DNA of 64,000 nt. Origin: an uncultured Gammaproteobacteria bacterium (lineage in GTDB: Bacteria > Patescibacteriota > Microgenomatia > Daviesbacterales > UBA10151). The notes under the pieces are model-generated. The model was not told the DNA's origin. It saw only the letters and a program-made list of their open reading frames with translations, and did not search any database. The position numbers and the translations under genes were made by a program. The stretch covers positions 70-64,069 of the forward strand of contig CAZKCV010000006.1 in the NCBI GenBank assembly GCA_964551605.1, in the 5' to 3' direction. Numbering within the stretch: the first letter of the stretch is position 1; every line of letters begins with the position of its first letter. Of this stretch, positions 1 to 64,000 are shown piece by piece.

Positions 1-5
1 CCCCT

Positions 6-236
6 ATGGATGAAAAGGAACACAAAAAAGCCCAATTTAATAAAATTTACGCTAACATCCCATTGGGTCTAAGAGATGAAATTGTGGTTGTATTGGAAAA
101 CAACGAACCATTATCCTGGAATGCTGCCAAAATAGAGATTGATAATGATACAGATAAGGTAGATGAAATCTTAGACAAACTTAATCGGCTAGGTTTGTTA
201 AAAGAGCATTCGGAAGACCAACATGGACACGAATAA
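6..236 (+). CDS. hypothetical small acidic protein
   Basis: 76-aa ORF, no recognisable motif; overlaps next ORF by 14 nt. Confidence 0.3.
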   Translation: MDEKEHKKAQFNKIYANIPLGLRDEIVVVLENNEPLSWNAAKIEIDNDTDKVDEILDKLNRLGLLKEHSEDQHGHE

Positions 237-456
237 GGAAGACAAAAAGCTTCAGGAATACATTAAAGAGCTGGTGATAGCCAGAATTAACGCTCTCTCT
301 AAAGATTTGGAGATTTCAGTCGGTGGTGAAAATATTACCAGAGAGCAGATTGTAGAAAGCGTTAAAGAAGGTAATGAACTTGGCCAAGAGATCATTGAAA
401 TGCAGTTAAAATTCCTAAGAGATATTGCTAGAGGTAAAATCTACCAGAGTGAATAA
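223..456 (+). CDS. hypothetical protein
   Basis: 77-aa ORF, charged/helical, no motif. Confidence 0.3.
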   Translation: MDTNKEDKKLQEYIKELVIARINALSKDLEISVGGENITREQIVESVKEGNELGQEIIEMQLKFLRDIARGKIYQSE

Positions 457-1102
457 TTCCATCCTCATCACCAGACCTAATCATGATTTCCCTACCACTT
501 ACCTCTACTTCTGGAGTGAGTTGGTAATAGATGAGGCAAAAAACAAAGGGATCACAGTATTGGATTTAGAGGGTAAGAAAGCCAGCAAGCAAAAATTTGT
601 TAGTTATATCAGCAGAAACAATCCTCACCTAATTTTTCTAAATGGTCATGGATCAAAAGACTCTGTGGCAGGATATGATAATGAGGTATTGCTTGATGAG
701 GATAACTGCGAAGCGCTGCTTAGAGAAAAAATAATTTATGCTAGGAGTTGTGAGGCAGGGGCAAAATTAGGTCCATTTAGCATAGAAAAAGGCGCAGCTG
801 CTTTTATTGGTTACAATAAAGACTTCTGGTTAATCCGCTCAAAAGAACGGGGTACTAAACCATTAACTGATCCAATTGCTAAACTCTTTTTAGAGCCATC
901 AAATCTGGTACCTATTACCTTAATCAAGGGAAATAGTACCCAGGAGGCATATCAAAAATCCCAAGAGAATATGAGAAGAAACTTTAGTTACATGATTTCC
1001 AGTAAATCTTCCCTAGAAGAACGAGATGCTGCCTTTTTTCTTTTTTCCAATTATACTTGCCAAGTGATATTGGGAGATAAGCAAGCTTGTTTAAATAAAT
1101 AA
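425..1102 (+). CDS. caspase-fold (clan CD-like) cysteine peptidase-like protein
   Basis: Candidate His/Cys dyad: 'LNGHGSKDS' ... 'ARSCEAG' about 35 aa apart, as in gingipain/clostripain/caspase-type peptidases. The true start may be the in-frame GTG at 449. Confidence 0.35.
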   Translation: MLEVKSTRVNNSILITRPNHDFPTTYLYFWSELVIDEAKNKGITVLDLEGKKASKQKFVSYISRNNPHLIFLNGHGSKDSVAGYDNEVLLDEDNCEALLREKIIYARSCEAGAKLGPFSIEKGAAAFIGYNKDFWLIRSKERGTKPLTDPIAKLFLEPSNLVPITLIKGNSTQEAYQKSQENMRRNFSYMISSKSSLEERDAAFFLFSNYTCQVILGDKQACLNK

Positions 1103-1131
1103 ACCCCATGTAACTAGTGAGACATTTTGAT

Positions 1132-1677
1132 TTACGCTACTTGTTGCCTGCTAAGTTTTTCTTTATTATGCAGTAACAAACTTTGTTTGTATTTGGCTGT
1201 TAAGGTCTCAAGCTGCATAAGAAGCTCCTCGTTGCTCACTCCCTCATACCGGTCCTTTACAGTGACTTCATGACTCCCGATCTCTGTTGGTAAGCCTAGC
1301 TCTATCCTTTGAATTTCCCAGGCTTTCTCAAAATCAGCCATAGTAATCTCACCCTGGGGGTTTTCCCTTAGCTGCTGTCCAAACTTAATCATGATTGCCC
1401 GGGTGATTGTTAAAATTTCCATCTTGGATATTGCCAACTGTTCGATAGCTTTTTTGACTGCCTCTTCTTTTGCCGCCTGATGGATTGCCTGGGATCTTTC
1501 AACCCACTGGTATTTTGCAGACCAGCTTTTTAACGTTTTAAACGATGGCTTTTTGAATTTTAGCCCATATTCGGCCCATGTTTGGTGCAATTTTTGGATG
1601 GAAGGAGCAGGCATGCTGCTGTATGCCAAAAGTGCCTGATGCTGCATTATATTTTCTCTAGCCGGTTTATCGCTCAT
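1132..1677 (-). CDS. hypothetical protein
   Basis: 181-aa ORF, helical, no clear motif. Confidence 0.4.
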   Translation of the reverse strand: MSDKPARENIMQHQALLAYSSMPAPSIQKLHQTWAEYGLKFKKPSFKTLKSWSAKYQWVERSQAIHQAAKEEAVKKAIEQLAISKMEILTITRAIMIKFGQQLRENPQGEITMADFEKAWEIQRIELGLPTEIGSHEVTVKDRYEGVSNEELLMQLETLTAKYKQSLLLHNKEKLSRQQVA

Positions 1678-1785
1678 ACTGCTACTAGTCCTGGTTGCAA
1701 AATTTGTTGCATATACTTGTAGCTATAATCAAGTGGCTGATATGGTATAGTCCACTCATAGGTTCTGAATGTATTAAGCAAAGCC

Positions 1786-1875
1786 AACCGACCAAAGGGA
1801 GGTTAAAGGGCCAAACTTGTTTAGCCCGGCAACCGACCAAAGGGAGGTTAAAGGGCCAAACTTGTTTAGCCCGGC
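1786..1875. repeat. perfect 45-bp tandem direct repeat x2 (AACCGACCAAAGGGAGGTTAAAGGGCCAAACTTGTTTAGCCCGGC)
   Basis: Read directly: 1786-1830 equals 1831-1875. Intergenic between the glycoside hydrolase 3' end and the 181-aa gene start. Confidence 0.85.
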
Positions 1876-1908
1876 AACACGAGTAAAATTTTCCTAAAAA
1901 GAGTAGGT

Positions 1909-1929
1909 GCCAAGCTAGTCCACCTGGAA
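1909..1929 (-). terminator. REP-like hairpin immediately downstream of the glycoside hydrolase gene (terminator-like)
   Basis: CCACC-TGGAA-GGTGG inverted repeat 8 nt after the stop codon (minus strand). The T-run is weak. Confidence 0.3.
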
Positions 1930-1936
1930 GGTGGGC

Positions 1937-3127
1937 TTAATTCATATCAAGTACCAGTCCACCCCAGGTAAAATTTTGTGCCCCCAGACCCTCCCCTGTT
2001 TGCGGATTGAAATATTCCCGAAACCCTGATTTTTGAATTAAATTAATGGAGGTTTCCTTAATTTGTGCCGCAATATCACCAAAATCATAATTTAATAATC
2101 CTTTGTAGATAAGCCAATTAACTGCTATCCAGGTTGGCCCCCGCCAAAACCCTTTTGGGTTAAATGCAGGTTCGTCTATTGAAACAGTGGGGACCGGAAA
2201 TTTTGTCCAGAACTCTTTTTTGTTTAATAAGTGTTCAACTATTAATTTCTTTGCTTCTTCTTGGTTTAAGATTTCGGCAAATAAGGGCGTAAAGATAGCC
2301 CAGGTTTTTACTTTTATTTTTTGGTAGCCATTCCCGTAAGTTGAATAAAAAATGTCATCTTCCAGCATAAATTTCCTCATGGCTATGGAGATATTTCCTG
2401 CTTGTTTCATAAAGTAGACGGCATCTTCCTTATTCCCCAACCGTTCGGCAATTTGGGCAAGCAACTTTAGATTCGCTACCATAATGGCATTAAACGGTAC
2501 ATCTTTAACCCAGAAAAAATTCCTCATGCAGAAAGGTGCGTCAAATTTGCATTTAATATTTTGATTAACAAGCTCAAGACGTCTCTTAAGATTCTGATCT
2601 AATGTTTGTTTAGGAGGTAAGTCCAGAGGTGGATCAAAACGGGGTGAGTTATCTTCCCCTGACTCATCGGGATTCATAATTCCTATCAAATGTTTTTCGT
2701 GGGGATCCCTTTCATTGAGTAAATATTTGTAGAAGTGGTAAAGGGGGGCATAGGTTTGCATAAGGAAGTTGATATCCTTATCTTTTTTAAAAATCTGCCA
2801 CACTGCATAGGCCAGCATGGGTGGTTGGGTAATGGTGCTTGTTTTGTCTTTTCCCCATTTAATGGTAGGAAAAGCTACTTTCTTATTATTCTCCCAATAA
2901 ATCATGTGCGGAATCATGCCGTTTTGGAACTGTTTTGACAGCAGGGCCAAAATTTCCTTTTTTGCGTCTTCTGCTTTGAAATGGGATAGGATGATGGCAT
3001 GAAAACAGGAATCCCAAAGCCATTGGTAAGGGTAGGTATCAGGGGAAGGGACCGTATATTGCAGACCTGATGCCCGGCGGCGGTTTTGTTTCATCAGCTG
3101 GAGGCAGGTACTTGCGGTGCTGGCCAT
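1937..3127 (-). CDS. (alpha/alpha)6-barrel glycoside hydrolase (GH63/GH15/GDE_C-like; possible trehalase/alpha-glucosidase)
   Basis: 'YPYQWLWDSCFHA' N-terminal motif typical of the MGH/GDE_C-type toroid hydrolases. Overlaps otsB by 4 nt, so likely the same operon. Confidence 0.55.
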   Translation of the reverse strand: MASTASTCLQLMKQNRRRASGLQYTVPSPDTYPYQWLWDSCFHAIILSHFKAEDAKKEILALLSKQFQNGMIPHMIYWENNKKVAFPTIKWGKDKTSTITQPPMLAYAVWQIFKKDKDINFLMQTYAPLYHFYKYLLNERDPHEKHLIGIMNPDESGEDNSPRFDPPLDLPPKQTLDQNLKRRLELVNQNIKCKFDAPFCMRNFFWVKDVPFNAIMVANLKLLAQIAERLGNKEDAVYFMKQAGNISIAMRKFMLEDDIFYSTYGNGYQKIKVKTWAIFTPLFAEILNQEEAKKLIVEHLLNKKEFWTKFPVPTVSIDEPAFNPKGFWRGPTWIAVNWLIYKGLLNYDFGDIAAQIKETSINLIQKSGFREYFNPQTGEGLGAQNFTWGGLVLDMN

Positions 3128-3134
3128 AAATATA

Positions 3135-3923
3135 CTATACCAAAACTTTAAGTTTATTTAAGAAGAAAATGACATCTTCCGGATCTTTTAAGTAATACTT
3201 TGCTTTTGATTGGCGCTTCCTGCCTACGGTTATGGTAATTTCTTTATTCAATTTTTGAAAAGTATCCTCGTCAGTCTTGTCGTCGCCGATAACAATAGCC
3301 ACAGGTTTTTTCTTGGTCAGGGCGGCAATTTTCTTCATAACCATATCTGCAAAATAGCCCTTATTCCAAGCAGCTTTGGGAAGTATCTCCAGCACTTTTT
3401 TTCCTAAAATTGTAGAAACTAACCCCTGTTTTTTAATATTCTTTAATATTTTTTTAAGTGATAGTTTAAGTTGCGGGATTCGCTGTTTGTCTACTGCCCT
3501 AAAGTGAAATGCCAGCATTATTTTTTTATCTTCAATAAATGCCCCGTTAAATTGGTCAGTCACTTCCTGCAGTTGTTCCTTTATCTTTCTGATGGCTATT
3601 AAGCCGCTCTTTTTTACAGGAAAAATATATTGTTTATGCTGGATTTCTCCTTTGAAGCCGTGTTTACTGGCATAGATTATATCCGGTATCCCGACCCTTT
3701 GTTCCAGATCATTCAACTGCCTGCCGCTTACGACCGCTACATAAAAGTTGGGTTTTTGACAAAGGCTTTGTAATAATCTTTGGGTTCCTTTTGAAATGTT
3801 TGCCAGTTTTGGTGATTTGACGATGGGTGTGAGTGTGCCGTCAAAATCAAGGAACAAAACTTTCGGACAATCCTTCTTCAGCAAGAGGGTGATTTCATCA
3901 AGATCCTGCCATAAGTATTTCAT
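3135..3923 (-). CDS. otsB: trehalose-6-phosphate phosphatase (HAD-IIB)
   Basis: 'FLDFDGTLTPIV' HAD motif I, 'VVSGR' motif II and a C-terminal 'IGDDKTDED' motif. Confidence 0.75.
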   Translation of the reverse strand: MKYLWQDLDEITLLLKKDCPKVLFLDFDGTLTPIVKSPKLANISKGTQRLLQSLCQKPNFYVAVVSGRQLNDLEQRVGIPDIIYASKHGFKGEIQHKQYIFPVKKSGLIAIRKIKEQLQEVTDQFNGAFIEDKKIMLAFHFRAVDKQRIPQLKLSLKKILKNIKKQGLVSTILGKKVLEILPKAAWNKGYFADMVMKKIAALTKKKPVAIVIGDDKTDEDTFQKLNKEITITVGRKRQSKAKYYLKDPEDVIFFLNKLKVLV

Positions 3924-6160
3924 CCCAGTCCCACCATTGTTTTTAGAAGTTCCGCTGACCAGCGGTAAACATTATTATTTTTGATTATTTCCCGCATATC
4001 CTGCATTCTCTTTGCTTGTTCCTTGGGTGGCATTTCCAGGGCTTCCCTGATTGCATCAGCAGTCTGTTCGCCGTTGTATGGGTTGACAATAAGGGCATCT
4101 TTAAGTTCTCTTGAGGCACCGGTATACTGGCTGAGTATTAAGACACCTTTATAGTCATCTCTTGCTGCTACATACTCCTTTGCCACTAAGTTCATCCCGT
4201 CATGCAATGATGTGATTAGACAAAAATCAGCTACCCGATAGAACTTTTGAAGTTCGGTGTGGTTATGGTGTTTTTTAAGAAATATAATCGGCTTCCACTT
4301 ACCCTTCTTAAACTGTGAGTTAATGCGTTCAACTTCTTTTTCAACTGCTTCAGCAAACTCGCTCATTTTCTTAATTTTACTTCTTGAGGGAGGAGCAATC
4401 TGGATAAAGGTAAAATTTGATTGATATTGGGGGTTTTCAGTCAGGAAAATTTCAATGGCCTTTAACCGTTCCAGAATGCCTTTAATGTAATCAAGCCTGT
4501 CAACTCCCAGCCCGATATATTTTGTTTTTATCCCCAGATTCTTAACCAGTGCATGGGATTCTTTTCTGTTATTTTCTATGGTTTGTTTATCCAGGCCATT
4601 ACCATTTGAAAAAGCAATACTGATGGGAAAAGGTTTAACAAACGATTTATGGTTATTTCTGGTAATGGCAAATTGCTCAAAATCTATTAATGACTCCAAT
4701 TCCCTGCCTACTGTTTCAATGAAATTATTGCAGTAAAGTTGAGTATGGAAACCGACTAAGTCGGCACCTAATATTCCTTCCAGGACTTCTCTTTTCCATG
4801 GACAAATACTAAAGGATTCCGGATTAGGCCAGGGAATATGCCAAAAAAGCCCGATAACCGCACTGGGCTTTTGCATTTTTACCATCCTTGGGACCAGGGC
4901 AAGTTGGTAATCCTGGATTAAAACAATTGGCCTTTCCTGTTTCCTGATCTCCGCCAGGATTGTTTTTGCAAATTTTTCATTTACTTTATAATACTGTTCC
5001 CAATCTTCTTTTCTAAAAGTCGGGCGGTTATGGGCATTATGGCAAAGCGGCCACAACCCCTCGTTAGAGAATCCAAAATAATATCCTGCCTCTTCTTCTT
5101 CGGTCAACCAAATCCGTTTGAGGGTGTATTTTGGTTCGTCAGGCGGAACTTTTAGCCTATTGTTTTTATCCACTACTAACTTATCCGCATCCCCGCTCCC
5201 GTTAGCTATCCACATGCCTCCGCATGCCTGCATTACAGGTTCGATTGCTGTGACAGGCCCGCTTGCCGGCATATAATAAGTGATCTTACCGTTGCTTTTT
5301 GTATGGATATAAGGTTCCCTGTTTGAAACCATAAAGATAGTCCTGCCCTTTAAAATGTCTTTGATAAATTCCTTCAGTCTTTCTGCTGTCCATGGAGAGT
5401 TAACTTCTTCAAGCCGGAGCCTGGCTTCTTCACTGGCTGTTGATCGTGCTTCCTGTAAGCTCCTTCTGATATTGGTAATTTCATTTACCAGAGGGCGGAA
5501 AAACAATGAATTAACGGGTCTTCTGGAATCCGGTTCCCGTTCTCCTGATCTTGCTACCTTAAGTGATTCAACGAGGCTTTTTATTGGTGTATAGATAAGC
5601 CATTTTATTAAAAGAAGGGTGGCCAGGGATAATAAAGAGGCCTGGATAAAGAGTCTGAATAAGTTGTTTTTCCAGATGTCTTCTATTCTGGTATTAATAT
5701 ATTCGGCATTTTGAGCAATCATTAATGCCCCAACTACACTTTCTTTGTCATGAAGAGGGGTTGCCAGCAAATATATTTTATTATTATTAAGCTCAATAAA
5801 ATCACCTGTAGCCTGGTCCAGGTCCATGGCGTCCGCGGCGGTTTGTTTTGCCTTAGGAATTTCTGAAGTCAGACTTGAAGAAGTAGCAACCGGGTTTGCC
5901 TTATTATCATAAATGTTCATCCCCACCAGTCTTTCTTTGTTTTCGAATCTATTTACCATAGATTGCAGTTGCTGGTCTGATTTATTGATAAAATTTGGTT
6001 CAACAGCCTCTTTTAAGCTTTCGGCCAGCAGGGTGGAACGAAATTCCAGATCACTCTTGAGCCTTTGTTCTTCCCGATAAACCTGGGAGGCAGTGAAAGC
6101 GACTACAATAAGAGTTATAATTACTACAATTACAGAGACCGCAATCAATAACTGTTTCAT
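3920..6160 (-). CDS. otsA: membrane-anchored sensor domain fused to trehalose-6-phosphate synthase (GT20)
   Basis: The N-terminus has TM1, a roughly 150-aa extracytoplasmic domain, TM2 and a linker. The GT20 core follows, with 'LFWHIPWPNPE' and 'HDGMNLVAKEY' signatures. Confidence 0.75.
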   Translation of the reverse strand: MKQLLIAVSVIVVIITLIVVAFTASQVYREEQRLKSDLEFRSTLLAESLKEAVEPNFINKSDQQLQSMVNRFENKERLVGMNIYDNKANPVATSSSLTSEIPKAKQTAADAMDLDQATGDFIELNNNKIYLLATPLHDKESVVGALMIAQNAEYINTRIEDIWKNNLFRLFIQASLLSLATLLLIKWLIYTPIKSLVESLKVARSGEREPDSRRPVNSLFFRPLVNEITNIRRSLQEARSTASEEARLRLEEVNSPWTAERLKEFIKDILKGRTIFMVSNREPYIHTKSNGKITYYMPASGPVTAIEPVMQACGGMWIANGSGDADKLVVDKNNRLKVPPDEPKYTLKRIWLTEEEEAGYYFGFSNEGLWPLCHNAHNRPTFRKEDWEQYYKVNEKFAKTILAEIRKQERPIVLIQDYQLALVPRMVKMQKPSAVIGLFWHIPWPNPESFSICPWKREVLEGILGADLVGFHTQLYCNNFIETVGRELESLIDFEQFAITRNNHKSFVKPFPISIAFSNGNGLDKQTIENNRKESHALVKNLGIKTKYIGLGVDRLDYIKGILERLKAIEIFLTENPQYQSNFTFIQIAPPSRSKIKKMSEFAEAVEKEVERINSQFKKGKWKPIIFLKKHHNHTELQKFYRVADFCLITSLHDGMNLVAKEYVAARDDYKGVLILSQYTGASRELKDALIVNPYNGEQTADAIREALEMPPKEQAKRMQDMREIIKNNNVYRWSAELLKTMVGLG

Positions 6161-6201
6161 TCAATGTATTATACAGGAAAAAGATAAGACTGTAATCCGT
6201 G

Positions 6202-6786
6202 CTAGTTTGACTGATGCTTCGGAGGGTTTTGTAATGAATCTTTTTTGTTCTCTTTTGCTTCTTCTTTATTTTGTGCAGCCGGATTATCAGGAATCTGATT
6301 TTGGTTTTCCTTTTGCTTGCTGACTGATTCAATTGCCTGCTCTAAGCCTTTTATTGCCTGTTCAGGGGCTTTTTCTATGACCTTTTGTAAAACATTAATT
6401 GCTTTTGTTTTATCTTTTTGTAATCTTTCCTGCTCATTTTGTCTCCGTTTTTTAATTTCCGAGTTAATATAGATTTTTAGTTCAGGAGGTGTAATAGTTA
6501 AAACTGCTTCTTCACTTGCAGTTTTAATTTGATATAGCGGGTCTCCGGGTAAACTGTATTGAGCGGCATAAACTACCCCGATGCCCGGTAAGACAAGAAA
6601 TAAAAGCATTAAAAAGGCAAACCGATATAGAAATGGATGGTTTTCTTGTATTTTGGGACCGGAAATTTTGTTAAGAAGGCGCATCCTGGCGTTTTTTCTA
6701 AAAACCGGGTCAGGATTTATACTTTCTAAGTTTCTTAATTCCCTTAAAAATCGTTTTATATTATTATCTTTCATTTTTTTAATCAT
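6202..6786 (-). CDS. single-pass membrane protein, putative anti-sigma factor (DUF5667-like)
   Basis: Directly downstream of, and overlapping, the ECF sigma gene. It has one TM helix and a charged coiled C-terminus, paralogous in architecture to 30542..31177. Confidence 0.45.
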   Translation of the reverse strand: MIKKMKDNNIKRFLRELRNLESINPDPVFRKNARMRLLNKISGPKIQENHPFLYRFAFLMLLFLVLPGIGVVYAAQYSLPGDPLYQIKTASEEAVLTITPPELKIYINSEIKKRRQNEQERLQKDKTKAINVLQKVIEKAPEQAIKGLEQAIESVSKQKENQNQIPDNPAAQNKEEAKENKKDSLQNPPKHQSN

Positions 6787-7195
6787 TTTCTAATAACCGC
6801 CTTAATTTTTTTAGTGCCCTGTTTTGTAAAACCCTGACATGGCTAACCGGCTTTTGTAGGATGGTACTGACTTCTTCATTAGTTTTTTCCTCTACAAATT
6901 TCAGGATGATAATTTCCTTATAGGCATCAGATAGTTTTTCCAGCGCCCTTAAAGCAGCTTCGTAAGTTAACTTAAGTTCAGTATAGTCCAGCGGAGATAA
7001 ATTGTTATCTTCTAACTCCGTTATGGCTTCAAGTTGAACATATTTTTTTTGAGTCCGATAATAGTCTATTACCGAATTTCGGGCTATGCGGAATAGCCAT
7101 GCTTCAAAGGGTGCTCCTTCATCCTGAAATCCATTCAGCCCTTCCCAGGCCTTTAAGAATATATTTTCCGTTAAATCTTCCGCCTCCTCCTTCAT
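6779..7195 (-). CDS. ECF-type sigma-70 factor (ATG-defined ORF; homology continues to 7321)
   Basis: Region 2 'FEAWLFRIARNSVIDYYR' and region 4 'VRVLQNRALKKLRRLL'. The upstream in-frame codons encode a sigma region 2.1-like sequence. Confidence 0.7.
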   Translation of the reverse strand: MKEEAEDLTENIFLKAWEGLNGFQDEGAPFEAWLFRIARNSVIDYYRTQKKYVQLEAITELEDNNLSPLDYTELKLTYEAALRALEKLSDAYKEIIILKFVEEKTNEEVSTILQKPVSHVRVLQNRALKKLRRLLEND

Positions 7196-7394
7196 ACCTA
7201 CTCTAAAATAAACAAAACGGTAGATTTTCCCCAGTAATAAGTCATAAATTTTTCCATATGCTTCCCCGCTCCCTTCCCGAGCTTTCCTGACCAGTAATTT
7301 TAGGCTTTCTTTCGTAGTGTATTAATTATAACGAAAGATTGGAAAATGTGTAACATGTTATGTTCTTAAGTTATTTTCGTTTTACTTATTAGAG

Positions 7395-7586
7395 ATGGAT
7401 ATGCAAAGAAGTGCAAATAATTTACAAGTCAGTAATGCTATCGAATTTTGGGGATTATTTTGTTTCGTTTGTGACAAAGATTTTATCCTAAAAAGGAAGC
7501 TTTTTCAGGGCAAGCGGGATATGAAATGCCCCCGGTGCCACACAAAAGAGGCTGTGATTACCAATGTTTCAGATCAGGTCAGGTAG
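7395..7586 (+). CDS. possible small zinc-ribbon protein
   Basis: CxxC...CxxC ('FCFVCDKDF...KCPRCH'); weak RBS. Confidence 0.25.
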   Translation: MDMQRSANNLQVSNAIEFWGLFCFVCDKDFILKRKLFQGKRDMKCPRCHTKEAVITNVSDQVR

Positions 7587-7783
7587 ATTATGAAGTTACA
7601 CAACTTAAGATCGAGGTCTTGACAAAGTTTTCAAAAGTGCATATCGTAGGAATTGTCCGGCCGATGCATAGGTTTGGGGCTTAATGCCAGAAAGCCAGGT
7701 TTCTAGAGACCGGCCCAATGACAGGATAAAAGTTAGTTGTGTGTGGTTCTAAGAAGTGCAGATGGAAACATTAGTGCTTCGAC

Positions 7784-7815
7784 AAAAAAATCTGTCCACA
7801 AGGCAGATTTTTTTG
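7784..7815 (+). terminator. intrinsic terminator (A7-hairpin-T7, bidirectional)
   Basis: ATCTG-TCCACAAGG-CAGAT stem flanked by an A-run and a T-run, 6 nt upstream of the SGNH hydrolase ATG. Confidence 0.45.
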
Positions 7816-7820
7816 ATTAT

Positions 7821-8645
7821 ATGAAAAGATTTCTGATATTACTTGGTTTAATTTTAATTATTATTGTTCCCTTTTTCATTCTGACTAATCTGATACTTAA
7901 AAATCTGGAAAGGAAAGCTGAGCAGAAGGTTGAAAAGAAGCCTCTGGTTAATATCCGGGAAGATAACAGGACTAAAGTTAAATACCCTGATGATTTTACT
8001 ATTGTGCTGGTTGGTGATTCAATGACTGAACGCTTAGGCAATTCGGATGAGATACGGGCCAACTTAAAAAAATATTATCCGGGGAAATCAATTGAGGTAC
8101 TAAACTATGGTTTTGGTTCCACTAATATTTTATCAGTAGAAAAAAGACTGACGGAAAAGTCTTTTTATACCCGGGAATTCCGGCCGATTTTAGATATTGC
8201 TTTTGATGTATTAATCCTGGAATCTTTTGGTAATAATCCCCTTTCGCAGTTTCCTTTGGAGGACGGCTTAAAAAAGCAAACTCAAGCTTTGGACCGGATT
8301 GTGGATTTGATCAGAAAGGGAAATCCCGGCTCAAAATTAGTTTTTCTGGCCACCATTGCCCCTGATAAATTTAACTTTGGCAAGGGGGTGCTGGATTTAT
8401 CGGATAAGGAACGGGAAAAATGGGCTTTAGAAAGAACGGAATATATTAAAAATCATATAAATTATGCCAAATCCCACAATATCCCGCTGATTAATGCTTA
8501 TGAAAATTCCTTGACAAAAGACGGCAGCGGCCGGGCAGATTTTCTTTCCAAAGACGATTATATCCATCCTTCCCCGAAAGGGGTGATCTTTATTTCGGAA
8601 CAGATAGCAACCTCGCTTTATGAATTTAGGATATTAGAGCAATAG
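7821..8645 (+). CDS. SGNH/GDSL-family hydrolase
   Basis: 'IVLVGDSMTERLG' GDS(L) block after an N-terminal TM anchor. Start moved to the ATG at 7821 (MKRFLILLG...). Confidence 0.65.
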   Translation: MKRFLILLGLILIIIVPFFILTNLILKNLERKAEQKVEKKPLVNIREDNRTKVKYPDDFTIVLVGDSMTERLGNSDEIRANLKKYYPGKSIEVLNYGFGSTNILSVEKRLTEKSFYTREFRPILDIAFDVLILESFGNNPLSQFPLEDGLKKQTQALDRIVDLIRKGNPGSKLVFLATIAPDKFNFGKGVLDLSDKEREKWALERTEYIKNHINYAKSHNIPLINAYENSLTKDGSGRADFLSKDDYIHPSPKGVIFISEQIATSLYEFRILEQ

Positions 8646-8646
8646 A

Positions 8647-9087
8647 CTATTTACTTTTTCTTGTTTTTTGGGCCAGGCTGATGTTGTGCATATAAGCCCT
8701 TTGTTGTTCTTCGGTTGGCTTTTTTCTTTCAGGGATACCGGGCCGATCCGTTGCCTCGAAGATATCGCCTTTGATATGAGTTGGGACAGAGCCCAGGTTT
8801 TCTATTACCTCCCTGGCATCATCCGTATCAGGCACCAGTTCATCTTCTTCTATATGGGCTGATTTTTTGTTGATCATCCAGGTTTGGGTATCCCAGTTGC
8901 CATTTTTGCGTATGCCGGCCAGCCGTATTACATCTCCGCCTTTTTCGCCAACATCATGATACCTGAAGGCAATAAATTCTTCCTTGGGGTGGACCACAAT
9001 CCGGTACCACTCCCCTTCCCCGACTGCTCCGGGTTTTTCCCTAATATTTTTTTTAGCACCGCTTGCCATATCTGTATTTCCTAACAA
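8647..9087 (-). CDS. hypothetical protein
   Basis: 146-aa ORF, no motif recognised. Confidence 0.35.
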   Translation of the reverse strand: MLGNTDMASGAKKNIREKPGAVGEGEWYRIVVHPKEEFIAFRYHDVGEKGGDVIRLAGIRKNGNWDTQTWMINKKSAHIEEDELVPDTDDAREVIENLGSVPTHIKGDIFEATDRPGIPERKKPTEEQQRAYMHNISLAQKTRKSK

Positions 9088-9154
9088 TAAAGAGATTAGA
9101 CCTTTAAGATGAAAGTTTGATTAATGAAGTTGAAGAAGTCTGTAAGAGAAATAT

Positions 9155-10123
9155 TTGCCGGAATATGGTATATATGCAAATATGTCAAAAGAAGCGCTGC
9201 TTTTTCCGGGTCAGGGGATTGCCACTAAGTGGATTTTAGAATATTATAAAAAAATTGCTGTCGAGGCTCCTGAACTGACTCATTCTTATATCTCCCTAGT
9301 TCAGGATGCTTTAAATAAAATTCACGGCTCAAGAGCATATAATATCCAGTCTGCTCTGGTTGGCGAATCTCCGGAGCTTTTTGAAAGAACCGAATTTTAT
9401 CAGCCCGTTGTTAGTGCCTTAAGTTTGGTCGGTAATGCATTTAGTTATGCGGGTTTAAATGCAGAATATATAGCCGGTCATAGCCTGGGAGAATGTACCG
9501 GCGTAATTGCGGCAGCCGGGATGTCAGAAGAAGAAGGTTTAAATTTCATCGGCTGGCGGGGATTATTCATGCAGCAAGCTGCAGATAGAACCCCCAGTGG
9601 TTTAATAAATGTGACAGGTTTAAATCCTGAAAAAATAGCAACATTGTGCCGGGGTATGAATGGCAAACCGCGGGCTGCCGTGGCTTTAAAAAATGCCCCC
9701 CCGGCAGTAGTGTTGGGATGTTCTAAAGAATATATTCCTGACTTGGTTCAGCAAGCTACCGAAGCCGGAGCCATAGCAGTAACCGTTTTAAGTGTAGCTG
9801 CTGCTTTTCATACGCCTTTTATGGAAGAGGCAGCAGAAAATTTAGCAGAAAAGTTACCGGAATATAATTTTCAAAGATTAGAAGTCGCCGTAATAGCCAA
9901 TTTAAACGGTGAGTCCGTGAAGAAAGGAAATATCTATCCCCGGGAAAATCTCGTTAACAGTCTGACCAAACCCGTTGAATGGATGGCCACTATGGAATTT
10001 CTCAAAAACAAAGGGGTTGAAACATACAGAATAGAAGGACCCGGGAGCACCTTAAAACAGCTATGCACTTTCAATGGTATTCCCAAATCTCAAATCCGGG
10101 GAACATTTGGAAAGTTTATTTGA
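9155..10123 (+). CDS. fabD: ACP S-malonyltransferase-like acyltransferase
   Basis: 'FPGQG' and active-site 'GHSLGE' motifs. Confidence 0.7.
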   Translation: MPEYGIYANMSKEALLFPGQGIATKWILEYYKKIAVEAPELTHSYISLVQDALNKIHGSRAYNIQSALVGESPELFERTEFYQPVVSALSLVGNAFSYAGLNAEYIAGHSLGECTGVIAAAGMSEEEGLNFIGWRGLFMQQAADRTPSGLINVTGLNPEKIATLCRGMNGKPRAAVALKNAPPAVVLGCSKEYIPDLVQQATEAGAIAVTVLSVAAAFHTPFMEEAAENLAEKLPEYNFQRLEVAVIANLNGESVKKGNIYPRENLVNSLTKPVEWMATMEFLKNKGVETYRIEGPGSTLKQLCTFNGIPKSQIRGTFGKFI

Positions 10124-10131
10124 TAGCTAAT

Positions 10132-11148
10132 TTAACGGGCTCTATCAATTCTTCCCCAATTAGAGAGCCATTCCCGGGGTTGGTCTGGTCTTTTAATACA
10201 GAAAATGACCGGATAGGAGTAGCTAAAATCAGTTAATGATTGTCTCTGTAAGTTATCGATCAATCCCTTTTTAGTAATCCATTCTGGTACCGAAAAAATC
10301 CACGTTTCGCCGCTTTCTGTATTTTTCCTGGAAAACCTTAGCCGGCCACTTCCCCACTGCCGTCGGTCGCGGGAATGGGATATTTTTGCAACAAAATGGG
10401 AATCTGGAACCTCAGTCCAACCTGAATTATTTATTTTGGTGGCATTCGCATAAGACCTAAGAAAAGTATTAGTACTATCAGCCGGTTCTTTAAATCTTGT
10501 AGCGCCTACTTTTGCCCCTACCAAGTTTTCCCACTGAAAATAAGTTGTCAGGTAGGTGGGCTCTGTATCAAAACGCCCTTTCCTCGTTTCATACGTACCT
10601 GCTTTGGCATCTTCTAAATCTGCCAATGGAAACTCAGCATATAAAGGGATTTGAGAGTTAGTCTCGTATTCCATTGAAGCCAGCCTCGGTACACGGGATA
10701 CAGGATTGTTAGTTGTTACACTGATTCCAGCCCGCATACTCTGCATATCAGCCAGTTGGTCTTTAACGCAAAGAGGATGTAATAACATGGGGGCAAAATA
10801 ACCTGCCCCGATGCAAATTTGTAACCCGTCAGAGTTATAAGTTACTTCCCCATAAATCAAAGTATTTCCAAGTTGATGTAAGGTTCGCCGGAGTTTTAGC
10901 CCATATGTTTGATTATAGTCCACTTGAACCCTGGTGCCTGAATCCCTATCTTCTGCCTCAAATACAGCTTTTACGTCGCCATAGTCGCTATCTTTTCCGA
11001 GTTTGATTAATTTATAAGGAATTTCCTTTTTTCCGGTTTCAGGATGCTTCCAGGTGAGAGAATTAGTTAATTCAGGTGCGGATTCACCATTAAAAGCAGC
11101 CTGGAATTTTGCAATATTGGCTTCCCGCTCAGCTAATGCTTTAGACAT
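10132..11148 (-). CDS. hypothetical protein (338 aa)
   Basis: Long ORF with coding-like composition; no motif recognised. Confidence 0.4.
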   Translation of the reverse strand: MSKALAEREANIAKFQAAFNGESAPELTNSLTWKHPETGKKEIPYKLIKLGKDSDYGDVKAVFEAEDRDSGTRVQVDYNQTYGLKLRRTLHQLGNTLIYGEVTYNSDGLQICIGAGYFAPMLLHPLCVKDQLADMQSMRAGISVTTNNPVSRVPRLASMEYETNSQIPLYAEFPLADLEDAKAGTYETRKGRFDTEPTYLTTYFQWENLVGAKVGATRFKEPADSTNTFLRSYANATKINNSGWTEVPDSHFVAKISHSRDRRQWGSGRLRFSRKNTESGETWIFSVPEWITKKGLIDNLQRQSLTDFSYSYPVIFCIKRPDQPREWLSNWGRIDRAR

Positions 11149-11251
11149 AATTGGCCGATCTTACTATAAGGTCGTATATAATGTCAAGAACTATTGAAAT
11201 TCGGTTTATGTTCGGTATATAGTGAAGTAGTTGGTATTAAAATCCTAAAAT

Positions 11252-11857
11252 ATGCTGCCCAATCGAGTCTATTGTTATGTTGATGAAACCGGCCAGGATA
11301 CTGAGGGAAAGGTGTTTGTTGTATCAGTAGTTATCCCAAAAAATAGAGATGAAGTTTTAGAGTATGTAGAAGATGTTGAAGTAAAATCGGGTAAAGGTAA
11401 GTTTAAATGGGGCAGGGCTAAGCCAGAAAATAGGGAGAAATATTTAAAAACTATTCTCAGCCAAAGAAAGTTTCCTCTCAAAATCTATTACTCTTATTAT
11501 AAGGATACTAAAGAGTATAAAACTCAAACAATATTAACAATAGCTAAAGCTGTTTTTGCCATCAAAGATTATAAAGAACACAGATTTATTTTTTTAGTAG
11601 ATGCATTAGGTAAGAAGGATCAAAAATATTACGGATCAGAGCTTAGGAAATTGGGTGTTCCCTCAAGGGAAGTTAAGGGAGTAACAAGGGACCAAAGCGA
11701 TGCTTTAATAAGGCTCGCAGACAGCATTGTTGGATTTGTTAGAGACATACTTGAAGGCGGTAACACAGAGAAGCAGATCTTGCGATCTAATGACCTTAAA
11801 AGGCTTAAGATTTTATATAAAGAAGCAGTGGAGGAAGAAGTGCTGGTTGAGGTTTAG
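11252..11857 (+). CDS. DUF3800-family protein
   Basis: N-terminal 'YCYVDETG' matches the DUF3800 'IYIDESG' signature. Confidence 0.45.
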   Translation: MLPNRVYCYVDETGQDTEGKVFVVSVVIPKNRDEVLEYVEDVEVKSGKGKFKWGRAKPENREKYLKTILSQRKFPLKIYYSYYKDTKEYKTQTILTIAKAVFAIKDYKEHRFIFLVDALGKKDQKYYGSELRKLGVPSREVKGVTRDQSDALIRLADSIVGFVRDILEGGNTEKQILRSNDLKRLKILYKEAVEEEVLVEV

Positions 11858-11861
11858 CCAG

Positions 11862-11885
11862 AAAAAACCCCCTATTGCTAGGGGG
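11862..11885 (-). terminator. intrinsic terminator for the minus-strand envelope operon
   Basis: CCCCCTA-TTGC-TAGGGGG hairpin; on the minus strand it is followed by a T6 run. Confidence 0.5.
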
Positions 11886-12001
11886 AGCAGCCTAGGTCGA
11901 GGTTTCGACCAGCTCACCTATACGATTAGTCTTCGGCTGAACTTTAACTGAATACTATCACAAAACCCTATCTTTGTCAAAATTCGAGTTGTTAATTAAC
12001 T

Positions 12002-12952
12002 TTACTCCGTAAAATAATCATAAACTGCTTTGGAGATAATGGCTATTTTTTCCTGGGCTCCGGCCGGAGAGTTGCTTTCCGACATGACTACTATTATGTA
12101 GTCTCCTTTTTCAGAAAAAATTATTCCTGAATCATGTTTAAACCAGCCTACCTCTCCGGTTTTATTGGCTATCTTAGCTTCAGCAGGCAGTTTTTTAGGT
12201 AAACCGTCAGTAAGCTTTTGGTTTTTTAAAAGATCAAACATTTCCTGAGTAGACTGTGTATCTCCCAGTTCCCCTTTGTATAGTTTTTCATAAAAACGGG
12301 CAATATCCCGCGGGGTAGAAACCGGAGAGCTGTGGCCTTCAGTGCGTACTAATGAATCATTAAAGCCCTGTTGTTTTAGCCACTCCTTAACCCGCGAAAC
12401 CTTTACTTTTTCAGTCAGCATTAAGGCAGCATAATTGTGGGAGATGGTAATCATCTGATTTAAGGCGCTTTCTATAGTAAAAGACATGGTGCCGTTTTTA
12501 AGTTCTGCCGATTCAGAGGCAATTTCAAATTTTCTGTTTAAGACAGCTATATCCCCGGTGATGGATTCATCAGCTGAAAGCTTGCCCGCCTCTATATCCT
12601 GGTAGACCATGGCCATGATCCAAAGTTTGTAGAGGCTCCCGATTTCAAAGCTTCTGGTTTCATTTACAGAAAAATCTTCCCCGGTTTTTAAATTGATGAT
12701 CACAATGCCGTAAGTTCCTTTTGTCTCCTTTAAAGCTTCATCTATGACAATTTTTAAGGGTTCAACTTTTGTCTGGACTGACAGGATATTTTTATCCCAC
12801 TTAAATTTCATTGGTATGTTTTTAAAGATCTGATAGATTCCCAGAATTAAACCTAAAACTATCAAGCTTAAAAACAAAAACCTGGTTAACTTTTTCCTGC
12901 GGCGGTTTCTTTTAAGCCGGGCAATATAAGAAGGAATCTGGCTGTCACTCAT
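12002..12952 (-). CDS. class A beta-lactamase-family serine hydrolase, membrane anchored
   Basis: SxxK ('GSLYK'), 'SHN' and 'KTG' motifs in the order expected for class A / PBP-like enzymes; N-terminal TM. Confidence 0.6.
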   Translation of the reverse strand: MSDSQIPSYIARLKRNRRRKKLTRFLFLSLIVLGLILGIYQIFKNIPMKFKWDKNILSVQTKVEPLKIVIDEALKETKGTYGIVIINLKTGEDFSVNETRSFEIGSLYKLWIMAMVYQDIEAGKLSADESITGDIAVLNRKFEIASESAELKNGTMSFTIESALNQMITISHNYAALMLTEKVKVSRVKEWLKQQGFNDSLVRTEGHSSPVSTPRDIARFYEKLYKGELGDTQSTQEMFDLLKNQKLTDGLPKKLPAEAKIANKTGEVGWFKHDSGIIFSEKGDYIIVVMSESNSPAGAQEKIAIISKAVYDYFTE

Positions 12953-14495
12953 ATTTTAGTTTTTCTGTTACATCTATGAATTTATAGTAATTTTCTTTAT
13001 CTTCGAAAGCATAATTTTTATCAGGCAGCAGCGGGTATTTGGCATTAAAATAAGTATTAAAGATGATCCGGAAAGTATTTACCGGGGTGATGTTCGGATA
13101 AATTGGGTTTTCTTTCAGATCAGGCAAGAAGTAAGCATTTAATATGGGGAATTTTTCCCTGATGGTGTCATCGCTGGCCCGGCTCCAGGCCAGGTCAAAA
13201 GGCACCGGGTATTTCATCGGCATGGGACCCTCATCAGCCTGGATGATTATGATGGGGATGACCGGTGAGTTTTTTAAGATCAATTCAACGGCTTCCTTAA
13301 CCTTAATATTCGTGCACTGCAACTGGTTTAAGTAGTTTTCAATCCAGCCTCTTTTAGCTTCTGTCCTTTCGTTCATTGGTTCACAATCCCTGCCCAATAC
13401 ATAAGGGTCATGGGGCAGTAAGATATGGGCAAAGACGAACTTAGGTCCCGGTATCCTAGAAATTTCATCAAACACCTCGAATTCATACAAGGCTCTGCTG
13501 CGGTGGTCATTATTCTTGGGGTTTTGGGAAACAGCGGCAGGATCGGGAAATATCTTCTTAAGGAGCGGCGAAGCCAAAGTGGTCTGCAGGAAACCGCTCA
13601 TGAACTCATCCTTAAACAAGTACCTGCCTCCGGACATAATGAAGTTTCGGTCGGCATTTTTATTGGACCTGGTGGGGTCCCAGCCGGAGCCGACATGGAT
13701 ATATGAATAGCCCTTTTGCTTGAGGAATTTAATGACTTTGTTGTTTTGGACTAAAGGAGTGACATATGACTCATCAGAAGAGCCCCTGCCCTTGGTTTTT
13801 TCAGTCAGGTAATTTAGATAATCCATACTTAAAGTCGAACCTAAGGATAAAAAGGTCTTGGGGTAATTTGAAGTTGAGTCCCCGGCAATGTAAAAACCCT
13901 TGGCCTCAAGAAAATTGTAAAACCTGCTGTTGTCAAATCCGTACTGCGTCAGAGTTTTTTCACCGGCATACCGGTCCAGCACAAAATAATAAATATCAGG
14001 GGTCTGTTTCAAAGATTCGGCCGCTTCCAGGGTACTGCCTTCATTCCCCAGGTTTACAAAAACCCGGCCGGATTTTATTTCAAAAAAGGCAATATTAAAA
14101 ACTGCAACTCCAAAAAGGATTAAGGATAAAAAGGTAGCAGCCTTGTTTAAGTTATTAAGGTATTTTTCATACTTAAAGAGAAAATAAATAAAAGTAAAGG
14201 CGGCCAAGGCGATGATTAACGACAAAAACCGGTCCGGTTGATCAAGATCTTTCAGGAATTCCTTGCCCCGGCTGTAGGAAAAAAATATCAGCAGGAAAAA
14301 AGAGCAAAACAGGGCGGCAAATCCCTTTTTCCTGAATATAATAAAGCTGATTAGGTAAATTGTTCCGGATAAACCTAAAGTCAGCAGCAAGGGGATGATC
14401 AGGATTTCTTCCCGGAAGTGGTTAATGTTTTGGGAATACAAAAATAGAGGCGCATAAAGACTGATTAAAAACGGATGCAGGTAAAATTTATTCAT
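12945..14495 (-). CDS. LtaS/sulfatase-like (alkaline phosphatase superfamily) polytopic membrane protein
   Basis: Multi-TM N-terminus plus a sulfatase-type domain ('YYFVLDRYAG', 'HILLPHDPY'). Confidence 0.55.
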   Translation of the reverse strand: MNKFYLHPFLISLYAPLFLYSQNINHFREEILIIPLLLTLGLSGTIYLISFIIFRKKGFAALFCSFFLLIFFSYSRGKEFLKDLDQPDRFLSLIIALAAFTFIYFLFKYEKYLNNLNKAATFLSLILFGVAVFNIAFFEIKSGRVFVNLGNEGSTLEAAESLKQTPDIYYFVLDRYAGEKTLTQYGFDNSRFYNFLEAKGFYIAGDSTSNYPKTFLSLGSTLSMDYLNYLTEKTKGRGSSDESYVTPLVQNNKVIKFLKQKGYSYIHVGSGWDPTRSNKNADRNFIMSGGRYLFKDEFMSGFLQTTLASPLLKKIFPDPAAVSQNPKNNDHRSRALYEFEVFDEISRIPGPKFVFAHILLPHDPYVLGRDCEPMNERTEAKRGWIENYLNQLQCTNIKVKEAVELILKNSPVIPIIIIQADEGPMPMKYPVPFDLAWSRASDDTIREKFPILNAYFLPDLKENPIYPNITPVNTFRIIFNTYFNAKYPLLPDKNYAFEDKENYYKFIDVTEKLKYE

Positions 14496-15859
14496 ATCTT
14501 CTCCATCAGGTAAACGATTCTTTTGCTTCGGGATAAAGGTAAAGCCTTCCTGATCCGGAAGAATTCCTTAAATACCTTCTCAAAGCCTTCCCTATTATAA
14601 TCCCTGAAGATATCCTCCCGGTTTAGCAATAATTTTTGCACCTTAGAATCCTCTTTTGGCACGAATTCAATAATCAGGCTATGGGAAATTCGGGCAAACA
14701 AGGAAGCTATAAAGTGTAAGGGGATATTTTTGGAGATGGCCAGGTGGTGTATTAAGGCTAAAGCTAAAATAAGGTCAGCCGGTCCCCGTTTAAGGATTGA
14801 AAGCCTTTCCTCGTTTGCCCAACCGACGGATGAAGTCGGGCTTGTCAGGTCTAAAAACAGGGGCAGAATATTTTTTTCTTTTTTTGAAACCACTTCCAGG
14901 TAATTTTTCTCCAAAGCTCCGTAATCAAAATCAAAGGCAAGTACGAAGGCACCTTCTTCTGCCGCAATCCTGCTGAAGCGGCCGGTATTGGCACCTAAAT
15001 CCCAAACGGTTTTCGGTTTAGCCATTTTAATAAATCTGCTGACAACCCTTGTTTTATGCTGCAATGCCTGATCTTCATAATTATGAAAGCCCGGCTTAGT
15101 ATAATCCGTCCATTCGGTTCCCTTTGGTTTCCAGGATAAACCCTTCAGGGTACTTTCCAAATTATCCAGCAGCCCCAAAAAGGCTTGCCCGGAAAAACTT
15201 TTCAGTTGCTGGCCGGTAATCTTTTTGTCGGAGAATTTTTTTTGGCCTCCGGCATGGGCATGGATGTGAAGCAGTAAAGAAGGTTTTAATTTAGAGCGGA
15301 AAGGCAGCAGTTTTGAAGTTAAGTCCAACGGAACTCCGTCAATGAATAACGCACTCAGCCGATTAAGCCTGGCATCTGTCATGGACATGAGCGTAAGAGG
15401 TGCCAGGAAATGCTCAGTGAACTGTTTGTAAGCTACCCAGGGTTTTCCCTCTTGGTATTTTTCAAAGGATAAAGTATCAATTAAAATAGGTTTCCCTTCT
15501 AAAAATTGGATATTAAAGGCACTGGCATCTTTTAAGCTCATACCGTATTCCATGGCAATTTTTTGGATGGCCAGGGTCAGTAAACCGGCATCTTTTAACA
15601 TGCTGAAGCACCACTCATAAGGATATGAAATAAACGGGATCTTTTTTGGTTCGATGATTTTGTATACGCCGGGTGATCTGCCTGTCGGTTTTTCAATATG
15701 CTTGACCAGGTATCCTAAAGAGGATAGTTTTTCATATAAGCCCGACTTCATTAACAGCTCATAATTTTCTTTATAGCTTTGGTTGATCTGGCGGAATACG
15801 GATTCTCCCCTGGTGAAAACATATCCGCTGGGGTCACGGAAAGAAGCAGCCCTGGTCAA
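14492..15859 (-). CDS. class I SAM-dependent methyltransferase domain protein
   Basis: 'VWDLGANTGRFS' glycine-rich SAM-binding motif in the C-terminal half. Confidence 0.5.
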   Translation of the reverse strand: MTRAASFRDPSGYVFTRGESVFRQINQSYKENYELLMKSGLYEKLSSLGYLVKHIEKPTGRSPGVYKIIEPKKIPFISYPYEWCFSMLKDAGLLTLAIQKIAMEYGMSLKDASAFNIQFLEGKPILIDTLSFEKYQEGKPWVAYKQFTEHFLAPLTLMSMTDARLNRLSALFIDGVPLDLTSKLLPFRSKLKPSLLLHIHAHAGGQKKFSDKKITGQQLKSFSGQAFLGLLDNLESTLKGLSWKPKGTEWTDYTKPGFHNYEDQALQHKTRVVSRFIKMAKPKTVWDLGANTGRFSRIAAEEGAFVLAFDFDYGALEKNYLEVVSKKEKNILPLFLDLTSPTSSVGWANEERLSILKRGPADLILALALIHHLAISKNIPLHFIASLFARISHSLIIEFVPKEDSKVQKLLLNREDIFRDYNREGFEKVFKEFFRIRKALPLSRSKRIVYLMEKI

Positions 15860-16056
15860 GAGTCTTCACCTTTCCTGAAGATTTTCCGGATAAAATCAAT
15901 AACCCTTCTCCACCAGGTTTTAAGAAAAAAAAGACTTGCCAATATCCCGGCTGCTAAAATCTGCAGCAGGTAACTGCCGGTGCCGGGATCTAAATAGGCA
16001 TAAGCTTCCTTCGGAAAAATCAGACTCAGAATCCCTAAAAACAAGATAACTTTCAT
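15856..16056 (-). CDS. small secreted/membrane protein
   Basis: Signal peptide plus one TM; overlaps the upstream gene by 4 nt. Confidence 0.3.
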   Translation of the reverse strand: MKVILFLGILSLIFPKEAYAYLDPGTGSYLLQILAAGILASLFFLKTWWRRVIDFIRKIFRKGEDS

Positions 16057-16076
16057 GCATCATAAGTTACCACAGA

Positions 16077-16703
16077 CTATCTCTTTTTTCCAGCCCTTTT
16101 AGGCTTTATTTCACTCATGTATGCCGGACCGTATTTCCGGGAAGGCTCATGTCCGGTAATTTCTTCCGAAGTCCTGACAACTCTTAAGTTATCAGCTTCA
16201 AAATCACTCATAATCCTGCTTGCGGTATCTTCTCCTTCTTCTTCCTGTGTAGGGACAGCCACCAGGATGCCTCCTTCATTTATTCTTCTTTCATAAACCC
16301 CGGCTTCCTCATCAGTTAAGCCAAAGGTAGAGCCAATTGCTCCTAAAATACCTCCTGCTAAAGCTCCGGTAGCTGCGCCGGATGCAGTGGTAGCTGCTAC
16401 TCCGGTTAAGCCCAAAGCAGCGGCAATTGGTCCGCCGATAAATAACACTCCCAAACCAGGGATAGCAAAAGCAGCTACCAAGCCGGCAATTCCGCCGATG
16501 ACTGCCCCGGTGGTGGCGCCGCCTAAGGTGGCTCCGATGACTTCTCCGCCGCTATCTTCTAAGCGGCGGGATGCCCCGGCACCCCTCATTATAATGGACA
16601 TTTCTTTGGGATTAAAGCCATGTGATTCCAGCTCGGCAATGGCATCCTCCGCCTTATCCTTCTCGGAGAAAACTCCTAATACAACGCTTGCCATCTTTTT
16701 CAC
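16077..16703 (-). CDS. general-stress-like protein (YflT/DUF1269-like N-domain plus glycine-zipper membrane segment)
   Basis: 'VVLGVFSEKDKAEDAIAELESHGF' N-domain followed by long GxxxG/A-rich hydrophobic stretches. Confidence 0.4.
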   Translation of the reverse strand: MKKMASVVLGVFSEKDKAEDAIAELESHGFNPKEMSIIMRGAGASRRLEDSGGEVIGATLGGATTGAVIGGIAGLVAAFAIPGLGVLFIGGPIAAALGLTGVAATTASGAATGALAGGILGAIGSTFGLTDEEAGVYERRINEGGILVAVPTQEEEGEDTASRIMSDFEADNLRVVRTSEEITGHEPSRKYGPAYMSEIKPKRAGKKR

Positions 16704-16734
16704 CTCCTCGTAGAAATCATAACGCAGCTGCGCC

Positions 16735-16986
16735 CTAGCTTGTCCTTCCGGACGCTGCGCGCCGTATCTTTTTTACTCTCCGCTGGGCAGCCTGCAGAGT
16801 TTCTGACACTTTTTCTCTGGCCATATCTACCGTGTGAAAGACTGCGTCCCGGGTCTTTTTATTGGATAAAATGGCAGTAGCTGCAGCAGCAACTCCTGCT
16901 CCCACTGCAGCACCGGCTAAACCGGCCATAATCGGATTCATGCCTTTTTTTACATTACCGGAAGTATTCTCTTCCCCGTCGTTCAT
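16735..16986 (-). CDS. YtxH-like small membrane protein (paralog of 54909..55157)
   Basis: Gly/Ala-zipper TM ('MAGLAGAAVGAGVAAAATAIL') plus a basic coiled C-terminus. Confidence 0.45.
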   Translation of the reverse strand: MNDGEENTSGNVKKGMNPIMAGLAGAAVGAGVAAAATAILSNKKTRDAVFHTVDMAREKVSETLQAAQRRVKKIRRAASGRTS

Positions 16987-17068
16987 CTTTTCTCACCCCC
17001 TTTCGTAAATATTAACAGCGGTTTATTAAAGATTAATCAAATTAAGGTAAGAAATAGATATGACCCCT

Positions 17069-17320
17069 TCAAGGAAATGTGGGAGCGGTTGATGAAGGGA
17101 TTGGTGCAATATCAGGTGAAAAAGAAGGGAATCCCGGGCCTCCGCCTACCCCGGGCTGGACTCCGCCCGGAGTCTGGTTATTAAGCTGCGCAGCATATAA
17201 GAATAATCCAACGATCGCCAGTACCGATACGGCTGACAAAAGCGAGAACCAAAAGGTCCTACTATCAGCCTGTTCCGTTGATTCACTTTTTCCGTATCTA
17301 TCCGCATACTTATCTTCCAT
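17069..17320 (-). CDS. small membrane protein, Pro/Gly-rich tail
   Basis: One TM; no motif recognised. Confidence 0.3.
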   Translation of the reverse strand: MEDKYADRYGKSESTEQADSRTFWFSLLSAVSVLAIVGLFLYAAQLNNQTPGGVQPGVGGGPGFPSFSPDIAPIPSSTAPTFP

Positions 17321-17385
17321 ATACCTGCCATTATAGGAACAAAAGTTTATAAACCATTCAAAAATCCGCTAGAAAACTGTAAGAG

Positions 17386-18060
17386 TTAGCTGAAGAATCT
17401 GTAGTGCAGATGTTGCTTCCTGGCCAGGAGCGGAATAGCAGAAAACCAGCCGAATAAAAAGCCTCCGACATGGGACAAAAAAGCTATTCCACCTTCATTC
17501 GGGCTCATCGGGAATGAGGCTAAACCGCTAAAAAACTGGGTGATAAACCAGAAAAAAAGTAAAAAGTAAGCCGGGATATCTACAATGGTGACAAAAAAGA
17601 AGATAAAAATTAAAGTTTTAATCCTGCTTCTGGGGAAAAGGGCAAAATAGGCTCCCAATACTCCGGCTACAGCGCCGGAGGCACCCAGCATGGGGATGGA
17701 AGCTGTGGGTGTGGCCAGGTATTGGGCCAGGCCGGCTACCACTCCGGAGGCCAGATAAAAAACCGGAAACAGGAAAAAGCCTAAACTGACTTCCACATTA
17801 TTGCCGAATACCCACAAAAACAGCATGTTGGAGATGATGTGGATAAAGCCGCCGTGCAAGAATTGACTGCTGATTAAGGGTAAGGCGGTCCGAAAATCTG
17901 CCAGGTCCAGTAGGACCGGAATAAAGGCATACTGGAGAATAAAACCTTCCGGGCTGGCAGCAGTCAGCTCCAGGTAAAAAATGTAAATATTGACTAATAT
18001 GATGGCCACTACCCAAAAAGGAAACCTGGATAATGCATTGGTATCTTTTAAAGGAATCAT
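17386..18060 (-). CDS. rhomboid-family intramembrane serine protease
   Basis: 'GASGAVAGVLGAYF' (GxSG) and 'HGGFIHIISNMLFLWVFG' rhomboid motifs. Confidence 0.75.
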   Translation of the reverse strand: MIPLKDTNALSRFPFWVVAIILVNIYIFYLELTAASPEGFILQYAFIPVLLDLADFRTALPLISSQFLHGGFIHIISNMLFLWVFGNNVEVSLGFFLFPVFYLASGVVAGLAQYLATPTASIPMLGASGAVAGVLGAYFALFPRSRIKTLIFIFFFVTIVDIPAYFLLFFWFITQFFSGLASFPMSPNEGGIAFLSHVGGFLFGWFSAIPLLARKQHLHYRFFS

Positions 18061-18182
18061 GTAGCAAAATTATATGAAGACAGGATCAAGGTATGATAAG
18101 AGCCCGGTAAGAGTAGTGTATAGTTTCATCCTTGCCCTATAGTTATTGATTTAGCACTAGCTTAATGGTATAATTATAGGCT

Positions 18183-18671
18183 ATGATAGATACACTTGAA
18201 TGTGCATATTTAGCAGTACCGAAACCTGAGAAGATGGTAAAACTTAAGGTACAAACATTAGAGGCTCTTCTCCAGCCATTTGTAACCTGGAGTAGCGAAG
18301 ATCCCGGTGTGATAGTCAATACCGGTCCTTTTAAGGTCAGGCGAACTTACTTTACAGTATTGGCTTCAAATTTCCACCTGATCCAGATGTTTCGTATGAT
18401 TGGTGGTCTCCAGCTTAATAGGGATGTTGATGCATTTATTGATCAATATTCCCAAAAACAGTTTGGGGGGGTTTTGACAACCCGGACAGATATTCAAAAG
18501 GCAGATGATTTGACGTTCAGAGTACTGAGCCAGGTAGATAAGGACTTATTACTCAGGGCTGCAAAAAGATGCAGAATATCTGATGAAAGAATGTATGAAA
18601 TTTTCTATAGTCAGGCAGAAAGAATTTCTGAGATTGGGATTTCCGGATTTGCCTCTGTAGTTGCTGCCTAA
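18183..18671 (+). CDS. hypothetical protein
   Basis: 162-aa ORF. Confidence 0.35.
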   Translation: MIDTLECAYLAVPKPEKMVKLKVQTLEALLQPFVTWSSEDPGVIVNTGPFKVRRTYFTVLASNFHLIQMFRMIGGLQLNRDVDAFIDQYSQKQFGGVLTTRTDIQKADDLTFRVLSQVDKDLLLRAAKRCRISDERMYEIFYSQAERISEIGISGFASVVAA

Positions 18672-18672
18672 C

Positions 18673-19477
18673 TTTAGCTTTACACAGCTTTACACCCTCC
18701 GGGTGTTTTAGGTTGACACCCTTTCTCTATTATGTGTAAGATATGTTTATGGCCACACTTAGAAAGTTGGTGTTTCGTGAGGGTGAAGTCTATCATGTTT
18801 TTAACAGAGGGATAGAGCGAAGAACTACCTTTAGTGAGAAAAGAGAACTCGCAAGGATGCAGAAGCTGGTCAAATTTTATAGGCACAAAGATACTCCGGT
18901 CAGGTTTTCCCAGGTTATACAGAAACCTGAAGAGACCAGAGAGAAGTTACTGGCTGCTCTTTATAAGAGTGAAAGGGCAGTAGATATCCTAAGTTACTGC
19001 CTGATGCCCAATCATTTTCATTTTTTGCTTAAACAAAACACAGACAAAGGGATTTCCTCTTTTATATCTAATATCACAAATGGCTATACTAAATATTTTA
19101 ATACAAGATATGAAAGGATGGGTCCCCTATTTGAAGGTGTTTTTAAGGCAGTTCATATTGAAAGCGATGAGCAGTTGGTTCATGTCTCCAGGTACATCCA
19201 CCTAAACCCAGTGGTTTCCGGTGTGATACCGGATAATGAGCTTGAAAGTTACCCTTGGTCATCCTATCCGGAATATTTATCTTTATCCAACTTGGAAATA
19301 TCGCAGACAGATTTAATTTTAAGCATGTTCAAAACGATAAAAGCCTACCAGGAATTTGTTAACAATCAAATAGATTACGGTAAACAGCTGGAAGTTATCA
19401 AACATCTTACTTTAGAATGATATTCTAATTGAAGAATAGGTGTAAAGCTATATCACCCTCCGGGTGTAGCCTTAGTT
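18673..19477 (+). mobile_element. IS200/IS605-like minimal element (Y1 transposase flanked by subterminal hairpins)
   Basis: The left end carries the 48-bp block TTTAGCTTTACACAGCTTTACACCCTCCGGGTG..TTAGGTTGACACC. The right end carries GTGTAAAGCTA plus the same CACCCTCCGGGTG hairpin, then CCTTAGTT. Confidence 0.55.
18743..19420 (+). CDS. tnpA: Y1 HUH transposase (IS200/IS605 TnpA / RAYT-like)
   Basis: 'CLMPNHFHFLL' HUH motif and 'VSRYIHLNP' catalytic Tyr motif. Confidence 0.7.
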   Translation: MFMATLRKLVFREGEVYHVFNRGIERRTTFSEKRELARMQKLVKFYRHKDTPVRFSQVIQKPEETREKLLAALYKSERAVDILSYCLMPNHFHFLLKQNTDKGISSFISNITNGYTKYFNTRYERMGPLFEGVFKAVHIESDEQLVHVSRYIHLNPVVSGVIPDNELESYPWSSYPEYLSLSNLEISQTDLILSMFKTIKAYQEFVNNQIDYGKQLEVIKHLTLE

Positions 19478-19535
19478 TCTGAAAATAGTCTTAGTTTTAT
19501 CTTCAATTCGTTGTAAGAATGGGATAAGAATTCTT

Positions 19536-21197
19536 CTATAATTCCGGTTCGACTTTGGTGGCTGTAACTACCAGATTCGGTAGGGTATCAAAGCCCCGGA
19601 TCAGGCTGTAATTTTCCAAAAATTGCTGTTCTTTTTCAGAGCCGATATACAAAACTGAACCCGGTAAATCTTTTATAAACTGCATCACCCGGGTATTGGG
19701 CAGTGAGCCGATATAGACATTATCATACTTAAAGAACTTAAATTCCCCTAATGTAGCCGGGTTTTGATTTTGCCTGATGACCAGAATCGGGTCCAATTTT
19801 GCATAAGCCGGATAAGCAAACTCCATGTTATCGATGTCATTGGAGAGCAGGATATAATCAAATTTCTGCTGGTTTTTCAAGGCTAAAGTAACTGCTTCCT
19901 TGGCTGGTAGGGACCAAAAGCGGGCGTGTTTTTGCGGAGCCACAAAGTAGAAGCGGTCTAAAAAGTAAGCAAACTGAACTGAAAATAAAACAGCCAATAA
20001 AATGATTAATGGGGTGAACCTGGATTTATGGATAAATAACCTCCACAAGCCAATGCCTACCAGGATGAGTAACGGTGGTAAAAGCAATGAGCTCCTCAAG
20101 GCATGGGGACCGCCAACCAAACTGGTGGCAGTAGGGGCAATCAGGATCCAGCCGGTCAATAAAGCCAGGAGTTTCTTGTCTGATTTAAATAAGTAAATGA
20201 GCCCTATTATTAATAAAATAATATCTATCCAGAAAAAGCCGCCCATTTCCGCCGGGTTATGCCGAACCTGCCCGTCTCCGTGCAGGAATAAAAAGTCCGG
20301 AGAGAAATTCTGTATGTAATTTTCAGCTAATATCCCGGCCAGCTCCAAGTGCGGGGTATGCAAAGGATTGGCCAGAGGCGCGGGTAAGGCATCCAGGGCC
20401 CTTTCGTTCCTTATTTTTTGAGAGATAGTTGTCCGGACATCCTGGTTTTTGAATATGTTAATCATGCCGAAGCGGTCTTCGCTGCCGCGGCTGATTGTCA
20501 GATAAATGCTCAGGATGGTAGAAAGGACAATAATCGCTAAAGACAAAAGCAGGGCCGTTTTTTTTAGATAGCCTCGCAAGGCCTCCCCCGGGAGCCTAAT
20601 ACTATTGGTAGTTGCCCAGGCAAGAAGCAAAACTGAAAGCATTGGTATGGTGAGCCTAAAGGTTGAATATGTCTGGGAGGCCAGGCCAAAGGATAGCCCA
20701 AAGAGGAGAAACCATAAATTGTTCTTTAGTCCCCTTAGAAAGGCATATACTCCCAGCAAAGTTAAAAAGAGGGCAAAGTGGCTTTCAAAGGGACCCCGGC
20801 TTAAGCTTAAACTCCAGGGATTTAAGGCTGCTGCTGCAGCGATAGCCAGGCCTGCTTTTTCAGAATGGAATTTTTTTCCCAGCAAATAAAGCAGTATTAC
20901 GATTCCTATTCCGGATAATACGGAAACGGACCGGGAGGCCAGTGCATTAGGACCAAACAAAGCCACAAAAGGCACGGTGGCATAAATATAGCCGCCCGGC
21001 CTGCCCCCGCCTAAGGGGAAAACCAGTGGAAAAAAATTTCCCTTTTGGTCATGGCCGGTTTTAAGTATGGAATAAGCGTCATACACTCCGGTTAAACTGT
21101 CGCCGTACATGGCCCGGGGATTTTTATCTGTCTGGTAAAAACGGAGGATGACGGAGATTAAAATAATTATCCCGAGGATAAGTGTGGTCTTTCTCAC
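19536..21197 (-). CDS. GT-C-fold polytopic glycosyltransferase-like protein (ArnT/PMT-like)
   Basis: Many TM helices, an N-terminal loop typical of GT39-like proteins and a soluble C-terminal domain. Confidence 0.45.
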   Translation of the reverse strand: MRKTTLILGIIILISVILRFYQTDKNPRAMYGDSLTGVYDAYSILKTGHDQKGNFFPLVFPLGGGRPGGYIYATVPFVALFGPNALASRSVSVLSGIGIVILLYLLGKKFHSEKAGLAIAAAAALNPWSLSLSRGPFESHFALFLTLLGVYAFLRGLKNNLWFLLFGLSFGLASQTYSTFRLTIPMLSVLLLAWATTNSIRLPGEALRGYLKKTALLLSLAIIVLSTILSIYLTISRGSEDRFGMINIFKNQDVRTTISQKIRNERALDALPAPLANPLHTPHLELAGILAENYIQNFSPDFLFLHGDGQVRHNPAEMGGFFWIDIILLIIGLIYLFKSDKKLLALLTGWILIAPTATSLVGGPHALRSSLLLPPLLILVGIGLWRLFIHKSRFTPLIILLAVLFSVQFAYFLDRFYFVAPQKHARFWSLPAKEAVTLALKNQQKFDYILLSNDIDNMEFAYPAYAKLDPILVIRQNQNPATLGEFKFFKYDNVYIGSLPNTRVMQFIKDLPGSVLYIGSEKEQQFLENYSLIRGFDTLPNLVVTATKVEPEL

Positions 21198-21234
21198 AGA
21201 ATTAATATACTACGAAAAATTATAATTAGCTATT

Positions 21235-21777
21235 ATGGAAATTACGACCCTGGCAGGCGGATGTTTTTGGTGTACGGAGGCTGTTTTTAGGCGGCTGAAG
21301 GGAGTGATGCAAGTTACTTCAGGCTATGCCGGAGGGAGGCTGGAAAACCCCTCCTATAACGAAGTGTCTATGGGTAATACCGGCCATGCCGAAGCTATCC
21401 AAATTGAATTTGATCCTAAGGTTTTAAACTTTAATAAATTATTGGAAATTTTCTGGGCGATCCATGATCCGACTACCCCAAACCGTCAGGGTTCAGATGT
21501 GGGCATCCAATACCGGTCAGCTATTTTTTACCACAGCCAAATTCAAAAAAGAACGGCTGAACTGTCGAAAAAGCGGGCAGAAAAATCCGGGGAAATTAAC
21601 GGTAAGATTGTGACGGAGATTAAACCTTTTACCAAATTTTACCCGGCTGAAGATTATCACCAGAACTATTATGAGAGAAATAAGAATTTCAACAGATACT
21701 GTTTGTTAGTCATAGATCCTAAAATAGGAAAGTTATTGGAGAAATTTAATAAGGAGGTCAAGCCGGAGTTTAAATGA
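21235..21777 (+). CDS. msrA: peptide methionine sulfoxide reductase A
   Basis: '[11 protein letters not shown]' active-site motif. Confidence 0.85.
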
Positions 21778-22160
21778 AAAACTTAAGTGATATCAGGAAA
21801 AAATTAACACCGGAGCAGTACAATGTTTGTTTCTTAAAAGGGACCGAGCCGCCTTTTTCCGGAAAATATACCAAAAATTTTAAGCCGGGAATGTATAATT
21901 GCGTAGTCTGCGGTACTCCTTTGTTTTCTTCAGAGGCTAAGTTTGATTCCCCTACCGGCTGGCCTTCTTTTGATAAACCAGCTGTCAATAAAAATATAGC
22001 TTTTGAAGATGATTATTCAATGGGGGTTCACAGGATTGAAGTAATATGTAAAAATTGCGGCTCCCACCTGGGACATGTCTTTGATGACGGCCCAACCAAA
22101 ATCGGAAAACGCTTTTGTATCAACTCATTAGCCTTAGATTTTGTTCCCGGAAAAATTTAA
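21774..22160 (+). CDS. msrB: peptide methionine sulfoxide reductase B
   Basis: Two CxxC pairs and '[13 protein letters not shown]'; overlaps msrA by 4 nt. Confidence 0.85.
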
Positions 22161-22350
22161 CAGAGTTATTACACTACCATTATATAAAACTTATACTTAA
22201 GGTTTATTATGATAATCAAACTCAGGTTGGGGGTAGGAAAAACTAAAGTAACGTAAAGTTATTGAGTTTTTCAAGAAACGGCGGGAGAATGATAAAATTT
22301 TTAACGATCCTTTAAGTTTCTTGATCCTACCCTACAACTGAGCTTTTTCA

Positions 22351-23391
22351 TTATTTGAGGTATTTATTAAAAAACTCCACTGAACGGTTTAAGGCAACAT
22401 TAAGATTCCCGGAAATATTATGGTCATCTCCTTCATAAGTAAAAAACTCCACCTCGTTTCCGGCCTCTTTCATGGCTTCGTTTAACCTTTCACTAAAAAG
22501 TACCGGGACTTCTTCATCTCCGGTACCGTGATGCAGCTGCAACGGCCCGGAAATATCTTTTACAAAAGCTATCGGTGAAATCGATTTCCAAAACCCGGGG
22601 TTTTGATCCGGATCCCCGTACTTATCAATCAAAGCCTGACGGCCCGGCCTTCTGAATGCCTGTTCTCTTTCTGAAAGCATAAACGGCCTGGACCTGCCCC
22701 AGTTTTTTATCATGTCTTCATAAGAAGCTACCACCCCGGCCCAGATTATTCCGGCTTTAATATCTTTTGAAACTACCATTGAACGAAGTGTTAAGCTGCC
22801 GCCCATTGAGTGTCCCCACATGCCGATTCGATTTGTGTCAACCACAAATCGTCCTGAGCCTGTCGAAGGATCTCGTAATTTTTTGATTGAAGAAACGGCA
22901 TTCAAAACATCCACAGTATAAGCTGTGGAATAATAGCCCCCTTCGGGGTTTCCTTCTGACGTGCCATGGCCCCGGTAATCGGGTTTTAGGACTACATATC
23001 CGTTGCCGGAAAAAGCATCCGTGTAAGTCACATAACGGCCGGTGGTTGTGTACTGGGCCGGTGGAATATAACCATGGTTAAAGATAATTGCCGGCCACCC
23101 GCCAACCGGCGGGTGGCCTTCAGGAACAGTTAATGAAGCATTAATTTTTAAGCCCCCGGATTGATATGAAGCCAAATATTGCCGGTAATTGCTGCCCGGT
23201 TCCAGTTCTTCTTCAATGGTAATTTCACTGCCTGGGTAGCTTTTCTTTCTCATCTCTGTGATTTGTAAAGGATGCGGATCGCCGAGGGTACTTACTTTTT
23301 CAGATTGCGTGGGTGGATCCTGGTTTTTCTGAAAAAATATCCCCGTTCCCAAAAGGCTCAGTATCCCAAAAAGGAAAATGATTTTCTTCAT
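22351..23391 (-). CDS. secreted alpha/beta-hydrolase (S9/DLH-like esterase/peptidase)
   Basis: Signal peptide; 'GMWGHSMGG' nucleophile elbow. Confidence 0.6.
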   Translation of the reverse strand: MKKIIFLFGILSLLGTGIFFQKNQDPPTQSEKVSTLGDPHPLQITEMRKKSYPGSEITIEEELEPGSNYRQYLASYQSGGLKINASLTVPEGHPPVGGWPAIIFNHGYIPPAQYTTTGRYVTYTDAFSGNGYVVLKPDYRGHGTSEGNPEGGYYSTAYTVDVLNAVSSIKKLRDPSTGSGRFVVDTNRIGMWGHSMGGSLTLRSMVVSKDIKAGIIWAGVVASYEDMIKNWGRSRPFMLSEREQAFRRPGRQALIDKYGDPDQNPGFWKSISPIAFVKDISGPLQLHHGTGDEEVPVLFSERLNEAMKEAGNEVEFFTYEGDDHNISGNLNVALNRSVEFFNKYLK

Positions 23392-24533
23392 AACTGCCGG
23401 GGGTCAATTCTAATGATCTTGTCATCTCCGGCTTTAACAAGTCCCCTACCATCCCGGTTGCTGGTAGTAATATAAAGGTAATTATCCGGCCCTAAGATTA
23501 CTTCCCTGATTCTGCCGAATTCATTTTTGAAATGCTCTTTTAACTGGTTATCTGATGCCTTTTCAAAAAGGGCGGAGCCGCGTAGTCCCCCGAAAAATAC
23601 CGAGCCTTGGTAGAAAGCTGCCCCTGCGGGAGCCCAGGTATCGGAGCCGGAATTTAGTATCGGGCTTTCCATGCCTTCTCTTTTTTCATCGCCCTCAATT
23701 TCCGGCCAGCCGTAATTTTTACCGATCTCTATCAGGTTAACCTCATCCTTGGTAGAGGGGCCGTGTTCAGTAGCCCAAAGTTTGTTGCCGTCCCAGGCTA
23801 AGCCTTGAGGATTTCTGTGGCCAAATGAATATACTTCTGCTTTTCCCTTATCAGTTACTCTTAGAATCTTTCCGGCCAAGGAGTTTTTATCCTGGGCCTG
23901 GGAAGGGTTTTGGGCATCTCCGGTGGTAATATAAAGCATATTATCCGGGCCGAACTTTATCCTGCCTCCGTTATGATTTGAGGCTCCCGGAATGTTGTTG
24001 ACAATAATTTGCTCGTTAATTAATTGGTCATTTTCCAGTCTAAATCTTACTACCCGGTTTAGGGTGTTATCACCGTTTCCTGAATAGGTATAGTAAAGAT
24101 AGACAAAGCCATTTCTATCAAAATCAGGATGCAGGGCGATACCTAACAGTCCGCCTTCACCTATATGCTTGACAGCCGGAATGGCGGCTACTAATTTCAG
24201 GTTACCGTTTTTCTCTACTAATCTGACTCTGCCGGGTCTTTCTGTGACCAGAAGTCTTCCGTCTGAAAGAAAAGCCAAAGCCCAGGGAATTTCCAGGTTT
24301 TCCGCCACTACGGAAAAGCGGGCAGAATTATTTTCCCCGGGACACTCGGCAAATCTACAATCCGGCGGCATCCTGCCTACATATGAACCATCCGGGCAGA
24401 TTTGTACATCCTGCGTACAAACTCCGCCGTTTTTTGGAGAATTATTTTGGGAACTAAACCTTCCGGAAAGGGCAAATGCCACTCCGGCTAAAACAAGTAT
24501 TCCTAAAGTTATTGCAGCTACCTTTGGAAACAT
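23388..24533 (-). CDS. PQQ-type soluble sugar (glucose/sorbosone) dehydrogenase-like beta-propeller, N-terminal TM plus Cys-rich segment
   Basis: 'HNGGRIKFGPDNMLYITTGD' SGDH signature. Confidence 0.6.
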   Translation of the reverse strand: MFPKVAAITLGILVLAGVAFALSGRFSSQNNSPKNGGVCTQDVQICPDGSYVGRMPPDCRFAECPGENNSARFSVVAENLEIPWALAFLSDGRLLVTERPGRVRLVEKNGNLKLVAAIPAVKHIGEGGLLGIALHPDFDRNGFVYLYYTYSGNGDNTLNRVVRFRLENDQLINEQIIVNNIPGASNHNGGRIKFGPDNMLYITTGDAQNPSQAQDKNSLAGKILRVTDKGKAEVYSFGHRNPQGLAWDGNKLWATEHGPSTKDEVNLIEIGKNYGWPEIEGDEKREGMESPILNSGSDTWAPAGAAFYQGSVFFGGLRGSALFEKASDNQLKEHFKNEFGRIREVILGPDNYLYITTSNRDGRGLVKAGDDKIIRIDPRQL

Positions 24534-24679
24534 AGGGGCTAATTATAACCCTTTTAATACGTCATTGCGACCCCGATGACAATCGGGGGAAGCAATCTTG
24601 GTCGGGTTAAATTCAATCTCTGGATTGCTTCGTCCCCGGCAGTTGCCGGGTCCTCGCAATGACGGCAAGGAAATGTTCT

Positions 24680-25963
24680 TTACAGAACAGATTTCACGGC
24701 CTCTACCAGGGTAGGGTTATTAAAATAAAGCAGCAGCTGGCTGGGCCAATTGGGGTCGGTAATTTTTACATCAGGATCCACTCCCCGGCCTTCAATGGGC
24801 AGGTTATCATCCCGCAGCGTGATGGAATGTACCAAAAACATGGAGTATTTTTCCTTTTTATTGAACTGGTTATCCAGCGGGAAAACCCGCTCCACTGTCC
24901 CCCAGCCCTTGGTGGGGATCCCTACCACTACTCCAGTATGATATTTTTTTAATGAGGCAGCCATCATTTCCGCTGAGGATTGGGTTTGGTTGTCGACCAG
25001 GATAACGATTTGTCTGAACCTGGTTAAACCCGGAAGTTTATCAGTCGAAGTCTTGAACGGCAGGTATTCTCCTTTATGGTAAAAATCATAGGCATAAGCG
25101 CCTTTGCCGATGAAATGTCCCAAAAAGTAAGGGGTGGCATCGATGGCTCCGCCGATATTGCCCCGTAAATCAAAGATCAGAGCATTCAGGGTACTGTCAT
25201 CCTTATACTTTTCAAAGATCTTAATGAACTCATCATATGAGGTGGGTGAGAATTTTTTGAACTGGAAATATAAACTATTGCCCACGGTTTTAGTGAACAT
25301 GGTCGGTTCCACCCGGTTTGTATCATACCTTTGCTTGGTATCTTTCTGGGTTAAAGTATCTTTGGCATAAGTGATTTGCTTGAGTTTTTCCTTCGCATCC
25401 GGTGACGTATCTTTGCTTAGTTCGGCTGCTTTTTTCTCAAAAGCCTGTATAACTGCTGCTTCTGAAGCCCCTTTGGGTAGACTTAAGTCCTTATATAAAT
25501 CTTTCTCCGGGTTTATATTGGAAACGGTATTTTTCAATTGCTGTTCCTGCTTTTCCGTATACAACCCGGAGCGGCCCGGCGGGTTCAAGGAGCCTAAAAC
25601 TCCACCTGTCACTGTGGCATAAAAAGTATTCTTCTTGTCTTCATCCATGCCGGCAGTGGCCTTGGCAAAAGCTTCCAGCAGTTTATCCTTGTTTTCAAAC
25701 TTAGCCACTGTGGTGTTGCCGCCGTTTCGGTCCATTGAGAGCTTAAACAGGTCAAGCAGCTGGGCATCGGAAATATTATCCCAGTAGTTTTCCCTGATTT
25801 TGTCATAAACCTCGGAAACAAAGGCTTTGGGGGTATTTTTTTGAGCATTAATGGCAGGCTTTGGGGAGATATTAGCTACATACTTATAGCCAATGCCTAC
25901 TCCCAGGGCAAAGATAGCCAGGATTAAAAATAGATTTTTTAAGGCAGGGATCCTAAATTTCAC
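24680..25963 (-). CDS. S41 family C-terminal processing peptidase
   Basis: 'FDLRGNIGG' and 'TQSSAEMMAASLK' S41 motifs; N-terminal TM. Confidence 0.7.
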   Translation of the reverse strand: MKFRIPALKNLFLILAIFALGVGIGYKYVANISPKPAINAQKNTPKAFVSEVYDKIRENYWDNISDAQLLDLFKLSMDRNGGNTTVAKFENKDKLLEAFAKATAGMDEDKKNTFYATVTGGVLGSLNPPGRSGLYTEKQEQQLKNTVSNINPEKDLYKDLSLPKGASEAAVIQAFEKKAAELSKDTSPDAKEKLKQITYAKDTLTQKDTKQRYDTNRVEPTMFTKTVGNSLYFQFKKFSPTSYDEFIKIFEKYKDDSTLNALIFDLRGNIGGAIDATPYFLGHFIGKGAYAYDFYHKGEYLPFKTSTDKLPGLTRFRQIVILVDNQTQSSAEMMAASLKKYHTGVVVGIPTKGWGTVERVFPLDNQFNKKEKYSMFLVHSITLRDDNLPIEGRGVDPDVKITDPNWPSQLLLYFNNPTLVEAVKSVL

Positions 25964-25986
25964 TTAAGTAGTATATAATATTTTCA

Positions 25987-26925
25987 ATGGATATTGTAAC
26001 CATTATTTTAGTAGTCGGAGGGCTGGTTTTATTCGAAACAGTTTCTTCCATTGATAACGCAGTTATTAATGCCGAGGTTCTTTCCACCATGAGCAGGAAA
26101 GCCAGAAGATGGTTTCTGCTCTGGGGACTGCTGATTGCAGTTTTTCTGCTTCGGGGAGCTTTGCCCTGGGCTATTGTCTGGGCTGTTAATCCGGGTTTGG
26201 GTCCGATTGGATCATTTACTGCTGCTTTAAGTTCTGACCCGGCGGTGGCAGAGGCCATTGAGGGCTCCAAGCACATCCTGCTTTCGGGTGGAGGCATATT
26301 TTTAGTTTTTTTGTTTTTCCATTGGCTGTTCCTGGAATCGAAAAACTTCGGCCTGCGGGGTGAGCGGTTTTTCCAGCGGCAGGGTGTCTGGTTTTATGCA
26401 GTAGTGTCTCTGATTTTGGCAGGAGTAGTCTGGTTTTCCATAAATAAGGATCCGTTCATGGCTTTCGGAGCAGTCTTAGGTTCAACTGCTTTTTTTATTA
26501 CCCACGGGTTTAAGGAGAATGCCAGACAGGCTGAAGAACAGATGCTTCACAACAAAGATACCGGATTGTCTGACATGAGCAAGATTTTTTACCTGGAAGT
26601 GATAGATGCGACTTTTTCCATTGATGGTGTGGTAGGAGCCTTTGCTTTTACCCTGTCCGTGCCCTTAATTTTGCTGGGAAACGGCATTGGGGCTTTGGTA
26701 GTCAGGCAACTGACGGTTTCCAATATAGACAGGATCAAGAAATATATTTACCTAAAAAACGGTGCTATGTACTCTATCTTTTTCTTAGGATCAATTATGC
26801 TGGCAGACAGCTTTGGACTGCATATCCCAGCCTGGTTGTCTCCGGTGGTGACTGCGGTGGTAATTGCTTATTTCTTCCTAAAATCAAAACGATCGCTGGT
26901 TGACACCTTGAAGGTGTCAACCTAA
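25987..26925 (+). CDS. TerC/DUF475-like integral membrane protein
   Basis: 'ETVSSIDNAVINA' resembles the TerC 'E..LSVDNA' motif; multi-TM. The last 8 codons lie inside a REP-like hairpin. Confidence 0.4.
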   Translation: MDIVTIILVVGGLVLFETVSSIDNAVINAEVLSTMSRKARRWFLLWGLLIAVFLLRGALPWAIVWAVNPGLGPIGSFTAALSSDPAVAEAIEGSKHILLSGGGIFLVFLFFHWLFLESKNFGLRGERFFQRQGVWFYAVVSLILAGVVWFSINKDPFMAFGAVLGSTAFFITHGFKENARQAEEQMLHNKDTGLSDMSKIFYLEVIDATFSIDGVVGAFAFTLSVPLILLGNGIGALVVRQLTVSNIDRIKKYIYLKNGAMYSIFFLGSIMLADSFGLHIPAWLSPVVTAVVIAYFFLKSKRSLVDTLKVST

Positions 26926-26960
26926 CCCACCCCCGGGGTGGGATACGCACACACCGTAGG
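26898..26960. repeat. REP-like composite: GGTTGACACC-TTGAA-GGTGTCAACC hairpin plus CCCACCCCCGGGGTGGG hairpin
   Basis: Read directly. It provides the C-terminal codons and stop of the preceding gene. Confidence 0.6.
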
Positions 26961-26965
26961 GGATA

Positions 26966-28660
26966 TCACCAGAAGTAATTATTTCTGACTTCAATTCCGA
27001 ACAGGGCATTTCCCAGCGGGCTTTGCGGGAAAAGGGCTAACCCGGCCCTGGCGAATTTTTCAGCAGCTTCCGTATTTCCTGTCTGTCCCAGGAAAAGTGA
27101 TAGCCTAAGATATGAAAGATAAGAAGATCTTGCCCCTCCGGGGTAAAAATCAAATTGATAGTTAGCCGGATCTAATTTTGATAAGTCAATAGACTCCAAG
27201 GTGTCCCCTTGAAAGGCCAGAGCATCATTTTTTACCAGAACTATCATAAAATCATCCAAATAAACTGTTTTCCAATCCGGGTTTTTGATAATGGAAACTA
27301 AAAAGGCTTTACCCCAGGGGGTTTGGTCAGTATGGGAAAAGATAATAGTCCTAAAGCCGATTTTTTCGTCAAGCTGCTTAAACTTTTCAGGTTCATATTG
27401 GGCTGGGATATAAACTTGCTGGAAAAATTCCTTCGGGTATTCCCCTGGTCTTCCATCCACAAAGATCCGGTATTTTGGCCAGCCACGGTAGGTAATGTAG
27501 CTTCCGATATCAAAATTATTAAAAACAGGCTGCGATAAATTATTTTTTAGGGCAAAATCAAGGGCGCCTTTACCATTTTCTTCGAATTGAAGCAGCGGCC
27601 TGGTGCTGCTGCCGGTATATTTATAATAATCCCCGTTTAGGTAAAAAAAACTTTCCAGAAGCAGCAACGGTACCGTCACCCAGACCAGCATTTTAAGAGG
27701 GCGGGCTGGACGGAAAGCTCCAAAATTTTCCAGCACTGCCGGGAGTGAGATTAAAGCCAAATAAGGAAAGCTCCTGACATTCATCAAAGCCAGTACCATG
27801 CCTAGACCGGCCAGGCCCAGATTCTTTATTGTTAATCCTTTCTTGAATAGGGCTACACAAACTGAAAGTACAATAATGGCTATGGCAATCTTGACAAACA
27901 GGAAATTAGGATCCCGGAAGTTAATACTTTCGAGAAGAAACATGGTTTGGTTTTCCACAATGGTATAGCCGTAGTTTTGGTTAAAGGTTAAAGGATTCAG
28001 GAATCCTTTGAGGCCGCTGGGATTAATTAAGCTGGCCCCAACCGATAGTCCAAAAATTATCCCCAGTATTTTTAGCTTTACACCCTTGGGGTGTAATCGA
28101 AAGTATTGGTACCCCAGGTGAATCAGGTAAATAGCCTGGAGAAATAAACCTAACATAAAATAGATATGGCTATTGACCCAGATTAGCTGGACAACCGGCA
28201 GGGCAAAAATTAGCTTGGTTTTTGTCTTCTCAAATTTACTCAGGATATAAAGAGTAAGTCCGGTAAAAAGAAAGCTTAATATTTCCGGGCGGAAGTCCGG
28301 CCGCTCCCGTAAAGTATGTAAGAAAAGAAAACCAATAGGTAAAAGCAGATATTGGTTTTTAGGTGTGGTTTTTAAGACAAACCAGACAGCCAGCAGGATA
28401 ATGACCACTTTTAAAATAAGTAATGCCTGCAGGCCGATTGTCTGCTGGCCCAAAAAGACTAGAACCTCAAACAGCCAGTGGCTATTAATAAAGGGAAAAT
28501 CAGGATAAGTGTAGGAAAACAGGTTGGTTAAAGGTACGGTTTTGGTTTGTAAGATAATTTCCCCTAATTTTAAGTGCCGGCCTAAGTCCTGGTTAAAGGA
28601 ATCATCGGTTCGGAAAAGGAAAGAAAAAACGAAAAATAACAGGAGAATTTTAATCCACAT
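26966..28660 (-). CDS. polytopic membrane protein (GT-C-like; possible C-terminal TPR)
   Basis: 564 aa, more than 10 TM helices and a soluble C-terminus. Confidence 0.4.
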   Translation of the reverse strand: MWIKILLLFFVFSFLFRTDDSFNQDLGRHLKLGEIILQTKTVPLTNLFSYTYPDFPFINSHWLFEVLVFLGQQTIGLQALLILKVVIILLAVWFVLKTTPKNQYLLLPIGFLFLHTLRERPDFRPEILSFLFTGLTLYILSKFEKTKTKLIFALPVVQLIWVNSHIYFMLGLFLQAIYLIHLGYQYFRLHPKGVKLKILGIIFGLSVGASLINPSGLKGFLNPLTFNQNYGYTIVENQTMFLLESINFRDPNFLFVKIAIAIIVLSVCVALFKKGLTIKNLGLAGLGMVLALMNVRSFPYLALISLPAVLENFGAFRPARPLKMLVWVTVPLLLLESFFYLNGDYYKYTGSSTRPLLQFEENGKGALDFALKNNLSQPVFNNFDIGSYITYRGWPKYRIFVDGRPGEYPKEFFQQVYIPAQYEPEKFKQLDEKIGFRTIIFSHTDQTPWGKAFLVSIIKNPDWKTVYLDDFMIVLVKNDALAFQGDTLESIDLSKLDPANYQFDFYPGGARSSYLSYLRLSLFLGQTGNTEAAEKFARAGLALFPQSPLGNALFGIEVRNNYFW

Positions 28661-28683
28661 TAAAAAATTGTATCACAGACCAT

Positions 28684-28716
28684 TACGCGATTTAATGCGC
28701 GATTATTGCGCGATTT
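28684..28716 (+). promoter_or_regulatory. three direct (T)TGCGCGAT repeats plus an extended -10 (TGGTATAAT) upstream of Fic gene 1
   Basis: ACGCGAT / TGCGCGAT / TGCGCGAT read directly; TGGTATAAT at 28718-28726. Confidence 0.45.
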
Positions 28717-28734
28717 TGTGGTATAATTTAAGTT

Positions 28735-29793
28735 ATGTTTGAACCGCGATACAACATTACCACTCTGACCCTTTCCCGGATTGCTGAAATTGCCGAGATA
28801 AAAGCGGCCGTTGAAAGGTCCCGCGTTTTGCCCTTAAATGAAGCTCAACTGAGGCGCCAGGCAATTCTGCGGATGGCCCATACCTCCACGTCAATTGAGG
28901 GAAATAAATTAGCTGAATTTGAAGTGGGGAAAGTCCTGGAAGGAAAGTCTGTCCGGGCGACCCAAAAGGATATTGTAGAGGTGGAAAACTACTACCAGGC
29001 CCTAAAGCTGATTGAGAAAATGGCCAGGGAAAAAGGCAATATAACGGTGGCGGAAATATTAAAATTACACAAGGCGGTGGTTGAAGGACTGGTGGAAAAT
29101 GAGAAAGTCGGGAGTTTCAGACCGGCTGATGTTTATGTATTGGATGATTTGGGAGACGGCCGGGAAATGTTAAGGTTTAAGGCCCCCCCTGCTTCCGGGG
29201 TTGAAAAAATGATAGAGGATTTAATGGCCTGGCTTAGATCATCAAAAAAAACAGGTATCCACCCGATTATCCGGGCCGGTATTTTGCACCTGCAGTTTGT
29301 CACCATCCACCCTTTTACAGACGGCAACGGCCGGGTGGCCAGACTCTTGACCCAGCTTCAGCTTTACCGGGACGGCTGGGATTTTCGGAAAATTTTGGTG
29401 CTGGAGGACTATTATAACCAGGACCGGATGTCTTATTATAATGCGGAAAACCGGGCCCAGGGAAAAACTTACCAGGAGGACATGGATTTTACCAACTGGC
29501 TGGAATACTTTACCACCGGGTTTTTGGTGGAAGCCAGAAAGGTTTTGGAACAAATCCAGTCAATAGGGTTTGGTAAAGTCAGCAGGAAGAGCGAGCAGAT
29601 CTTTTTAGACCGGGATGAGATTCAGGTAATGGATTTTTTGACTACTACAGGCAGGATTACCTCAGATGATGTGGCAGATATCTTAAAAGTAGCCAAAAGG
29701 ACTGCCCAGCTTAAGCTTAAGAATTTATCGGATAAGGGTCTGCTTAAATTAAAAGGCAAAGGCCCCAGCTCTTATTATATCCTTGCGCGATAG
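28735..29793 (+). CDS. Fic family protein (class II, N-terminal inhibitory helix; C-terminal wHTH)
   Basis: 'HPFTDGNGRVAR' Fic motif and 'STSIEGN' inhibitory motif. Confidence 0.8.
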   Translation: MFEPRYNITTLTLSRIAEIAEIKAAVERSRVLPLNEAQLRRQAILRMAHTSTSIEGNKLAEFEVGKVLEGKSVRATQKDIVEVENYYQALKLIEKMAREKGNITVAEILKLHKAVVEGLVENEKVGSFRPADVYVLDDLGDGREMLRFKAPPASGVEKMIEDLMAWLRSSKKTGIHPIIRAGILHLQFVTIHPFTDGNGRVARLLTQLQLYRDGWDFRKILVLEDYYNQDRMSYYNAENRAQGKTYQEDMDFTNWLEYFTTGFLVEARKVLEQIQSIGFGKVSRKSEQIFLDRDEIQVMDFLTTTGRITSDDVADILKVAKRTAQLKLKNLSDKGLLKLKGKGPSSYYILAR

Positions 29794-29890
29794 GTTGCGC
29801 GATTATTGCGCGATAGCCACCACTTGCTATTTACAAAAAAATATGAAACAATTAGTTTGTGAGTAGAGTGTATTTAGTGTTTATACAGTA

Positions 29891-29928
29891 ATTCACCTCC
29901 ACAGAAATCTAGAAAAAAGGAGGTGAAT
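29891..29928 (+). promoter_or_regulatory. 5'-UTR hairpin sequestering the Shine-Dalgarno of the RRM gene
   Basis: Perfect 10-bp inverted repeat ATTCACCTCC ... GGAGGTGAAT with an 18-nt loop. The right arm is the SD (GGAGGTG), 7 nt before the TTG start. Confidence 0.45.
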
Positions 29929-29932
29929 TTTT

Positions 29933-30193
29933 TTGAATAACAGAAAATTGTTCGTAGGTTCTTTACCTTGGGCTATTGACGATGCAGGACTTGCTCAGCT
30001 TTTTGCTCAGGCAGGTACAGTTGTTAGCGCACAGGTGGTTAAAGACCGTGAAACAGGCAGATCCAGAGGATTTGGTTTTGTTGAGATGTCTTCTGATGAA
30101 GAAGCTCAAAACGCAGTCAAAAACTTAAACGGAACAGATGTTGAAGGTCGTAAGATCGTTGTTAACATTGCCCGTCCCCGGGAAGACCGTTAA
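29933..30193 (+). CDS. RRM-type RNA-binding protein
   Basis: RNP-2 'LFVGSL' and RNP-1 'RGFGFVEM'; TTG start. Confidence 0.75.
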   Translation: MNNRKLFVGSLPWAIDDAGLAQLFAQAGTVVSAQVVKDRETGRSRGFGFVEMSSDEEAQNAVKNLNGTDVEGRKIVVNIARPREDR

Positions 30194-30288
30194 TTTAAGC
30201 AAAATTTCCCTGCAGAAAAGGTAAGTTTTTATATCCTTAGTCAATAAGGCTTAAGTTTTTGTGACTTTTTTGTTACAATAACTGCTAA

Positions 30289-30370
30289 GCTGGTGTGGTG
30301 GAATGGCATACACGCTCGCCTTAAGAGCGAGTGCCCATAAGGCATAAGGGTTCGACTCCCTTCACCAGCA
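30289..30370 (+). tRNA. tRNA-Leu (anticodon TAA), long variable arm
   Basis: Hand-folded cloverleaf: acceptor GCTGGTG/CACCAGC, anticodon stem CTCGC/GCGAG with loop CTTAAGA, T-loop TTCGACT. Confidence 0.75.
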
Positions 30371-30377
30371 CTTTTTG

Positions 30378-30449
30378 CGGGGACTAGTTCATCGGTAGAA
30401 CGCTCGCTTTGGGAGCGAGAAGCACAGGGTTCAATTCCCTGGTCCCCGA
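30378..30449 (+). tRNA. tRNA-Pro (anticodon TGG), C1:G72
   Basis: Acceptor CGGGGAC/GTCCCCG, D-arm GTTC-ATCGGTA-GAAC, anticodon loop TTTGGGA, T-arm CAGGG-TTCAATT-CCCTG. Confidence 0.75.
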
Positions 30450-30523
30450 CTGAGTCATCGAAGGAGGAGGAACAGGGATAAAGAAGGAAGCGCCATTGAA
30501 CTTGTTCAAGGCGACCCTATCTT

Positions 30524-30540
30524 ATTCCCTGGTCCCCGAC
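30524..30540 (+). repeat. 17-bp direct duplicate of the tRNA-Pro 3' end (ATTCCCTGGTCCCCGAC)
   Basis: Identical to 30433-30449, 74 bp downstream of the tRNA. Confidence 0.6.
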
Positions 30541-30541
30541 A

Positions 30542-31177
30542 TTATTTTTCACCGGAATTTGATCCAGATCGATCCTCATCATCTTTTTCTTCTTCAATTT
30601 TATCCTCTTCATCTTGCCTATTCTCATCCCGCCCGGACCTGCTGATTTCTATTGCCTCATTAATTTCTTCATCCTCCGGTCCGCTTCTTATTTCTTCAAA
30701 TTCCTTCTCCTGGTCTTCTAACTTCTTCTCAATTTCCTCTGCATACTTACCTGAGCGGCTTGCCTCATTAACCGCTGCATTATACTCTTCCACTGCTTTT
30801 CGGACGCTTTCCTGACTTCTTCCTTTTTTACTTAGCCCTACAATATCCTTAGCCCTGCCTTCTACCCTGATTAGGGTATTACCGGAAACTTTTGATACAG
30901 CATCCTCAGATAATCTCCTGACTGCATAAAGTGTTTCCCCGGGCAATGAGTTTTGCGCAGCCCCGACTACTCCGCCTAACCCGCCCAGCAGAATAAATAT
31001 TATTAAGGTAGTTACGGCAAAAGCCCGGAAGTTAAAAAATCCGCTTTTTGCCTGAATAAGTTCCAGTTGTCTTTTCTTTTCCTGAAGTTCCTGCCAGCCG
31101 TCTTTAATAAACTTCTCTGACGGTTCAGTTTCAAGATATGCTCTTTTGAATTTTTTTAATCTCTTTTCAATATCCAT
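30542..31177 (-). CDS. single-pass membrane protein, putative anti-sigma factor (DUF5667-like)
   Basis: Overlaps the upstream ECF sigma gene by 11 nt; one TM; acidic C-terminal tail. Confidence 0.45.
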   Translation of the reverse strand: MDIEKRLKKFKRAYLETEPSEKFIKDGWQELQEKKRQLELIQAKSGFFNFRAFAVTTLIIFILLGGLGGVVGAAQNSLPGETLYAVRRLSEDAVSKVSGNTLIRVEGRAKDIVGLSKKGRSQESVRKAVEEYNAAVNEASRSGKYAEEIEKKLEDQEKEFEEIRSGPEDEEINEAIEISRSGRDENRQDEEDKIEEEKDDEDRSGSNSGEK

Positions 31178-31703
31178 TTTTCTTTATCCTCCCTTTAAGT
31201 TTTTGTAAAATCCGGTGTAGCCTGACCCTGATTGCACCCTCTTTTTTATGTAAGATACCGGCAATTTCACCAAAGTGTAACTCTTCAAAGTAACGAAAAA
31301 TTACCAGTTGTTTTTCTTCCCCGTCCAGTCCGGCCAGCAACTTGTGGACTATTTTTACATTATCCTCCTTAATCAATTTATCTTCAAAGTCAGCAGTATA
31401 GGCAGGCTCAGCTATGTTTTCCAAGGAGACCTCCTTTCTGCGCCTTTTGTAGTCAATAACCAGATTCCTGGCAATTGAAAAAAGATAGGCCTGCAGTGTC
31501 CCCTTCCGGGATGAAAAATTAGGTATCGCCACCCAGGCTTTGAGAAAAGTAAGCTGGGTAAGGTCCTCTCCCAGATCCCTGTCATAAGTAAGGTAATAAA
31601 TATAACGGAAAATCCGTTTCCGAAACTCTTCATAAAGCTTTCCAAAGGCATCTTTATCCCCTCCTTTTGCTTTCTTTATTACTCGTTCTAAATTGTCGGA
31701 CAC
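31167..31703 (-). CDS. ECF-type sigma-70 factor
   Basis: 'FLKAW', 'YLFSIARNLVIDYKRRR' (region 2) and 'AIRVRLHRILQKLK' (region 4). Confidence 0.75.
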   Translation of the reverse strand: MSDNLERVIKKAKGGDKDAFGKLYEEFRKRIFRYIYYLTYDRDLGEDLTQLTFLKAWVAIPNFSSRKGTLQAYLFSIARNLVIDYKRRRKEVSLENIAEPAYTADFEDKLIKEDNVKIVHKLLAGLDGEEKQLVIFRYFEELHFGEIAGILHKKEGAIRVRLHRILQKLKGRIKKNGY

Positions 31704-31814
31704 ACCACATATTATAACTCCTCAATACATAATACGTTCTGAGAAAGGATTTGTAACAATTTTTGCCCTCTTCCGTTATATATTTTAACGAAAAAAGAAA
31801 GGGGGTGAGAATCG

Positions 31815-32240
31815 ATGAGTAAATTCAAAAGATTTTTAGTCTTTGCTGTATTTTTGGCTCTGGCTTTTCCCTTTACAGTTTCTGCGGGAGATGAACCAAG
31901 CTTTGAGGCCAGTGAAGATAAGGTAGAAATCAGAGACGGGGACTTTAGGTTTGAGGCAGAAGGTGATGAATTTGAAATCAGAGACGGAGATTTCAGGTTC
32001 GAATCAGACGGGGAGGAATTCAAGACTGAAGGCACGGTAACAGCGGTTGAGGGCGATTCCTTTATGGTAGACGGGACAACCGTTATGTTTGATCCTGCTA
32101 CAGTTGAGATGGAAGGTGACCTGGTGGTAGGGGCTGAAGTTAAAGCTGAGGGCATGGTGGATGACGGATTCATCTTTACGGCTGAAGAAGTCAAAGCTGA
32201 TGAGGCTGAAGATGTAGATGAGGATGAGGACGAAGACTAG
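31815..32240 (+). CDS. secreted acidic repeat protein (DUF5666-like)
   Basis: Signal peptide; two 16-aa repeats 'EIRDGDFRFE(A/S)(E/D)G(D/E)EF' encoded by a 48-bp tandem duplication (31927-32022); poly-D/E tail. Confidence 0.45.
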   Translation: MSKFKRFLVFAVFLALAFPFTVSAGDEPSFEASEDKVEIRDGDFRFEAEGDEFEIRDGDFRFESDGEEFKTEGTVTAVEGDSFMVDGTTVMFDPATVEMEGDLVVGAEVKAEGMVDDGFIFTAEEVKADEAEDVDEDEDED

Positions 32241-33063
32241 GGATAAACCCAACCTTAAGTCAAGTACAACCGGGTTAAAAGCCTGGTTGTACTTTTTAGA
32301 GGATAACTATACAATTAACAATATGCGGACAATTGCCTCAGTAGCTGCTCCAATACTTATTTTCTTCATTTTATTGTTTGCTTATACAAAAATAGCAGGG
32401 CCGATACCCTTTTCTGTAACCAGTGTTACCACTACTAAATCCGATACTTTTAATGTGACAGGAGAAGGAATGGTAGCAGCTAAGCCGGATATAGCCACCC
32501 TGAGTGTAGGTATTTTAGCTCAGGCTTCTACAGTCAAGGCAGCCCAGGATCAGATAAACTCAAATATTAATAGAGTTTCAGAAGCCGTTAAAAAGCTGGG
32601 GGTGGAACAGAAGGATATCCAAACCCAAAATTACCAAATCAACCCCACTTATGATTTCCAGGGCTCCACCCAACGTATCTCCGGCTACTCTGCTTCCACA
32701 AACCTTTCCATAAAGGTCAGGAAAATCGACCAGATAAACCAGGTTATAGATGAGGCAACAGCTAATGGGGCAAACCAGGTGGGAAATATTAGCTTTGACG
32801 TGGATGAAAAAGCTAAACTTCAAAATGAAGCCAGAGAAAAAGCAGTGGCAGAGGCCAGGAAAAAGGCGGAAAGCGCGGCCAAAATTGCCGGATTCAGGCT
32901 AGGCAGAATGGTTAATTATTCAGAAAGCTTTGACGGCGGGCCCGGGCCAATACAGCTTAGGACTTTAGCGGTTCCCGGAGGCGGTGAAAAAGTAAATACT
33001 ACAATAGAGCCGGGATCCTCTGAAATTAAAGTTGTAGTCACCTTAAGCTACGAAATTTTGTAG
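32218..33063 (+). CDS. SIMPL/DUF541 domain protein
   Basis: 'AAKPDIATLSVGI...' and a C-terminal 'IKVVVTLSYEIL', typical of SIMPL periplasmic proteins. Confidence 0.65.
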   Translation: MRMRTKTRDKPNLKSSTTGLKAWLYFLEDNYTINNMRTIASVAAPILIFFILLFAYTKIAGPIPFSVTSVTTTKSDTFNVTGEGMVAAKPDIATLSVGILAQASTVKAAQDQINSNINRVSEAVKKLGVEQKDIQTQNYQINPTYDFQGSTQRISGYSASTNLSIKVRKIDQINQVIDEATANGANQVGNISFDVDEKAKLQNEAREKAVAEARKKAESAAKIAGFRLGRMVNYSESFDGGPGPIQLRTLAVPGGGEKVNTTIEPGSSEIKVVVTLSYEIL

Positions 33064-33144
33064 TCTTCTCCTTTCTTGAAATCAGTTATCCTTTTCGGAT
33101 AAAATAGACTAGCTTCGGGAAGTTTACTTCGAGCGAAGAGAGAA

Positions 33145-33218
33145 GCGGGTGTAATTCACCGGTAGAATGTCACTTTTCCAAAGTGAACGTAAGGGGTCCG
33201 ACTCCCCTCACCCGCTCC
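33145..33218 (+). tRNA. tRNA-Gly (anticodon TCC), CCA encoded
   Basis: Acceptor GCGGGTG/CACCCGC, anticodon loop TTTCCAA, T-arm AGGGG-TCCGACT-CCCCT, discriminator T plus CCA. Confidence 0.75.
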
Positions 33219-33250
33219 AGACGAATTTTATCGAACTGACAAATTTTAGC

Positions 33251-33279
33251 TTCAAAAAATTGCTGAATTTTGCTATAAT
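33251..33279 (+). promoter_or_regulatory. consensus-like sigma70 promoter (TTCAAA-17-TGcTATAAT)
   Basis: Read directly; it fires rightwards, antisense to the small ORF 33331..33495. Confidence 0.5.
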
Positions 33280-33330
33280 CTAGGCTTATAACGTATTACC
33301 TTAACAGGAATCGAACTAGCCTTAATTTTA

Positions 33331-33495
33331 TTATTTCTCATCTTGCTCAACTTCTTCAAAATCTCCCATCCACTTTGACCCATAGACATGTTGCATAACA
33401 GCACAAGCTAACAAATATACAACTTCCTGTATGTCTTTTAGCTCTTCTTCCGAAGCATTAGGGTAATATTTTTTAATTACTTCCAAAGGTAACAT
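33331..33495 (-). CDS. 54-aa acidic protein (paralog of 35201..35365); not in the supplied ORF track
   Basis: Translates to MLPLEVIKKYYPNASEEELKDIQEVVYLLACAVMQHVYGSKWMGDFEEVEQDEK. Strong SD (AAGGAGG) 8 nt upstream; about 75% identical to copy 2. Confidence 0.45.
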   Translation of the reverse strand: MLPLEVIKKYYPNASEEELKDIQEVVYLLACAVMQHVYGSKWMGDFEEVEQDEK

Positions 33496-33557
33496 AATAA
33501 ATTATCAGCTCCTCCTTTTTTGACTTTTAAGCCTACAGAGACTATAATTCAGCCAAG

Positions 33558-34391
33558 ATGAGTTTTCTTGAGAGATTGTTGCATGGTATACAGGCAAGAG
33601 AAGAAATAGAGCGGAAAGCACAGATCTCAACAGCCGAGAAAGCTGAACTTGAAGCTAAAGCGGTTATTGAGACAAAAGAAAGTGATGTAAGAGATGAAAA
33701 TGCCAGACAATCAGTAATAAAGCAGGAAATAAAAGACGCTCTAGAAAGATATTCTGTAAAAGAGAGACTAGAGGCAATACGTGATGGTGTTTGGAAAGTG
33801 GGAGAGGTTAAGCCAAACGATAGAACCAATGACGGTCTCTACTTAATACATACATACCCAGCAGCAGTTCCAATTATGGTGAGAGGTACATGGACTGTGC
33901 CAACTCACGAGTCGCCCGCCTCTGGTAGTGGAGGCCCTAAAGAATGGACTTATAGCGGGTGGACGCACAATGGTTTTTTCAAAGAAGGAAGAAGGTTTGA
34001 CGCTGTAGTTATTAGAGCTCGAGCTACAGCCCACAAATCACCAGGCTCATCAAAGTTTACTGCAACCTCATCAAATCTTGTTTTTGATGCTGGTGGTGGA
34101 TGGTATGGATTAGAGCCAAAAGATAATTTTGATTGGCATTATGTACCGATGGAATATAGAGGTAGTTTTACGGAAAATTATAGGCACTTTCATGGATACG
34201 GGGAAATTGGCATTAATTCTCCTTCATATTTAGAAATGGTGATAACTGATTACTGCCACGATATAATTACAAACAAAAGAATTTCAACAGCCTATTACAA
34301 AATAACTGAACATAGCAGACTACCTCTACAAGCGGAGGCTGAAGAACAAAATAATTTAATAGGATTAAGACAAGCTGGGAAAATAAGATAA
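33558..34391 (+). CDS. hypothetical protein (coiled-coil N-terminus plus Gly/Trp/Tyr-rich globular domain)
   Basis: 277-aa ORF; N-terminus paralogous to the next gene. Confidence 0.45.
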   Translation: MSFLERLLHGIQAREEIERKAQISTAEKAELEAKAVIETKESDVRDENARQSVIKQEIKDALERYSVKERLEAIRDGVWKVGEVKPNDRTNDGLYLIHTYPAAVPIMVRGTWTVPTHESPASGSGGPKEWTYSGWTHNGFFKEGRRFDAVVIRARATAHKSPGSSKFTATSSNLVFDAGGGWYGLEPKDNFDWHYVPMEYRGSFTENYRHFHGYGEIGINSPSYLEMVITDYCHDIITNKRISTAYYKITEHSRLPLQAEAEEQNNLIGLRQAGKIR

Positions 34392-34422
34392 TAGCAGCTT
34401 TGAACACATTAAATTAAACCAT

Positions 34423-34956
34423 ATGGGATTTATAGAAAAATTAAAACAAGAAAAAGAAGCAATAGAGCAAGGGAAGGCAATCCAGCAGGCTAAATTAACT
34501 GAGGCAGAAGCACTTCATCAACAAAGAAGAGAGCAGGCCGCTACCTTTCGCACGGAAAGTGGAATCGGGGATCTAGCATTAACAGCTGCTGATCTTCTCA
34601 AAAAAGTAAGGTTTCCAGATGCTTCATATAGTAACGGCCAAGCTATTCAAAATCAATCAATTACAGAAGTTGATAGCGTTTTTGATAGTATCAGATGGGG
34701 TAAATTATCAAGAACTAGTTATATGAGATCTCCTCGCAAGGGCAATTATTATGTTAGTATTGCAACAAGACCTAATGGACAAATCGTTTTTTATGCGCAG
34801 AAAGAAATTTTAATACCAGAAACCGACTGGCGAAAGGACAAGGATCTTCTGGAACGCACTTTAGAACAAGCTTTGAATTTGCCAGGCGAAGCGTATGAGC
34901 CCGAAAAGGAAATTAACTATGGACCTTATATACCGCCTCTAAAGCCGAATTTTTAG
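34423..34956 (+). CDS. hypothetical protein (N-terminus paralogous to 33558..34391)
   Basis: 'MGFIEKLKQEKEAIEQ' versus 'MSFLERLLHGIQAREEIE'. Confidence 0.45.
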   Translation: MGFIEKLKQEKEAIEQGKAIQQAKLTEAEALHQQRREQAATFRTESGIGDLALTAADLLKKVRFPDASYSNGQAIQNQSITEVDSVFDSIRWGKLSRTSYMRSPRKGNYYVSIATRPNGQIVFYAQKEILIPETDWRKDKDLLERTLEQALNLPGEAYEPEKEINYGPYIPPLKPNF

Positions 34957-34967
34957 TGAATGAATTT

Positions 34968-35093
34968 CTGATATGCATACTTATACAGTTTTTAGTTCTA
35001 AGGCGTAGACTAAATCTGGTAACAGACCGTCAGATAGGAATAATCTGATGAATTCTGGCAGTCTGGCTAAGATCACGTCAGGAGCTCCATACG
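34968..35093. repeat. noncoding segment X, duplicated at 36570-36707 (about 85% identity)
   Basis: Shared strings include GAATTTCTGATATGCATA..., GACCGTCAGATAGGAA and GAATTCTGGCAGTCTGGCTAAGA..GTCAGGAGCTCCATACG. Confidence 0.6.
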
Positions 35094-35215
35094 AATTTTA
35101 TTGAAATAACAAACTTTAGCTTCAAAAAATTGCTAAAATTTGTCGAAATTTAATCCTATAACATAGGACCACAACGGGAATCGAACTAGCCTTAAGCTTG
35201 TTATTTCTCTTCTAG
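35094..35215. repeat. noncoding segment Y, duplicate of 33219-33345 (follows tRNA-Gly in copy 1)
   Basis: ACGAATTTTAT..TTAGCTTCAAAAAATTGCT...GGAATCGAACTAGCCTTAA conserved in both copies. Confidence 0.6.
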
Positions 35216-35365
35216 GACGGGTTCATCAAAATCTCCCATCCATTTCGACCCATAAAATTCTTGCATAACAGCACATGCCAATAAATAAACAACCTCTTGG
35301 ATATCTTTTAGCTCTTCTTCTGAAACATCGGGATAGTATTTTCTTATTTCTTCCATAGGTAGCAT
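35201..35365 (-). CDS. 54-aa acidic protein (paralog of 33331..33495)
   Basis: The track ORF 35201..35401 is trimmed to the Met preceded by AAGGTGGTGA. Sequence MLPMEEIRKYYPDVSEEELKDIQEVVYLLACAVMQEFYGSKWMGDFDEPVLEEK. Confidence 0.45.
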   Translation of the reverse strand: MLPMEEIRKYYPDVSEEELKDIQEVVYLLACAVMQEFYGSKWMGDFDEPVLEEK

Positions 35366-35463
35366 CAACAAATCACCACCTTTTCTCCAATTACTAATCA
35401 CTTATTTTCTTCAACTATAGCTAATTATCGAAAGCTTCTAAAATTTGCTATACTGGATTCAGT

Positions 35464-36381
35464 ATGGAAAACAGTCCGGAAATGCCAGTTCAATCTTCTA
35501 CTATGCAAGGTCAGGCTGATATATCTACTCTGTTACCACCACAACAACAGCAAACACAACCGCTTTATTTCAAACACAGTGGCTTTATCGTAAGACTTTT
35601 TGCCCTTATTGTTGATGTAGTTATTATTTTATTAATTACACTTCTGTTAAACCTTATTCTTCAGTTAGCCACTGGACAGTCATTAAATTACAGTAAAGGT
35701 TCCCTATTTCAATTTCTGGTAACACTTATTTCCCTCATATATTCAATCACTTTTGTTGCGCTATATGGTGCTACTCCAGGCAAAATGCTCCTTCGTCTTA
35801 GGATTGTAAATACAAATTATCAGAAAGTTAGCTTCTTTCAAGTATTGAAGCGTGAAACAGGAGGCAAGATACTTTCAGGATTAGTTTTTAATCTCGGTTA
35901 TTTATGGGCTGCCATTGATAACAAAAAACAGGCTTGGCATGATAAAATTGCTAAAACCTACGTTATCCATATAGAACCCATTAGCTATCAGGAATATTTA
36001 AAGCAACAGGAAAAAGGCAAAATAGGTTCACTTCCTTATGTTTTAATCTTCGCAGGAGCAGCAGAAGTAATCTTTATATCATTCTTTGCATTTTCAGTTG
36101 TGAGACAGCTAACAACACTTTACGAAACCATGGAAACAGGTGGGTATAATCCTTTAATTACATACTTAATGTTAGGAATAATAGGATTGAGTTGTTTTGC
36201 TCAAATTATATGGGGCAGTATATTATGGTCTAAGAAAAAGGCACCAGAAACCATAAGTCAGAGTTCTATCAAAACTGCTAAAGTTCTACTAATACTCGGA
36301 GCAACTTTATTTTTCTTACTAATTCCATTCCTTGTTTTGTCTGTTATTCTTCCAATTTACAAATTAACAACTTCGTTTTAA
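35464..36381 (+). CDS. RDD-family membrane protein with C-terminal extra TM domain
   Basis: 'WHDKIAKTYVI' RDD-domain C-terminal motif; TM helices on both sides. Confidence 0.5.
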   Translation: MENSPEMPVQSSTMQGQADISTLLPPQQQQTQPLYFKHSGFIVRLFALIVDVVIILLITLLLNLILQLATGQSLNYSKGSLFQFLVTLISLIYSITFVALYGATPGKMLLRLRIVNTNYQKVSFFQVLKRETGGKILSGLVFNLGYLWAAIDNKKQAWHDKIAKTYVIHIEPISYQEYLKQQEKGKIGSLPYVLIFAGAAEVIFISFFAFSVVRQLTTLYETMETGGYNPLITYLMLGIIGLSCFAQIIWGSILWSKKKAPETISQSSIKTAKVLLILGATLFFLLIPFLVLSVILPIYKLTTSF

Positions 36382-36569
36382 CTAACTTAAGAATACACAA
36401 GATTTTTAGCATCACCAGATATTCAAAAACTGAAAATGTGTCGTACAAGTTTGAGTATATTAATGTATAATTATTTTTACCGAATGATCCTTGTGGTGAA
36501 AGTACCTTACTATTAGGGAGCTAATGTTGACATCATAATCGATGATTCATCTTGGCCACGAGGATCGAA

Positions 36570-36707
36570 TTTCTGATATGCATATTTATGCATTTTTTAG
36601 ACCTAAGGCATAGACGAAGTCAGGTAGTAGACCGTCAGATAGGAACATTTTGAAGAATTCTGGCAGTCTGGCTAAGACCTCGTCAGGAGCTCCATACGGA
36701 ATACCCT
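36570..36707. repeat. noncoding segment X, copy 2
   Basis: See 34968-35093. Confidence 0.6.
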
Positions 36708-36840
36708 GTGTATCAAGTCCCGAATATATTGATACAACGGGCTAATCGTCAATGTTTCATAAATCAAGTTGTTTTCTGATTTAAGTATTTTTTAATTTTT
36801 AGCCTCATTTTGGTTCGAATCCCGTCTCTTTACCAAAGAC

Positions 36841-36893
36841 TTGTCAATTATATTGACAAATAACTTGACAATTAAAATTGTCCTTTATATAAT
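36841..36893 (+). promoter_or_regulatory. 19-bp perfect palindrome (TTGTCAATTATATTGACAA) plus consensus sigma70 promoter TTGACA-17-TATAAT upstream of Fic gene 2
   Basis: Palindrome 36841-36859, -35 at 36865-36870, -10 at 36888-36893, GGAG then ATG at 36900. Confidence 0.55.
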
Positions 36894-36899
36894 TGGAGT

Positions 36900-37910
36900 A
36901 TGTTTAAACCAAAATATACTTTAACTCCCGAAATCCTCAATAATATTAATGAGATAGAAAGGCTTTATGGACGACTTGAGGGTTTGACTATTCCCCGACA
37001 TCTTTTATTAAATCTTGAACGGGACAATTTAATTCAATCTGCATATATTTCAAATAGCATTGAGGGTAATCCTCTCTCTCAAGCAGAAGTAACAAATCTA
37101 TTGTTAAATGATAGGATACCGGTTAATCGGGATGAAAAAGAAGTGGTCAATTACTTTAAAATTTTAAAAACTCTTCATAAAAGAATTGGACAACCCTTTG
37201 ACCTTAATATTATTCTTGATATTCATACGGAATTAATGGAAGCGGTTAGTGATAAAATCAAAGGTAAAATTCGAAATAAGCAAATAGTAATAGGCAATTA
37301 TGGTGAAGACAATAAAATTATTATTAAACATAATCCTCCGTTTCACACATATTTAGAAATAGAGCAGTCTCTAAAAAAACTTCTGAATTGGATTCAAGAT
37401 AGCGCTGAACCATCTATTTTAAAAGCGGGATTGTTTCATCATCAATTTGTTTTTATTCATCCGTTTGAGGATGGCAATGGAAGAGTGTGCAGGTTATCAA
37501 CGGCGCTATTTTTATTAAAAAATAACTATCTTATTAATAAGTACTTTGTTCTGGATGATTATTATGATATTGATAGACAGCAATATTCGGATAAATTACA
37601 TACTGCTGATTTTGGGGACAAGACAGAATGGTTAAAGTATTTTACAGATGGAGTGAAATATTCATTACAAAGCGCATTAGGAAAGGTTGAATCAGGACTC
37701 ACCAATCTTACGTTTGATATTCGTCCAACTCCTAAGGAACAGGTAGCTTTAGCAATAATACAAAAGTATAGAGAAATTAATTCCGCTGATTTAGTAAAAG
37801 AGCTCAATATAACAAGACAACAGGCGTTCAATCTTCTAAGAGCTCTTACAAAAAAGGGTTATCTTGAAAAAAAGGGCATCACTAAAAGTAGTTTTTATAT
37901 CTTAAAATAG
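36900..37910 (+). CDS. Fic family protein (class II; C-terminal wHTH)
   Basis: 'HPFEDGNGRVCR' and 'SNSIEGN'. Confidence 0.8.
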   Translation: MFKPKYTLTPEILNNINEIERLYGRLEGLTIPRHLLLNLERDNLIQSAYISNSIEGNPLSQAEVTNLLLNDRIPVNRDEKEVVNYFKILKTLHKRIGQPFDLNIILDIHTELMEAVSDKIKGKIRNKQIVIGNYGEDNKIIIKHNPPFHTYLEIEQSLKKLLNWIQDSAEPSILKAGLFHHQFVFIHPFEDGNGRVCRLSTALFLLKNNYLINKYFVLDDYYDIDRQQYSDKLHTADFGDKTEWLKYFTDGVKYSLQSALGKVESGLTNLTFDIRPTPKEQVALAIIQKYREINSADLVKELNITRQQAFNLLRALTKKGYLEKKGITKSSFYILK

Positions 37911-38045
37911 CACATTCTACTGTTTATAGTATACATCCTAGTTAAAAATTGTTATTGCGCTTTATAGAGATCGCCGTTTGCCATTTCCAAAGGATAGCAT
38001 ATTTTGCCTGTACAATTAAAATGAATTGATGTTACAATACTTTCT

Positions 38046-38645
38046 ATGGGAAATTTTAACCGCGGCAGATCAGGCGGACCTGCCCGCTATGCTTCGCGAA
38101 GCGATGCAGGCGGGGGAAGAGGCTTTGAAAGAAGAGGTTTTAATGACAGAGGCAGAAGGGGGTCTGCAGAGATGCACCAGGCTGTTTGTGACAATTGCCG
38201 AAAAAACTGTGAAGTGCCTTTCCGTCCTACCAGCGGCAAGCCGATTTTTTGCAGTGATTGTTTTCAAAATAACCGTGGTTCTGATTCGGGGAGATTTGAT
38301 GATCGGAATACTGGTAGATCCGCTGGCTCGGATGAGAGAAGAATGTTTGAGGCTACCTGTGATGAGTGCAGAAACAGCTGCAAGGTTCCTTTTCAGCCAA
38401 GCGGCGGAAAGCCAATTTACTGCAGTGACTGTTTTGGGGAGAAAAAAGGCGCCGGAGATAAAAACAGGGATCATTTTGAAGAGCTGCATAACAAACTCGA
38501 TAAAATTTTACTACTATTAGAGCAGAATGCTTTTGCAAAGACAGCTCCGGCAGTTCAGGAAGAGATAATAGCAGAAGTTCAACAGATTAAAGCTGTTGAT
38601 GCCCCGGAGAAAGTTACCAGGAAAAAAACCTCAAAAAAGAAATAA
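38046..38645 (+). CDS. RGG-rich protein with two CxxC-x17-CxxC zinc ribbons
   Basis: 'CDNCRKNCEVPFRPTSGKPIFCSDCF' repeated as 'CDECRNSCKVPFQPSGGKPIYCSDCF'; preferred over overlapping ORFs in other frames. Confidence 0.45.
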   Translation: MGNFNRGRSGGPARYASRSDAGGGRGFERRGFNDRGRRGSAEMHQAVCDNCRKNCEVPFRPTSGKPIFCSDCFQNNRGSDSGRFDDRNTGRSAGSDERRMFEATCDECRNSCKVPFQPSGGKPIYCSDCFGEKKGAGDKNRDHFEELHNKLDKILLLLEQNAFAKTAPAVQEEIIAEVQQIKAVDAPEKVTRKKTSKKK

Positions 38646-38815
38646 TTCCTTTTCGGAAAGATGTAAGTACGGGTAGAATAAAAACTTCTGTATTGTGATA
38701 ATTCTCACTGAATCTTTTTATCTCTTTTTGTATGCTTATTTCTAAATTAAGTAAATAATTTTTTGTAGCAGACGGAAACGATGAGGACGAAGACTAACCA
38801 TGGGGTTAGTTAGAT

Positions 38816-38852
38816 AGGGCAGCAAATCCACTCGGTGCAAGCCGGGTGGATT
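38816..38852 (+). terminator. intrinsic terminator (AAATCCAC..GTGGATTT followed by GTTTTT)
   Basis: Read directly. Confidence 0.4.
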
Positions 38853-38864
38853 TGTTTTTAGGGG

Positions 38865-39224
38865 TTAAAGCTGTTCCAAATCCTGGTCTAAAGTGGCAAA
38901 TTCATCATCGACACCGCTCTCCACATCGATACTTTCCAGATCAGCCTCCAGGTTCTCCTCAGGCGCGGCAGGAGGCGGCTGTACGGTGTTAACCTGGGTT
39001 GCGGCCGGGATAGCTTTCGATTGCTGGCTACTGAGGAAAAAGTATAACCCTCCGACTATTGCCGCTATTACCACCAATCCAATTACCAACCAAAGAACCA
39101 TTTTCTTGGATTCGCCCCCGCCGGAAACCGCTACCTCAGGCGCTGCAGGAGGCATAGCAGTCTCCGCAGGTGCCTGTGCTGCCTGGACAGGGGGGTTAGG
39201 AGCCGGCGCCTGATTATTGTCCAC
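38865..39224 (-). CDS. Pro/Ala-rich single-pass membrane protein
   Basis: One TM; acidic C-terminus. Confidence 0.35.
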   Translation of the reverse strand: MDNNQAPAPNPPVQAAQAPAETAMPPAAPEVAVSGGGESKKMVLWLVIGLVVIAAIVGGLYFFLSSQQSKAIPAATQVNTVQPPPAAPEENLEADLESIDVESGVDDEFATLDQDLEQL

Positions 39225-39972
39225 TTACTGATGCCTCCTTTGCTTTATCAGCTGACGATACTGACCCGGATTTTGCTATTCTGATGGCATCTGATACTGA
39301 CTTCTTAGCCTCCCGGACTGTTTTTCTGGTGGACTCAAGATCCTTATGCAGGGCATCCCGCTGGCTTTTGGCATCCAGGCCGATTCTGCCTTCAGATGTA
39401 ACAGTGATGGTGTAATCTTTGAGTGATTGGGCCGAAACTGCTTCAACGGCAGCTGTGATATCGGCCCTTGCAGCATCAATTGCAGTCTGGGTGCTGGTCT
39501 GATCCTTAATATCCGGCTTGCCGCTATTGACCCGGGCTTCCAGTTTATTCAAAATTAATGACATGCTGTCTAGGTGCCTTTGCATCTGGCTGGTTTGTTT
39601 TTGGTTGACATTATTCAAATTGGTATTTAACCTGTCGGCTATTTCTGCTTTTTTCTGATCCCTGAAAGACTGAAGCCTTGTCTTTAAGGCTGCTGCTTTG
39701 GAGGCTATCCTCTCCTTGGTGGCTGCTACTTTAGCCTGAATATTCTCTTTCTTTGCTTCAATTCTTTGTTGTGCAACCTGTTGCCTTTCCTTTACTGCCT
39801 GGATTCGATCCTTTTTAACCGGCGCGGTGGCTGCTGAAGTAGCTGTATCCTGGGCATAAGCCGGCAAAGCCAAAACTACCCATACGGCAATCGCAGCCAA
39901 AATAACGGAAAAGGGGATGTAAGCAGCTCTGGACATTATTACTAATTTATCAGAATAATCCCCATCTGTCAA
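39214..39972 (-). CDS. secreted coiled-coil protein
   Basis: Signal peptide after the internal Met (likely start near 39936); repetitive K/A/Q-rich helices. Confidence 0.4.
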   Translation of the reverse strand: MTDGDYSDKLVIMSRAAYIPFSVILAAIAVWVVLALPAYAQDTATSAATAPVKKDRIQAVKERQQVAQQRIEAKKENIQAKVAATKERIASKAAALKTRLQSFRDQKKAEIADRLNTNLNNVNQKQTSQMQRHLDSMSLILNKLEARVNSGKPDIKDQTSTQTAIDAARADITAAVEAVSAQSLKDYTITVTSEGRIGLDAKSQRDALHKDLESTRKTVREAKKSVSDAIRIAKSGSVSSADKAKEASVSGQ

Positions 39973-40194
39973 TATGACTGCCCGGGTGGGGGCAGGTTTT
40001 TTAAGAATCTTAAGGTAGATCAGTTATACAAGTGTTCTTCAAATCTCCAGGATACTTAATTTACTGCCAACACTCCTGCCCCAACCCAAGCCTGTTATTT
40101 ATATCCTTTCTGCTTACTGATTTCAGTAATTTTTCTTACAAGCGAGTTTACGAGCTTGCAAGATTTTCTTACAAACATGTTATACTTGAGCCTT

Positions 40195-41883
40195 ATGTTA
40201 TCTGACTTACAAATTGCCCAGGCAGCTAAATTAAAACCTGTTACTGAAATTGCTTCCGAAATTGATTTGCTGCCCGGCGAAATTGAAGTTTACGGAAATT
40301 ATAAAGCCAAAGTTTCCCTGGACGTCCTGAAAAGGTTAAAGGCTAAAAAAAACGGCAAATATATTGATGTCACAGCCATTACCCCTACCCCGCTTGGGGA
40401 AGGTAAAACCACTACCACTGTTGGTTTAGGCCAGGCTCTAAATAAAATCGGTAAAAAAGCAATTATCTGTATCCGGCAGCCTTCTTTAGGGCCGGTTTTC
40501 GGTATCAAGGGAGGTGCAGCAGGTGGAGGTTACTCGCAGATCATCCCGATGGAAGATTTTAATTTACATTTAACCGGAGACATTCACGCTATCGGTCTGG
40601 CCCACAACCTATTGGCGGCTTTTATTGATAACCATATTTTTCACGGCAATAAATTAAATATTGATCCCCAGGCAATCACCTTCCGCCGGGTGGTGGATGT
40701 CAGCGACCGGATCCTTCGCCACATCATTATCGGCTTAAATAAGGAAGGAGTGGTCAGGGAAACCGGTTATGACATTACAGTCGCTTCTGAAGTAATGGCA
40801 ATTCTGGCTTTAACCACCGGCCTGAAGGATTTGCGGGAGCGTTTAGGAAAAATCGTTATCGGCACTACCAAAGACGGCAAGCCTGTCACAGCCGAGGATT
40901 TAAAGGTGGCCGGGGCCATGACCGTACTTTTGAAAGATGCCATCAAGCCTAACCTGATGCAGACTTTGGAAAATACCCCGGCATTTGTCCACTGCGGCCC
41001 GTTTGCTAATATTGCTCACGGCAACAGTTCCATTTTGGCTGATGAGATTGCGCTTAAATTATCTGATTATGTAGTGACGGAAAGCGGCTTTGGAGCAGAT
41101 TTGGGAGCTGAAAAATTCATGAACATTAAGTGCCGGGTTTCCGGTTTAACACCCGATGCAGTAGTAATAGTGGCTACTATTCGGGCATTAAAAATGCACA
41201 GCGGCAGATTCAAAGTTATTGCCGGTAAACCTCTCGATCCCGGGTTAACCGAAGAAAACCTGGAGGCCGTCAGAAAGGGTTCTGAAAATCTGGAAAAACA
41301 AATTGAAAACATGCGCTATTTCGGAGTACCGGTGGTGGTGGCGGTTAATAAATTCAGTACGGATACAAAAGCGGAAATAGAACTGGTTAAAAAGGTTTCC
41401 CTAAAAGCCGGAGCCCTGGAGGCTTGTACCAGTGATGTCCATGCCAGGGGAGGAGCAGGCGGTATAGAAATGGCAGAAGCAGTGTTGAGGGCTTGTGAGA
41501 AGCCGAAAAAGTTTAAGTTCTTGTATCCTTTGAAAGCTCCGATTAAGAAAAAGGTAGAAACCATTGCCAAAAAGATTTATGGTGCGGACGGCGTTTCTTA
41601 TTTACCGGCGGCAGAGAAAGCCATTGCCATGTTTACGGAAATGGGCTATGCTGGCCTGCCGATTTGCATGGCTAAAACCCATGAATCGCTGTCGCATGAG
41701 AAAACTTTAAAGGGAAGACCAAAAGGCTTTACAGTTACCATCCGGGATGTAAGGCTCTCAGCCGGTGCCGGTTTCCTCTATCCCCTTTTGGGTGAGATGC
41801 GGACCATGCCTGGTTTACCTTCAGTCCCGGCCGGAGAAAAAATAGATATTGACTCAGAGAGAAAAATTGTCGGGCTCTTTTAA
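40195..41883 (+). CDS. fhs: formate--tetrahydrofolate ligase
   Basis: '[16 protein letters not shown]' FTHFS signature; start set to the ATG giving '[15 protein letters not shown]'. Confidence 0.85.
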
Positions 41884-41994
41884 TAAACTAGCGGTCACGC
41901 TTAATGTAGTATTCATCCTCTAAGTCAAATAGTCCGCCTCTGGCAGCTCTCGATGTAATTTTTCTTAGGGCGAATGCTGCATTACATGTAGAAC

Positions 41995-43059
41995 TCAGGG
42001 TTTTGGTTTTGGCTTTAAGCGTCTCTTCAAGTTAATGTAAAGTAATTCACGAAAAGAAGGTGGCTCGGTAAAAGGAAAAGCAATCCTCTGATCCGGCGGA
42101 GACCTCTTTATATACTCTCTAAATGCATTTATAGAGTTGGGTGTTATGAGGTTCTCTAAAATCCTGCCAAGCGGCAGATAGTATTCATGTACCCACTGTT
42201 CCAATGTACTGTCATCAAGCTGCGAAGCTATATCCGGAGGCAGTGGTGCAATTCTTGCTGTCCGGTAAAATTCTTCGCTATTTAGTCTGTGTTTAAGCCT
42301 GTTCACCCCCAAAGCTTTCCGGCACTCCAGTATATGTAATGCCTCCAGTGCTTTATCTGCCTTCTCAGGGTCTTTCCTGAAACCTTTCAGGTCCTGCGAT
42401 AATTCTCCCTTTTTTATCAACTCATCAATCAAATCCATTTCATCCAGGTATGCTTTTTCAGTGACATCCGCAGAAGCTGTGTTCCGGCTATACAACCGGT
42501 TCTGGTCCCTTTTCTTTCTCCCTGTCAAAATTTGTTCCAGCAGGTCTTGACTAGGTCTTACCGGAATAATCCGATGAATCTGCCCTGCTTGGTCGCGCGT
42601 ATCGGATATTGCCTGATGCAGTGTATTCCTCCCGTTGTCCCGGCGATGGGGAATCACCGGTAGGTCGATAACTATAGTATTAGGCTTGCCGGAAGACTCT
42701 CTTATCCACCATAAAGAAGTCAGCACTGAGAATGAGGCTAATGGCAATAATAATCCTGCATGTTCAGGGTTTCTTCTGGACCAACCTGTTGCTTCCTCTA
42801 TAAATGTCAAATGCCGGTCAAAATCCACCAACCAGACATTTGACTTTTCTCTTTTTATTTCTGTATCATCTTTTAATCTATCAGCCAGGGCCAGGGCTAT
42901 CGTAGTTTTGGTAGAACCCGGCCTTCCGATGATCCATATATATGTATCATCGGTGTAGGGTACTAAAGATGTAATCCTTGGGTAATAATCTACCAACTCC
43001 GGTACATTATTAAAAACCGCGGAAAGCAATCTTGAACGTGAAGATTCTTTTTCAACCAT
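41995..43059 (-). CDS. P-loop NTPase/kinase-like protein with C-terminal helical domain
   Basis: Walker A 'IGRPGSTKTTIALALA' and Walker B-like 'TIVIDLP'; overlaps the upstream HK gene by 8 nt. Confidence 0.45.
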   Translation of the reverse strand: MVEKESSRSRLLSAVFNNVPELVDYYPRITSLVPYTDDTYIWIIGRPGSTKTTIALALADRLKDDTEIKREKSNVWLVDFDRHLTFIEEATGWSRRNPEHAGLLLPLASFSVLTSLWWIRESSGKPNTIVIDLPVIPHRRDNGRNTLHQAISDTRDQAGQIHRIIPVRPSQDLLEQILTGRKKRDQNRLYSRNTASADVTEKAYLDEMDLIDELIKKGELSQDLKGFRKDPEKADKALEALHILECRKALGVNRLKHRLNSEEFYRTARIAPLPPDIASQLDDSTLEQWVHEYYLPLGRILENLITPNSINAFREYIKRSPPDQRIAFPFTEPPSFRELLYINLKRRLKPKPKP

Positions 43060-44227
43060 ACTTTGCCTTTGGTAATTTCACCTCTACAGTGGTTCCCTTG
43101 CCCATTCTTGAGTGGATCCTGATAAAACCTCTGTGAGCCTCCACGATATTTTTGGTCAGGAATAAGCCCAGTCCCGCTCCTCCTCTTTCCGCCTGATTAT
43201 TTCGGAAAAACGGCTCAAATATCCGTAATTTATCTTTATTGGAAATACCTATCCCGAAATCCCTGACTGCTAATAAAAGATAGGGTGACTTAAAACTTAA
43301 AGTGATTAAAATATCTTTATGGGGATCTGAGAACTTTGCGGCGTTTTCTATCAGATTATTAACTGCCTGAAGTATTCTTTCAAAATCACAGATTATTTTG
43401 TCCTCCATTTTGTTTAATTTATTATGGAAAATTAGTTTATGTTTAGGCCGTTCGAACCCGAATTCAGAAATTGCTTTTTCAATAATTTCCGTTAAATTAT
43501 GTTCACGGAATGTATAACCAAATTTACCCCTCTGGATTCTGCTGACCTCCAGAAAATCATTAACTAAAGAAGTTAACCTGCTAACTTCCCAGTATAGTTC
43601 TTTTACCCACCTGGATTGAGAACTTTGCGGGGGAAGTTTGTTTATCAAAAGCTGTGAATATCCGGCAATGGTGGTTAATGGGGTCCTGAATTCATGGGCA
43701 GCCATGGCTACAAAAAGGTCGCGGGTTTTCAGGGCATTAAGTGTTTCATCATAGAGTTGGGCTTTCCTGATTGCAATACTGGCCATAGAACTGAATGGTT
43801 GCAGGATCAGAGGTTTCTCCTGAGTAAAATGACCGCGTTTATGAGAACGGACTATCAATACCCCAATAGGCTTATTTTTATATCCTAAAGGTATATAGGC
43901 GTTAGACTTTACCCCGGCTGCAATCAGTTTAGGGCGTGATTTAGCAAGTTCGTTTGTGTGAACCAGAAGGGTTTTGTTCTCACGAAAGGCCTTGTTCGTA
44001 AATCCGCCCTTTCTCATTCTCAAATTAGGGAAATTCTTGGGAGCTTCCTTATAAACTCTTTGCAATTTACCATTTTTCTCCAACACTATCATCCCGCTTT
44101 CGCCACCCACTAGCTTCATTGCTTCATGGACAATGTTTCTGTAGGTTTCCTCAGGGGTTAAAGGCACCAGGAATTTTAGGCTGGCCTCATAGATTTTTTG
44201 GAGATAATCAACTGCTTTTTTGGCCAT
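43052..44227 (-). CDS. cytoplasmic GAF-like sensor histidine kinase
   Basis: H-box 'AAHEFRTPL'; HATPase 'GGAGLGLFLTKNIV' G-boxes; no TM. Confidence 0.7.
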   Translation of the reverse strand: MAKKAVDYLQKIYEASLKFLVPLTPEETYRNIVHEAMKLVGGESGMIVLEKNGKLQRVYKEAPKNFPNLRMRKGGFTNKAFRENKTLLVHTNELAKSRPKLIAAGVKSNAYIPLGYKNKPIGVLIVRSHKRGHFTQEKPLILQPFSSMASIAIRKAQLYDETLNALKTRDLFVAMAAHEFRTPLTTIAGYSQLLINKLPPQSSQSRWVKELYWEVSRLTSLVNDFLEVSRIQRGKFGYTFREHNLTEIIEKAISEFGFERPKHKLIFHNKLNKMEDKIICDFERILQAVNNLIENAAKFSDPHKDILITLSFKSPYLLLAVRDFGIGISNKDKLRIFEPFFRNNQAERGGAGLGLFLTKNIVEAHRGFIRIHSRMGKGTTVEVKLPKAKYG

Positions 44228-44300
44228 CTGATGAAAGGTAAATTTACAGCCGGATTATAGCGGAAAAGGGTTAATAAAGCAATTCTCAGGTACTTCACTA

Positions 44301-44348
44301 TTTAGCTTTACACAGCTTTACACCCTCCGGGTGGTTTAGGTTTACACC
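44301..44348. repeat. 48-bp copy (46/48) of the left-end block of the 18673 element
   Basis: TTTAGCTTTACACAGCTTTACACCCTCCGGGTGGTTTAGGTTTACACC, 20 bp downstream of the tRNA-Arg 3' end. Confidence 0.7.
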
Positions 44349-44368
44349 TATTCTTTATTTAAGATTTG

Positions 44369-44441
44369 CGCCCCTGGAGGGATTCGAACCCCCAATCTAA
44401 CGCTTAGAACGCGCTCGCTTCATCCATTAAGCTACAGGGGC
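44369..44441 (-). tRNA. tRNA-Arg (anticodon TCT)
   Basis: Reverse complement folds: acceptor GCCCCTG/CAGGGGC, D-arm GCTT-AATGGATG-AAGC, anticodon loop GTTCTAA, T-loop TTCGAAT. Confidence 0.7.
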
Positions 44442-44575
44442 AAGGTCGCACTGACTATTTTAACAATTTAGGGCTAATTAAGCAAAGCTGATACAATTCA
44501 CCTCAAGAATATCCCACCTGGGGGGTGGATTTCTACGTTCGCCAGTTGGCGAAGGAAAGCTTTGCTTATTGACAC

Positions 44576-45526
44576 CTAAGGTTTCTGGAGATTCTGGATA
44601 TGGACAATTAATTTCTTAAGGCCCTCTTCTAATTCAACCTTCGGTTCCCAGCCTAATCTTCTGGCTTTGGTAATGTCCGGGCAGCGTCTGACCGGGTCAT
44701 CCTCCGGCAGGCTTTCTACAGATTCAACTTCAGAAGAGGCGTTGGTGATTTTTTTAACAATTTCCGCCAGTTCCAGAATAGTGAATTCATTTGGGTTTCC
44801 CAGGTTATAAACTTCACCTTTTTCTCCCCTATCCATGACTGTGATCATCCCGTCTATTAAATCCGACACATAGCAGAAGGATCTGGTCTGCTTACCGTCG
44901 CCAAAAACCGGAAAAGGTTTATTCTGCAAAGCAGCCATCACAAATTCAATCACCACCCGGCCGTCCCGGGCCATTCTGGGGCCATAAGTATTAAAGATCC
45001 TGATGATCCTGCCGTCCAGCTTTTGCAGGCGCACAAAAGCAGAAGTAATAGTCTCACCAAACCTTTTGGACTCATCATAAACAGACCTGGGCCCGGTAGT
45101 GGAAACATTCCCCCGGTAGCTTTCTTTCTGGGGATGCTCCAGAGGATCTCCGTAAATCTCGGAAGTGGAAGCAAATAAAAACTTGGCTCCCCGTTTCAGC
45201 GCCTCTTCGCATAAGCTCCAGGTGCCGAAGGAATTAACCTGCATGGTTTCAAAAGGCAGGGTAATATAGCTTTGGGGGTTGTTTTTATTAGGGGAGGCCG
45301 GAGAGGCCAGATGATAGATTTGGTCAAAATCCAGATCTTCCGGAAACGGTTCCGAGGCTTCAGCTTCTATAAATTGAAAATCCGGGCTGTTTTGCAGATG
45401 GGCAATGTTATCTAAAGAACCGGTTAAGAGGTTATCTACACAAATTACCTGGTCACCTCTTTCAATTAATCTGTCACATAGGTGTGATCCTAAAAATCCG
45501 GCTCCGCCTGTTACAATAACTTTCAT
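44576..45526 (-). CDS. UDP-glucuronate decarboxylase (UDP-xylose synthase)-like SDR
   Basis: 'VTGGAGFLGSHL' Rossmann motif and 'YDESKRFGE' YxxxK. Confidence 0.7.
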   Translation of the reverse strand: MKVIVTGGAGFLGSHLCDRLIERGDQVICVDNLLTGSLDNIAHLQNSPDFQFIEAEASEPFPEDLDFDQIYHLASPASPNKNNPQSYITLPFETMQVNSFGTWSLCEEALKRGAKFLFASTSEIYGDPLEHPQKESYRGNVSTTGPRSVYDESKRFGETITSAFVRLQKLDGRIIRIFNTYGPRMARDGRVVIEFVMAALQNKPFPVFGDGKQTRSFCYVSDLIDGMITVMDRGEKGEVYNLGNPNEFTILELAEIVKKITNASSEVESVESLPEDDPVRRCPDITKARRLGWEPKVELEEGLKKLIVHIQNLQKP

Positions 45527-45561
45527 GCTTTAATTGTACATTGTAAATTCTAAATTGTACA

Positions 45562-46860
45562 TTAAAGCTTAAACCTCCTATCAGCCAGAAAGGGATTAGG
45601 CTTGCGGCGGATTCCTGGTGAGGTTAGCAGGATGCCGCGCTGCAGGGTAAATTCTCCGTATTTGTCATTAATTTTATCCAAAGCCCGGGTGATAATTTCC
45701 TTTCTTTTAACTTCCGGCAAAAAGCTTAAATTCTGGGGAGTTTGTGGTCTAAGGTTGGAAACAGACAGACCTATCATCCTGATCTTTTCACCAGTCCAGA
45801 TTTGGTGAAAAATTTTCCAGGCTGCCTGAAAGATTTCCAGGCCGTCATTGGTAAAATGAATGGTGGTTTGCATGCTGTCACCGGAGAATACGTTCTCACG
45901 GTGTGCGGCTATCCCACCCCTGGGGTGGGATAGGTTGACACCGTATAGATCTAAAGCCTTTCTGTACCAGCAGTGGATGGTTTTACCGACCAGTCTTTTA
46001 GCCCTCAGTCTTCTGGCTACCATTTCTGAAAGTTTCAGTATGATTTGTTTAATCTCGGCCGGATTGTTTGTATCATGGCTAATGGTATGCCGGTGCCCGA
46101 TACTTTTTACCTCTCCTTTTTCGTAGAAAGGAATAATCGGTGAATGGTCAATACCCCTGGCCATGTTATACAGAATTTGGCCGTAACTTTTAAAGGAAGC
46201 CAGTAAGCTTGCTAAAGGTGCTTGCCTGAGCTGGTAAAAATTAGATATCCCTAAGTTATTAAGCCTTTTTTTAATCCGGGAGCCGATGCCGCAGATTTCA
46301 TCCAGCTCAATCCGGTCCAGAATTTTAATGGCCTCTTCCTGATTAGGAATGATTACTAAACCATCAGGTTTTTGTAGGGATCCGGCCAGCTTGGCCATTA
46401 ATTTGTTATAAGAGATGCCGATGGAACAAGTTATCACTTCACCAATTTCACTTCGAATTCTTCTTTTAATATCTAAAGCCATCGGTATAACATTGTGAGA
46501 AGATGTTTCTAAAAAACACTCATCTATAGAAAACACCTCTAGTTTTGAGCTGTAGTCTTTTAAGATATTTATAAATCTTTTGGTAGTTTCCAGATACTTA
46601 TCAGAATCCCCCGGTACCAAAATAATTTGCGGACAAAGCTTGCGGGCTTCCCAAATCTGCATCCCGGTTTTAACCCCATATTTCTTGGCCTCTACGGAAG
46701 CTGCACCTAAGACTGTTCTTTTCATTCTATCCCCTCCGGTTACTCCAATAGGTTTTCCCCGCAGCCTGGGGTTTGCCTGCTGTTCCACTGAAGCAAAATA
46801 AGAATTGAAGTCAATGTGTAATATAGCTTTCATAAGCTTGCCCTTGTCAAAAATTGTCAT
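45562..46860 (-). CDS. dinB: Y-family DNA polymerase (DinB/Pol IV-like) with an extra insert
   Basis: 'ILHIDFNSYFASVE' and 'SIDECFLE' catalytic motifs. At 432 aa it is longer than typical Pol IV. Confidence 0.75.
   Translation of the reverse strand: MTIFDKGKLMKAILHIDFNSYFASVEQQANPRLRGKPIGVTGGDRMKRTVLGAASVEAKKYGVKTGMQIWEARKLCPQIILVPGDSDKYLETTKRFINILKDYSSKLEVFSIDECFLETSSHNVIPMALDIKRRIRSEIGEVITCSIGISYNKLMAKLAGSLQKPDGLVIIPNQEEAIKILDRIELDEICGIGSRIKKRLNNLGISNFYQLRQAPLASLLASFKSYGQILYNMARGIDHSPIIPFYEKGEVKSIGHRHTISHDTNNPAEIKQIILKLSEMVARRLRAKRLVGKTIHCWYRKALDLYGVNLSHPRGGIAAHRENVFSGDSMQTTIHFTNDGLEIFQAAWKIFHQIWTGEKIRMIGLSVSNLRPQTPQNLSFLPEVKRKEIITRALDKINDKYGEFTLQRGILLTSPGIRRKPNPFLADRRFKL
45911..45946. repeat. 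REP-like element (TCCCACCCCTGGGGTGGGA hairpin plus TAGGTTGACACCGTA) inside the dinB coding sequence
   Basis: Read directly; in frame it encodes 'YGVNLSHPRGGIA'. Confidence 0.6.
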
Positions 46861-47170
46861 TTAGACAATTTTTGCAAGCGATCTCCTTTGATCAAAACAA
46901 TTTCTTTAAGATTTTAATTGTTTTGATCTTCAGTCCGATTCCACTGCCTCCAGTAGCCATCTCATTTCTTTGGTATCAAATTTTAATCTGTAAAAGTTCC
47001 CGCCTGAGCTGACGGAAAAATGGTAAAATAGCGAAACACCTTCTTTGGAAGTGTGGATCAGGTTGATTTTATCTATTTTGATTTCTCTGTCATGCCAGAA
47101 AAATGAATGAGGTTGTATGCAGTTTTGTTTAAAAAAGACCCAAACATTAATAGGTTCCTCTATTTCTAAC

Positions 47171-48949
47171 ATGATCTCTATTATTACCCGAAACAAACCC
47201 AAAGATCAATATGTAAGTTTACTGCTTTTAACTTTAGCCTTTTTACTGTTGCCTTCTTCTGCCTATGCCATTGTTGATCCTTTATCAGTACCCAACAATA
47301 AGTTTGGTATTCATATTATTCAGGCAACTCCTGATGAGTCCTCCCCGGCTGCCTCGCTTGTTAATACCAACGGCGACTGGGGCTATGTTACTGTTTTAGT
47401 TGAAAGCAAAGACAGAAACCATGAAAAATGGCAGGAATTTTTTAATGACCTGCGGCGCCGGCACTTAATTCCCCTGGTCAGATTAGCCACCCAGCCGCAA
47501 AACGGCGGTTTCTGGATAAGGCCCTATGAAGGGGAAGAAATAGCCTGGGCCGACTTTCTGGACCGGTTAATTTGGCCTACCAAAAATCGTTATGTGATTG
47601 TCTATAATGAGCCGAATCATGCTCAGGAATGGGGAAATTATGTTGACGCTAAAGATTATGCAAAAGTGCTGGATCGGACTATTGCAGCGCTAAAACTTAA
47701 AAATAGTGACTTTTTTGTACTCAACGGCGGCTTTGATGCCTCTGCCCCCCCGCGGGCGCCAAAATATGAAGACCAGCTGACCTTTATGCAGCAGATGAAT
47801 GAAGCTGTACCCGGGATATTTGAGAGGCTGGATGGCTGGACATCGCACTCTTATCCTAATCCGGAATTTGCCGGTTCCCCTGATGATAATGGCCGGGGTA
47901 CAATCAGGACCTATCTTTGGGAAATGGGGCAGCTTAAAAGCTTAGGGGTTAAAAAGGAATTGCCTATTTTTATTACAGAGACCGGCTGGAGGCATGCGGA
48001 AGGCATTAATCATGATGCCCGGTTACCGGATGCAGAAACCGTGGCCGGTTATTATAAAAAAGCCTTTGAAAATGCCTGGAGTTCAAATCGGATTGTGGCT
48101 ATCACTCCCTTTTTATTAAGCTACCAGGAAGCTCCTTTTGACCATTTTTCATTTAAGAAATTGACCGGTGAAAAACAACAGGAAAAACTTCCCGATACTA
48201 AAGTCCTGGGTGTTCAGTACCCGGAATATTACTCCATGTACCAAACGCTGATGGATCTGCCAAAGGTCAGTGGTAAACCCTTGCAGGAAACAAAAGCTAA
48301 ACTGACAAAAGGGGAGGTTTACAGCTCCATTGTTTCCGGTGAAACTTATTCTATCTCCCTGACTTTTAAGAATACCGGTCAATACATCTGGAATGACGGG
48401 GAAGCAGTAAGGCTGGTTCCCTTAAACGGCAGCCGGGAATTAGGTATTGACAGTGTAAACTTGCCGGAAGATAAGAGGATTGAACCAGGAGAGGAATATA
48501 CCTTTAAGTTAAACTTAAAAGCTCCGGAGAGCGGAACATATGACGTGGCTTTCAATTTATTTATGGGAAACAACCAGTTTGAATCCAAGCCTGTCCGGTT
48601 CACTACGCAGGTTAAATCGCCGGTTATCCTAAAAATTATCAGTGCCTTAGGATGGAAGAAGGATTTTGCAGGTACTTACATATTAAAGGTTAAGGGTGTA
48701 AGCGGGGAAAGTGCTCAAAGCGTAAACCTTAATAAAAAAGGCGTCTCCCCGGAAATAGAAGCCAGGTTTTTACTGCCTGATTACTTATTTGAATTTTCTT
48801 TGGAAAAACCGTATTACAAACCAAGGGTTATTAACCAGAAACTATCTGCCGGGGTTAATACCATAGACTTTGGTACCCTGCAGCCTGATATATTATCTGC
48901 CATCCTCCATCCCACTGAATTCTGGAACCTGTTGCCATTTTCTCAATAA
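47171..48949 (+). CDS. secreted GH5-like glycoside hydrolase with C-terminal beta-sandwich domains
   Basis: Signal peptide; 'VIVYNEPNH' (acid/base Glu) and 'IFITETGW' (nucleophile Glu) in GH5 order. Start trimmed to the signal-peptide Met. Confidence 0.5.
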   Translation: MISIITRNKPKDQYVSLLLLTLAFLLLPSSAYAIVDPLSVPNNKFGIHIIQATPDESSPAASLVNTNGDWGYVTVLVESKDRNHEKWQEFFNDLRRRHLIPLVRLATQPQNGGFWIRPYEGEEIAWADFLDRLIWPTKNRYVIVYNEPNHAQEWGNYVDAKDYAKVLDRTIAALKLKNSDFFVLNGGFDASAPPRAPKYEDQLTFMQQMNEAVPGIFERLDGWTSHSYPNPEFAGSPDDNGRGTIRTYLWEMGQLKSLGVKKELPIFITETGWRHAEGINHDARLPDAETVAGYYKKAFENAWSSNRIVAITPFLLSYQEAPFDHFSFKKLTGEKQQEKLPDTKVLGVQYPEYYSMYQTLMDLPKVSGKPLQETKAKLTKGEVYSSIVSGETYSISLTFKNTGQYIWNDGEAVRLVPLNGSRELGIDSVNLPEDKRIEPGEEYTFKLNLKAPESGTYDVAFNLFMGNNQFESKPVRFTTQVKSPVILKIISALGWKKDFAGTYILKVKGVSGESAQSVNLNKKGVSPEIEARFLLPDYLFEFSLEKPYYKPRVINQKLSAGVNTIDFGTLQPDILSAILHPTEFWNLLPFSQ

Positions 48950-49138
48950 GAGGGCAATACTTCCGGGGTGGGCTTTGACTCCCCGGAGGTGGAGTGAAGT
49001 TGCTATATTTTGACCTATTTCGTCATAGTTGACGGATGTGTAATTTAGATGTAAAGTGATTAGACCTGTTAAAAACTTTGAGTCGCAAGACAATTAGTTT
49101 TTTATCAGTCGTAAGACAGATATTAACAGGTTCTCTAA

Positions 49139-49164
49139 GGAAGCTCCGCAAGGAGCTTTTTTAG
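49139..49164 (+). terminator. intrinsic terminator (AAGCTCC-GCAA-GGAGCTT followed by TTTTT)
   Basis: Read directly. Confidence 0.5.
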
Positions 49165-49251
49165 TGGCGTAGCCGCGAAATTTATTTCAGTGCGTAGCGC
49201 CACCTGTGGAGAATTAAAGAATAAACTGTTAAAATAGGTATAGGTAGAAAT

Positions 49252-49324
49252 GGTGGTCGTAGCTCAATGGTAGAGCATCAGATTGTGGATCTGACGGTTT
49301 GCGGGTTCAAATCCCGTCGACCAC
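49252..49324 (+). tRNA. tRNA-His (anticodon GTG) with G-1
   Basis: G-1 paired to discriminator C, acceptor GTGGTCG/CGACCAC, anticodon loop TTGTGGA. Confidence 0.75.
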
Positions 49325-49340
49325 CCATTTTAAGTAGAAG

Positions 49341-49919
49341 TTATACAACCAGTCTGATCATTTCTTCCAAAAGATCCAGGGTCCCTTGTTTTTTTGCCCA
49401 TTTTTTTAGATAGTCATAATCGAGCTTATTTTTTATTATTGCCATTACCGAATGGATATCTTCTAGTTGTCTGGTTGATTTGGATTCACCAAACCAAAGT
49501 AGCTTTCTTAAGATTAAATCTTCCGGTGAACTAAATTTAACCGGTAGCCCTGAGATATTTCTTACTACAACTCTTTTTAATCTTGTTTGATCAAATTCTG
49601 AGGACTGTAGAATCCAAAAATCAACTTTCATACTGCTGCTATCATCAATAAAATTAAATTCACTTTTAGACTTTAGTGCCTCATTAATAGCATCCTCATC
49701 AATGTATCCTTCTTTTGCAAGGGTTGCTACTAATTTATTAACTTTTTCCTTCTTAAGCTCTATGACTATATCTATATCGGCTGTATAACGAGGTCTTCCC
49801 CAAACTACTATTGCCACTCCACCAGTAACCAAATAGGGAATATTTAATTTATGTAGAATTTTAGCGACTTTTTTTAATGTATTCTCTAATTCCATCTGTG
49901 TTATGGTAAATTTTATCAA
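49341..49919 (-). CDS. minimal nucleotidyltransferase (AbiEii/DUF1814-like motif)
   Basis: 'GGVAIVVWGRPRYTADIDIVI' equals GG..x9..R..[ST].D[IL]D. Confidence 0.4.
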   Translation of the reverse strand: MIKFTITQMELENTLKKVAKILHKLNIPYLVTGGVAIVVWGRPRYTADIDIVIELKKEKVNKLVATLAKEGYIDEDAINEALKSKSEFNFIDDSSSMKVDFWILQSSEFDQTRLKRVVVRNISGLPVKFSSPEDLILRKLLWFGESKSTRQLEDIHSVMAIIKNKLDYDYLKKWAKKQGTLDLLEEMIRLVV

Positions 49920-50214
49920 CTCCAGAGATCATTTTAGCAGAGTGCCAGAATGATGAAATCAGTTTAATCTTCTTTTCAGCAGACATCTTTCGAAAGATAT
50001 TATCCTGAATTTGCCGGGCTGTTTTTCTCATCAAATTGATTATACCATCACCCACACCAGGGAATTATTTGAATCTAATTATTAAAGCTAAGGGGGACAT
50101 AGCCTCTCTGGCCCGGGAAAGGTTTTTTCATTTCATAATTTATAAAAGCCTTTTTCTCTCATTAAAATAATCATCTTACAACCTCCGGCTAAATGCAACT
50201 ATATCAAAGTTTGT

Positions 50215-50490
50215 TTACAGCATCCTAACTGCAAAATTTTCCAATAAAATACTGTAAACCATTAGTCTTTCTGCGCAGTTCTGATCTAAATTTTGATCAG
50301 GTCTTACCTTATCTAAAACCTGCCTTATATATGTAGGTACAACTGTAGGCTTTATTTCTTTTTTTCTTTCCAGAGCCTCCTGAAAAAATCTTTCTGCCAT
50401 TTTTGATGAACCGCGATTTATTCCTATGGCCGCTCTATTTAAGTCAAGAGCCATAGAACCTAAACTGATTTTTAGTTGATTCATAAACAA
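50215..50490 (-). CDS. hypothetical protein
   Basis: 91 aa. Confidence 0.3.
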   Translation of the reverse strand: MFMNQLKISLGSMALDLNRAAIGINRGSSKMAERFFQEALERKKEIKPTVVPTYIRQVLDKVRPDQNLDQNCAERLMVYSILLENFAVRML

Positions 50491-50505
50491 TTTTTCAAGC
50501 TTTGT

Positions 50506-50844
50506 TTATAATACTTCCTTGAAAAAGAATTTTGTTAATTCCTCATAAACTTTTCTAATTTCAGGATTCTGGATTTGATTACTTGTATTATTATCATTCG
50601 GCCGGATATTAATAAATGAATTAAAATCTATAACCTCAGTTTCTGCATCAATTCCCCCGCCCCAGATATCAGATTGCTTTGATCCCTGTTCCATAAGGAT
50701 ACTTTCTCCTTCAAAATGCTTATCCATTCCGGCCGAACAAATTTTCTTTTCTACATCAATTACTGTTTTTATGTAGCTATCAAAAACTTCCTTTAGGTTC
50801 TCAATTTCTTCTTTAGTAAAAGGCTGGGATTTAGTAATAATCAC
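50506..50844 (-). CDS. hypothetical protein
   Basis: 112 aa. Confidence 0.3.
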   Translation of the reverse strand: MIITKSQPFTKEEIENLKEVFDSYIKTVIDVEKKICSAGMDKHFEGESILMEQGSKQSDIWGGGIDAETEVIDFNSFINIRPNDNNTSNQIQNPEIRKVYEELTKFFFKEVL

Positions 50845-50904
50845 AAAAAGTATTTTAGCACAGTGTACGAAATTTTCTTCAATGTAAGGTTTCGGAAAAG
50901 GATT

Positions 50905-51354
50905 CTATTTTTTGGCTTCGTTATCCCGCATTTTGGCACTAATTACCCTCTCGCCTACTATTACATCCTGTTTGGAATGAAGGGCAAATGGTAACTTTGC
51001 TATCTCATGAAAATCCACCCAGGAGCAGGTATCATCTTTGATATCACTTAGGATTTGAGGGTTTTTGACTTCGGCATAAAAAACAAAATTAATTTTTTCC
51101 TGTGCATCATGAAAATAATCATAAACCGGATAAATATCCTTAGATTTAAGTTCTAAATTAAGGGATTCGTTTATGATCCGCTGAAAAGTTGTTTGTGCTT
51201 CTTCCCCTGTACTGCTTTCCCCGCCGAATGTAGACCATAAAGAGTCAGTACTATCTTTTTCCCGGGGCGCTACTAAAAGGATCTGGTGGGTTTTCCGGCT
51301 GTAAAGGAATCCGCTGGCATAAAAGGAGGTTTGCACAAAGCCACTATAACACAA
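50905..51354 (-). CDS. NUDIX-like hydrolase domain protein (degenerate Nudix box)
   Basis: 'GGESSTGEEAQTTFQRIINESL' approximates Gx5Ex7REUxEE. Confidence 0.35.
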   Translation of the reverse strand: MCYSGFVQTSFYASGFLYSRKTHQILLVAPREKDSTDSLWSTFGGESSTGEEAQTTFQRIINESLNLELKSKDIYPVYDYFHDAQEKINFVFYAEVKNPQILSDIKDDTCSWVDFHEIAKLPFALHSKQDVIVGERVISAKMRDNEAKK

Positions 51355-51362
51355 ATGAAAAG

Positions 51363-52610
51363 TTAATGCTCGACAAAGGTCAGGGCAAAACCTGTTTTTC
51401 CGGCCCGGCCTGTCCTGCCGATTCTGTGAATATAATCATCATATGTTTGCGGCAGGTCATAATTTATGACATGGGTGACATTATCAATATCCAAGCCCCG
51501 GGAAGCTACATCCGTAGCCAGAAGAATTTGTATTTCGTTTTGCTTAAAACTTTGGAGGACTCTTTGCCTTTGACTTTGCCTTTTATTGCCATGAATGGCT
51601 CCTACTTTAAAACCGCGGAATTCCAGCTCCTTATTTAGTTTTTCAATCCCGTGCTTGGTCCTGCCGAATATCATTACTTTATCAAAGCCATCCTTAATTA
51701 AAAGGTCATGTAACCGGTCTATCTTTTTATCCATGCTGTCAATTTTAACTACATCCTGCATGACATTTTCAGAAGTATCCTGCTTTTTAACGGAAACTGT
51801 AACCGGATCGTTGACAAAAGAGTGCAGGATATCCTGTATTTTAGAAGGAATGGTAGCGGAGAAGAAAAGGGATTGCCTTGCCTTCGGCATTTGGGAGATA
51901 AAATATTTCACATCATTAATAAAGCCGATATCTACCATCAAATCCACTTCATCCAGGACAATATGGGAATAATCCTCTAAATATATGGCCCTTCGCTCAA
52001 TTAAGTCCTTTAAACGGCCGGGTGTGGCAATTACTAAGTGGGGATTTCTTCGAAGATCCTGGATTTGCCGGTGCATATTGGTGCCGCCGATTAAAAAGGC
52101 GGAAAAAAGTTTCATATTCCGGCTTAAAGCCCTGAATTCTTCGTTAATCTGTATAGCCAGTTCCCTGGTAGGAACAATAATTAAAGCCTTTTGGTCTCTA
52201 TTAAGATAAATTTTATTGATAAGGGGAATTAAAAAAGCGGCGGTTTTACCGGTACCGGTAGAGGCTAATCCGATGACATCCCGGCCTTCTAAGATAGGTT
52301 CGATGGCTCTGGCCTGAACAGGGGTTGGTTTTGTATAGCCTAATAGGGAGATGTTTTGTTTGATGGCCGGATGCAGGTTGAAGCCTTCAAAATTTTGTGT
52401 CTCCTCCTGAAGCTCTTCCTGGATAATTGGGGCGGCCTTTCGGATAAACATGTTAATATCTGCACCTTCCAACCGGCTTCTTCTTTGATTGCCGCCTCTT
52501 CTGTTTGAAAAAGTTCTTTGGTTATTAAACCCGCCTCTTTGAGGGGGCCTGGAGAATGAACCACTATGGCGGATTGATGTCCTTTTTCGGTATCTGTTGC
52601 TGTTATACAT
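51363..52610 (-). CDS. DEAD-box (DEVD) ATP-dependent RNA helicase with Arg-rich N-terminus
   Basis: Q-motif, 'ASTGTGKT', 'DEVD', 'SAT', 'HRIGRTGRAG'. Confidence 0.85.
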   Translation of the reverse strand: MYNSNRYRKRTSIRHSGSFSRPPQRGGFNNQRTFSNRRGGNQRRSRLEGADINMFIRKAAPIIQEELQEETQNFEGFNLHPAIKQNISLLGYTKPTPVQARAIEPILEGRDVIGLASTGTGKTAAFLIPLINKIYLNRDQKALIIVPTRELAIQINEEFRALSRNMKLFSAFLIGGTNMHRQIQDLRRNPHLVIATPGRLKDLIERRAIYLEDYSHIVLDEVDLMVDIGFINDVKYFISQMPKARQSLFFSATIPSKIQDILHSFVNDPVTVSVKKQDTSENVMQDVVKIDSMDKKIDRLHDLLIKDGFDKVMIFGRTKHGIEKLNKELEFRGFKVGAIHGNKRQSQRQRVLQSFKQNEIQILLATDVASRGLDIDNVTHVINYDLPQTYDDYIHRIGRTGRAGKTGFALTFVEH

Positions 52611-52834
52611 ATTGTTTAAAAATTGGATTCTTCTTCTCCCAACTTAAAAGAAGAGAGACAGAAGAATATTAAAATAATTGAAGAAGAAAAAACTAATATT
52701 TGAAAATTAGTAGGGAGCTACTTTAAGAAGATCTAATCAATGAAGAAAAAATATCTGCTAGCTCAAATTCTAAATCAACTTTTATAAGTCTAGCATACTT
52801 CTTATCTAAAAGCAAATTTTGCTATACTTAGCTC

Positions 52835-53347
52835 ATGAAATTGGTTTTACCATCAGTTAAATATCAAAAATCATATTTGGAGGCTCTGGAGGAGGCTAAG
52901 GATGAAACAGGAGTTACGGTGTTAACTAAGCCCGAGGCAAACCAAACCTTTGGGCAATTTGTTAAAAGGAAGGTCGAAGTGGCAAAAGGTTTAAATTTAC
53001 CTGAAGGCTGGGTCCCGGCTACTGAACTGTGGCTAATAGATAAAGATGAATTTATCGGCCGTGTTTCCATTCGCCACCGGTTAACAGAGAACCTGTTAAA
53101 GCTCGGCGGCCATATTGGTTATTATATCCGGCCTTCCAAAAGAAAAATGGGATATGGAAAAATGATCCTGAAACTGGCCTTAAAGGAAGCAAAAAAATTA
53201 GGGATTTTTAAGGCTTTGGTAACTTGTGATGATACTAATTTAGGCTCAGCTAAAATTATTGAAGCAAATGGCGGGATATTAGAAAATATGGTTGAAAATG
53301 GCCAGGATAATCCCTTAAAGAGGCGTTACTGGATAAAAGTAAGATAA
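52835..53347 (+). CDS. GNAT-family N-acetyltransferase
   Basis: Motif A 'KRKMGYGKMILKLAL'. Confidence 0.55.
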   Translation: MKLVLPSVKYQKSYLEALEEAKDETGVTVLTKPEANQTFGQFVKRKVEVAKGLNLPEGWVPATELWLIDKDEFIGRVSIRHRLTENLLKLGGHIGYYIRPSKRKMGYGKMILKLALKEAKKLGIFKALVTCDDTNLGSAKIIEANGGILENMVENGQDNPLKRRYWIKVR

Positions 53348-53376
53348 TTCCACTATAGGTTGTATTTAATATCTTT

Positions 53377-53865
53377 TTGTTATATAATTTCCGGAGAATG
53401 CAAGAACTTAACTTTGTATATACCATCAATGCCCAAATAGAAGAAACGCATGATGAGGAATCAGTTGGGCTTATAGATTATTCCTTACCAGGAGAAGAAA
53501 CCGGCTTTGTAAAATTAGAAAGAGTGAAAGTAGACATCGGTTATCGGCGAAGAGGTATTGGTAAAGAACTAGTATCAAGATTTGTAAAAGCAGTGGGTTC
53601 CGGACGTAGGGTTATTACCACTCCTATTATTAATGAGGAAAGTTTAAAAGCATTAGAAGATCTGGAACCCCAGCGTAAAGCTGATGAAGCCGTAACTGTT
53701 GTTTTCAAAGAGCCTGAAATATTAAGAACTATTCCACTTGTAAGGCTATTGGAATCAGGTAATCTTAGTGTTGCATCAGTAACTGTTGAGTATAATCCTA
53801 GAAATGGTTTGCAAAATCCTCATTTTCTAATTCGCGAAGCGAAAATACGTGGCGTCACCGGGTGA
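53377..53865 (+). CDS. GNAT-like acetyltransferase (weak)
   Basis: 'YRRRGIGKELV'. Confidence 0.35.
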   Translation: MLYNFRRMQELNFVYTINAQIEETHDEESVGLIDYSLPGEETGFVKLERVKVDIGYRRRGIGKELVSRFVKAVGSGRRVITTPIINEESLKALEDLEPQRKADEAVTVVFKEPEILRTIPLVRLLESGNLSVASVTVEYNPRNGLQNPHFLIREAKIRGVTG

Positions 53866-53908
53866 TATAGAATCAGGCTTGAATCGCTATACGATATAAT
53901 CTAGCATT

Positions 53909-54877
53909 ATGAATTTCTGGCAAAAGCTCAAAAAGCCTTTTTTTATTTTAGCCCCTATGGATGGGGTAACTGATACGGTTTTCCGGCAGATTGTAGCCTC
54001 TGTGGGTAAACCGGACGTGTTTTTAACCGAATTTGTACCGGTTGATGCCTTAATGTCGAAGCACTCTGAGAGGGCTTTGGAAACCCTAAAATTTACAGAA
54101 TCTGAAAGGCCGATGGTAGCCCAAATCTGGGGGTCTGAACCGGAGAAGTTTTACAAAGTAGCCCAAATGCTTGCCCAAATGAAATTTGATGGCATAGATA
54201 TCAATATGGGCTGTCCGGATAAAGCTGCGGTAAGAAAAGGCGGCTGTTCTGCTTTAATTAAAAATCCCCAACTGGCTGTAGAGATTATTGAGGCCACCAT
54301 CAAAGGAGCCGGTGGTTTGCCTGTCAGTGTGAAAACCAGGATCGGTTTTAGCAGCATTGATACTGAAAACTGGGTTACCTCCCTGCTGCAAACCCCTATT
54401 TCAGCTTTAATTCTGCACCTTCGGACAGTCAGGGAAATGTCCAAACCTCCGGCTCATTGGGATGAAATCAGTAAAGCCGTTCTGGTCAGAAATAAAATCA
54501 AATCCAAAGCCCTCATTATTGGCAATGGGGATATAAAAAGCCTTAAAGAGGCCAGAGATAAGTGTCTGGAATACGGAATAGACGGAGTAATGATAGGCCG
54601 GGGTATTTTTGAAAATCCCTGGGTTTTCAATGAAAAAATAGATATAGAGAAAGTTTCCCGGGAAGATAAAATAGCTTTGTTTGTCAGACACCTGGAACTA
54701 TATAAAACAGTCTGGGGGCAAAAGAAAAACTTTGCCAACATGAAAAAATTTGTTAAAACCTATGTCAAAGGCTTCAGGGAAGCCACCGAAGTCCGGGAAG
54801 ATTTAATGCGGACTAAAAGCATTGATGAATTAATCCAAAAATCCCAACTAACCCACCCCCGGGGTGGGTTAGGTTGA
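53909..54877 (+). CDS. dus: tRNA-dihydrouridine synthase
   Basis: 'ILAPMDGVTD' plus a TIM-barrel FMN-site Cys. The C-terminus 'LTHPRGGLG*' is encoded by a REP-like element. Confidence 0.8.
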   Translation: MNFWQKLKKPFFILAPMDGVTDTVFRQIVASVGKPDVFLTEFVPVDALMSKHSERALETLKFTESERPMVAQIWGSEPEKFYKVAQMLAQMKFDGIDINMGCPDKAAVRKGGCSALIKNPQLAVEIIEATIKGAGGLPVSVKTRIGFSSIDTENWVTSLLQTPISALILHLRTVREMSKPPAHWDEISKAVLVRNKIKSKALIIGNGDIKSLKEARDKCLEYGIDGVMIGRGIFENPWVFNEKIDIEKVSREDKIALFVRHLELYKTVWGQKKNFANMKKFVKTYVKGFREATEVREDLMRTKSIDELIQKSQLTHPRGGLG

Positions 54878-54885
54878 CACCGTAC
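54849..54885. repeat. REP-like element (CCCACCCCCGGGGTGGG plus TTAGGTTGACACCGTA) overlapping the dus stop
   Basis: Read directly. Confidence 0.6.
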
Positions 54886-54908
54886 TTAAGACATTGGCCG
54901 GATAGGGT

Positions 54909-55157
54909 TCATTTCACTTTACTTTTGAGCTGTTTGGTAGCAGTTTTTCTGACAGCATCTTTCAATTGGAATGCCCTCTGGGTAATTTCTTTTAAGACTT
55001 TATTGCCTTCTTTTTGCAGGCTTTCTAAGGTTTTCTCCACCTTTTTTCTGTTTTTTTCATCAGATAAAGCTATAGCAGCTGCGGCAGCGGCCGCACCAAT
55101 TACAGCTCCTGCAACACCTGTTGCTAAAGGATTTAACCCCTTTTTTTCATTTGCCAT
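54909..55157 (-). CDS. YtxH-like small membrane protein (paralog of 16735..16986)
   Basis: 'LATGVAGAVIGAAAAAAAIAL' Gly/Ala zipper plus a basic coiled tail. Confidence 0.45.
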   Translation of the reverse strand: MANEKKGLNPLATGVAGAVIGAAAAAAAIALSDEKNRKKVEKTLESLQKEGNKVLKEITQRAFQLKDAVRKTATKQLKSKVK

Positions 55158-55252
55158 GATTAGTTATGAGTTCAGAGTTCATAGTTCGTAGTATTTTCTA
55201 TAAACTAATAACTAAAGTTCGGCAAAGCCGAACGTACTCTGAACTTATTTTC

Positions 55253-55489
55253 TCACCTCCCTCTTTTTAAGATTTTCCCAAGAATACCTAAAACAATAGC
55301 CGGCAGCGCAGCCAGAAATCTCATCTGGATTTTTTCCCTGATACTTTGGCTGGTATCCTGCAGGGAATCTGCTAATCTTATAATAGCTCTTAAGGCCTTT
55401 ATTAAAAAGAAAGTGATAATAACTGCACAAGCGGAAATAACCAAAAGTCCTACAACCAATAAAATATTAATTACTTCCTGCACAGACAT
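55253..55489 (-). CDS. DUF948-like small membrane protein
   Basis: N-terminal TM plus coiled coil, adjacent to the YtxH-like gene as in the Firmicutes ytx loci. Confidence 0.4.
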   Translation of the reverse strand: MSVQEVINILLVVGLLVISACAVIITFFLIKALRAIIRLADSLQDTSQSIREKIQMRFLAALPAIVLGILGKILKRGR

Positions 55490-55577
55490 AGGTTATATTA
55501 TATCACTCTAAGCCGGCACCATCCAGCGGATTTGCATTTAGTGGTTAGTTCTAATAGAATAAATTAAGAACCTATTT

Positions 55578-55949
55578 ATGGAATATCTTTCGCTCATCCC
55601 GGCTACGGCCCTGGGCTATTTAACTCTCAGGGTGACTACCCATCCGACTGCCCGCATCAGGAAGAAACTGCCTAATATCAAAACCGGAAGGGTCCAGGTT
55701 TTCCCGGTGCTGCGGTTTAGAATTTTTAACCGGGTGATCCATTTGCACCATTGGTTTTCATTTTCCATCATTCTGGTATTGTCATTTTTCATTTCCATGG
55801 GCATAGTCGACTACATTGTCACCAAAGGCCTGCTCTTAGGCGGGATTATCCATGGTTTAACCGTGCCTAGGTCCCACCGCAGGATCATTTATAAAAACTA
55901 CTCAATGGAAAAAATGATTGCCTTGGATAAAAATATCACCCGTGAGTAA
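55578..55949 (+). CDS. hypothetical membrane protein
   Basis: 123 aa, 2 TM. Confidence 0.3.
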   Translation: MEYLSLIPATALGYLTLRVTTHPTARIRKKLPNIKTGRVQVFPVLRFRIFNRVIHLHHWFSFSIILVLSFFISMGIVDYIVTKGLLLGGIIHGLTVPRSHRRIIYKNYSMEKMIALDKNITRE

Positions 55950-56493
55950 TCTCCTGGTTATTTTAACCGGTAAAACAGCAGCAGGCAAAGATACTGCTAT
56001 TTCAAAACTTTTATCAAGGCTACCGGATTTTAGGAAGATTTTAACCACCACCAGCCGGGCCCCCAGGAATGGGGAAAGAAATGGGGTGGATTATCATTTC
56101 ATCTCCCGGGAAGAATTTCAGCAGAAAATTGCAAATGGTGATTTTATTGAGTTCGTAGAATACGGCGGCAATTTGTACGGCACTGAAAAAAGCTTATTCC
56201 GCAGTCACAATGGCCTAATCTGGAAGATAGACCCTTCCCGGGCCGGTAAAGTAAGAGAACTGATTAGTGAACCCCTTACGGTTATTTATCTGACTGTATC
56301 TGATGATGTGGTTTTGGAAAGGCTCCGGAGAAGAGGGCTAAACAAAGAGGAAATTGAAAAAAGAATGGCTGATGATAAAAAAATGTGGGAAGAAAATAAG
56401 GCTAACTATGACTATATAGTAGAAAATACCCCAAATGAGCTGGCAAAAACAGTTGACAAAATTATTGAAATAATAGAGAATCAGCACTCTTAA
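55918..56493 (+). CDS. gmk: guanylate kinase-like protein
   Basis: 'TTTSRAPRNGERNGVDYHFIS' and 'EFVEYGGNLYGT'; atypical P-loop 'TGKTAAGKDT'. The true start may be the GTG at 55942. Confidence 0.6.
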   Translation: MPWIKISPVSNLLVILTGKTAAGKDTAISKLLSRLPDFRKILTTTSRAPRNGERNGVDYHFISREEFQQKIANGDFIEFVEYGGNLYGTEKSLFRSHNGLIWKIDPSRAGKVRELISEPLTVIYLTVSDDVVLERLRRRGLNKEEIEKRMADDKKMWEENKANYDYIVENTPNELAKTVDKIIEIIENQHS

Positions 56494-56504
56494 ATTACTC
56501 TGCC

Positions 56505-57479
56505 ATGAAGCTGATAGGCCAAAAAGGGCTCATCCCTATCATCATTATCCTTGCGGTTTCCATAGTTTCTGCTGCTTTGTTGATCGCGTCTAACCAAACC
56601 ACAAAACCTACCCAAATGGCTAAAGCAGCTGCAGTGGTTACACCCGGCCCCACACCCTTACCTTCCCCTGAACTTCCCCCAACTCCTAGTCCTATAGCTG
56701 TAGCCTCGCAAGGCGTCACCCCCACACCAACCCCTTCGATTGTTCCATCAGTGGCTTCCCAGCCGGTAATTAATAATGCCCTGCCCGGCAGCGGCTTTTC
56801 TAATCAAAATGTCAGTGTTGACGGCTATACCTACCCGGTAGCTATTATTGCTGCTGACTTAAATTCTACCAGAGTGATCGTGGATACGGCTTCCGAATCT
56901 GATTGCGGCAACAGCTGTCCGGTTTTATCCCTGGCAGATTATGCATCCCGAAATGGTGCCTATGCCGGCATCAACGGCTCATATTTTTGCCCGGCAGATT
57001 ATGCAAGCTGTGCCGGAAAAACCAATTCCTTTGATACCCTTTTAATGAATAAGGGTAAACGCTATTTTAATTCAGATAATAATGTCTATTCCACTGTTCC
57101 GGCTGCCATTTTTTCAGCCGGCTCAGCCAGGTTTGTAGGCCAATCCCTGGAATGGGGCCGGGATACCGGACCGGACAGTGTTATTGCTAATTACCCCTTA
57201 CTTATTGCAGGCGCCAATATTAACTTCACAGAGGTTCCCAATGAGCCTAAATTCGGCAATAAAGCTCCGAGAACATTCATAGCAGCCAAGGGTAATATGG
57301 TCTACATCGGAATTGTCTATAAAGCCACCATGGGTGAATCAGCCAAGGTCTTAAAAGCCTTGGGTATGGATGGAGCGTTAAACCTGGACCAGGGCGGCTC
57401 CACAGCCCTCTGGTCCGGAGGCTACAAGGCCGGCCCCGGCCGCAGCATTCCAAATGCAATACTTTTTGTTAATCGTTAA
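56505..57479 (+). CDS. secreted phosphodiester glycosidase (NAGPA-like) domain protein
   Basis: Signal peptide, Pro/Thr linker, 'ALNLDQGGSTALW'. Confidence 0.5.
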   Translation: MKLIGQKGLIPIIIILAVSIVSAALLIASNQTTKPTQMAKAAAVVTPGPTPLPSPELPPTPSPIAVASQGVTPTPTPSIVPSVASQPVINNALPGSGFSNQNVSVDGYTYPVAIIAADLNSTRVIVDTASESDCGNSCPVLSLADYASRNGAYAGINGSYFCPADYASCAGKTNSFDTLLMNKGKRYFNSDNNVYSTVPAAIFSAGSARFVGQSLEWGRDTGPDSVIANYPLLIAGANINFTEVPNEPKFGNKAPRTFIAAKGNMVYIGIVYKATMGESAKVLKALGMDGALNLDQGGSTALWSGGYKAGPGRSIPNAILFVNR

Positions 57480-57489
57480 GTTTTAATCC

Positions 57490-58273
57490 AACCCCCGGTG
57501 TTAGATAGCTTCAAACCTAAGGATTATTCCAGGGTTAGATGTTTTATCCTATTAAGTTGTCTTTGGTAATCTGCTTGGTCTAATACAAACTGATAATATC
57601 TCTCTGAGCTTTTGCAGAAATTCAGTATGTCTCTTGTTTGTATAAATGGGTATATCGCACCTGCATTTAGGTAGGTTCCGAAGGAAGACCACTTATATTC
57701 TAATAATTTTTCAGGTTCAACTATATAATCGGTAGCAGGGTTTAGGTGTATATACCTGGAGACATGCAACAACTGTTCATCCGTCACAATCCTGACCGCC
57801 TTAAACATAGATTGAAATAATGGGCCAACCCGTTCATTTTTAATATTTAAGTATTTGGCATAACCGTTTTGTAAATTAGACAGGAAAACAGAAATCCCTT
57901 TTTCTGTTAATTGTTTCAATAAAAAATGAAAATGATTGGGCATTAGACAAAAAGCTAGTATTTCTACATGAGTCTTATTTTCTTTCTTTAATCCCTCTAA
58001 AATTTTCTCTCTGAGATCTCTCGGCATCTTCTTGAATTGAGAAAAACTGGTAGGTGTATCAACAAAACGGTAATAGTCAACTAATTCCAGGAACCTTTGA
58101 TAATCGCTATTAGAATAAAATATTGGTAAAGCTGCTACTCCTCTATTATAGACATGGTAAATCTGATCCTGAGCCAGGATGACTTTTCTATATGGCATAT
58201 CCCCATATTATCAGAGTTGTTAACTTTTTCAAGAGTTAATCCTTAGGTTGGAACGTAACTAACACCCGGTGTT
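57490..58273 (-). mobile_element. IS200/IS605-like minimal element 2 (hairpin-IR ... IR-hairpin)
   Basis: AACCCCCGGTGTT (57490-57502) plus AACCTAAGG (57514-57522) on the left. CCTTAGGTT (58241-58249) plus AACACCCGGTGTT (58261-58273) on the right. Confidence 0.55.
57524..58198 (-). CDS. tnpA: Y1 HUH transposase (paralog of 18743..19420)
   Basis: 'CLMPNHFHFLL', 'VSRYIHLNP', shared C-terminal 'IKHLTLE'. Confidence 0.7.
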   Translation of the reverse strand: MPYRKVILAQDQIYHVYNRGVAALPIFYSNSDYQRFLELVDYYRFVDTPTSFSQFKKMPRDLREKILEGLKKENKTHVEILAFCLMPNHFHFLLKQLTEKGISVFLSNLQNGYAKYLNIKNERVGPLFQSMFKAVRIVTDEQLLHVSRYIHLNPATDYIVEPEKLLEYKWSSFGTYLNAGAIYPFIQTRDILNFCKSSERYYQFVLDQADYQRQLNRIKHLTLE

Positions 58274-58360
58274 GGAGATTTGTTGCTGGAGGTTTTAGGC
58301 CTTACTTTTTTGTTACCCAATATTGATATAAACCTTATCCTTATCCTGTAGCATTTCTTT

Positions 58361-59182
58361 ATGCCTGAGACTGATGATAGAAACGAAGATGCAGGATATA
58401 CCCGCCGGGAGTTCACCAGAGAATCAGCAATGATCCTTTTAAGGGGGCTAGGAGTGGGTATGATGGGTGGGTTCTATTTGAGTATTATTTTAGCTCTTCG
58501 AAAAGCAGGGTATGTACCGGAAAACAATTTGTATCCCAAATCCAGAAATCTACCACCCTTTTTATATCTTGACCCTCCGGTAGAACCCCGGCCTTCACCT
58601 ATCAGGGATTGTTTGCCCGGGGAAGGAACAGGTACCCCCTCTCTCTCCGAAAGGGCTGAAGAGATAGGAATTGGAAGACTTAAATTTCTTAAAGAAATCA
58701 TCCCGCAATATATAAATCTAAATGGTTCACTTAAGGATTATAATCCCGGGGAAGATGCCGGAGTTTTAAGACTTGATTTAGATTCCAAACTTAAGGCAAA
58801 AACGGCTTATGACTTGTTTTACCATGCTTCGCCCCACCAGCCTGTTTCAAGATACACTTTAGCCTTTGACGACCCAAAACCCACAAATGCCCACCAGTAC
58901 TTTTCACTGGATGTCCATTACCCACGGTGTACAGAACCTGAAACAGTTGTTATTAAAGGAATCCTTTCAAATTTCCCATACAGTACTATCTTAAGAAGAA
59001 GGCTCCAACCCATTGCGGAGAGCTATTTTAATTTCTCAAAGCAGACACAGTGGCTTAATGGCAGAAGAAAGTTCAGCGGCACTGCAGAAGAAAATGCCGT
59101 AAAAGCTATTGATCCGCTCCGACGCGTAGATTTTTTACTGGAAGAAAGTAAAAAATTCATGCTGGTAGCCAACATTCATTGA
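58361..59182 (+). CDS. hypothetical membrane-anchored protein
   Basis: 273 aa, one TM. Confidence 0.35.
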   Translation: MPETDDRNEDAGYTRREFTRESAMILLRGLGVGMMGGFYLSIILALRKAGYVPENNLYPKSRNLPPFLYLDPPVEPRPSPIRDCLPGEGTGTPSLSERAEEIGIGRLKFLKEIIPQYINLNGSLKDYNPGEDAGVLRLDLDSKLKAKTAYDLFYHASPHQPVSRYTLAFDDPKPTNAHQYFSLDVHYPRCTEPETVVIKGILSNFPYSTILRRRLQPIAESYFNFSKQTQWLNGRRKFSGTAEENAVKAIDPLRRVDFLLEESKKFMLVANIH

Positions 59183-59231
59183 AACCTAAAACCTTTCTTT
59201 TTCCAGCCTGAAGTATTAGAATACGCAGACT

Positions 59232-60287
59232 ATGGGTGTTTCAAAGTTTCTGAAGCTGTCTAAGAAAAAACTGATTATTTTGGCAGTCATAATTATTATT
59301 GCTTCAGCAGGCTTTTATTTCTACAGCCGGCCAAAGCAGGATTCCCTGCAATTTGTTGAAGTCAGAAGACAGGAGATAAAATCCATAGTTTCTTCTTCCG
59401 GAAATCTGACCGGTAAAAACAGCGCAGATCTAAAATTTATGTTACCCGGAAAATTGACCTTTATTAATGTAAAAACCGGAGACAATGTCTTTGCAGGCCA
59501 GGTGCTGGCCGGCTTGGATACCCAGCAGCTTGCTATTGAACTGCAGCAGGCCCAAAATAACCTCCGGGATAAACAGGCTACCACGGATAGAGTTATAGAT
59601 GACATTCACCTTTTTCAATACGGTAACGGCGGATTCGCTAACGTGGGAACTGAAAATGAAACCATGACCCAAAGGCAGCTTCGGACAACTGCTGAAGCAG
59701 CCCGGGATAATGCCTTTGATGCCATAAAATTAGTGCAGCGGGGCTTCCAGGATACCGTAATTATTTCTCCCCTGAGCGGTCTGGTTACTCAGGCTGCTGA
59801 GCTGCCTAATCAGGTAGTAACGGCTGTTGATCTAATTGTCCAGGTAGTAGATACCACGGCTATTTATTTTGATACTGATATTGATGAAGCTGATATCAGT
59901 AAAATTCAGACAGGACAACCGGCTGAAGTTATCCTGGATGCTTATCCGGAAGATACTTTTAATGGTACCGTCGAGCAGATTCTGCCCCAGACTAAAACCA
60001 CTTCCCAAGGAGCTAAAGTAGTAACTATCAGGATCAGGCTGGATAATCCACCGGCAACTTTTATCAATGGCTTAACCGGCCAGGCTGATATCATTATTGA
60101 ATCCGTAAAAGGCTCTTTAACTATTCCGATAGAAGCGCTTCGTGATGATAATACGGTCCTGGTCCGGGAAGAAAAAGACCTGGTTCCCCGTAAAGTTACC
60201 CCTGGGATTATTTCTGAAACTGATGTGGAAATTAAATCCGGATTAAAGACAGGTGAAAAAGTGCAGCTTAATCCGCCCTCACCATGA
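59232..60287 (+). CDS. efflux adaptor (HlyD/MacA-like membrane fusion protein)
   Basis: N-terminal TM, biotinyl-like 'VKTGDNVFAGQVLAGLD', coiled coil, beta-barrel tail. Confidence 0.7.
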   Translation: MGVSKFLKLSKKKLIILAVIIIIASAGFYFYSRPKQDSLQFVEVRRQEIKSIVSSSGNLTGKNSADLKFMLPGKLTFINVKTGDNVFAGQVLAGLDTQQLAIELQQAQNNLRDKQATTDRVIDDIHLFQYGNGGFANVGTENETMTQRQLRTTAEAARDNAFDAIKLVQRGFQDTVIISPLSGLVTQAAELPNQVVTAVDLIVQVVDTTAIYFDTDIDEADISKIQTGQPAEVILDAYPEDTFNGTVEQILPQTKTTSQGAKVVTIRIRLDNPPATFINGLTGQADIIIESVKGSLTIPIEALRDDNTVLVREEKDLVPRKVTPGIISETDVEIKSGLKTGEKVQLNPPSP

Positions 60288-60952
60288 ACAGCTTAGTTAA
60301 AATTATAAAGGTAAATAAAATCTATCAAAGCGGTGAGGTTTCCTTTCAGGCTCTAAAAAATATCAGCCTGATTGTTAAAAAAAAGGAATTTGTGGCTATT
60401 ATCGGCGCTTCCGGTTCCGGTAAGTCAACTTTGATGAATATCATCGGTTTACTGGATAAACCTACTACCGGTATCTATGAACTGGAAGGGATAAATACTT
60501 CAAAGCTGGAAGAAAATGAGCTGGCCGGCATCCGCAATAAAAGAGTCGGTTTTGTTTTTCAGTCATTTAATTTATTGCCCAGGACCACCGCTTTGGATAA
60601 TGTGGCTATGCCGTTAATCTACGGCGAGGTAGCTAAGGAAGAAAGATTGCAAAGAGCAGAGTTAGCCCTAAAACAGGTGGGATTGGAAGATAAACTCAGC
60701 TCACATCCTAACCAGCTTTCAGGGGGGCAACAGCAGCGGGTGGCAATTGCCAGGGCTTTGGTTAATAACCCGGAAATTATTCTGGCAGATGAGCCGACCG
60801 GTAATTTAGATACCAAAAGCGGCAGGGAAATTATGGATATCTTTAAAAGGCTTAACAGAGAAGGTAAGACTATTATCATGATTACCCATGAAAAAGATAT
60901 TGCCAAAAATGCCAAAAGAGTGATCCGGATAAAAGACGGAGAGATAAAATAA
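60284..60952 (+). CDS. ABC transporter ATP-binding protein (MacB/LolD-type)
   Basis: 'GASGSGKST', '[15 protein letters not shown]', '[11 protein letters not shown]'. Confidence 0.85.
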
Positions 60953-62142
60953 TGGATATTTTTGAAACCACCAGATTAGCCTTAAATGCTATTTTAGCCA
61001 ATAGAATGCGCTCTTTTTTAACTATGCTTGGCATAGTGATTGGTGTCACTTCGGTGATTTTACTGATTGCCGTGGTCTCCGGATTACAAACTTTTATCAC
61101 CGGCCAGATCCAGGGATTGGGATCCAATTTAATGTTTGTCATGCCGGGCCGGATTGGAGGTGCCAGATCTCCCGGAGGGATACAAGCGAACCGTTTGGTT
61201 TATACAGATGCCGTTACTTTAAGAAACAGATTAAAAACTGAAGCAGAGGTATCTGCTGCCATTCAGAGAAATGCCACCCTAAAATTCGGCAATAAACTGG
61301 ATAAAGATGTTTCCGTTTTCGGAGTAGAAACCAATTACCCAAAAATTATCACCCTGGAAATTACCAAAGGCAGGTTTTTCCGGGAATCTGAGCAAAGAGC
61401 CACCAGAAGGGTGGCAGTTATCGGCCGGACAGTAGAGACTAACCTGTTTGATGAAAGAGAAATGCTGGGCAAAACCATTGATGTGGCCGGATTAAAATAT
61501 ATAGTGATTGGGACCTTATCTCAAAGAGGTTCCATATTCGGAGTAGACCTGGATAATTCCATCTATGTGCCATTTTCCACTGCTGAAAGACAGTTTGGGC
61601 TGGACCGGCTGAATACTATTTATATTACTGCCAACAGGTCAGATGATGTAAAAACCGTCCAAAAAAAGGCTACTGATATCCTAAAGAAAAGATTATCAGA
61701 AGATGAATTTTCCGTCCAAACCCAGGAACAAACTTTGTCTACCATCTCCCAAATTACCGGGGTATTAACAGCTGCTTTAGGCGGTATTGCAGCCATCTCC
61801 TTAATTGTCGGCGGCATCGGCATTATGAATATCATGCTGGTTTCAGTAACTGAACGAACCAGGGAGATCGGGCTGCGGAAAGCTGTCGGAGCCAGACCTG
61901 CTGATATCAGAAACCAGTTTCTGATTGAGGCAGTAATTCTTTCGGGACTGGGAGGAATTATCGGTATTATCTTAGGAGTTGGTTTTGCTTTGATCATCGG
62001 CAGGTTTTTTACTACCACTATCCCCTGGTGGTCAATAATGCTGTCTTTTGGTTTTTCCATGCTGGTAGGAGTCATTTTTGGGGTTGCCCCGGCCATCAGA
62101 GCTGCGAAACTAAACCCCATCCAGGCTCTAAGGTATGAATAA
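60952..62142 (+). CDS. ABC transporter permease (MacB periplasmic core plus FtsX domain)
   Basis: 4 TM, large periplasmic loop, FtsX-like C-terminal helices. Confidence 0.8.
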
Positions 62143-63183
62143 TTACTTCGCCAATTGTTCCTTAAAGTACTCCACCCAGGGAATCAAGCTGGGATCTAAG
62201 CCGTAAGAAAATGCGAGGTACAAACTTACATAGCCCCCGAATGATAATACATTCAGCATCTGGGATAGTTTAGAACTACCCTGGGGTTTGTATTCATCAA
62301 AGATAACTTCATTTTTTCCCACCACATCCTTAGTAAGTTCCACTCTCTTTTTTAGCTTATCAGAATAAAAATCTGAGGTGACGAATAAAACAAAAAGTTT
62401 CTTACCTGCCGGATTTTTCAGACCTTCCAGCAGATGATGATTTAATTCCGGCAGCAGGGAAAAGGTAGAAAAGCTTTTGGAGGTTTCATTAAACTGGTTT
62501 CTCATAATATGAGCATTACCTGATAAAAACTCAGCTGCCATTAGCACCTGCATAAAATCCTTCATCTTCTCCGCAAGAGCTTTGGCTTTTGATTTGATAT
62601 CTTCGCTATTTGCCTCCAGTTCTGAAATTGCCTGATCAACTTCTGCATCAGAGACAGATAAAATTCCCAGTCTATTCAAGATAGCCATAGTCCCAATCAC
62701 CATGTAACCTGTTCCTAATCTGGGCTGGCCTGAAGGATTAAATTTCGGATCAAATACCAAACCGGGGAAATTTTTAAATAGCTCCATTAATTTACCGCCT
62801 CCGGTAATACCGGTTATTTTCAGATTTTTTTCTTGAGCCGCGGCAGCACACGATAAAACTTCTTCTGTTGATCCGGAGTAACTGGAGAGAAAAATCAGGC
62901 TTTTTTCACTAACAAAACCGGGTAATTGGTAATCATTATCGGAAATAATCGGAGCTTTTAAGGAGTCTTTAAAAAGCGAAGAAATGATGTAGCCGCCATA
63001 AGCAGATCCACCCATGCCACAAAGAAGAACATTTTGGAAATCCTGGTAATCCGGCGGAAATTCTATTTTTTTAGCCTCTGTCCAGATTTGTTTGCATTGA
63101 TCCGCCAGCATACCTGTTGAACCAAGTACATCCTTAGGATCCAAACTATTCATGCTAATCATACTACCATAGACTAAAGACAA
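62143..63183 (-). CDS. bifunctional phosphoglucose/phosphomannose isomerase-type SIS domain protein
   Basis: Two SIS-like halves, 'LLCGMGGSAYGGYI'. Confidence 0.55.
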   Translation of the reverse strand: MSLVYGSMISMNSLDPKDVLGSTGMLADQCKQIWTEAKKIEFPPDYQDFQNVLLCGMGGSAYGGYIISSLFKDSLKAPIISDNDYQLPGFVSEKSLIFLSSYSGSTEEVLSCAAAAQEKNLKITGITGGGKLMELFKNFPGLVFDPKFNPSGQPRLGTGYMVIGTMAILNRLGILSVSDAEVDQAISELEANSEDIKSKAKALAEKMKDFMQVLMAAEFLSGNAHIMRNQFNETSKSFSTFSLLPELNHHLLEGLKNPAGKKLFVLFVTSDFYSDKLKKRVELTKDVVGKNEVIFDEYKPQGSSKLSQMLNVLSFGGYVSLYLAFSYGLDPSLIPWVEYFKEQLAK

Positions 63184-63214
63184 AAAAAATGGTATTTTGT
63201 AACCGCCTCAAACT

Positions 63215-63940
63215 ATGAAAATTTATTTTCTGGGAACAAATGGCTGGTATACAACTCCCACCGGCAATACTCCCTGTATTCTGATAGACAGTCAGGAAGG
63301 TTATGTACTTTTTGATGCCGGAAATGGCTTTTATAAAATTGATGAATATATCAAGGATGATAAGCCTATTTCCCTTTTCCTTTCCCACTTTCACTTAGAT
63401 CATGTTTCAGGCCTGCATATGCTGTCAAAATTTAACTTCAGCCAACCAATCAATATTTACCTGGCCAAAGGCAGAAAAAAGGATTTTGAAACACTTTTTA
63501 ATGCTCCGTACACAGATCCTAATGTTAATATTAAAGTCCACGAGCTTGAGGAGGGCAAAAATGAAGTCGGCTTTCCGGTCGAAATGTTCCGGATGAAACA
63601 TACATATGAAGATCATAGTTTCAGAATGAGTCTGGAAGGGAAAATAATTGCTTATTCCGGAGATACCGGAATCTGTGACAATTCAAAACTGCTTGCACAT
63701 AATGCTGATATATTGATTCATGAATGCTCGTATATAAAAATCACAGACAACTGGGGACATGTTGATCCGGAACTGGCTGCAACCTTAGCAAAAGAAGCGG
63801 ATGCTAAAAAGTTAATCCTGACTCATTTTGATGCTTCCCGCTATACTGACCTGGAAAAAAGGAAATGGGCAGAGGAAGAAGCCAAAAAAATATTTCCCAA
63901 TACAATAGCAGCAGATGATAACCTAGTTATTGAGCTTTAA
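63215..63940 (+). CDS. MBL-fold metallo-hydrolase (RNase Z/BN-like)
   Basis: 'SHFHLDHVSGL' HxHxDH motif. Confidence 0.65.
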   Translation: MKIYFLGTNGWYTTPTGNTPCILIDSQEGYVLFDAGNGFYKIDEYIKDDKPISLFLSHFHLDHVSGLHMLSKFNFSQPINIYLAKGRKKDFETLFNAPYTDPNVNIKVHELEEGKNEVGFPVEMFRMKHTYEDHSFRMSLEGKIIAYSGDTGICDNSKLLAHNADILIHECSYIKITDNWGHVDPELAATLAKEADAKKLILTHFDASRYTDLEKRKWAEEEAKKIFPNTIAADDNLVIEL

Positions 63941-64000
63941 TCAGGCTATTCCAGTCAGAGGCAAAGCGGTCAATACCGGCATCAGTCATCTCATGGGTAA

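Follow-up and report, generated by a model that had tools for sequence, protein, structure and literature searches.

On the minus strand of the analysed window, a stretch of 64,000 nucleotides, a single open reading frame of 746 amino acids (3920..6160) joins an input module of the sensor-kinase type to a trehalose-6-phosphate (T6P) synthase domain of family GT20 (Pfam, E 1e-121). The polypeptide starts with a short cytoplasmic N-terminal tail and a first transmembrane helix (TM1). Next come an extracytoplasmic domain of the single Cache type, similar to that of WalK, and TM2; two helices that resemble HAMP and a highly conserved helical linker, constant in length, then lead into GT20. HisKA and HATPase domains were absent in the domain searches, which leaves GT20 as the sole output. 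We estimate a probability of roughly 55% that the protein is a dimeric receptor-enzyme, in which an extracytoplasmic signal gates T6P synthesis. This reading is based on the architecture and fold, the alignment to WalK, the HAMP signature residues, the invariant linker length, the intact OtsA catalytic set, the adjacent otsB, the near-exclusive pairing of the sensor module with GT20, and the compatible-solute-type clusters around the gene in Acidobacteriota. Counted against it were the missing Pfam HAMP match, the sub-threshold Pfam Cache matches, the weakly conserved Cache core and a GT-B active site that lies wholly within one monomer. If true, compatible-solute synthesis would be controlled without transcription. 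No published description of a membrane sensor-GT20 fusion was found. The original prediction of a sensor wired onto a T6P synthase thus holds for the input module and the intact GT20 domain, while sensing and regulation are what we infer from them.

The original prediction had also raised the possibility that a frameshift created the join. That such an error, or a faulty assembly, united two genes has a negligible probability and is refuted by the uninterrupted frame of 746 codons and by hundreds of independent full-length orthologues from differing assemblies and phyla; nothing was found in its favour. More than 120 clusters of orthologues of 740-746 amino acids were recovered, and full-length copies are present at 80 genome loci. 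The full-length orthologues are 44-79% identical and occur in Daviesbacteria, other Patescibacteria, many Acidobacteriota, Elusimicrobia, Nitrospirae, Bacteroidetes and others. The search for the TM-x-TM-GT20 arrangement in other genomes, as proposed earlier, hence returned it from many phyla: the fusion is widespread, and neither rare nor special to the source genome. This wide spread suggests that cells can place the production of trehalose, a stress sugar, under direct control from the outside. Among the 51 sensor-module matches that reached past the linker, at least 43 continued into GT20 and one into GCS2, and a kinase followed in no case; judged by these best matches the module appears to be coupled almost exclusively to GT20.

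The predicted succession of TM1, a non-cytoplasmic domain of ~150 residues, TM2, a linker and GT20 was borne out by hydrophobicity, Pfam and models alike (with an outside domain of ~140 residues), and the quoted motifs LFWHIPWPNPE and HDGMNLVAKEY were both found. Hydrophobic segments occupy residues 4-24 (TM1, 6089..6151) and 167-189 (TM2, 5594..5662). In Kyte-Doolittle windows of 19 residues TM1 peaks at 3.37, and in the models an unbroken helix spans residues 2-58. TM2 reaches 2.0 in this protein, with a mean of 2.55 for the best window over 67 orthologues. The 15 residues C-terminal to TM2 are net positive in the same orthologues (K+R 3.1 versus D+E 0.5), and because of this excess an N-in/C-in topology fits, which would place residues 25-166 outside the cell.

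These residues (5663..6088) comprise a stalk helix and a PAS-like single Cache domain that was modelled with a pLDDT of 83. Foldseek related the region to the extracellular domain of Staphylococcus aureus WalK (4ywz/7dud/5is1; E 2e-8 to 5e-8, TMt 0.70-0.78), with E 2e-8, TMt 0.78 and rmsd 2.7 Å for 4ywz, and the family profile matched WalK extracellular domain sequences with E 3e-4. The resemblance extends to the order and size of the complete N-terminal input module of WalK (YycG), i.e. TM1, a single extracytoplasmic Cache domain, TM2 and HAMP. The NCBIfam model HK_WalK aligns residues 2-251 to WalK positions 8-261 (E 1e-9), and in Foldseek the entire module aligns over 267 columns to a WalK model, with 9a5d_A among the matches. 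Modelling of the N-terminal domain, which had been suggested earlier, thus yielded a module that superposes on the TM-Cache-TM-HAMP input of WalK. The N-terminal 250 residues are therefore supported as a genuine sensor-kinase-type input module. Unlike WalK, the fusion protein lacks the PAS/DHp/HATPase kinase core and the phospho-accepting His box, its output is a glycosyltransferase, and sequence identity is only about 14-17%. YycH/YycI-type partners of WalK were not seen with the fusion gene.

Part of the evidence fits a membrane tether, possible though rather improbable, in which the N-terminal module merely dimerises and localises T6P/trehalose synthesis to the cytoplasmic membrane face without perceiving a signal, possibly to protect the membrane or to supply a glycolipid pathway or an exporter. 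Of the structured parts of the protein, the Cache core is conserved least (majority-residue frequency 0.48, versus 0.75 in GT20) and shows no family-wide conserved polar pocket in the alignment of 67 orthologues, so that no ligand can be proposed; moreover, the Pfam Cache_WalK and sCache_3_2 matches stayed under threshold. A plain anchor, however, requires neither a folded outside domain of 140 residues nor a HAMP-like segment, and the module in its entirety matches the input part of a true sensor kinase.

The HAMP-like helix-connector-helix (residues 190-238, 5447..5593) was delineated from models, conservation and profiles. The modelled helices run up to residue 205 and again from 219/222, with a low-confidence connector in between, and P192, G206 and E227 are conserved in 100%, 91% and 100% of the 67 orthologues, which were drawn from several phyla. 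The HMM check of the N-terminus that had been called for gave a mixed outcome: Pfam HAMP did not match the protein even at E<=10, a point that also favours a tether, whereas weak profile matches were obtained at the exact position for the HAMP domain of Af1503 (E 0.03-0.06) and for TM2+HAMP of Tsr (E 0.02), next to the WalK match. The linker (residues 239-275, 5336..5446), defined by alignment conservation, completes the 275-residue N-terminal addition. It is laid out as a helix (...EEARLR...), a turn (S-P-W-T) and a second helix (AERLKEF...), with A242, E245, A246, W257, T258 and L262 invariant, and 22 residues separate WT..RL from SNREPY in 65 of the 66 sequences in which this was counted. 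That the P/G/E signature and the linker register are held across phyla, at an N-terminal identity of just 26-62%, argues against a mere tether. On the other side, we know of no characterised precedent for a dimeric HAMP that regulates a single-chain GT-B active site.

Canonical OtsA is a soluble cytoplasmic enzyme. The GT20 domain of the fusion (residues 276-746, 3923..5335) matches the Pfam model over residues 276-741 with 407 bits, and resembles OtsA/Tps1 of Escherichia coli (1GZ5/1UQU), Mycobacterium thermoresistibile (5JIJ/5L3K) and Candida albicans (5HUT) in its GT-B fold (TMt 0.87-0.91; 0.91 for M. thermoresistibile OtsA), in sequence (E around 1e-80) and in having a T6P phosphatase adjacent. 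All donor-, acceptor- and catalytic-site positions of E. coli OtsA that were checked are invariant, which supports a catalytically intact domain as far as sequence can tell. The Arg in the SNREPY strand corresponds to Arg9 of E. coli OtsA, which ligates the phosphate group of glucose-6-phosphate. It differs from the known, soluble enzymes by the added membrane module, and the solved structures cover the GT20 part at most (TMq <= 0.58). The best-scoring NCBIfam model was PRK14501 (492 bits), which describes bifunctional TPS-TPP fusions. In these GT20 has likewise been elaborated by gene fusion, but their extra domain is a C-terminal phosphatase, whereas here OtsB is encoded by a gene of its own and the added module sits in the membrane at the N-terminus.

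The protein stays under the NCBIfam equivalog cut-offs of both OtsA (436.7 versus 564.85 bits) and GgpS (297.6 versus 569 bits), which leaves some room, albeit little, for a different product such as glucosylglycerol phosphate, a glycoside that the neighbouring hydrolase would then degrade. OtsA models nevertheless score far higher than GgpS, and the checked residues that bind glucose-6-phosphate and UDP-glucose are all conserved. In addition, the partner gene otsB (3135..3923, 262 amino acids) encodes an HAD-IIB phosphatase, as originally predicted, which matches Pfam Trehalose_PPase (E 1e-45) and passes the T6P phosphatase equivalog cut-off of TIGR00685 (153 versus 68 bits). It lies downstream of the fusion gene on the same strand, overlaps it by 4 nt (ATGA) and is translationally coupled to it. 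The second 4-nt overlap that had been claimed, between otsB and the hydrolase gene further downstream, is in fact a gap of 7 nt from the otsB stop to the hydrolase ATG.

The hydrolase (1937..3127, 396 amino acids; PF22422, E 1e-79) has the predicted (alpha/alpha)6 fold and is of the GH63-clan (MGH1-like) type. Its family has been characterised on mannosylglycerate and glucosylglycerate (Tt8MGH, TTHA0978; Mycobacterium hassiacum GgH, PMC6608630), which would suit a different GT20 product, and TTHA0978/Tt8MGH is the closest solved relative (E 1.5e-54). Like these enzymes it retains the catalytic pair (D159 and E371, equivalent to Asp182/Glu419) and the -1 sugar subsite (Y32, W36, W38, D39, Q101, G157 and W328). 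The glycerate-binding residues, by contrast, are changed (Tyr88->Ala85, Trp177->Asp154, Tyr222->Leu180, Tyr375->Phe327), the position of Arg216 falls within a deleted cap segment of 13 residues, and identical glycerate-site changes occur in the neighbour hydrolases of Daviesbacteria and Saccharibacteria. The NCBIfam GgH score is 181.6 versus a cut-off of 550. Considering the loss of the glycerate-binding residues, the enzyme is probably not a glucosylglycerate hydrolase, one of the two activities suggested earlier; the other, trehalase, is a guess from gene context. The hydrolase gene is also missing from most of the 80 fusion-gene loci, which likewise speaks against a different product.

As a receptor-enzyme, the fusion protein would be a homodimer that perceives a signal outside the cell or in the membrane, plausibly osmotic or ionic conditions, desiccation or the state of the envelope, and passes it via TM2 and the HAMP-like bundle to the rigid linker. 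The SNREPY Arg would ligate the phosphate group of glucose-6-phosphate, and since the linker ends 22 residues before this strand, the signal could turn on or off the binding of the acceptor or the closing of both GT-B lobes. OtsB would then free trehalose, and in Daviesbacteria the neighbouring hydrolase would probably remove the disaccharide, or a related alpha-glucoside, once unneeded. The structure models are of the monomer. An outside sensor, two transmembrane helices and HAMP joined to a catalytic domain are also found in HAMP-coupled receptor-enzymes such as the diguanylate cyclase YfiN/DgcN, the N-terminus of which gave a weak NCBIfam match (E 0.002); mycobacterial HAMP-adenylyl cyclases, e.g. 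Rv3645, are further examples. Those enzymes produce second messengers and need dimerisation of the catalytic domains, whereas the output here is a primary-metabolic GT-B enzyme with its active site in one chain. In the fold and profile searches, a LapD orthologue (4u64) gave one of the weaker matches with its periplasmic output domain. This would suit inside-out signalling as in LapD, in which GT20 would report the cytoplasmic status of sugar nucleotides, glucose-6-phosphate or T6P and the outside domain would be the output, for example by binding a periplasmic partner. We consider this very improbable: the intact catalytic residues and the coupled otsB argue for a working enzyme, and no conserved partner gene adjoined the fusion across the loci examined.

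Immediately upstream on the same strand, as originally noted, lie genes for an ECF sigma factor (6779..7195; domain matches), the frame of which stays open upstream as far as 7321 with no canonical start codon, and for a transmembrane protein with an extracytoplasmic DUF5667 domain (6202..6786; E 1e-7), a putative anti-sigma factor by position only. They overlap by 8 nt, and a gap of 41 nt without a detected terminator-like site separates the DUF5667 gene from the fusion gene. This arrangement could mean that the pair is the real sensor and drives transcription of otsA, otsB and the hydrolase gene, with a secondary role for the N-terminal module, but there is little chance of this. The pair adjoins the fusion gene at none of ~90 related loci, including those of Daviesbacteria orthologues with 77-79% identity, and directly before otsA there is a sigma-70-like promoter match (ATTACA-17-TATAAT, 6168..6196) that ends 7 nt ahead of the ATG; with 10/12 positions it is a consensus match only, in a region not clearly enriched over shuffles. 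The regulatory tie implied earlier is therefore unsupported, and the pair probably stands outside the fusion system. In Acidobacteriota the fusion gene shares clusters of the compatible-solute type with OtsB, DUF5752 and a TreT-like glycosyltransferase, and at one of these loci an MGS-like glycosyltransferase and a gene with a weak match to a mechanosensitive-channel domain are found nearby.

The minus-strand ORF at 3920-6160 encodes a protein of 746 amino acids in which an N-terminal membrane module is joined to a GT20 domain (Pfam, residues 276-741, E 1e-121). With the full-length protein as query, more than 120 clusters of 740-746 amino acids were recovered, 66-79% identical and labelled Daviesbacteria, Curtissbacteria, Levybacteria or 'Patescibacteria group'; the named ones among the closest full-length orthologues, at 67-79% identity, were mostly from Candidatus Daviesbacteria, and on this basis the window probably stems from a Daviesbacteria-like patescibacterium. 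A scan of GTDB species genomes yielded at least 443 tblastn-confirmed loci. Among the best 80 of these, which represent at least 80 species genomes and around ten differently named lineages, the sensor region was covered in all 80, and the fusion is full length wherever the contig permits, at 44-70% identity to the window protein. According to the record titles, the same best 80 of at least 443 comprise Patescibacteria (Daviesbacteria, Levyibacteriota, Saccharibacteria) and many Acidobacteriota/Terriglobia, together with Elusimicrobia, Omnitrophota, Nitrospirae, Bacteroidetes (Chitinophagaceae, Puia), Syntrophus, Thermodesulfobacteriota, Gemmatimonadetes and Planctomycetales. The family is very abundant in soil metagenomes as well, as found in a search with an Acidobacteria-type member. 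The fusion that was originally predicted from this one sequence therefore recurs across many phyla. The suspicion that a frameshift had joined two separate ORFs, and with it any artefactual origin of the fusion, is ruled out by hundreds of full-length orthologues, so that we attach practically no weight to it. Two contigs labelled 'uncultured Gammaproteobacteria' (loci L009 and L010) carry fusion genes that are 58-59% identical to the window protein, closer than every other non-Patescibacteria-labelled locus among the best 80 of at least 443; the label may stem from mis-binning or a recent transfer.

Among its best matches the membrane module is found almost exclusively in this combination. 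An exhaustive HMMER search restricted to residues 1-272 retrieved 635 cluster representatives at E<=1e-3, 289 of them at E<=1e-10. Fifty-one of the best 150 matches extend past the linker, and at least 43 of these 51 continue into GT20; the remainder are frameshifted fragments, with a single exception, and none of the 51 contains a kinase domain. Neither the window protein nor any of 34 long relatives gave a match to HisKA/DHp or HATPase_c, and the absence of these domains rules out that the protein is a histidine kinase. The exception, homolog P0225 (690 aa), has the same TM-Cache-TM-HAMP-like module, which continues after a Pro-rich stretch into a GCS2 carboxylate-amine ligase domain where the others have GT20. 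Because it carries this module ahead of GCS2, the protein is a hint that the module may serve metabolic enzymes as a portable input, although P0225 is a single sequence and possibly an assembly chimera. Another homolog, P0165 (913 aa), has two tandem extracytoplasmic sensor domains ahead of TM2.

The proposed order of TM1, extracytoplasmic domain and TM2 is recovered from hydrophobicity, charge and structure models alike. Hydrophobic segments are present at residues 4-24 and 167-189. Within 67 orthologues the N-terminal tail of around 4 residues holds one Lys/Arg and the 15 residues past TM2 hold 3.1 Lys+Arg versus 0.5 Asp+Glu. Given the positive charge after TM2 and the fact that the substrates of GT20 are cytoplasmic, which requires the same orientation, the sequence agrees with an N-in/C-in topology that places residues 25-166 outside the cell. 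AlphaFold models of residues 1-272 (63-sequence alignment, mean pLDDT 83) and of the full-length protein (pLDDT 85) agree in layout. They predict a continuous helix formed by TM1 and a stalk (residues 2-58), an alpha/beta PAS-like core (62-151) and a second continuous helix (153-205) that includes a membrane-proximal helix, TM2 and the first cytoplasmic helix. Then follow a connector of low confidence, a second helix from 219/222 to around 250, a short turn, a helix at 259-270 and the first GT20 strand at 275-281.

The N-terminal model has WalK as its top Foldseek match in the PDB. The integrative full-length WalK model (9a5d_A) was aligned over 267 columns (E 2e-10, TMq 0.63), and crystals of the extracellular domain of S. 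aureus WalK (4ywz, 7dud, 5is1) matched with TMt 0.70-0.78 and rmsd 2.7-4.2 A, the best being 4ywz (probability 1.0, E 2e-8, TMt 0.78, rmsd 2.7 A). KinD, dCache chemoreceptor domains and other histidine-kinase sensor domains ranked below WalK. In NCBIfam, residues 2-251 align to WalK positions 8-261 (E 1e-9), and a profile of 16 diverse family members matched WalK extracellular-domain sequences with E 3e-4. The predicted long N-terminal helix and PAS-like core between two TM helices, together with the structural match, thus correspond to a Cache-type fold, and modelling of the N-terminal domain bore out an extracytoplasmic domain of the sensor type in the form of a WalK-like Cache. The profile searches proposed alongside it gave a mixed outcome: GT20 scored above its gathering threshold, HAMP gave no match and Cache remained below threshold, with 15.9 and 14.9 bits against the Pfam Cache_WalK and sCache cut-offs of 27 and 28.4, respectively. 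Precomputed matches to PF17203, PF23846 or PF02743 are present on some of the orthologues.

Among the structured parts of the protein, conservation is lowest in the Cache core, where the majority frequency is 0.48 versus 0.75 for GT20. Positions that are conserved in the core throughout the family hold hydrophobic residues, Gly or Pro, and no conserved polar pocket was seen in the core across the family. Given this weak conservation and the nature of the conserved positions, a physical cue, a protein partner or lineage-specific ligands would fit the sequences better as input than one universal small molecule. An acidic loop in the outside domain, A-M-D-x-D-x-x-x-G-D-F (residues 111-121, window ~5798-5830), is nearly invariant in the Patescibacteria orthologues, but not in those of Acidobacteriota. 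One speculation is that the loop forms a binding site particular to this lineage, perhaps for a cation.

The catalytic part scores 407.3 bits against the Pfam Glyco_transf_20 model (gathering score 32.5). Its closest solved sequences are Tps1 of Candida albicans and OtsA of M. thermoresistibile (E ~1e-80), to which the model aligned with TMt 0.87-0.91 in Foldseek; the GT-B fold is that of 5l3k/5jio (TMt 0.91, rmsd 3.0 A). Beyond GT20 the protein is not covered by any PDB chain (TMq <= 0.58). When the fusion protein was aligned with E. coli OtsA (from NC_000913) and six fusion orthologues, the ligand-binding and catalytic positions R10, G23, Y77, W86, D131, H155, R263, K268, R301, D362 and E370 (numbering including Met) were invariant. 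The NCBIfam OtsA equivalog TIGR02400 was the best single-function model, with 436.7 bits versus a cut-off of 564.85, and the model for GgpS, the glucosylglycerol-phosphate synthase, scored 297.6; both equivalog cut-offs remained unreached. Considering the invariant positions and the higher score of the OtsA models, the domain is most probably an active T6P synthase, and a product other than T6P, which would leave room for the missed cut-offs, seems improbable.

The segment that connects TM2 to this domain was examined for a signal relay. Pfam HAMP (PF00672) gave no match in the TM2-to-linker segments of six family members, even at E<=10. Direct Pfam detection thus failed, and the case for a HAMP-like segment comes from the conserved motif, the models and weak profile matches. 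In the models, around 50 residues directly after TM2 are laid out like the helix, connector of roughly 14 residues and helix of a HAMP domain, with a helix to 205, the low-confidence connector and a helix from 219/222. Of the HAMP signature residues, within the 67 orthologues, which come from many phyla, P192 at the start of the first helix and E227 in the second helix are 100% conserved, and G206 at the start of the connector 91%. The family profile matched the whole HAMP domain of Af1503 (E 0.03-0.06, positions 188-237 versus 4-54) and TM2 plus HAMP of Tsr (E 0.02, 161-235 versus 192-264), both matches being weak yet position-exact. At least one orthologue, P0343, is named 'trehalose-6-phosphate synthase/HAMP domain-containing protein' by the JGI pipeline. 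On these grounds we refer to the segment as a putative HAMP-like relay.

Relay and enzyme are joined by a stretch that is more conserved than any other non-catalytic part of the protein, AR.AA.EEARLR....S.WT.ERL...(22 aa)...VSNREPY.H., in which A238, A242, E245, A246, W257, T258 and L262 are invariant. In 65 of 66 sequences, 22 residues separate WT..RL from SNREPY, while the N-terminal regions are just 26-62% identical. The Arg of SNREPY aligns with Arg9 of E. coli OtsA (R10 counting Met), which in OtsA structures binds the phosphate of glucose-6-phosphate. The rigidity of the linker and its fixed register to the acceptor-binding strand suggest a signalling wire as opposed to a flexible tether. 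A module that serves purely as membrane tether or dimerisation device is the most serious alternative, if an unlikely one, as a flexible tether would not predict such a rigid, register-conserved connection. Inside-out signalling as in LapD would use the module in the reverse direction, and we regard it as very improbable.

Our preferred reading, to which we assign a probability of around 0.55, is that the protein is a dimeric receptor-enzyme in which a signal from outside or from the membrane switches T6P synthesis. The signal would pass via TM2 to the HAMP-like bundle and the rigid linker, and from there to the acceptor-binding N-lobe of GT20; OtsB would then finish the synthesis of trehalose and, in Daviesbacteria, the GH63-clan enzyme encoded next to it would supply turnover. 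The broader claim, a widespread and undescribed class of receptor-glycosyltransferases in which an extracytoplasmic Cache and a HAMP-like relay directly gate trehalose-6-phosphate synthase, we put forward more tentatively, at slightly less than even odds. Each part is known by itself: OtsA of family GT20, the Cache input of WalK type and the HAMP-like relay. The logic of a sensor-TM-HAMP unit fused to an enzyme is also familiar from cyclases and kinases, although in the fusion the output is a primary-metabolic GT-B glycosyltransferase, the active site of which is independent of dimerisation. No description of a sensor-GT20 fusion was found in the full-text literature, as judged by title and abstract in a search that had most subscription journals outside its scope. 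Nearly all named orthologues are labelled plain 'trehalose-6-phosphate synthase', and the feature is therefore hidden in public annotation.

In model bacteria trehalose is made by a soluble enzyme, and its synthesis is described as transcriptionally controlled. With a receptor-enzyme, conditions outside the cell would act directly and post-translationally on compatible-solute production, so that slow-growing soil and groundwater bacteria could turn on a stress protectant without transcription. If true, a GT-B biosynthetic enzyme would for the first time be placed under HAMP-type signalling, and a metabolic glycosyltransferase would join kinases, chemoreceptors and second-messenger enzymes among the outputs of HAMP and Cache domains. 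The hosts, soil Acidobacteriota and reduced-genome Patescibacteria, are ecologically dominant and poorly studied groups. Mechanistically, the puzzle would be how a dimeric four-helix relay controls an active site inside one GT-B chain, and the invariant 22-residue spacing between linker and G6P-binding-Arg strand offers a concrete handle on it.

Two genes follow the fusion gene on the minus strand. The adjacent otsB (3135-3923, minus strand, 262 aa; Pfam Trehalose_PPase, E 1e-45) encodes a product that clears the NCBIfam T6PP equivalog cut-off (153 versus 68 bits), and it is followed by a hydrolase gene (1937-3127, minus strand, 396 aa; Pfam MGH1-like_GH PF22422, E 1e-79, 268.9 bits). Of the two 4-nt overlaps that were predicted, the one between the fusion gene and otsB (ATGA) is present, whereas a 7-nt gap lies between the stop codon of otsB and the ATG of the hydrolase gene. 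The G+C content is 36-45% throughout, without a compositional break, and no paralogues of GT20, sensor, otsB or hydrolase were found elsewhere in the window. OtsB is encoded directly after the fusion gene in all annotated loci inspected, in both Patescibacteria and Acidobacteriota. By tblastn it was detected in around half of the best 80 of at least 443 loci, an underestimate because acidobacterial OtsB is very divergent. In the Logan assemblies L088-L090 (orthologue P0040, 77% identical) the next gene encodes a Trehalose_PPase protein of 563 aa (7199-8890 in L088), around 300 aa longer than the OtsB of the window, with the extra part unannotated and a 43-nt overlap with the end of the fusion gene. 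On the Acidobacteriota chromosomes L092 and L093 the gene order is fusion, OtsB, DUF5752 and a TreT-like GT (PF21269), and directly upstream in L092 are an MGS_GT-type glycosyltransferase and a small protein that weakly matches a mechanosensitive-channel N-terminal domain. This cluster suggests a compatible-solute setting, as part of a multi-solute osmoadaptation island.

Within the loci inspected, the hydrolase gene adjoins the fusion only in Daviesbacteria (L005, L006, L007, L091) and one Saccharibacteria locus (L013); it was not found at the Curtissbacteria loci or at any other of the best 80 of at least 443 scan loci, all Acidobacteriota included. Its closest solved relatives are TTHA0978 of Thermus thermophilus (Tt8MGH, E 1.5e-54) and the glucosylglycerate hydrolase of M. 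hassiacum (MhGgH, E ~1e-27). In MhGgH, Asp182 and Glu419 are catalytic and Tyr88, Arg216, Tyr222 and Tyr375, plus Trp177, bind glycerate (PMC6608630). When these roles were mapped via HMMER alignments, the catalytic pair (D159 and E371, respectively) and the -1 sugar subsite (Y32, W36, W38, D39, Q101, G157, W328) proved to be retained. The glycerate-holding residues are lost: Tyr88, Trp177, Tyr222 and Tyr375 are replaced by A85, D154, L180 and F327, and Arg216 belongs to a stretch of 13 cap residues missing from the enzyme. The neighbouring hydrolases of Daviesbacteria and Saccharibacteria share both the motif NPDESGEDNSPRFD and the shortened cap. Given this pattern of retention and loss, the sequence identifies the enzyme as a GH63-clan alpha-glycosidase with a different aglycone site. 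The predicted (alpha/alpha)6 family with its catalytic Asp/Glu was thereby confirmed, but activity on glucosylglycerate or mannosylglycerate is disfavoured; the NCBIfam GgH cut-off was missed as well (181.6 versus 550). A sub-dominant Pfam Trehalase match (E 5e-10) reflects clan-level similarity, and on the basis of gene context trehalose is a reasonable candidate substrate.

Upstream of the fusion gene, a sigma-70-like match (ATTACA-17-TATAAT, 6196-6168, minus strand), consensus-level only, ends 7 nt ahead of the ATG, and no Shine-Dalgarno-like sequence is visible in 6161-6196 (minus strand). Considering both observations, the fusion transcript might be leaderless. The hydrolase ATG is likewise without an obvious ribosome-binding site. 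As predicted, an ECF sigma gene (6779-7195) and the gene of a 194-aa membrane protein with a DUF5667 domain, the putative anti-sigma factor (6202-6786, 8-nt overlap with the sigma gene), lie immediately upstream on the same minus strand. The adjacency is not conserved, however: the pair is absent from the ~5-7 kb flanks per side in around 90 related loci, those of 77-79% identical orthologues included. Since the gene order is not conserved and a sigma-70-like match precedes the fusion gene, we conclude that the pair is a chance neighbour; a functional tie to the fusion finds no support in gene order, and control of the system by the pair is highly unlikely despite their proximity.

The sigma gene itself may have an irregular start. 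The frame is open for a further 42 codons upstream of the ATG at 7195 (7196-7321, minus strand), and what they encode resembles the beginning of sigma region 2 that the listed ORF lacks (...LLVRKAREGSGEAYGKIYDLLLGKIYRFVYFRVG-M...). ATG, GTG and TTG are absent from these codons, a CTG being present at 7294-7292, and the NCBIfam ECF models begin matching only ~20-70 positions in (~35 for the best, TIGR02952). Taken together, the region-2-like codons without a standard start and the late onset of the matches indicate that the gene probably uses a non-canonical start. A promoter-like match with a TATAAT box ending at 7325 abuts the stop codon ahead of the open frame. An Rfam scan of window positions 1-9000 gave no match. 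On the other side of the locus, the ORFs at 425-1102 (plus strand, 225 aa) and 1132-1677 (minus strand, 181 aa) are without a Pfam match at E<=0.01, and the intergenic region just 3' of the hydrolase gene contains a perfect 45-bp tandem duplication (1785-1878, 2.1 copies, 100% identity).

Follow-up and report, generated by a model that had tools for sequence, protein, structure and literature searches.

RAYT and TIRYT enzymes are widespread, and both their cellular role and the mobilisation of repeats by them are still largely inferred. Short palindromes located in frame in protein-coding genes, where they are tolerated in surface loops, are known from the Rickettsia palindromic elements. Within the HUH/Y1 (TnpA-Y1) superfamily, the enzymes of IS200 (subclass 1.1) have the motifs Y---Q and DH[VI]H, consist of a core of approximately 150 residues, and occur in within-genome copies that are on average 99.4% identical (PMC6006769 Table 1). 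Insertion polymorphism and a frequent tnpB partner are further features of IS200/IS605 insertion sequences. Enzymes of subclass 2.1 have the motifs NH[YF]H, FQ (or W[EQ]) and Y[IV]HLNP, an SS motif in the tail, and a median length of 238 residues (PMC6006769). This subclass is equated with the TIRYTs and their TIRtrons (PMC3733652) and with RAYT Group 1 of Bertels (PMC5581495). It is the largest group and was reported to be without recognisable REPs; Quentin et al. found no REPs or REP-like hairpins beside subclass 2.1 genes (PMC6006769). The motif GGGGWSAS was described for many TIRYT repeats (PMC3733652), and a flank-derived repeat family of Group 1 has about twelve occurrences (PMC5581495).

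Here we describe a locus at positions 18673-19477 of a 64-kb stretch of DNA, referred to below as the window, from a small-genome member of the Patescibacteria, a phylum that lies outside the published surveys of TIRYT, subclass 2.1 and Group 1 enzymes. The locus is probably a domesticated, vertically inherited Y1 nuclease gene of class 2 and of single-copy type in a REPtron/TIRtron-like arrangement, the product of which may mobilise short elements. Arrangements of this kind are known, but this example has not been described before and is not an active insertion sequence.

Y1 nucleases encoded in the window

The first Y1/HUH nuclease gene of the window, copy 1 (18749..19420, + strand), encodes a protein of 223 residues. 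Initiation at an alternative ATG at 18743 would yield the 225 residues given by an earlier sequence-only reading; the ATG at 18749 is the likely start because 223 residues is the length of most homologues. The open reading frame 18743-19420 contains both motifs on which that reading had based its HUH/Y1 protein, HFHFLL and RYIHLNP, and the product matches Pfam family Y1_Tnp (PF01797) with 40.4 bits at a cut-off of 23. The best NCBIfam match is the REP-associated tyrosine transposase (NF047646 REP_Tyr_transpos), with 50.8 bits, which is below the equivalog cut-off of 80. Residues H89-F-H91 and Y149 are invariant in an alignment of 20 homologues, as are Y, N and P of the Y---NP motif Y149-I-H-L-N153-P154; W170-S-S172 is also invariant in the homologue alignment. 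The AlphaFold model (pLDDT 85.9) has the HUH motif on strand 89-96 and Tyr149 on helix 140-156. The top PDB match of the model in Foldseek is 4er8_A (E 9e-7, TMt 0.70), a complex of E. coli TnpA-REP with a REP hairpin, which outranks the TnpA structures of IS608 and ISDra2. Since a sequence search of the PDB returned no match at E≤1, the link to TnpA-REP comes solely from the predicted fold. The Pfam match, the invariant residues, the AlphaFold model and the Foldseek result identify copy 1 as a member of the HUH/Y1 superfamily. Because the copy 1 protein groups with other Y1 proteins and hairpins are conserved in related copies, the Y1 assignment and the hairpin-flank architecture of the sequence-only reading both survive.

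On motifs compared by inspection with PMC6006769 Table 1, rather than with the authors' HMMs or phylogeny, copy 1 appears to belong to TnpA-Y1 class 2, with subclass 2.1 (TIRYT, Bertels Group 1) as the closest. Its motifs are NHFH, LFEG (LFQS in copy 2), YIHLNP and WSS in proteins of 223-224 residues; this motif signature and a length class of approximately 220-240 residues are shared with TIRYTs. Unlike TIRYTs, copy 1 has no detectable HTH/DnaA_C-like C-terminal domain, and its flanks are without GGGGWSAS. No HTH-like domain (Bac_DnaA_C, HTH_23, HTH_28) was matched by Pfam in residues 153-223 even at E≤10, and no other Pfam domain was found at this threshold in the N- and C-terminal extensions; the C-terminal tail is helical in the AlphaFold model. 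A PHROGs search with copy 1 gave nothing useful. The E. coli TnpA-REP (a RAYT, YafM; subclass 2.2; 4ER8) is the best structural match and shares the Y---NP motif, but its sequence identity to copy 1 is 16%, and the copy 1 protein has about 60 extra residues, some of them inserted after the first helix, ahead of the HUH strands, and the others extending the helical tail. Copy 1 is flanked by a 162-residue open reading frame and a PMT_2 glycosyltransferase gene. No tnpB is present among these neighbours, as had been stated before, or in the gene tables of related loci L001-L006.

Copy 2 (57524..58198, - strand) encodes a protein of 224 residues that is 49% identical to copy 1. Its 40-nt upstream flank TCCAACACCGGGTGTTAGTTACGTTCCAACCTAAGGATTA (58237..58276, - strand) is 85% complementary to the downstream flank (57487..57526, - strand), which is an inverted copy of it (locus W2, z 13.5). 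The copy 2 flanks differ from those of copy 1, and their hairpins are thermodynamically weak when folded as single-stranded DNA. No further copies, gene-carrying duplicates or remnants of Y1 genes were found in the window.

Hairpins and feet on both sides of copy 1

The left end of the locus begins with an outer tag consisting of TTT and two tandem copies of AGCTTTACAC (18673..18695, + strand), the second of which extends into the 5' arm of the left hairpin ACACCC-TCC-GGGTGT (18692..18706, + strand; core CACCC-TCC-GGGTG at 18693-18705). The hairpin is followed by the inner left foot TAGGTTGACACC (18709..18720, + strand), the last bases of which (CACCC) repeat the 5' arm of the hairpin. On the other side of the gene, the inner right foot, which reads TAGCTTTACACC on the - strand (19439..19450), is an inverted copy of the left foot and precedes the right hairpin CACCC-TCC-GGGTG (19454..19466, + strand). 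The feet, located just inside the hairpins, are thus inverted relative to each other (TAGGTTGACACC on the left, GGTGTAAAGCTA on the right), whereas the hairpins are direct repeats, both of them having TCC as the + strand loop.

The sequence-only reading had described the same hairpin on both sides of the gene, and CACCCTCCGGGTG indeed occurs exactly at 18693-18705 and 19454-19466, with a third occurrence at 44321-44333, all on the + strand; 0.01 occurrences are expected in the window. The motif said to be in opposite orientation at the two ends, TAGCTTTACAC, was located at 18675-18685 (+ strand), 18685-18695 (+ strand, one mismatch) and 19440-19450 (- strand), and has seven matches in the whole window against 1.1 expected. 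The additional motifs noted on the left, TTAGGTTGACACC, and on the right, GCCTTAGTT, lie at 18708-18720 and 19468-19476. The proposed folding of the ends as single-stranded DNA was also confirmed, with -6.9 kcal/mol (z -3.0) for the left end and -5.5 kcal/mol (z -2.1) for the right end. With stems of 5-6 bp, the copy 1 hairpins are modest, and their significance comes from recurrence and conservation, not from energy. The conserved tag is TAGSTTGACACC, in place of GT[AG]G, the tetranucleotide of canonical REPs. The latter is absent from the 5' foot of the hairpins, where the + strand reads CTTT or TATAT and the - strand AAAA or GCTA. GGGGWSAS is absent from the flanks of both Y1 genes and occurs in the window at chance frequency.

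Related loci in Patescibacteria

The layout of a gene with hairpin flanks recurs over 78-80 related Patescibacteria loci. The upstream and downstream flanks form a significant inverted repeat in 59 of 78 loci, and 46 of 80 have perfect hairpins whose stem is shared by the two sides. Flank pairs from the same locus score 32.9 and cross-locus pairs 16.1, and in 40 of 80 loci a flank finds its best match in its own partner, values that are uncorrected for phylogenetic relatedness. Protein identity correlates with the similarity of the upstream elements (Mantel test, 0 of 500 permutations; also uncorrected for relatedness). Double-foot palindromes are located on both sides of the gene in loci L053, L024 and L011. 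One related genome has at least three paralogues with 45-50% identity, at least two family members per genome are common, and the homologues form 470 clusters at 50% identity and E≤1e-30. The position of a gene between partly self-complementary inverted repeats and the diverged, low-copy paralogues resemble TIRtrons. A difference from subclass 2.1 as published is that a CACC-core hairpin and the TAGSTTGACACC foot are conserved here in a Patescibacteria-wide clade.

Solo elements

The window contains six to eight hairpin-plus-foot elements per 64 kb, compared with about one expected. A geneless copy of the whole left end, comprising the tag twice, the hairpin, the foot and the sequence up to TAAGAT, is located at 44301..44365 (+ strand; 92% over 59 nt) and adjoins the 3' end of a tRNA-Arg gene (44368-44441, - strand). 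The outer tag was copied along with the hairpin in this element (repeat family D4). A solo tag with a hairpin variant, TTTAGCTTTACACCC-TTG-GGGTGT (28071..28097, + strand; single-stranded DNA fold z -4.65), lies in frame in the open reading frame 26966-28660 (- strand) and is translated as RLHPKGVKLK. The dinB gene (45562-46860, - strand) carries in frame the double-foot palindrome ACGGTGTGCGGCTA-TCCCACCCC-T-GGGGTGGGA-TAGGTTGACACCGT (45898..45955), which folds as single-stranded DNA with a dG of -19.8 (z -6.9). The corresponding site is filled in some orthologues of dinB and empty in others, and where it is filled, different orthologues contain differing variants of the element. Another double-foot palindrome of this type (26896..26957) is located between convergent genes and overlaps the 3' end of a DUF475/TerC gene, and a hairpin of the dinB type with TAGGTTGACACC (54848..54884, + strand) overlaps the stop codon of a Dus gene (53909-54877). 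The solo element AGGTGCCAAGCTA-GTCCACC-TGGAA-GGTGGGC (1904..1936, - strand), which resembles the right end, lies at the 3' end of a glycoside hydrolase gene.

Only one or two of the solo copies in the window have the copy 1 hairpin, that at 44321 and the variant at 28082, and the commonest solo type (CCCACCCC...GGGGTGGG) lacks a cognate gene there. Across 56 loci (640 kb), eight cognate solo hairpins were found, compared with none in the cross-locus control, which corresponds to about one cognate solo copy per 80 kb; such a modest repeat number resembles Bertels Group 1. A strict scan of the relatives' loci for a PWM match plus hairpin gave six elements per 826 kb, and this sparseness tempers the analogy with REPs. 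The one metagenome scan with the left-end pattern returned a single, unrelated contig, which also has a solo left-end copy. An Rfam search of the window at the gathering threshold detected tRNAs only, so the elements are covered by no known RNA family.

The locus shares with E. coli TnpA-REP the inverted cognate hairpin flanks and vertical inheritance, and apparently also the dispersed solo and paired repeats, but E. coli has hundreds of REPs, whereas the repeat number here is far lower and the GTAG tag is missing. The palindromes located in frame in genes are similar to intragenic REPs, which are tolerated in surface loops (Di Nocera 2013, PMC3733652). The elements at 26896, 45898 and 54848 can be compared to the "double foot" REPs of subclass 2.4, in which a single hairpin is framed by two tags (PMC6006769). 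The differences from both are the tag, TAGSTTGACACC instead of GT[AG]G, and the protein subclass.

Promoter in the left foot

The left foot contains the -35 box of a sigma-70-like promoter, TTGACA at 18713-18718, which is followed after 18 nt by TAAGAT (18713..18742, + strand), and 6 nt separate the end of this -10 box from the ATG at 18749. From this geometry, the copy 1 mRNA is predicted to be leaderless. SD-like motifs are present in 2 of 82 related loci, and the distance from the end of the -10 box to the ATG is 5-8 nt in 46 of the 54 related loci with a scorable promoter, so that the upstream hairpin lies outside the predicted transcript of the gene itself. The right foot includes an inward-facing promoter-like match, TTTACA-18-TATCAT. 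We rejected the idea that the scattered TAGGTTGACACC motifs are mobile promoters, because the solo copies occur at the 3' ends of genes or inside genes and have no -10 box at the right spacing.

The hairpins and feet could be purely cis-regulatory, serving as a promoter, an insulator or terminator, and an antisense promoter; the solo elements would then be leftovers of deleted paralogues, and the substrate of the Y1 protein would be other single-stranded DNA. We consider this explanation unlikely, even though the perfect -35 box in the upstream foot is spaced in most loci as a leaderless start requires, TTGACA is better kept in the upstream than in the downstream foot of related loci, both copy 1 hairpins score as terminator-like, the right foot has its own promoter-like match, and the promoter region of the left end forms part of the solo element at 44301. 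Promoter function leaves unexplained the matching inverted copy past the stop codon, the way in which both hairpins co-vary locus by locus, the double-foot palindromes on both sides of the gene in some loci, and the in-frame dinB elements with empty orthologous sites. Leftovers of paralogues are at odds with the absence of Y1 gene remnants beside the solo copies in the window.

Inheritance of copy 1

Another Daviesbacteria genome contains a 92%-identical orthologue of copy 1 at a syntenic site in a collinear neighbourhood (locus L002). The comparison of the two genes gave a dN/dS of 0.072 at a dS of 0.52. The stretch from the hairpin to the ATG is identical in 56 of 58 nt, and the right foot and right hairpin are conserved as well. 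The outer left tag is not kept in L002, which has a different 12-nt tandem at this position, ACCCATACACCC twice. The comparison indicates that copy 1 is vertically inherited and under strong purifying selection.

The sequence-only reading had titled the locus an IS200/IS605-type element and offered a minimal IS200-like unit or a domesticated RAYT as its nature. An autonomous minimal insertion sequence would use its TnpA to excise and reinsert the 0.8-kb unit as a single-stranded circle via the subterminal hairpins. The HUH/Y1 fold is related to that of the IS608 and ISDra2 enzymes, which recognise subterminal hairpins as single-stranded DNA, as copy 1 may do by analogy. The copy 1 hairpins have the same polarity, with identical loops on one strand at the two ends, as expected of IS200/IS605 ends; at least two family members per genome are common; and the block shared with L002 is bounded by the hairpin feet, from an exact start at 18691 to approximately 19468. 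Compared with L002, there is also a 2.6-kb indel directly beside the left hairpin. We rejected this indel as a mark of Y1-mediated rearrangement, because the detection of homology would resume at the first conserved sequence anyway. An insertion sequence of this type is nevertheless highly improbable. The motifs YIHLNP (Y---NP) and NHFH are those of class 2 and not the IS200 signature, and at 223 residues the protein is longer than the approximately 150 of IS200 enzymes. Identity is 49% between the two copies in the window and 45-50% for paralogues in a related genome, compared with the mean of 99.4% for IS200 copies (PMC6006769 Table 1). The gene has kept its syntenic position at a dS of 0.52 and a dN/dS of 0.07, its feet are inverted repeats, tnpB is missing, and the window contains solo ends and no near-identical or gene-carrying duplicate. 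The title of the earlier reading is thus not supported, and of the two options that it offered, the domesticated RAYT-like gene is favoured over the IS200-like unit.

Nothing specific apart from the modest hairpin energies suggests that copy 1 is the non-functional remnant of a transposase in decay, with palindromes that arose by chance, and the conservation data effectively refute this reading: the open reading frame is intact, the catalytic residues are invariant across the 20 aligned homologues, the dN/dS is 0.07, there are 470 homologue clusters (50% identity, E≤1e-30), and the motif counts are far above chance.

Proposed mechanism and implications

Based on the domesticated Y1 nuclease gene with cognate hairpin flanks, the following mechanism can be proposed. 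Each side of the gene presents a short CACC-core hairpin with the conserved inward foot TAGSTTGACACC, and the HUH/Y1 single-strand DNA endonuclease-ligase would be made from a leaderless mRNA, the -35 box of which lies in the left foot. The protein may recognise its cognate hairpin and foot when they are single-stranded, for example at replication forks. Tyr149, with a metal ion held by His89 and His91, would cut beside the hairpin, and the DNA would then be rejoined. The gene itself would stay put, while the activity may occasionally copy, move or replace short hairpin elements, resulting in solo copies elsewhere in the genome, some of them in frame inside genes. Binding, cleavage and mobilisation by the copy 1 protein are proposed here by analogy with E. 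coli TnpA-REP and IS608. The architecture of the locus, its conservation under selection, the co-variation of protein and flanks, the synteny and the solo copies are direct observations on the sequences.

We tentatively raise the possibility, which we regard as rather doubtful in its full extent, that Microgenomates carry a large undescribed subclass-2.1-like Y1 clade, with several diverged paralogues per genome of about 1 Mb and, unlike the published members of that subclass, with cognate hairpins, in which the foot doubles as a leaderless -35 box and double-foot solo elements repeatedly colonise the same in-frame sites of host genes, such as that in the translesion polymerase gene dinB. If true, this would provide a tractable natural system for RAYT-like enzymes that move or replace short palindromes. 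In the clade represented by copy 1 and its approximately 80 relatives, the protein co-varies with both flanking hairpins and with the conserved foot. The solo copies and the filled and empty sites, as in dinB, can be compared and provide concrete substrates for biochemistry. Genes of this kind, now labelled "transposase", should be kept out of counts of IS200 insertion sequences. The retention of several Y1 genes under purifying selection in genome-reduced Patescibacteria argues for a function of these enzymes at the level of the host.

Protein family of copy 1

The open reading frame at 18743-19420 (+) encodes the 225-residue HUH/Y1 protein with HFHFLL and RYIHLNP motifs that the sequence-only reading had recognised. 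Since nearly all close homologues have 223 residues and an N-terminus of MAT..., translation probably starts at the ATG at 18749. The product matches the Pfam model Y1_Tnp with 40.4 bits (cut-off 23), and among NCBIfam models it matches only that of REP-associated tyrosine transposases, with 50.8 bits where the equivalog cut-off is 80. Clustered at 50% identity, the full-length family (E<=1e-30) falls into 470 clusters. Residues H89, H91, Y149, N153, P154, and W170-S-S172 are invariant in 20 aligned homologues. The motif Y---NP defines class 2 (RAYT-like) of TnpA-Y1 proteins (Quentin et al. 2018, PMC6006769, Table 1), and copy 1 has the features of both the HUH/Y1 superfamily and this class. 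Proteins of subclass 2.1 have a median length of 238 residues and the signature NH[YF]H, FQ, Y[IV]HLNP, and SS (Quentin et al. 2018, PMC6006769, Table 1); the subclass equals Bertels Group 1 and largely corresponds to Di Nocera's TIRYT (PMC6006769). Copy 1 contains NHFH, LFEG, YIHLNP, and WSS, and the second family member in the window, copy 2, contains NHFH, LFQS, YIHLNP, and WSS. Motif inspection against the published table suggests that both fit subclass 2.1. Copy 1 shares this signature with subclass 2.1/TIRYT, but a C-terminal domain of the HTH type, as reported for the subclass, was undetectable in its protein.

A sequence search of the PDB with the copy 1 protein gave no match. The AlphaFold model, calculated from a 20-sequence alignment, is confident (pLDDT 85.9, pTM 0.84), and its top match among solved structures is E. 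coli TnpA-REP in complex with a REP hairpin (4er8_A, E 9e-7, TM 0.70 on target), followed by the TnpA proteins of IS608 and ISDra2 (E ~5e-4 to 1e-3).

Flanks of copy 1 and its relatives

The hairpin CACCCTCCGGGTG occurs at 18693-18705, 19454-19466, and 44321-44333 (three observed, 0.01 expected), and the first two sites bracket copy 1, as previously read from the sequence. The motif TAGCTTTACAC forms a tandem pair at the left end (18675-18695, +) and a single inverted copy at the right end (19440-19450, -), which agrees with the opposed orientation that had been noted; the whole window contains 7 matches against 1.1 expected. The foot TAGGTTGACACC follows the left hairpin (18709-18720). When folded as ssDNA, as had been proposed, the ends form modest hairpins of -6.9 kcal/mol (z -3.0) and -5.5 kcal/mol (z -2.1). 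Both stem-loops read TCC in the loop on the + strand, as direct repeats, and the foot immediately inside one is an inverted copy of the foot inside the other. Just 5' of the left hairpin, both the window (18676-18695) and the orthologous Daviesbacteria locus L002 (4915-4942) carry a short tandem duplication including the hairpin 5' arm. The duplicated units of the two loci differ (ACCCATACACCC x2 versus AGCTTTACAC x2), which suggests that local duplication at the hairpin foot is recurrent.

A one-genome-per-species scan identified at least 573 relatives, of which the best 80 loci were analysed. Almost all of these belong to Microgenomates-type Patescibacteria (Davies-, Levy-, Gottesman-, Curtiss-, Shapiro-, Woese-, Beckwith-, and Amesbacteria). 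A significant inverted repeat connects the flanks in 59 of the 78 loci with enough flank (160 nt upstream against 140 nt downstream, z>4 against shuffles), its upstream part at about -80 to -20 and its downstream part no more than 50 nt past the stop codon. Conserved flanking hairpins, the feature on which the sequence-only reading had staked its interpretation, are thus present around other copies. The repeat unit consists of a CACC/GGTG-core hairpin and, towards the gene, TAGCTTGACAC(C); the outer stem and loop of the hairpin vary by locus. Perfect hairpins with an identical stem on both sides are present in 46 of 80 loci; since 24 loci have direct and 15 have inverted loop polarity, recognition probably does not depend on the loop. 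Flanks of the same locus pair far better than cross-locus flanks (32.9 versus 16.1), in 40 loci no flank among the 80 pairs better than the own partner, upstream-element similarity correlates with protein identity (Mantel test, 0/500 permutations), and the final bases of the foot repeat the hairpin 5' arm beyond expectation (0/2000 permutations), each statistic ignoring shared ancestry. Because the end of the foot copies the 5' arm, the foot resembles a further 'tag + 5' arm' unit that has been truncated. At some relatives' loci (L053, L024, and L011) each flank is a complete double-foot palindrome, GGTGnCAAnnTA-hairpin-TAGnTTGACACC. Several loci (L028, at 9574-10352, L046, L054, L082, and L014) contain a second Y1 paralogue no more than 6 kb away from the first; it is diverged and is flanked by hairpins of its own.

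Inherited gene or insertion sequence

RAYT-like genes occur as few, old, diverged, and syntenic copies (Bertels et al., PMC5581495; Quentin et al., PMC6006769). Copy 2 (57524-58198, -) is only 49% identical to copy 1 and has its own 40-nt inverted flanks (57487-57526 and 58237-58276, 85% complementary), unlike those of copy 1; tblastn found no more copies or remnants within the window. The best homologue, P0001 (92% identity), lies on a 770-kb Daviesbacteria contig with the same right neighbour, in a region collinear with window positions 12.0-25.7 kb except for two indels, and at least two further paralogues (L035 and L060, 45-50% identity) are on the same contig. The two orthologues differ by a dS of 0.52 (dN/dS 0.072), but the stretch from the left hairpin to the ATG is identical at 56 of 58 nt between copy 1 and L002, and the right foot and hairpin are conserved too. 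Therefore, the non-coding flanks are more strongly constrained than synonymous sites. Relative to L002, the window contains an extra 2.6-kb block (16099-18690), ending exactly at the left hairpin, with stress-protein-like ORFs, a rhomboid gene, and an unknown 162-aa ORF, and an extra msrA-msrB pair (21235-22351) to the right of the PMT_2 gene.

In IS200 transposases, which have about 150 residues, the motifs are Y---Q and DH[VI]H (Quentin et al. 2018, PMC6006769, Table 1), and IS200 copies within one genome have a mean identity of 99.4%. No tnpB gene lies beside copy 1, in agreement with the sequence-only reading; the neighbours are the 162-aa ORF and a PMT_2 glycosyltransferase gene. Copy 1 differs from IS200/IS605 members on four counts (motifs, size, copy identity, and tnpB), and these, together with the syntenic orthologue, make an IS200/IS605 insertion sequence very unlikely. 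The pattern of the copy 1 family, judged from sequence comparisons, is RAYT-like and the opposite of that of IS200. From the earlier proposal of an IS200-like unit or a domesticated RAYT, the RAYT-like part is favoured and the IS200/IS605 part is not supported. We consider it quite probable that copy 1 is a class 2 Y1 nuclease gene that has been domesticated and is flanked by its cognate hairpins.

Dispersed elements

A hairpin-plus-foot scan, with a model built without the window's own sequences and about one element expected by chance, detected the left (18692-18720) and right (19439-19466, -) ends of copy 1 and elements at 1906-1936 (-), 26913-26942 (-), 44321-44348, 45900-45942 (both strands), and 54851-54881. 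The region 44301-44365, which abuts tRNA-Arg, is a gene-less 92% copy of the whole left end of copy 1 in which even the non-conserved tandem tag is present; one more left-end-type copy without a gene came from a metagenome scan. A variant of the copy 1 tag plus hairpin, TTTAGCTTTACACCC-TTG-GGGTGT, is located at 28071-28097. Three long palindromes, with folding energies of about -13 to -21 kcal/mol, have in common a CCCACCCC/GGGGTGGG hairpin that is bordered by a foot on either side, and the window contains no cognate gene for them. Beyond the gene flanks, 640 kb of relatives' loci contain 8 cognate solo hairpins (0 in the cross-locus control), and a strict foot scan of 826 kb of such loci gave only 6 solo elements; dispersal is therefore real, but low. 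The copy number is closer to that of the flanking 16-mers of Group 1, with ~12 occurrences (Bertels et al., PMC5581495), than to that of classical REPs, which number in the hundreds.

Two elements are read in frame within genes. The palindrome 45898-45955 within dinB (45562-46860, -) is translated as ...YGVNLSHPRGGIAAHR..., residues that neither the nearest solved Pol IV structure nor orthologues P0122 and P0128 have. At the DNA level, this double-foot palindrome is a 63-nt insert after CWYR.A relative to two empty orthologues, and at this position other orthologues encode different variants of hairpin elements (HLEGG, HPRGV, HLRGG...). A second hot spot, after SIDECFLE, has insertions in many orthologues, and in-frame insertions at the two sites account for the length range of Daviesbacteria Pol IV (397-485 aa; alignment A2, loci L087 and L088). 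The element 28071-28097 is read as RLHPKGVKLK within a 564-aa ORF (26966-28660, -) that has no Pfam match. Intragenic and double-foot REPs have been described before (Di Nocera 2013, PMC3733652; Quentin 2018, PMC6006769). From the filled and empty dinB sites, we infer that the short elements may move or be replaced.

Two other repeats were observed in the window. A perfect 45-nt tandem duplication (1785-1878, CAACCGACCAAAGGGAGGTTAAAGGGCCAAACTTGTTTAGCCCGG x2.1), without an Rfam match, occupies part of a 259-nt intergenic region, shortly upstream of the solo right-end-like element 1904-1936. Long non-coding blocks, 79-87% identical and repeated three times (33203-33495/35073-35365 and 34962-35093/36567-36698), begin at the 3' end of tRNA-Gly (33145-33219), and each precedes an unrelated gene, encoding an unknown protein, an RDD protein, or a Fic/DOC-MarR protein. 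Tandem integrated elements are one possible explanation of these blocks, a repeated regulatory region another.

Predicted expression

The upstream foot of copy 1 includes the TTGACA of a promoter, TTGACA-18 nt-TAAGAT (18713-18742), whose -10 box ends 6 nt upstream of the ATG at 18749. A sigma-70-like promoter could be scored in 54 of 82 loci, 46 of which have the end of the -10 box 5-8 nt upstream of the start codon, a spacing found at 1 of 246 random control positions; a Shine-Dalgarno-like motif is present in only 2 of 82. Therefore, the Y1 genes of the family are predicted to be leaderless, a layout seen at 18713-18749 and 58199-58232 as well as in relatives' loci. If so, the upstream hairpin would lie outside the transcript of its gene, which favours a role at the DNA level. 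The right foot gives an inward-facing promoter-like match, TTTACA-18-TATCAT (19417-19446, -), from which antisense transcripts might run into the 3' end of the Y1 gene.

Relation to known systems

Copy 1 differs from canonical RAYT/REP systems in that its flanks lack the GT[AG]G tag and its NCBIfam score is under the cut-off. The TIRYT repeat motif GGGGWSAS is absent from the flanks of copies 1 and 2, and no REP-like sequences were reported for subclass 2.1 by Quentin et al. (PMC6006769). Our literature search found no paper pairing Patescibacteria or Candidate Phyla Radiation with RAYTs. The arrangement of copy 1 resembles that of REPtrons and TIRtrons, in which a RAYT-like or TIRYT gene lies between its own inverted repeats, and may work alike. 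By the precedents of E. coli TnpA-REP and IS608, the copy 1 protein would be catalytically active and would mobilise its repeats.

Follow-up and report, generated by a model that had tools for sequence, protein, structure and literature searches.

In SCC of staphylococci (including SCCmec), rlmH/orfX is the conserved gene whose 3′ end receives the cassettes through large serine recombinases (CcrAB/CcrC), and head-to-tail accretion yields arrays with short repeated core borders and varied cargo, and many of these elements (ccr-less pseudo-SCC, composite islands) contain no recombinase and are moved in trans by Ccr. tRNA-linked genomic islands and CIME integrate into tRNA genes at the 3′ end, which recurs as a distal copy; tandem accretion occurs and integrase-less derivatives are bounded by att sites. 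The classical islands use tyrosine integrases, and their att identity blocks usually begin in the T-loop or anticodon loop and reach the 3′ end. Flexible islands are built in a streamlined genome by tycheposons. These elements of Prochlorococcus are integrative, target tRNA genes with site-specific integrases and carry cargo modules, and tandem-repeat junctions were found by PCR in cultures (bioRxiv 10.1101/2020.12.28.424599).

The window, that is, the whole 64-kb stretch of DNA that was analysed, has a tRNA-Gly gene followed by two gene cassettes, probably mobile, and by what remains of a third element, a stump. The integration target, tRNA-Gly(tcc) (33145-33219, plus strand; ARAGORN, Rfam), is preceded by genes for a SIMPL protein and a sigma factor (ORFs, Pfam) and followed by a region from 33220 to ~37950 of deviant GC content (0.31-0.37 vs 0.42-0.48 in the flanks; GC profile), which is probably a small genomic island formed by repeated site-specific insertion at the tRNA-Gly 3′ end. 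Self-comparison of the window gave two repeat pairs, D1 (33203-33495 vs 35073-35365, 293 nt, 79% identity) and D2 (34962-35093 vs 36567-36698, 132 nt, 87% identity). The initial annotation had reported here a segment Y with a 54-aa gene occurring twice, which D1 bears out, and a segment X occurring twice, which corresponds to D2. Both copies of X exist and end in GCTCCA-TACG, but the reported extent needed correction: copy 2 stops at 36698 and not at 36707, bases 36699-36748 being a separate conserved segment, Z, outside it, and the reported length was too short, since the full copy 2 reaches upstream to ~36466 with a promoter and a 95-nt RNA gene. The X and Y repeats are far beyond chance expectation, and both are also present in ~100 loci of other genomes. 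Two complete, non-autonomous cassettes were delimited, E1 (33220-35093) and E2 (35094-36698), with the unit layout of core, Y arm, 54-aa gene (reverse strand), cargo, in some units the small RNA gene R95, X3′ arm and core.

GCTCCA followed by (G/T)ACG, which had been likened to the tRNA-Gly 3′ junction, was indeed read from the sequence at all three junctions (plus strand): the attL-like junction 1, GCTCCA-GACG (33214-33223), at the tRNA; the attP-like junction 2, CGTCAGGAGCTCCA-TACG (35084-35093), at the end of X copy 1; and junction 3, CGTCAGGAGCTCCA-TACG (36689-36698), at the end of X copy 2. The GCTC(CA) core is common to all junctions and lies in partly dyad-symmetric att-like sites, and the internal X-Y joint is an imperfect palindrome, CGTCAGGAG/CTCCATACG, with 7/9 positions symmetric. 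By repeat comparison, the conserved 110-nt Y copy 1 (33220-33330, plus strand) forms the left arm of cassette 1 and Y copy 2 (35094-35200, plus strand) that of cassette 2. Y copy 1 contains two ATCGAACT boxes and, as had been claimed, a promoter antisense to the small gene, an extended -10-like match (TTCAAA-17-TATAAT with TG before it, 33251-33279, plus strand; promoter scan). On the opposite side, repeat and copy comparison showed that X copy 1 (34958-35093, plus strand) consists of the X3′ arm only, with its 5′ end truncated and the R95 gene absent, and that the X3′ arm of X copy 2 (36563-36698, plus strand) includes a hairpin and T-run at ~36573-36598.

Among copies, X3′ and Y are 75-90% conserved in sequence; an alignment of 36 copies of Y was gapless except for one 3-nt deletion in a single locus (L046) and gave no consensus fold, and no conserved fold was obtained from 50 copies of X3′. 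Because the two arms are conserved without a common fold and Y is nearly indel-free, they appear to be DNA sites, as expected of protein-binding DNA. The proviso that X and Y might belong to a known structured RNA family was settled by Rfam 15: only tRNAs passed the gathering threshold of the covariance models, and at E<=10 nothing credible was obtained for X, Y or R95 in 33000-37000 and 36430-36780, yet part of X copy 2 is a structured RNA missing from Rfam.

Like integron cassettes, the units are small, arranged head to tail, loaded with unrelated genes, joined at a recurring site and devoid of a recombinase of their own. Unlike integrons, they have a tRNA gene end as platform, an intI-like tyrosine recombinase is absent beside the array, each unit has its own small conserved gene, and the cargo often has its own promoter. 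The sites are, unlike attC, conserved in sequence and not in fold, and attC R′/R″ boxes (the GTTRRRY/RYYYAAC pair) are absent from X and Y. With XerC and XerD probes, tblastn detected no tyrosine recombinase at E<1e-3 in the window and 1.05 Mb of related loci. The attC reading of the initial annotation has no support on these grounds, and an integron cassette array was rejected, neither an IntI-type gene with attI near the array nor attC features being present.

For comparison, 103 non-redundant related loci were used, in which 75 copies of Y were found, 36 of them abutting a tRNA 3′ end (31 Gly, covering all three isoacceptors; 4 Lys; 1 Arg) in the manner of junction 1, 22 abutting X and 55 followed by the small gene; two or three copies were present in 11 loci. 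In Microgenomates, the cassette layout is found again and again, next to each of the three tRNA-Gly isoacceptors, and the cargo is nearly always different (Bro-N, aminotransferases, MerA/MerC/ArsR, MetRS, adenylosuccinate lyase, glycosyltransferases, ABC, AAA, NYN and RDD proteins). X terminates like the tRNA that it targets, in GCTCCA where this is Gly and in GCCGGGTCAC and similar sequences where it is Lys; a sister subfamily at tRNA-Lys keeps the arms, but has a Y that starts differently and an X that closes like the 3′ end of tRNA-Lys. In related genomes, tRNA-Gly genes that have no directly abutting element end in ...CCCGCTC followed by the flank, with CCA absent, occupied genes read ...CCGCTC-CA-TAnG-Y, and terminal X copies end in ...GGAGCTC followed by unique flank, as an attP x attB exchange within GCTC would leave them. 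The encoded CCA of tRNA-Gly(tcc) (33217-33219) was probably supplied by the inserted cassette. The 36 tRNA-Y joints, the target-like X ends and the deviant GC content are features of tRNA-targeted genomic islands, and the comparative data give good support to the earlier suggestion that cassettes are arrayed at a tRNA-associated recombination hotspot: many Microgenomates genomes have such bounded units, each with cargo unrelated to that of the others, one behind the other at tRNA-Gly 3′ ends. We could not find a description of this widespread cassette family, which inserts at tRNA 3′ ends and carries varied cargo.

An autonomous version occupies the same tRNA 3′ ends in 15 related loci. These master elements encode a large serine recombinase (Resolvase + Recombinase + Zn_ribbon_recom) convergent with the tRNA, in a module of tRNA, recombinase, R95, DUF3800, ImmA-like peptidase, XRE regulator, small-protein homologue and M23/LysM peptidase. 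One master element (99.8% identical) was found at tRNA-Gly(ccc) in one genome and at tRNA-Gly(gcc) in another, recombinases 97% identical to each other at two tRNAs with the ending GCTCCA, tRNA-Arg(gcg) and tRNA-Gly(tcc), and a recombinase clade with 63% identity at tRNAs ending in TCACCA. Masters and cassettes have the inner half-site GCTCCA-TA(C/G)G in common, but outside the inner ~10 nt the master half-site is unlike Y. Neither X nor Y was found in the master loci, and no related locus combined a master element with Y/X cassettes in one array. No serine recombinase was detected in the 64-kb window by tblastn with all 15 family members, nor any recombinase within ~10 kb of most cassette arrays. 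The statement that the region fits no standard element therefore holds for the window copies, which have no recombinase, but not for their kind: since their relatives at these tRNA ends have a large serine recombinase gene, they belong with site-specific integrative elements that have non-autonomous derivatives.

The explanation that we favour, and consider fairly probable, is an SCC-like accretion in which the cassettes would be moved in trans by a large serine recombinase of the related family. If a cassette were free and circular, its X3′ and Y arms would be linked at the CGTCAGGAG/CTCCATACG joint and create an attP-like site, for which the last bases of the tRNA gene (...GCTC) would serve as attB; insertion would rebuild the tRNA end and add an encoded CCA, and new cassettes would enter at an existing core to give a head-to-tail array. 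The recombinase, a member of the master family, might be encoded elsewhere in the genome or have been active in the past. The cassettes resemble SCC in their one-site arrays, short cores, recombinase-less units and relatives with a large serine recombinase. They differ in targeting a tRNA gene 3′ end where SCC uses a protein-coding gene, and in having a host from the candidate phyla radiation; moreover, the units are only 1.2-8 kb, each cassette keeps the X3′ (130 nt) and Y (110 nt) arms and the 54-aa gene, often with a structured sRNA, and the action of a recombinase on the cassette sites is something that we infer. From classical tRNA islands, the cassettes are set apart by a shared core of no more than 4-14 nt, placed at the extreme 3′ end, and by a serine recombinase as candidate enzyme; tycheposons differ in that they mostly have tyrosine recombinases, many with replication genes, and belong to another host phylum, and X/Y arms, the 54-aa gene and R95 are not reported for them. 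Against the favoured explanation, besides the absence of a recombinase from the window and most arrays and the differences between master and cassette loci, the arms (130 + 110 nt) are far longer than the typical ~50-bp attP of serine recombinases, and the palindrome centre is a GC dinucleotide, which as crossover would not fix orientation, yet every array is head-to-tail. Also against it, circular or excised forms and circular contigs were absent among the loci, and no two genomes turned up that were identical but for an empty and an occupied site.

Homologous recombination, with the conserved tRNA, X and Y acting as portable homology arms and perhaps stimulated by GIY-YIG breaks, is the strongest of the alternatives, although we consider it unlikely. 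X (87%) and Y (~80%) are conserved and long enough for it, and most arrays have no recombinase inside or nearby; moreover, small GIY-YIG genes (80-94 aa) lie between tRNA-Gly ...GCTC and core-Y in six related loci (L008, L011, L038, L039, L042, L043) and beside a truncated Y in another (L028), and such genes flank many tRNAs in these loci. The junctions, however, are base-precise at the last bases of several tRNAs (Gly x3, Lys x2, Arg), and these tRNAs share only GCTCCA or TCACCA with the X end, which leaves too little homology on the tRNA side. That a tRNA gene natively without CCA gains one, and that the core is palindromic, also argue against it; the window has no GIY-YIG gene, and the stand-alone 80-aa GIY-YIG domains show no obvious DNA-targeting domain.

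The small gene is represented by sp1 (33331-33495, minus strand; 54 aa, acidic, helical) and sp2 (35201-35365, minus strand; 54 aa from the ATG at 35365, by ORF comparison, the mechanical ORF listing starting further out at a GTG at 35401). Their products are 78% identical and have SEEELKDIQEVVYLLACAVMQ in common, in agreement with the invariant core noted previously. Homologues numbered 197, with 76-94% identity among the 120 matches listed, and the diversity by codon position (0.18/0.10/0.40) marks the 54-aa gene as coding and under purifying selection. An AF2 model (pLDDT 84) predicted helices at residues 4-8 and 16-41, and no match was obtained in Pfam, PHROGs, PDB sequences or PDB folds. 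Within the favoured SCC-like accretion, the protein might, more speculatively, be an accessory or directionality factor. The initial annotation had instead considered an antisense-regulated toxin/immunity-like set, in which the small protein and transcription from Y would form a duplicated addiction module. Strong conservation of the acidic protein, the promoter-like site in Y pointing antisense into its gene, and RelE/Gp49-like (read from an ORF start in L054 only) or Fic/Doc-like genes in some cassettes could be taken in this sense, but nearly every cassette has other genes beside the small gene, none of them a constant partner, and the small protein matches no Pfam or PHROGs family, for which reasons a type II toxin-antitoxin pair was rejected. 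As an addiction module would leave X, the tRNA junctions and the arrays unexplained, and might account for no more than an additional role of the small gene, we find this reading quite improbable.

The R95 gene occupies 36466-36570 (plus strand), with a -10 box TATAAT at 36466-36471 and a 95-nt RNA from ~36479 to 36570. The RNA folds into a three-way junction, P1 of which pairs 36486-36496 with 36556-36566; promoter and RNA are kept in 11 genome copies and 63 metagenome loci, 93% of the cells are paired vs <=55% in slid controls, and P3 shows compensatory changes in 7/9 pairs. By this strong covariation, R95 is a new, promoter-driven structured RNA of the plus strand that is absent from Rfam. 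Among the DUF3800-associated RNA motifs (DUF3800-I to XI), terminators follow several, and none of the 11 structures is related to another (Weinberg et al. 2017, PMC5737381). R95 might be a candidate for this class, which is defined by association: in the 15 recombinase-bearing loci it adjoins a DUF3800 gene (~10 nt away), with a U-rich tract after it, but it is none of the curated motifs, has no Rfam 15 match at E<=10, and lacks a nearby DUF3800 gene in the window and most cassettes. A more speculative role would be regulation of the divergently transcribed recombinase gene.

We give very little credence to an RNA-guided mechanism, in which a transcript from R95 to X3′ with a tRNA-like GGAGC-U-CCA end would guide a trans-encoded recombinase to tRNA 3′ ends in the manner of IS110 bridge RNAs. 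Consistent with it are the promoter and well-supported fold of R95, its nearly invariant GGAGCG (GGGAGC invariant, the next G in >90% of copies), which is complementary to the tRNA-Gly end CGCUCC, and the X 3′ end, which varies with the target tRNA (Gly vs Lys) while the arms stay constant, as a programmable guide would. GGAGCG is, however, identical in tRNA-Lys-targeted elements (L049) and so does not change with the target, a comparison limited by the search pattern, which fixed part of the motif. Downstream of R95 come a U-rich tract, a hairpin and a T-run, often with 0.6-2 kb of cargo before X3′; X3′ itself has no conserved fold, no IS110-type gene was present among the recurrent ORF clusters, and the target-matching X end is adequately accounted for as an attP core.

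The cargo of cassette 1 (33520-34956, plus strand; ORFs, promoter scan) starts with a promoter, TTGACT-17-TATAAT (33520-33548, plus strand), and comprises genes for a 277-aa protein (33558-34391, plus strand), which has only 9 homologues, and a 177-aa protein (34423-34956, plus strand), neither of which matched Pfam or PHROGs. The proposed paralogy of their N-termini proved marginal (13/33 identities, E=0.029 in a two-sequence comparison). Cassette 2 carries a gene for a 305-aa RDD-family membrane protein (35464-36381, plus strand; Pfam PF06271, E=7e-26), 45% identical to an RDD protein encoded as cargo in another locus (L026); this assignment and that of Fic, both made previously, were confirmed by Pfam. 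Local tandem duplication and divergence, with X and Y as merely duplicated, immobile intergenic DNA, would suit two direct-orientation copies 1.6-1.9 kb apart but is almost certainly wrong, given that the genes between the repeats are mutually unrelated, that dozens of genomes have X, Y and the small gene, beside various tRNAs and around various cargo, and that the GC content of the island is deviant.

Beyond cassette 2, the 50-nt Z (36699-36748, plus strand) was recognized by comparison with the master loci and four further loci (L008, L021, L040, L088), which like the window read GCTCCA-nAnG and then Z. It is similar to the sequence after the tRNA in master loci, and on this similarity Z is identified as what is left of a recombinase-bearing master element at its tRNA-proximal end, a stump with the recombinase gene 3′ end in antisense. 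A T-loop-like fragment noted near 36811 was found as an orphan tRNA 3′-end fragment (T-loop to CCA), GGTTCGAATCCCGTCTCTTTACCA, at 36812-36835 (plus strand); it resembles tRNA-Gly 3′ ends of relatives, is conserved along with Fic in L021, and probably represents a former att junction that opens the Fic unit. This unit (36837-37910, plus strand; Pfam, promoter scan), the distal part of the low-GC island, consists of a palindromic operator with TTGACA-17-TATAAT (36865-36893, plus strand) and a Fic/wHTH gene (36900-37910, plus strand). Positions 36656-37909 of the window are 89.5% identical to L021:2066-3320, where the core flanks are ~72% identical, and the Fic proteins of the two loci are 94% identical.

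Two families of repeats were detected with a repeat finder downstream of the tRNA-Gly(tcc) gene (33145-33219, assigned by ARAGORN and Rfam): 33203-33495 recurs at 35073-35365 (293 nt, 79% identity), and 34962-35093 recurs at 36567-36698 (132 nt, 87% identity). The former pair contains the left arm Y and a small minus-strand gene, and the latter belongs to the right arm X. A short joint is present three times in the window, namely between the tRNA and the first Y (...CCCGCTCCA-GACG-AATTTTATCG, from 33214), between the first X and the second Y (...GGAGCTCCA-TACG-AATTTTATTG, from 35084), and between the second X and a 50-nt segment Z (...GGAGCTCCA-TACG-GAATACCC, from 36689). The repeat families and the shared joints confirmed the duplication of X, Y and the small gene described in the initial annotation; the second X ends at 36698 and not at 36707, and the full X is longer than had been proposed. 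The GC content is 0.31-0.37 over approximately 33200-37950, whereas it is 0.42-0.48 in both flanks. An RDD protein and a Fic/winged-helix protein were recognised by Pfam, as initially labelled, and no Pfam match was obtained for the 54-, 277- and 177-aa proteins of the window. The N-termini of two cargo proteins, described at first as paralogous, were only marginally alike (E = 0.029).

Related loci were collected by context look-ups, a scan of genome collections (40 loci) and a scan of metagenomes with a pattern from the upstream part of X (63 further loci, L049-L111, from groundwater), giving approximately 100 non-redundant loci from Davies-, Levy-, Gottesman-, Curtiss-, Collier- and Blackburnbacteria, and X, Y, the small gene and tRNAs were located on all of them by profile searches. 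In these loci the tRNA gene is constantly followed by Y, the small gene in reverse orientation, variable genes and X, and this order is often reiterated two or three times in tandem. The complete Microgenomates genome CP066688, for example, has two occupied tRNA-Gly sites. Among 75 Y copies across 103 loci, 36 abut the 3' end of a tRNA gene (14 Gly(tcc), 12 Gly(ccc), 5 Gly(gcc), 4 Lys and 1 Arg) and 22 abut X; the small gene comes next after Y in 55 of the 75. The genes between Y and X are nearly all unrelated from unit to unit, and include those for Bro-N proteins, aminotransferases, an ArsR/MerC/MerA set, methionyl-tRNA synthetase, adenylosuccinate lyase, rRNA dimethylase, glycosyltransferases, an ABC transporter, an AAA ATPase, and NYN and RDD proteins. 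Since the same order accompanies unrelated cargo across loci, the two window units (33220-35093 and 35094-36698) are considered to belong to a family of cargo-carrying units with defined boundaries and not to represent a local duplication. Catalogued viral contigs gave zero matches to three patterns (R95, the RNA gene in X described below; X3' end; Y end), so there was no sign of cassettes travelling on catalogued phages.

In related genomes, tRNA-Gly genes without a directly abutting element end in ...CCCGCTC followed by unique DNA and do not encode CCA, whereas all occupied tRNA-Gly genes read ...CCCGCTC-CA-TA(C/G)G-Y. CCA was encoded in every case in which tRNA-Gly was directly occupied by a cassette or by a master (a related element encoding a large serine recombinase); in the window it lies at 33217-33219. 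Because CCA is absent from unabutted tRNA-Gly genes and present in every occupied one, the CCA is judged to be supplied by the mobile element to the tRNA gene that it occupies, which is an unusual feature. Array-terminal X often ends in ...GGAGCTC, directly followed by a unique A-rich flank. A crossover within GCTC between an attP-like site (X...GAGCTC|CATACG...Y) and an attB site (tRNA...CCGCTC|flank) would yield the observed joints exactly, with the encoded CCA donated by the element, and the circle junction of a single excised cassette would read X3'-GAGCTCCATACG-Y, X3' being the 3' part of X. At the internal joint, CGTCAGGAG|CTCCATACG forms an imperfect palindrome with 7 of 9 positions symmetric. 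In a sister subfamily at tRNA-Lys, the X arm is clearly homologous, its terminus copies the tRNA-Lys 3' end (GCCGGGTCAC, GCGGGATCAC and similar) and the start of Y differs from that of the tRNA-Gly family; the arms thus stay the same and the core follows the target. In front of some copies of Y, a 10-20-nt piece of a tRNA-Gly 3' end takes the place of X. Taken as sequence, the junctions look like those of site-specific recombination at the extreme tRNA 3' end.

Longer alignments placed the start of complete X copies, including the second X of the window, approximately 100 nt further upstream; the first X of the window is X3' alone. Complete X begins with a conserved TGnTATAAT box, 7-9 nt before ACCGAAUGAUCC..., and its first 95 nt (R95, approximately 36479-36570 on the plus strand, with the -10 box at 36466-36471, from the alignment of X copies) fold into a three-way junction with an 11-bp closing stem, a short hairpin and a hairpin with a conserved AU bulge, the joining strands being near-invariant (UGAAAGUA, AGCGAAUGU). 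In 35 distinct sequences, 93% of cells were paired, versus 31-55% with the partners slid by 1-3 columns, and the third helix had compensatory double changes in 7 of 9 pairs. Changes from U-A to U-G are numerous and fit the plus strand only, that is, the tRNA strand; some copies carry GC-rich hairpin insertions at fixed points, consistent with an RNA. A U-rich tract follows R95, and in X also a small hairpin and a T-run. R95 had no match in Rfam 15 even at permissive settings, and Rfam searches of the whole window at the gathering threshold, and of 33000-37000 and 36430-36780 at E<=10, returned tRNAs only; X and Y thus match no known structured RNA family, a point raised for checking in the initial annotation, and R95 is regarded as a new structured RNA. 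By hand comparison, the hammerhead core order (CUGANGA / GAAA / UH) misfitted R95 in three permutations, and a partial likeness to loop C of 5S rRNA was dropped, no 5S match being found in Rfam.

The remaining 130 nt of X, namely X3', fall into three sequence subtypes, and the 110 nt of Y are so uniform that the only gaps in a 36-copy alignment were a 3-nt deletion in one locus (L046) and the short 5' start of the second window copy. RNAalifold gave no conserved fold for 50 copies of X3' on both strands, essentially no consensus structure for 17 X copies and no consensus fold for the 36 copies of Y, which is why neither X3' nor Y was handled as an RNA; z-scores from single-sequence folding of X on both strands (-0.8 to -2.2) were uninformative. 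T-loop-like (A/T)TCGAA(T/C) boxes occur in X3', Y and Z and at the edges of R95, and we infer that X3' and Y are protein-binding DNA. Cargo genes separate R95 from X3' in many relatives. A Bro-N-domain protein of approximately 278 aa, 83-92% identical between genomes (L001, L014, L020, L021 with two copies, and L026), is the most frequent cargo and is paired with a shorter 'type B' X3' subtype (CTTGGATGAATCC...) in 4 of 6 copies.

The two small minus-strand ORFs of the window encode 54-aa proteins that are 78% identical. Homologues numbered 197; the 120 matches listed are 76-94% identical, and all of those with a taxon-informative name belong to the Microgenomates/Patescibacteria group. In a set of 34 distinct full-length copies, the three codon positions had diversities of 0.18/0.10/0.40 and the ratio of synonymous to non-synonymous single-base differences was 1.7 to 1; this coding-type pattern marks the small gene as a real gene. 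In the AlphaFold model (pLDDT 84), a short helix and a YYP loop precede a long helix (residues 16-41), and the acidic tail is disordered. Very conserved as it is, the protein matched no known fold family: searches of Pfam, PHROGs, PDB sequences (best E=0.16) and PDB folds by Foldseek (best E=8) gave no match. Serine-integrase directionality factors are small proteins, some of which bind the enzyme rather than DNA, and we speculate that this small acidic helical protein may be a directionality or accessory factor.

Clustering of every ORF of 90 aa or more in the related loci brought out a protein of 500-565 aa, with the N-terminus IYVRVSTDEQ, in 15 loci. According to Pfam, which also backed the other assignments in its surroundings, it is a large serine recombinase with Resolvase, Recombinase and zinc-ribbon domains. 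In 14 of the 15 loci (the exception being L028) it lies in a fixed module, in which, on longer contigs, the tRNA gene is convergently overlapped by the recombinase ORF and R95 is divergent from the ORF start, followed by genes for DUF3800, an ImmA/IrrE-type peptidase, an XRE regulator, a truncated small-protein homologue and an M23/LysM peptidase. R95 starts approximately 35 nt from the recombinase start codon (L063:5189-5316 and the equivalent in 14 other loci); because the divergent starts are so close, either the promoters must overlap or the recombinase leader must be antisense to R95, and regulation of the recombinase gene by R95 is a speculative extension. The small-protein homologue of masters (41-44 aa, without the acidic tail) overlaps the start of the M23-peptidase/LysM gene on the same strand (L063:2541-3288 and other masters), which suggests translational coupling with a cell-wall hydrolase.

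Two assemblies (L033:6392-15911 and L034:6391-15911, tRNA-forward orientation) share one master and the DNA downstream of it at 99.8% identity over 9.5 kb, and it adjoins tRNA-Gly(ccc) in one of them and tRNA-Gly(gcc) in the other. Recombinases 97% identical were found at tRNA-Arg(gcg) and at tRNA-Gly(tcc), two genes with the same GCTCCA end, and a clade at 63% identity occupies tRNA-Lys and tRNA-Glu genes ending in TCACCA. By these comparisons masters are shown to move between tRNA genes. The upstream neighbours of the 99.8% identical pair also differ (tRNA-Asp versus tRNA-Phe).

The tRNA side of masters reads GCTCCA-TA(C/G)G-G(A/G)GGTAAACC..., and therefore the inner 10 nt are common to masters and cassette joints, as are R95, the small protein and the target. 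Beyond the inner core the half-sites of masters and cassettes diverge; no X or Y was found in master loci, and within the related loci neither the right end of a master nor an array combining a master with Y/X cassettes was seen. The master sequence beyond the inner 10 nt resembles Z, and Z (36699-36748) is thus identified as a stump of such an element.

The best-supported model for these data is trans-mobilised cassette accretion, in which non-autonomous cassettes would accrete at the tRNA end by site-specific recombination, with the recombinase supplied in trans by a master of the serine-recombinase family. Ccr recombinases do the same for ccr-less SCC elements in staphylococci. No recombinase was found in the window, and probes for tyrosine recombinases and for the gamma-delta resolvase gave no matches; since the latter probe failed to detect even the serine recombinases later found by ORF clustering, negative probe results are weak evidence. 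Circular contigs were looked for by terminal overlaps and none was found, and the conserved arms are 240 nt against the approximately 50 bp usual for serine-recombinase sites.

Among the alternatives, homologous recombination as the driver of exchange, possibly with the aid of small GIY-YIG genes at the same tRNA ends, accommodates base-precise joints at several tRNAs less well than does accretion in trans. Stand-alone GIY-YIG nuclease genes (80-94 aa) do occur between the ...GCTC end of CCA-less tRNA-Gly and the core-Y junction (L011:10276-10597, L038:370-691, L039:252-1086, L028:8440-8685, L043:4010-4352 and L008:10303-10542), in several loci bounded by a short GCTC-containing repeat; similar genes lie beside many other tRNAs in related loci, and none was found in the window. 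A guide resembling a bridge RNA, for which R95 would be the available RNA, fits such joints less well too, as do simple duplication and a toxin-antitoxin reading.

Taking trans-mobilised accretion further, the components may form a gene-capture and exchange system of the Microgenomates' own, integron- or SCC-like in function and of another build, in which small long-armed cassettes dock serially at tRNA 3' ends and donate CCA, the tRNA-end-specific large serine recombinase of rare masters acts in trans, the ubiquitous 54-aa acidic protein is a cassette-borne directionality or accessory factor, and R95 is a new DUF3800-tied RNA class controlling recombinase expression. This joint reading is put forward tentatively, and we consider it rather unlikely to hold as a whole; if true, it would describe a main route of gene flow in reduced Microgenomates genomes.

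In function, the array is like SCC composite islands, integron cassette arrays and the tRNA-linked tycheposon islands of Prochlorococcus (bioRxiv 10.1101/2020.12.28.424599). It does not qualify as an integron, for IntI is absent and the sites are not attC-like, and the integron-type cassette array initially considered was accordingly abandoned. The window copies lack the defining feature of serine-recombinase elements, an encoded recombinase, whereas relatives have it. Eleven DUF3800 RNA motifs, mutually unrelated and without established function, have been described (Weinberg et al. 2017, PMC5737381); R95 shows an association of this kind in the recombinase-bearing loci, yet is not among the curated ones, and with its 95 nt and strong covariation it adds a case to this unsolved association. 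No paper describing the cassette family was found in the literature on CPR, tRNA-Gly, integrative elements or serine recombinases. The novelty lies in a cassette system of Microgenomates that is specific for tRNA 3' ends and tied to a serine recombinase, and in its three new conserved components (the arms, the 54-aa protein and R95). Few mobile elements have been recognised in the tiny genomes of candidate-phyla-radiation bacteria, whose gene exchange is therefore poorly known, and the family offers a concrete and widespread vehicle for it, with cargo including mercury-resistance genes, tRNA synthetases, glycosyltransferases, transporters and Fic proteins. The simple, predictable targets of the recombinase clade (tRNA ends GCTCCA or TCACCA) make its members possible genome-integration tools.

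Z is followed by an orphan tRNA 3' fragment (36812-36835) and the Fic gene (unit 36837-37910). Because the stretch 36656-37909 shows 89.5% identity to its counterpart in a locus of Daviesbacteria (L021), whose core genes are only approximately 72% identical to the window, recent transfer of this block also is indicated. A second Fic-family gene (28735-29784, plus strand) in the upstream core region is 31% identical to the island Fic and has syntenic counterparts in L011, L020, L021 and L037; therefore the island Fic is an extra, horizontally acquired paralogue. Nested inverted repeats at 36837-36893 (TTGTCAATTATATTGACAA ... TTGACAATTAAAATTGTC) overlap a perfect TTGACA-17-TATAAT promoter before the island Fic gene, whose product has a C-terminal winged-helix domain, so autoregulation is plausible.

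Many module-bearing contigs (L007-L011, L014, L015, L020, L024 and others) are titled 'uncultured Gammaproteobacteria' and one 'Rikenellaceae'; carrying a Microgenomates-specific module, they probably represent mislabelled or mis-binned assemblies. The Logan contigs with the first window cassette (L047 and L048) are 1.0-1.6 kb and end inside or just short of the flanking repeats. The cassette repeats evidently fragment Microgenomates assemblies, which break at island boundaries because of the X, Y, R95 and small-gene repeats, and the same four features are reliable island-boundary markers for annotating such assemblies.
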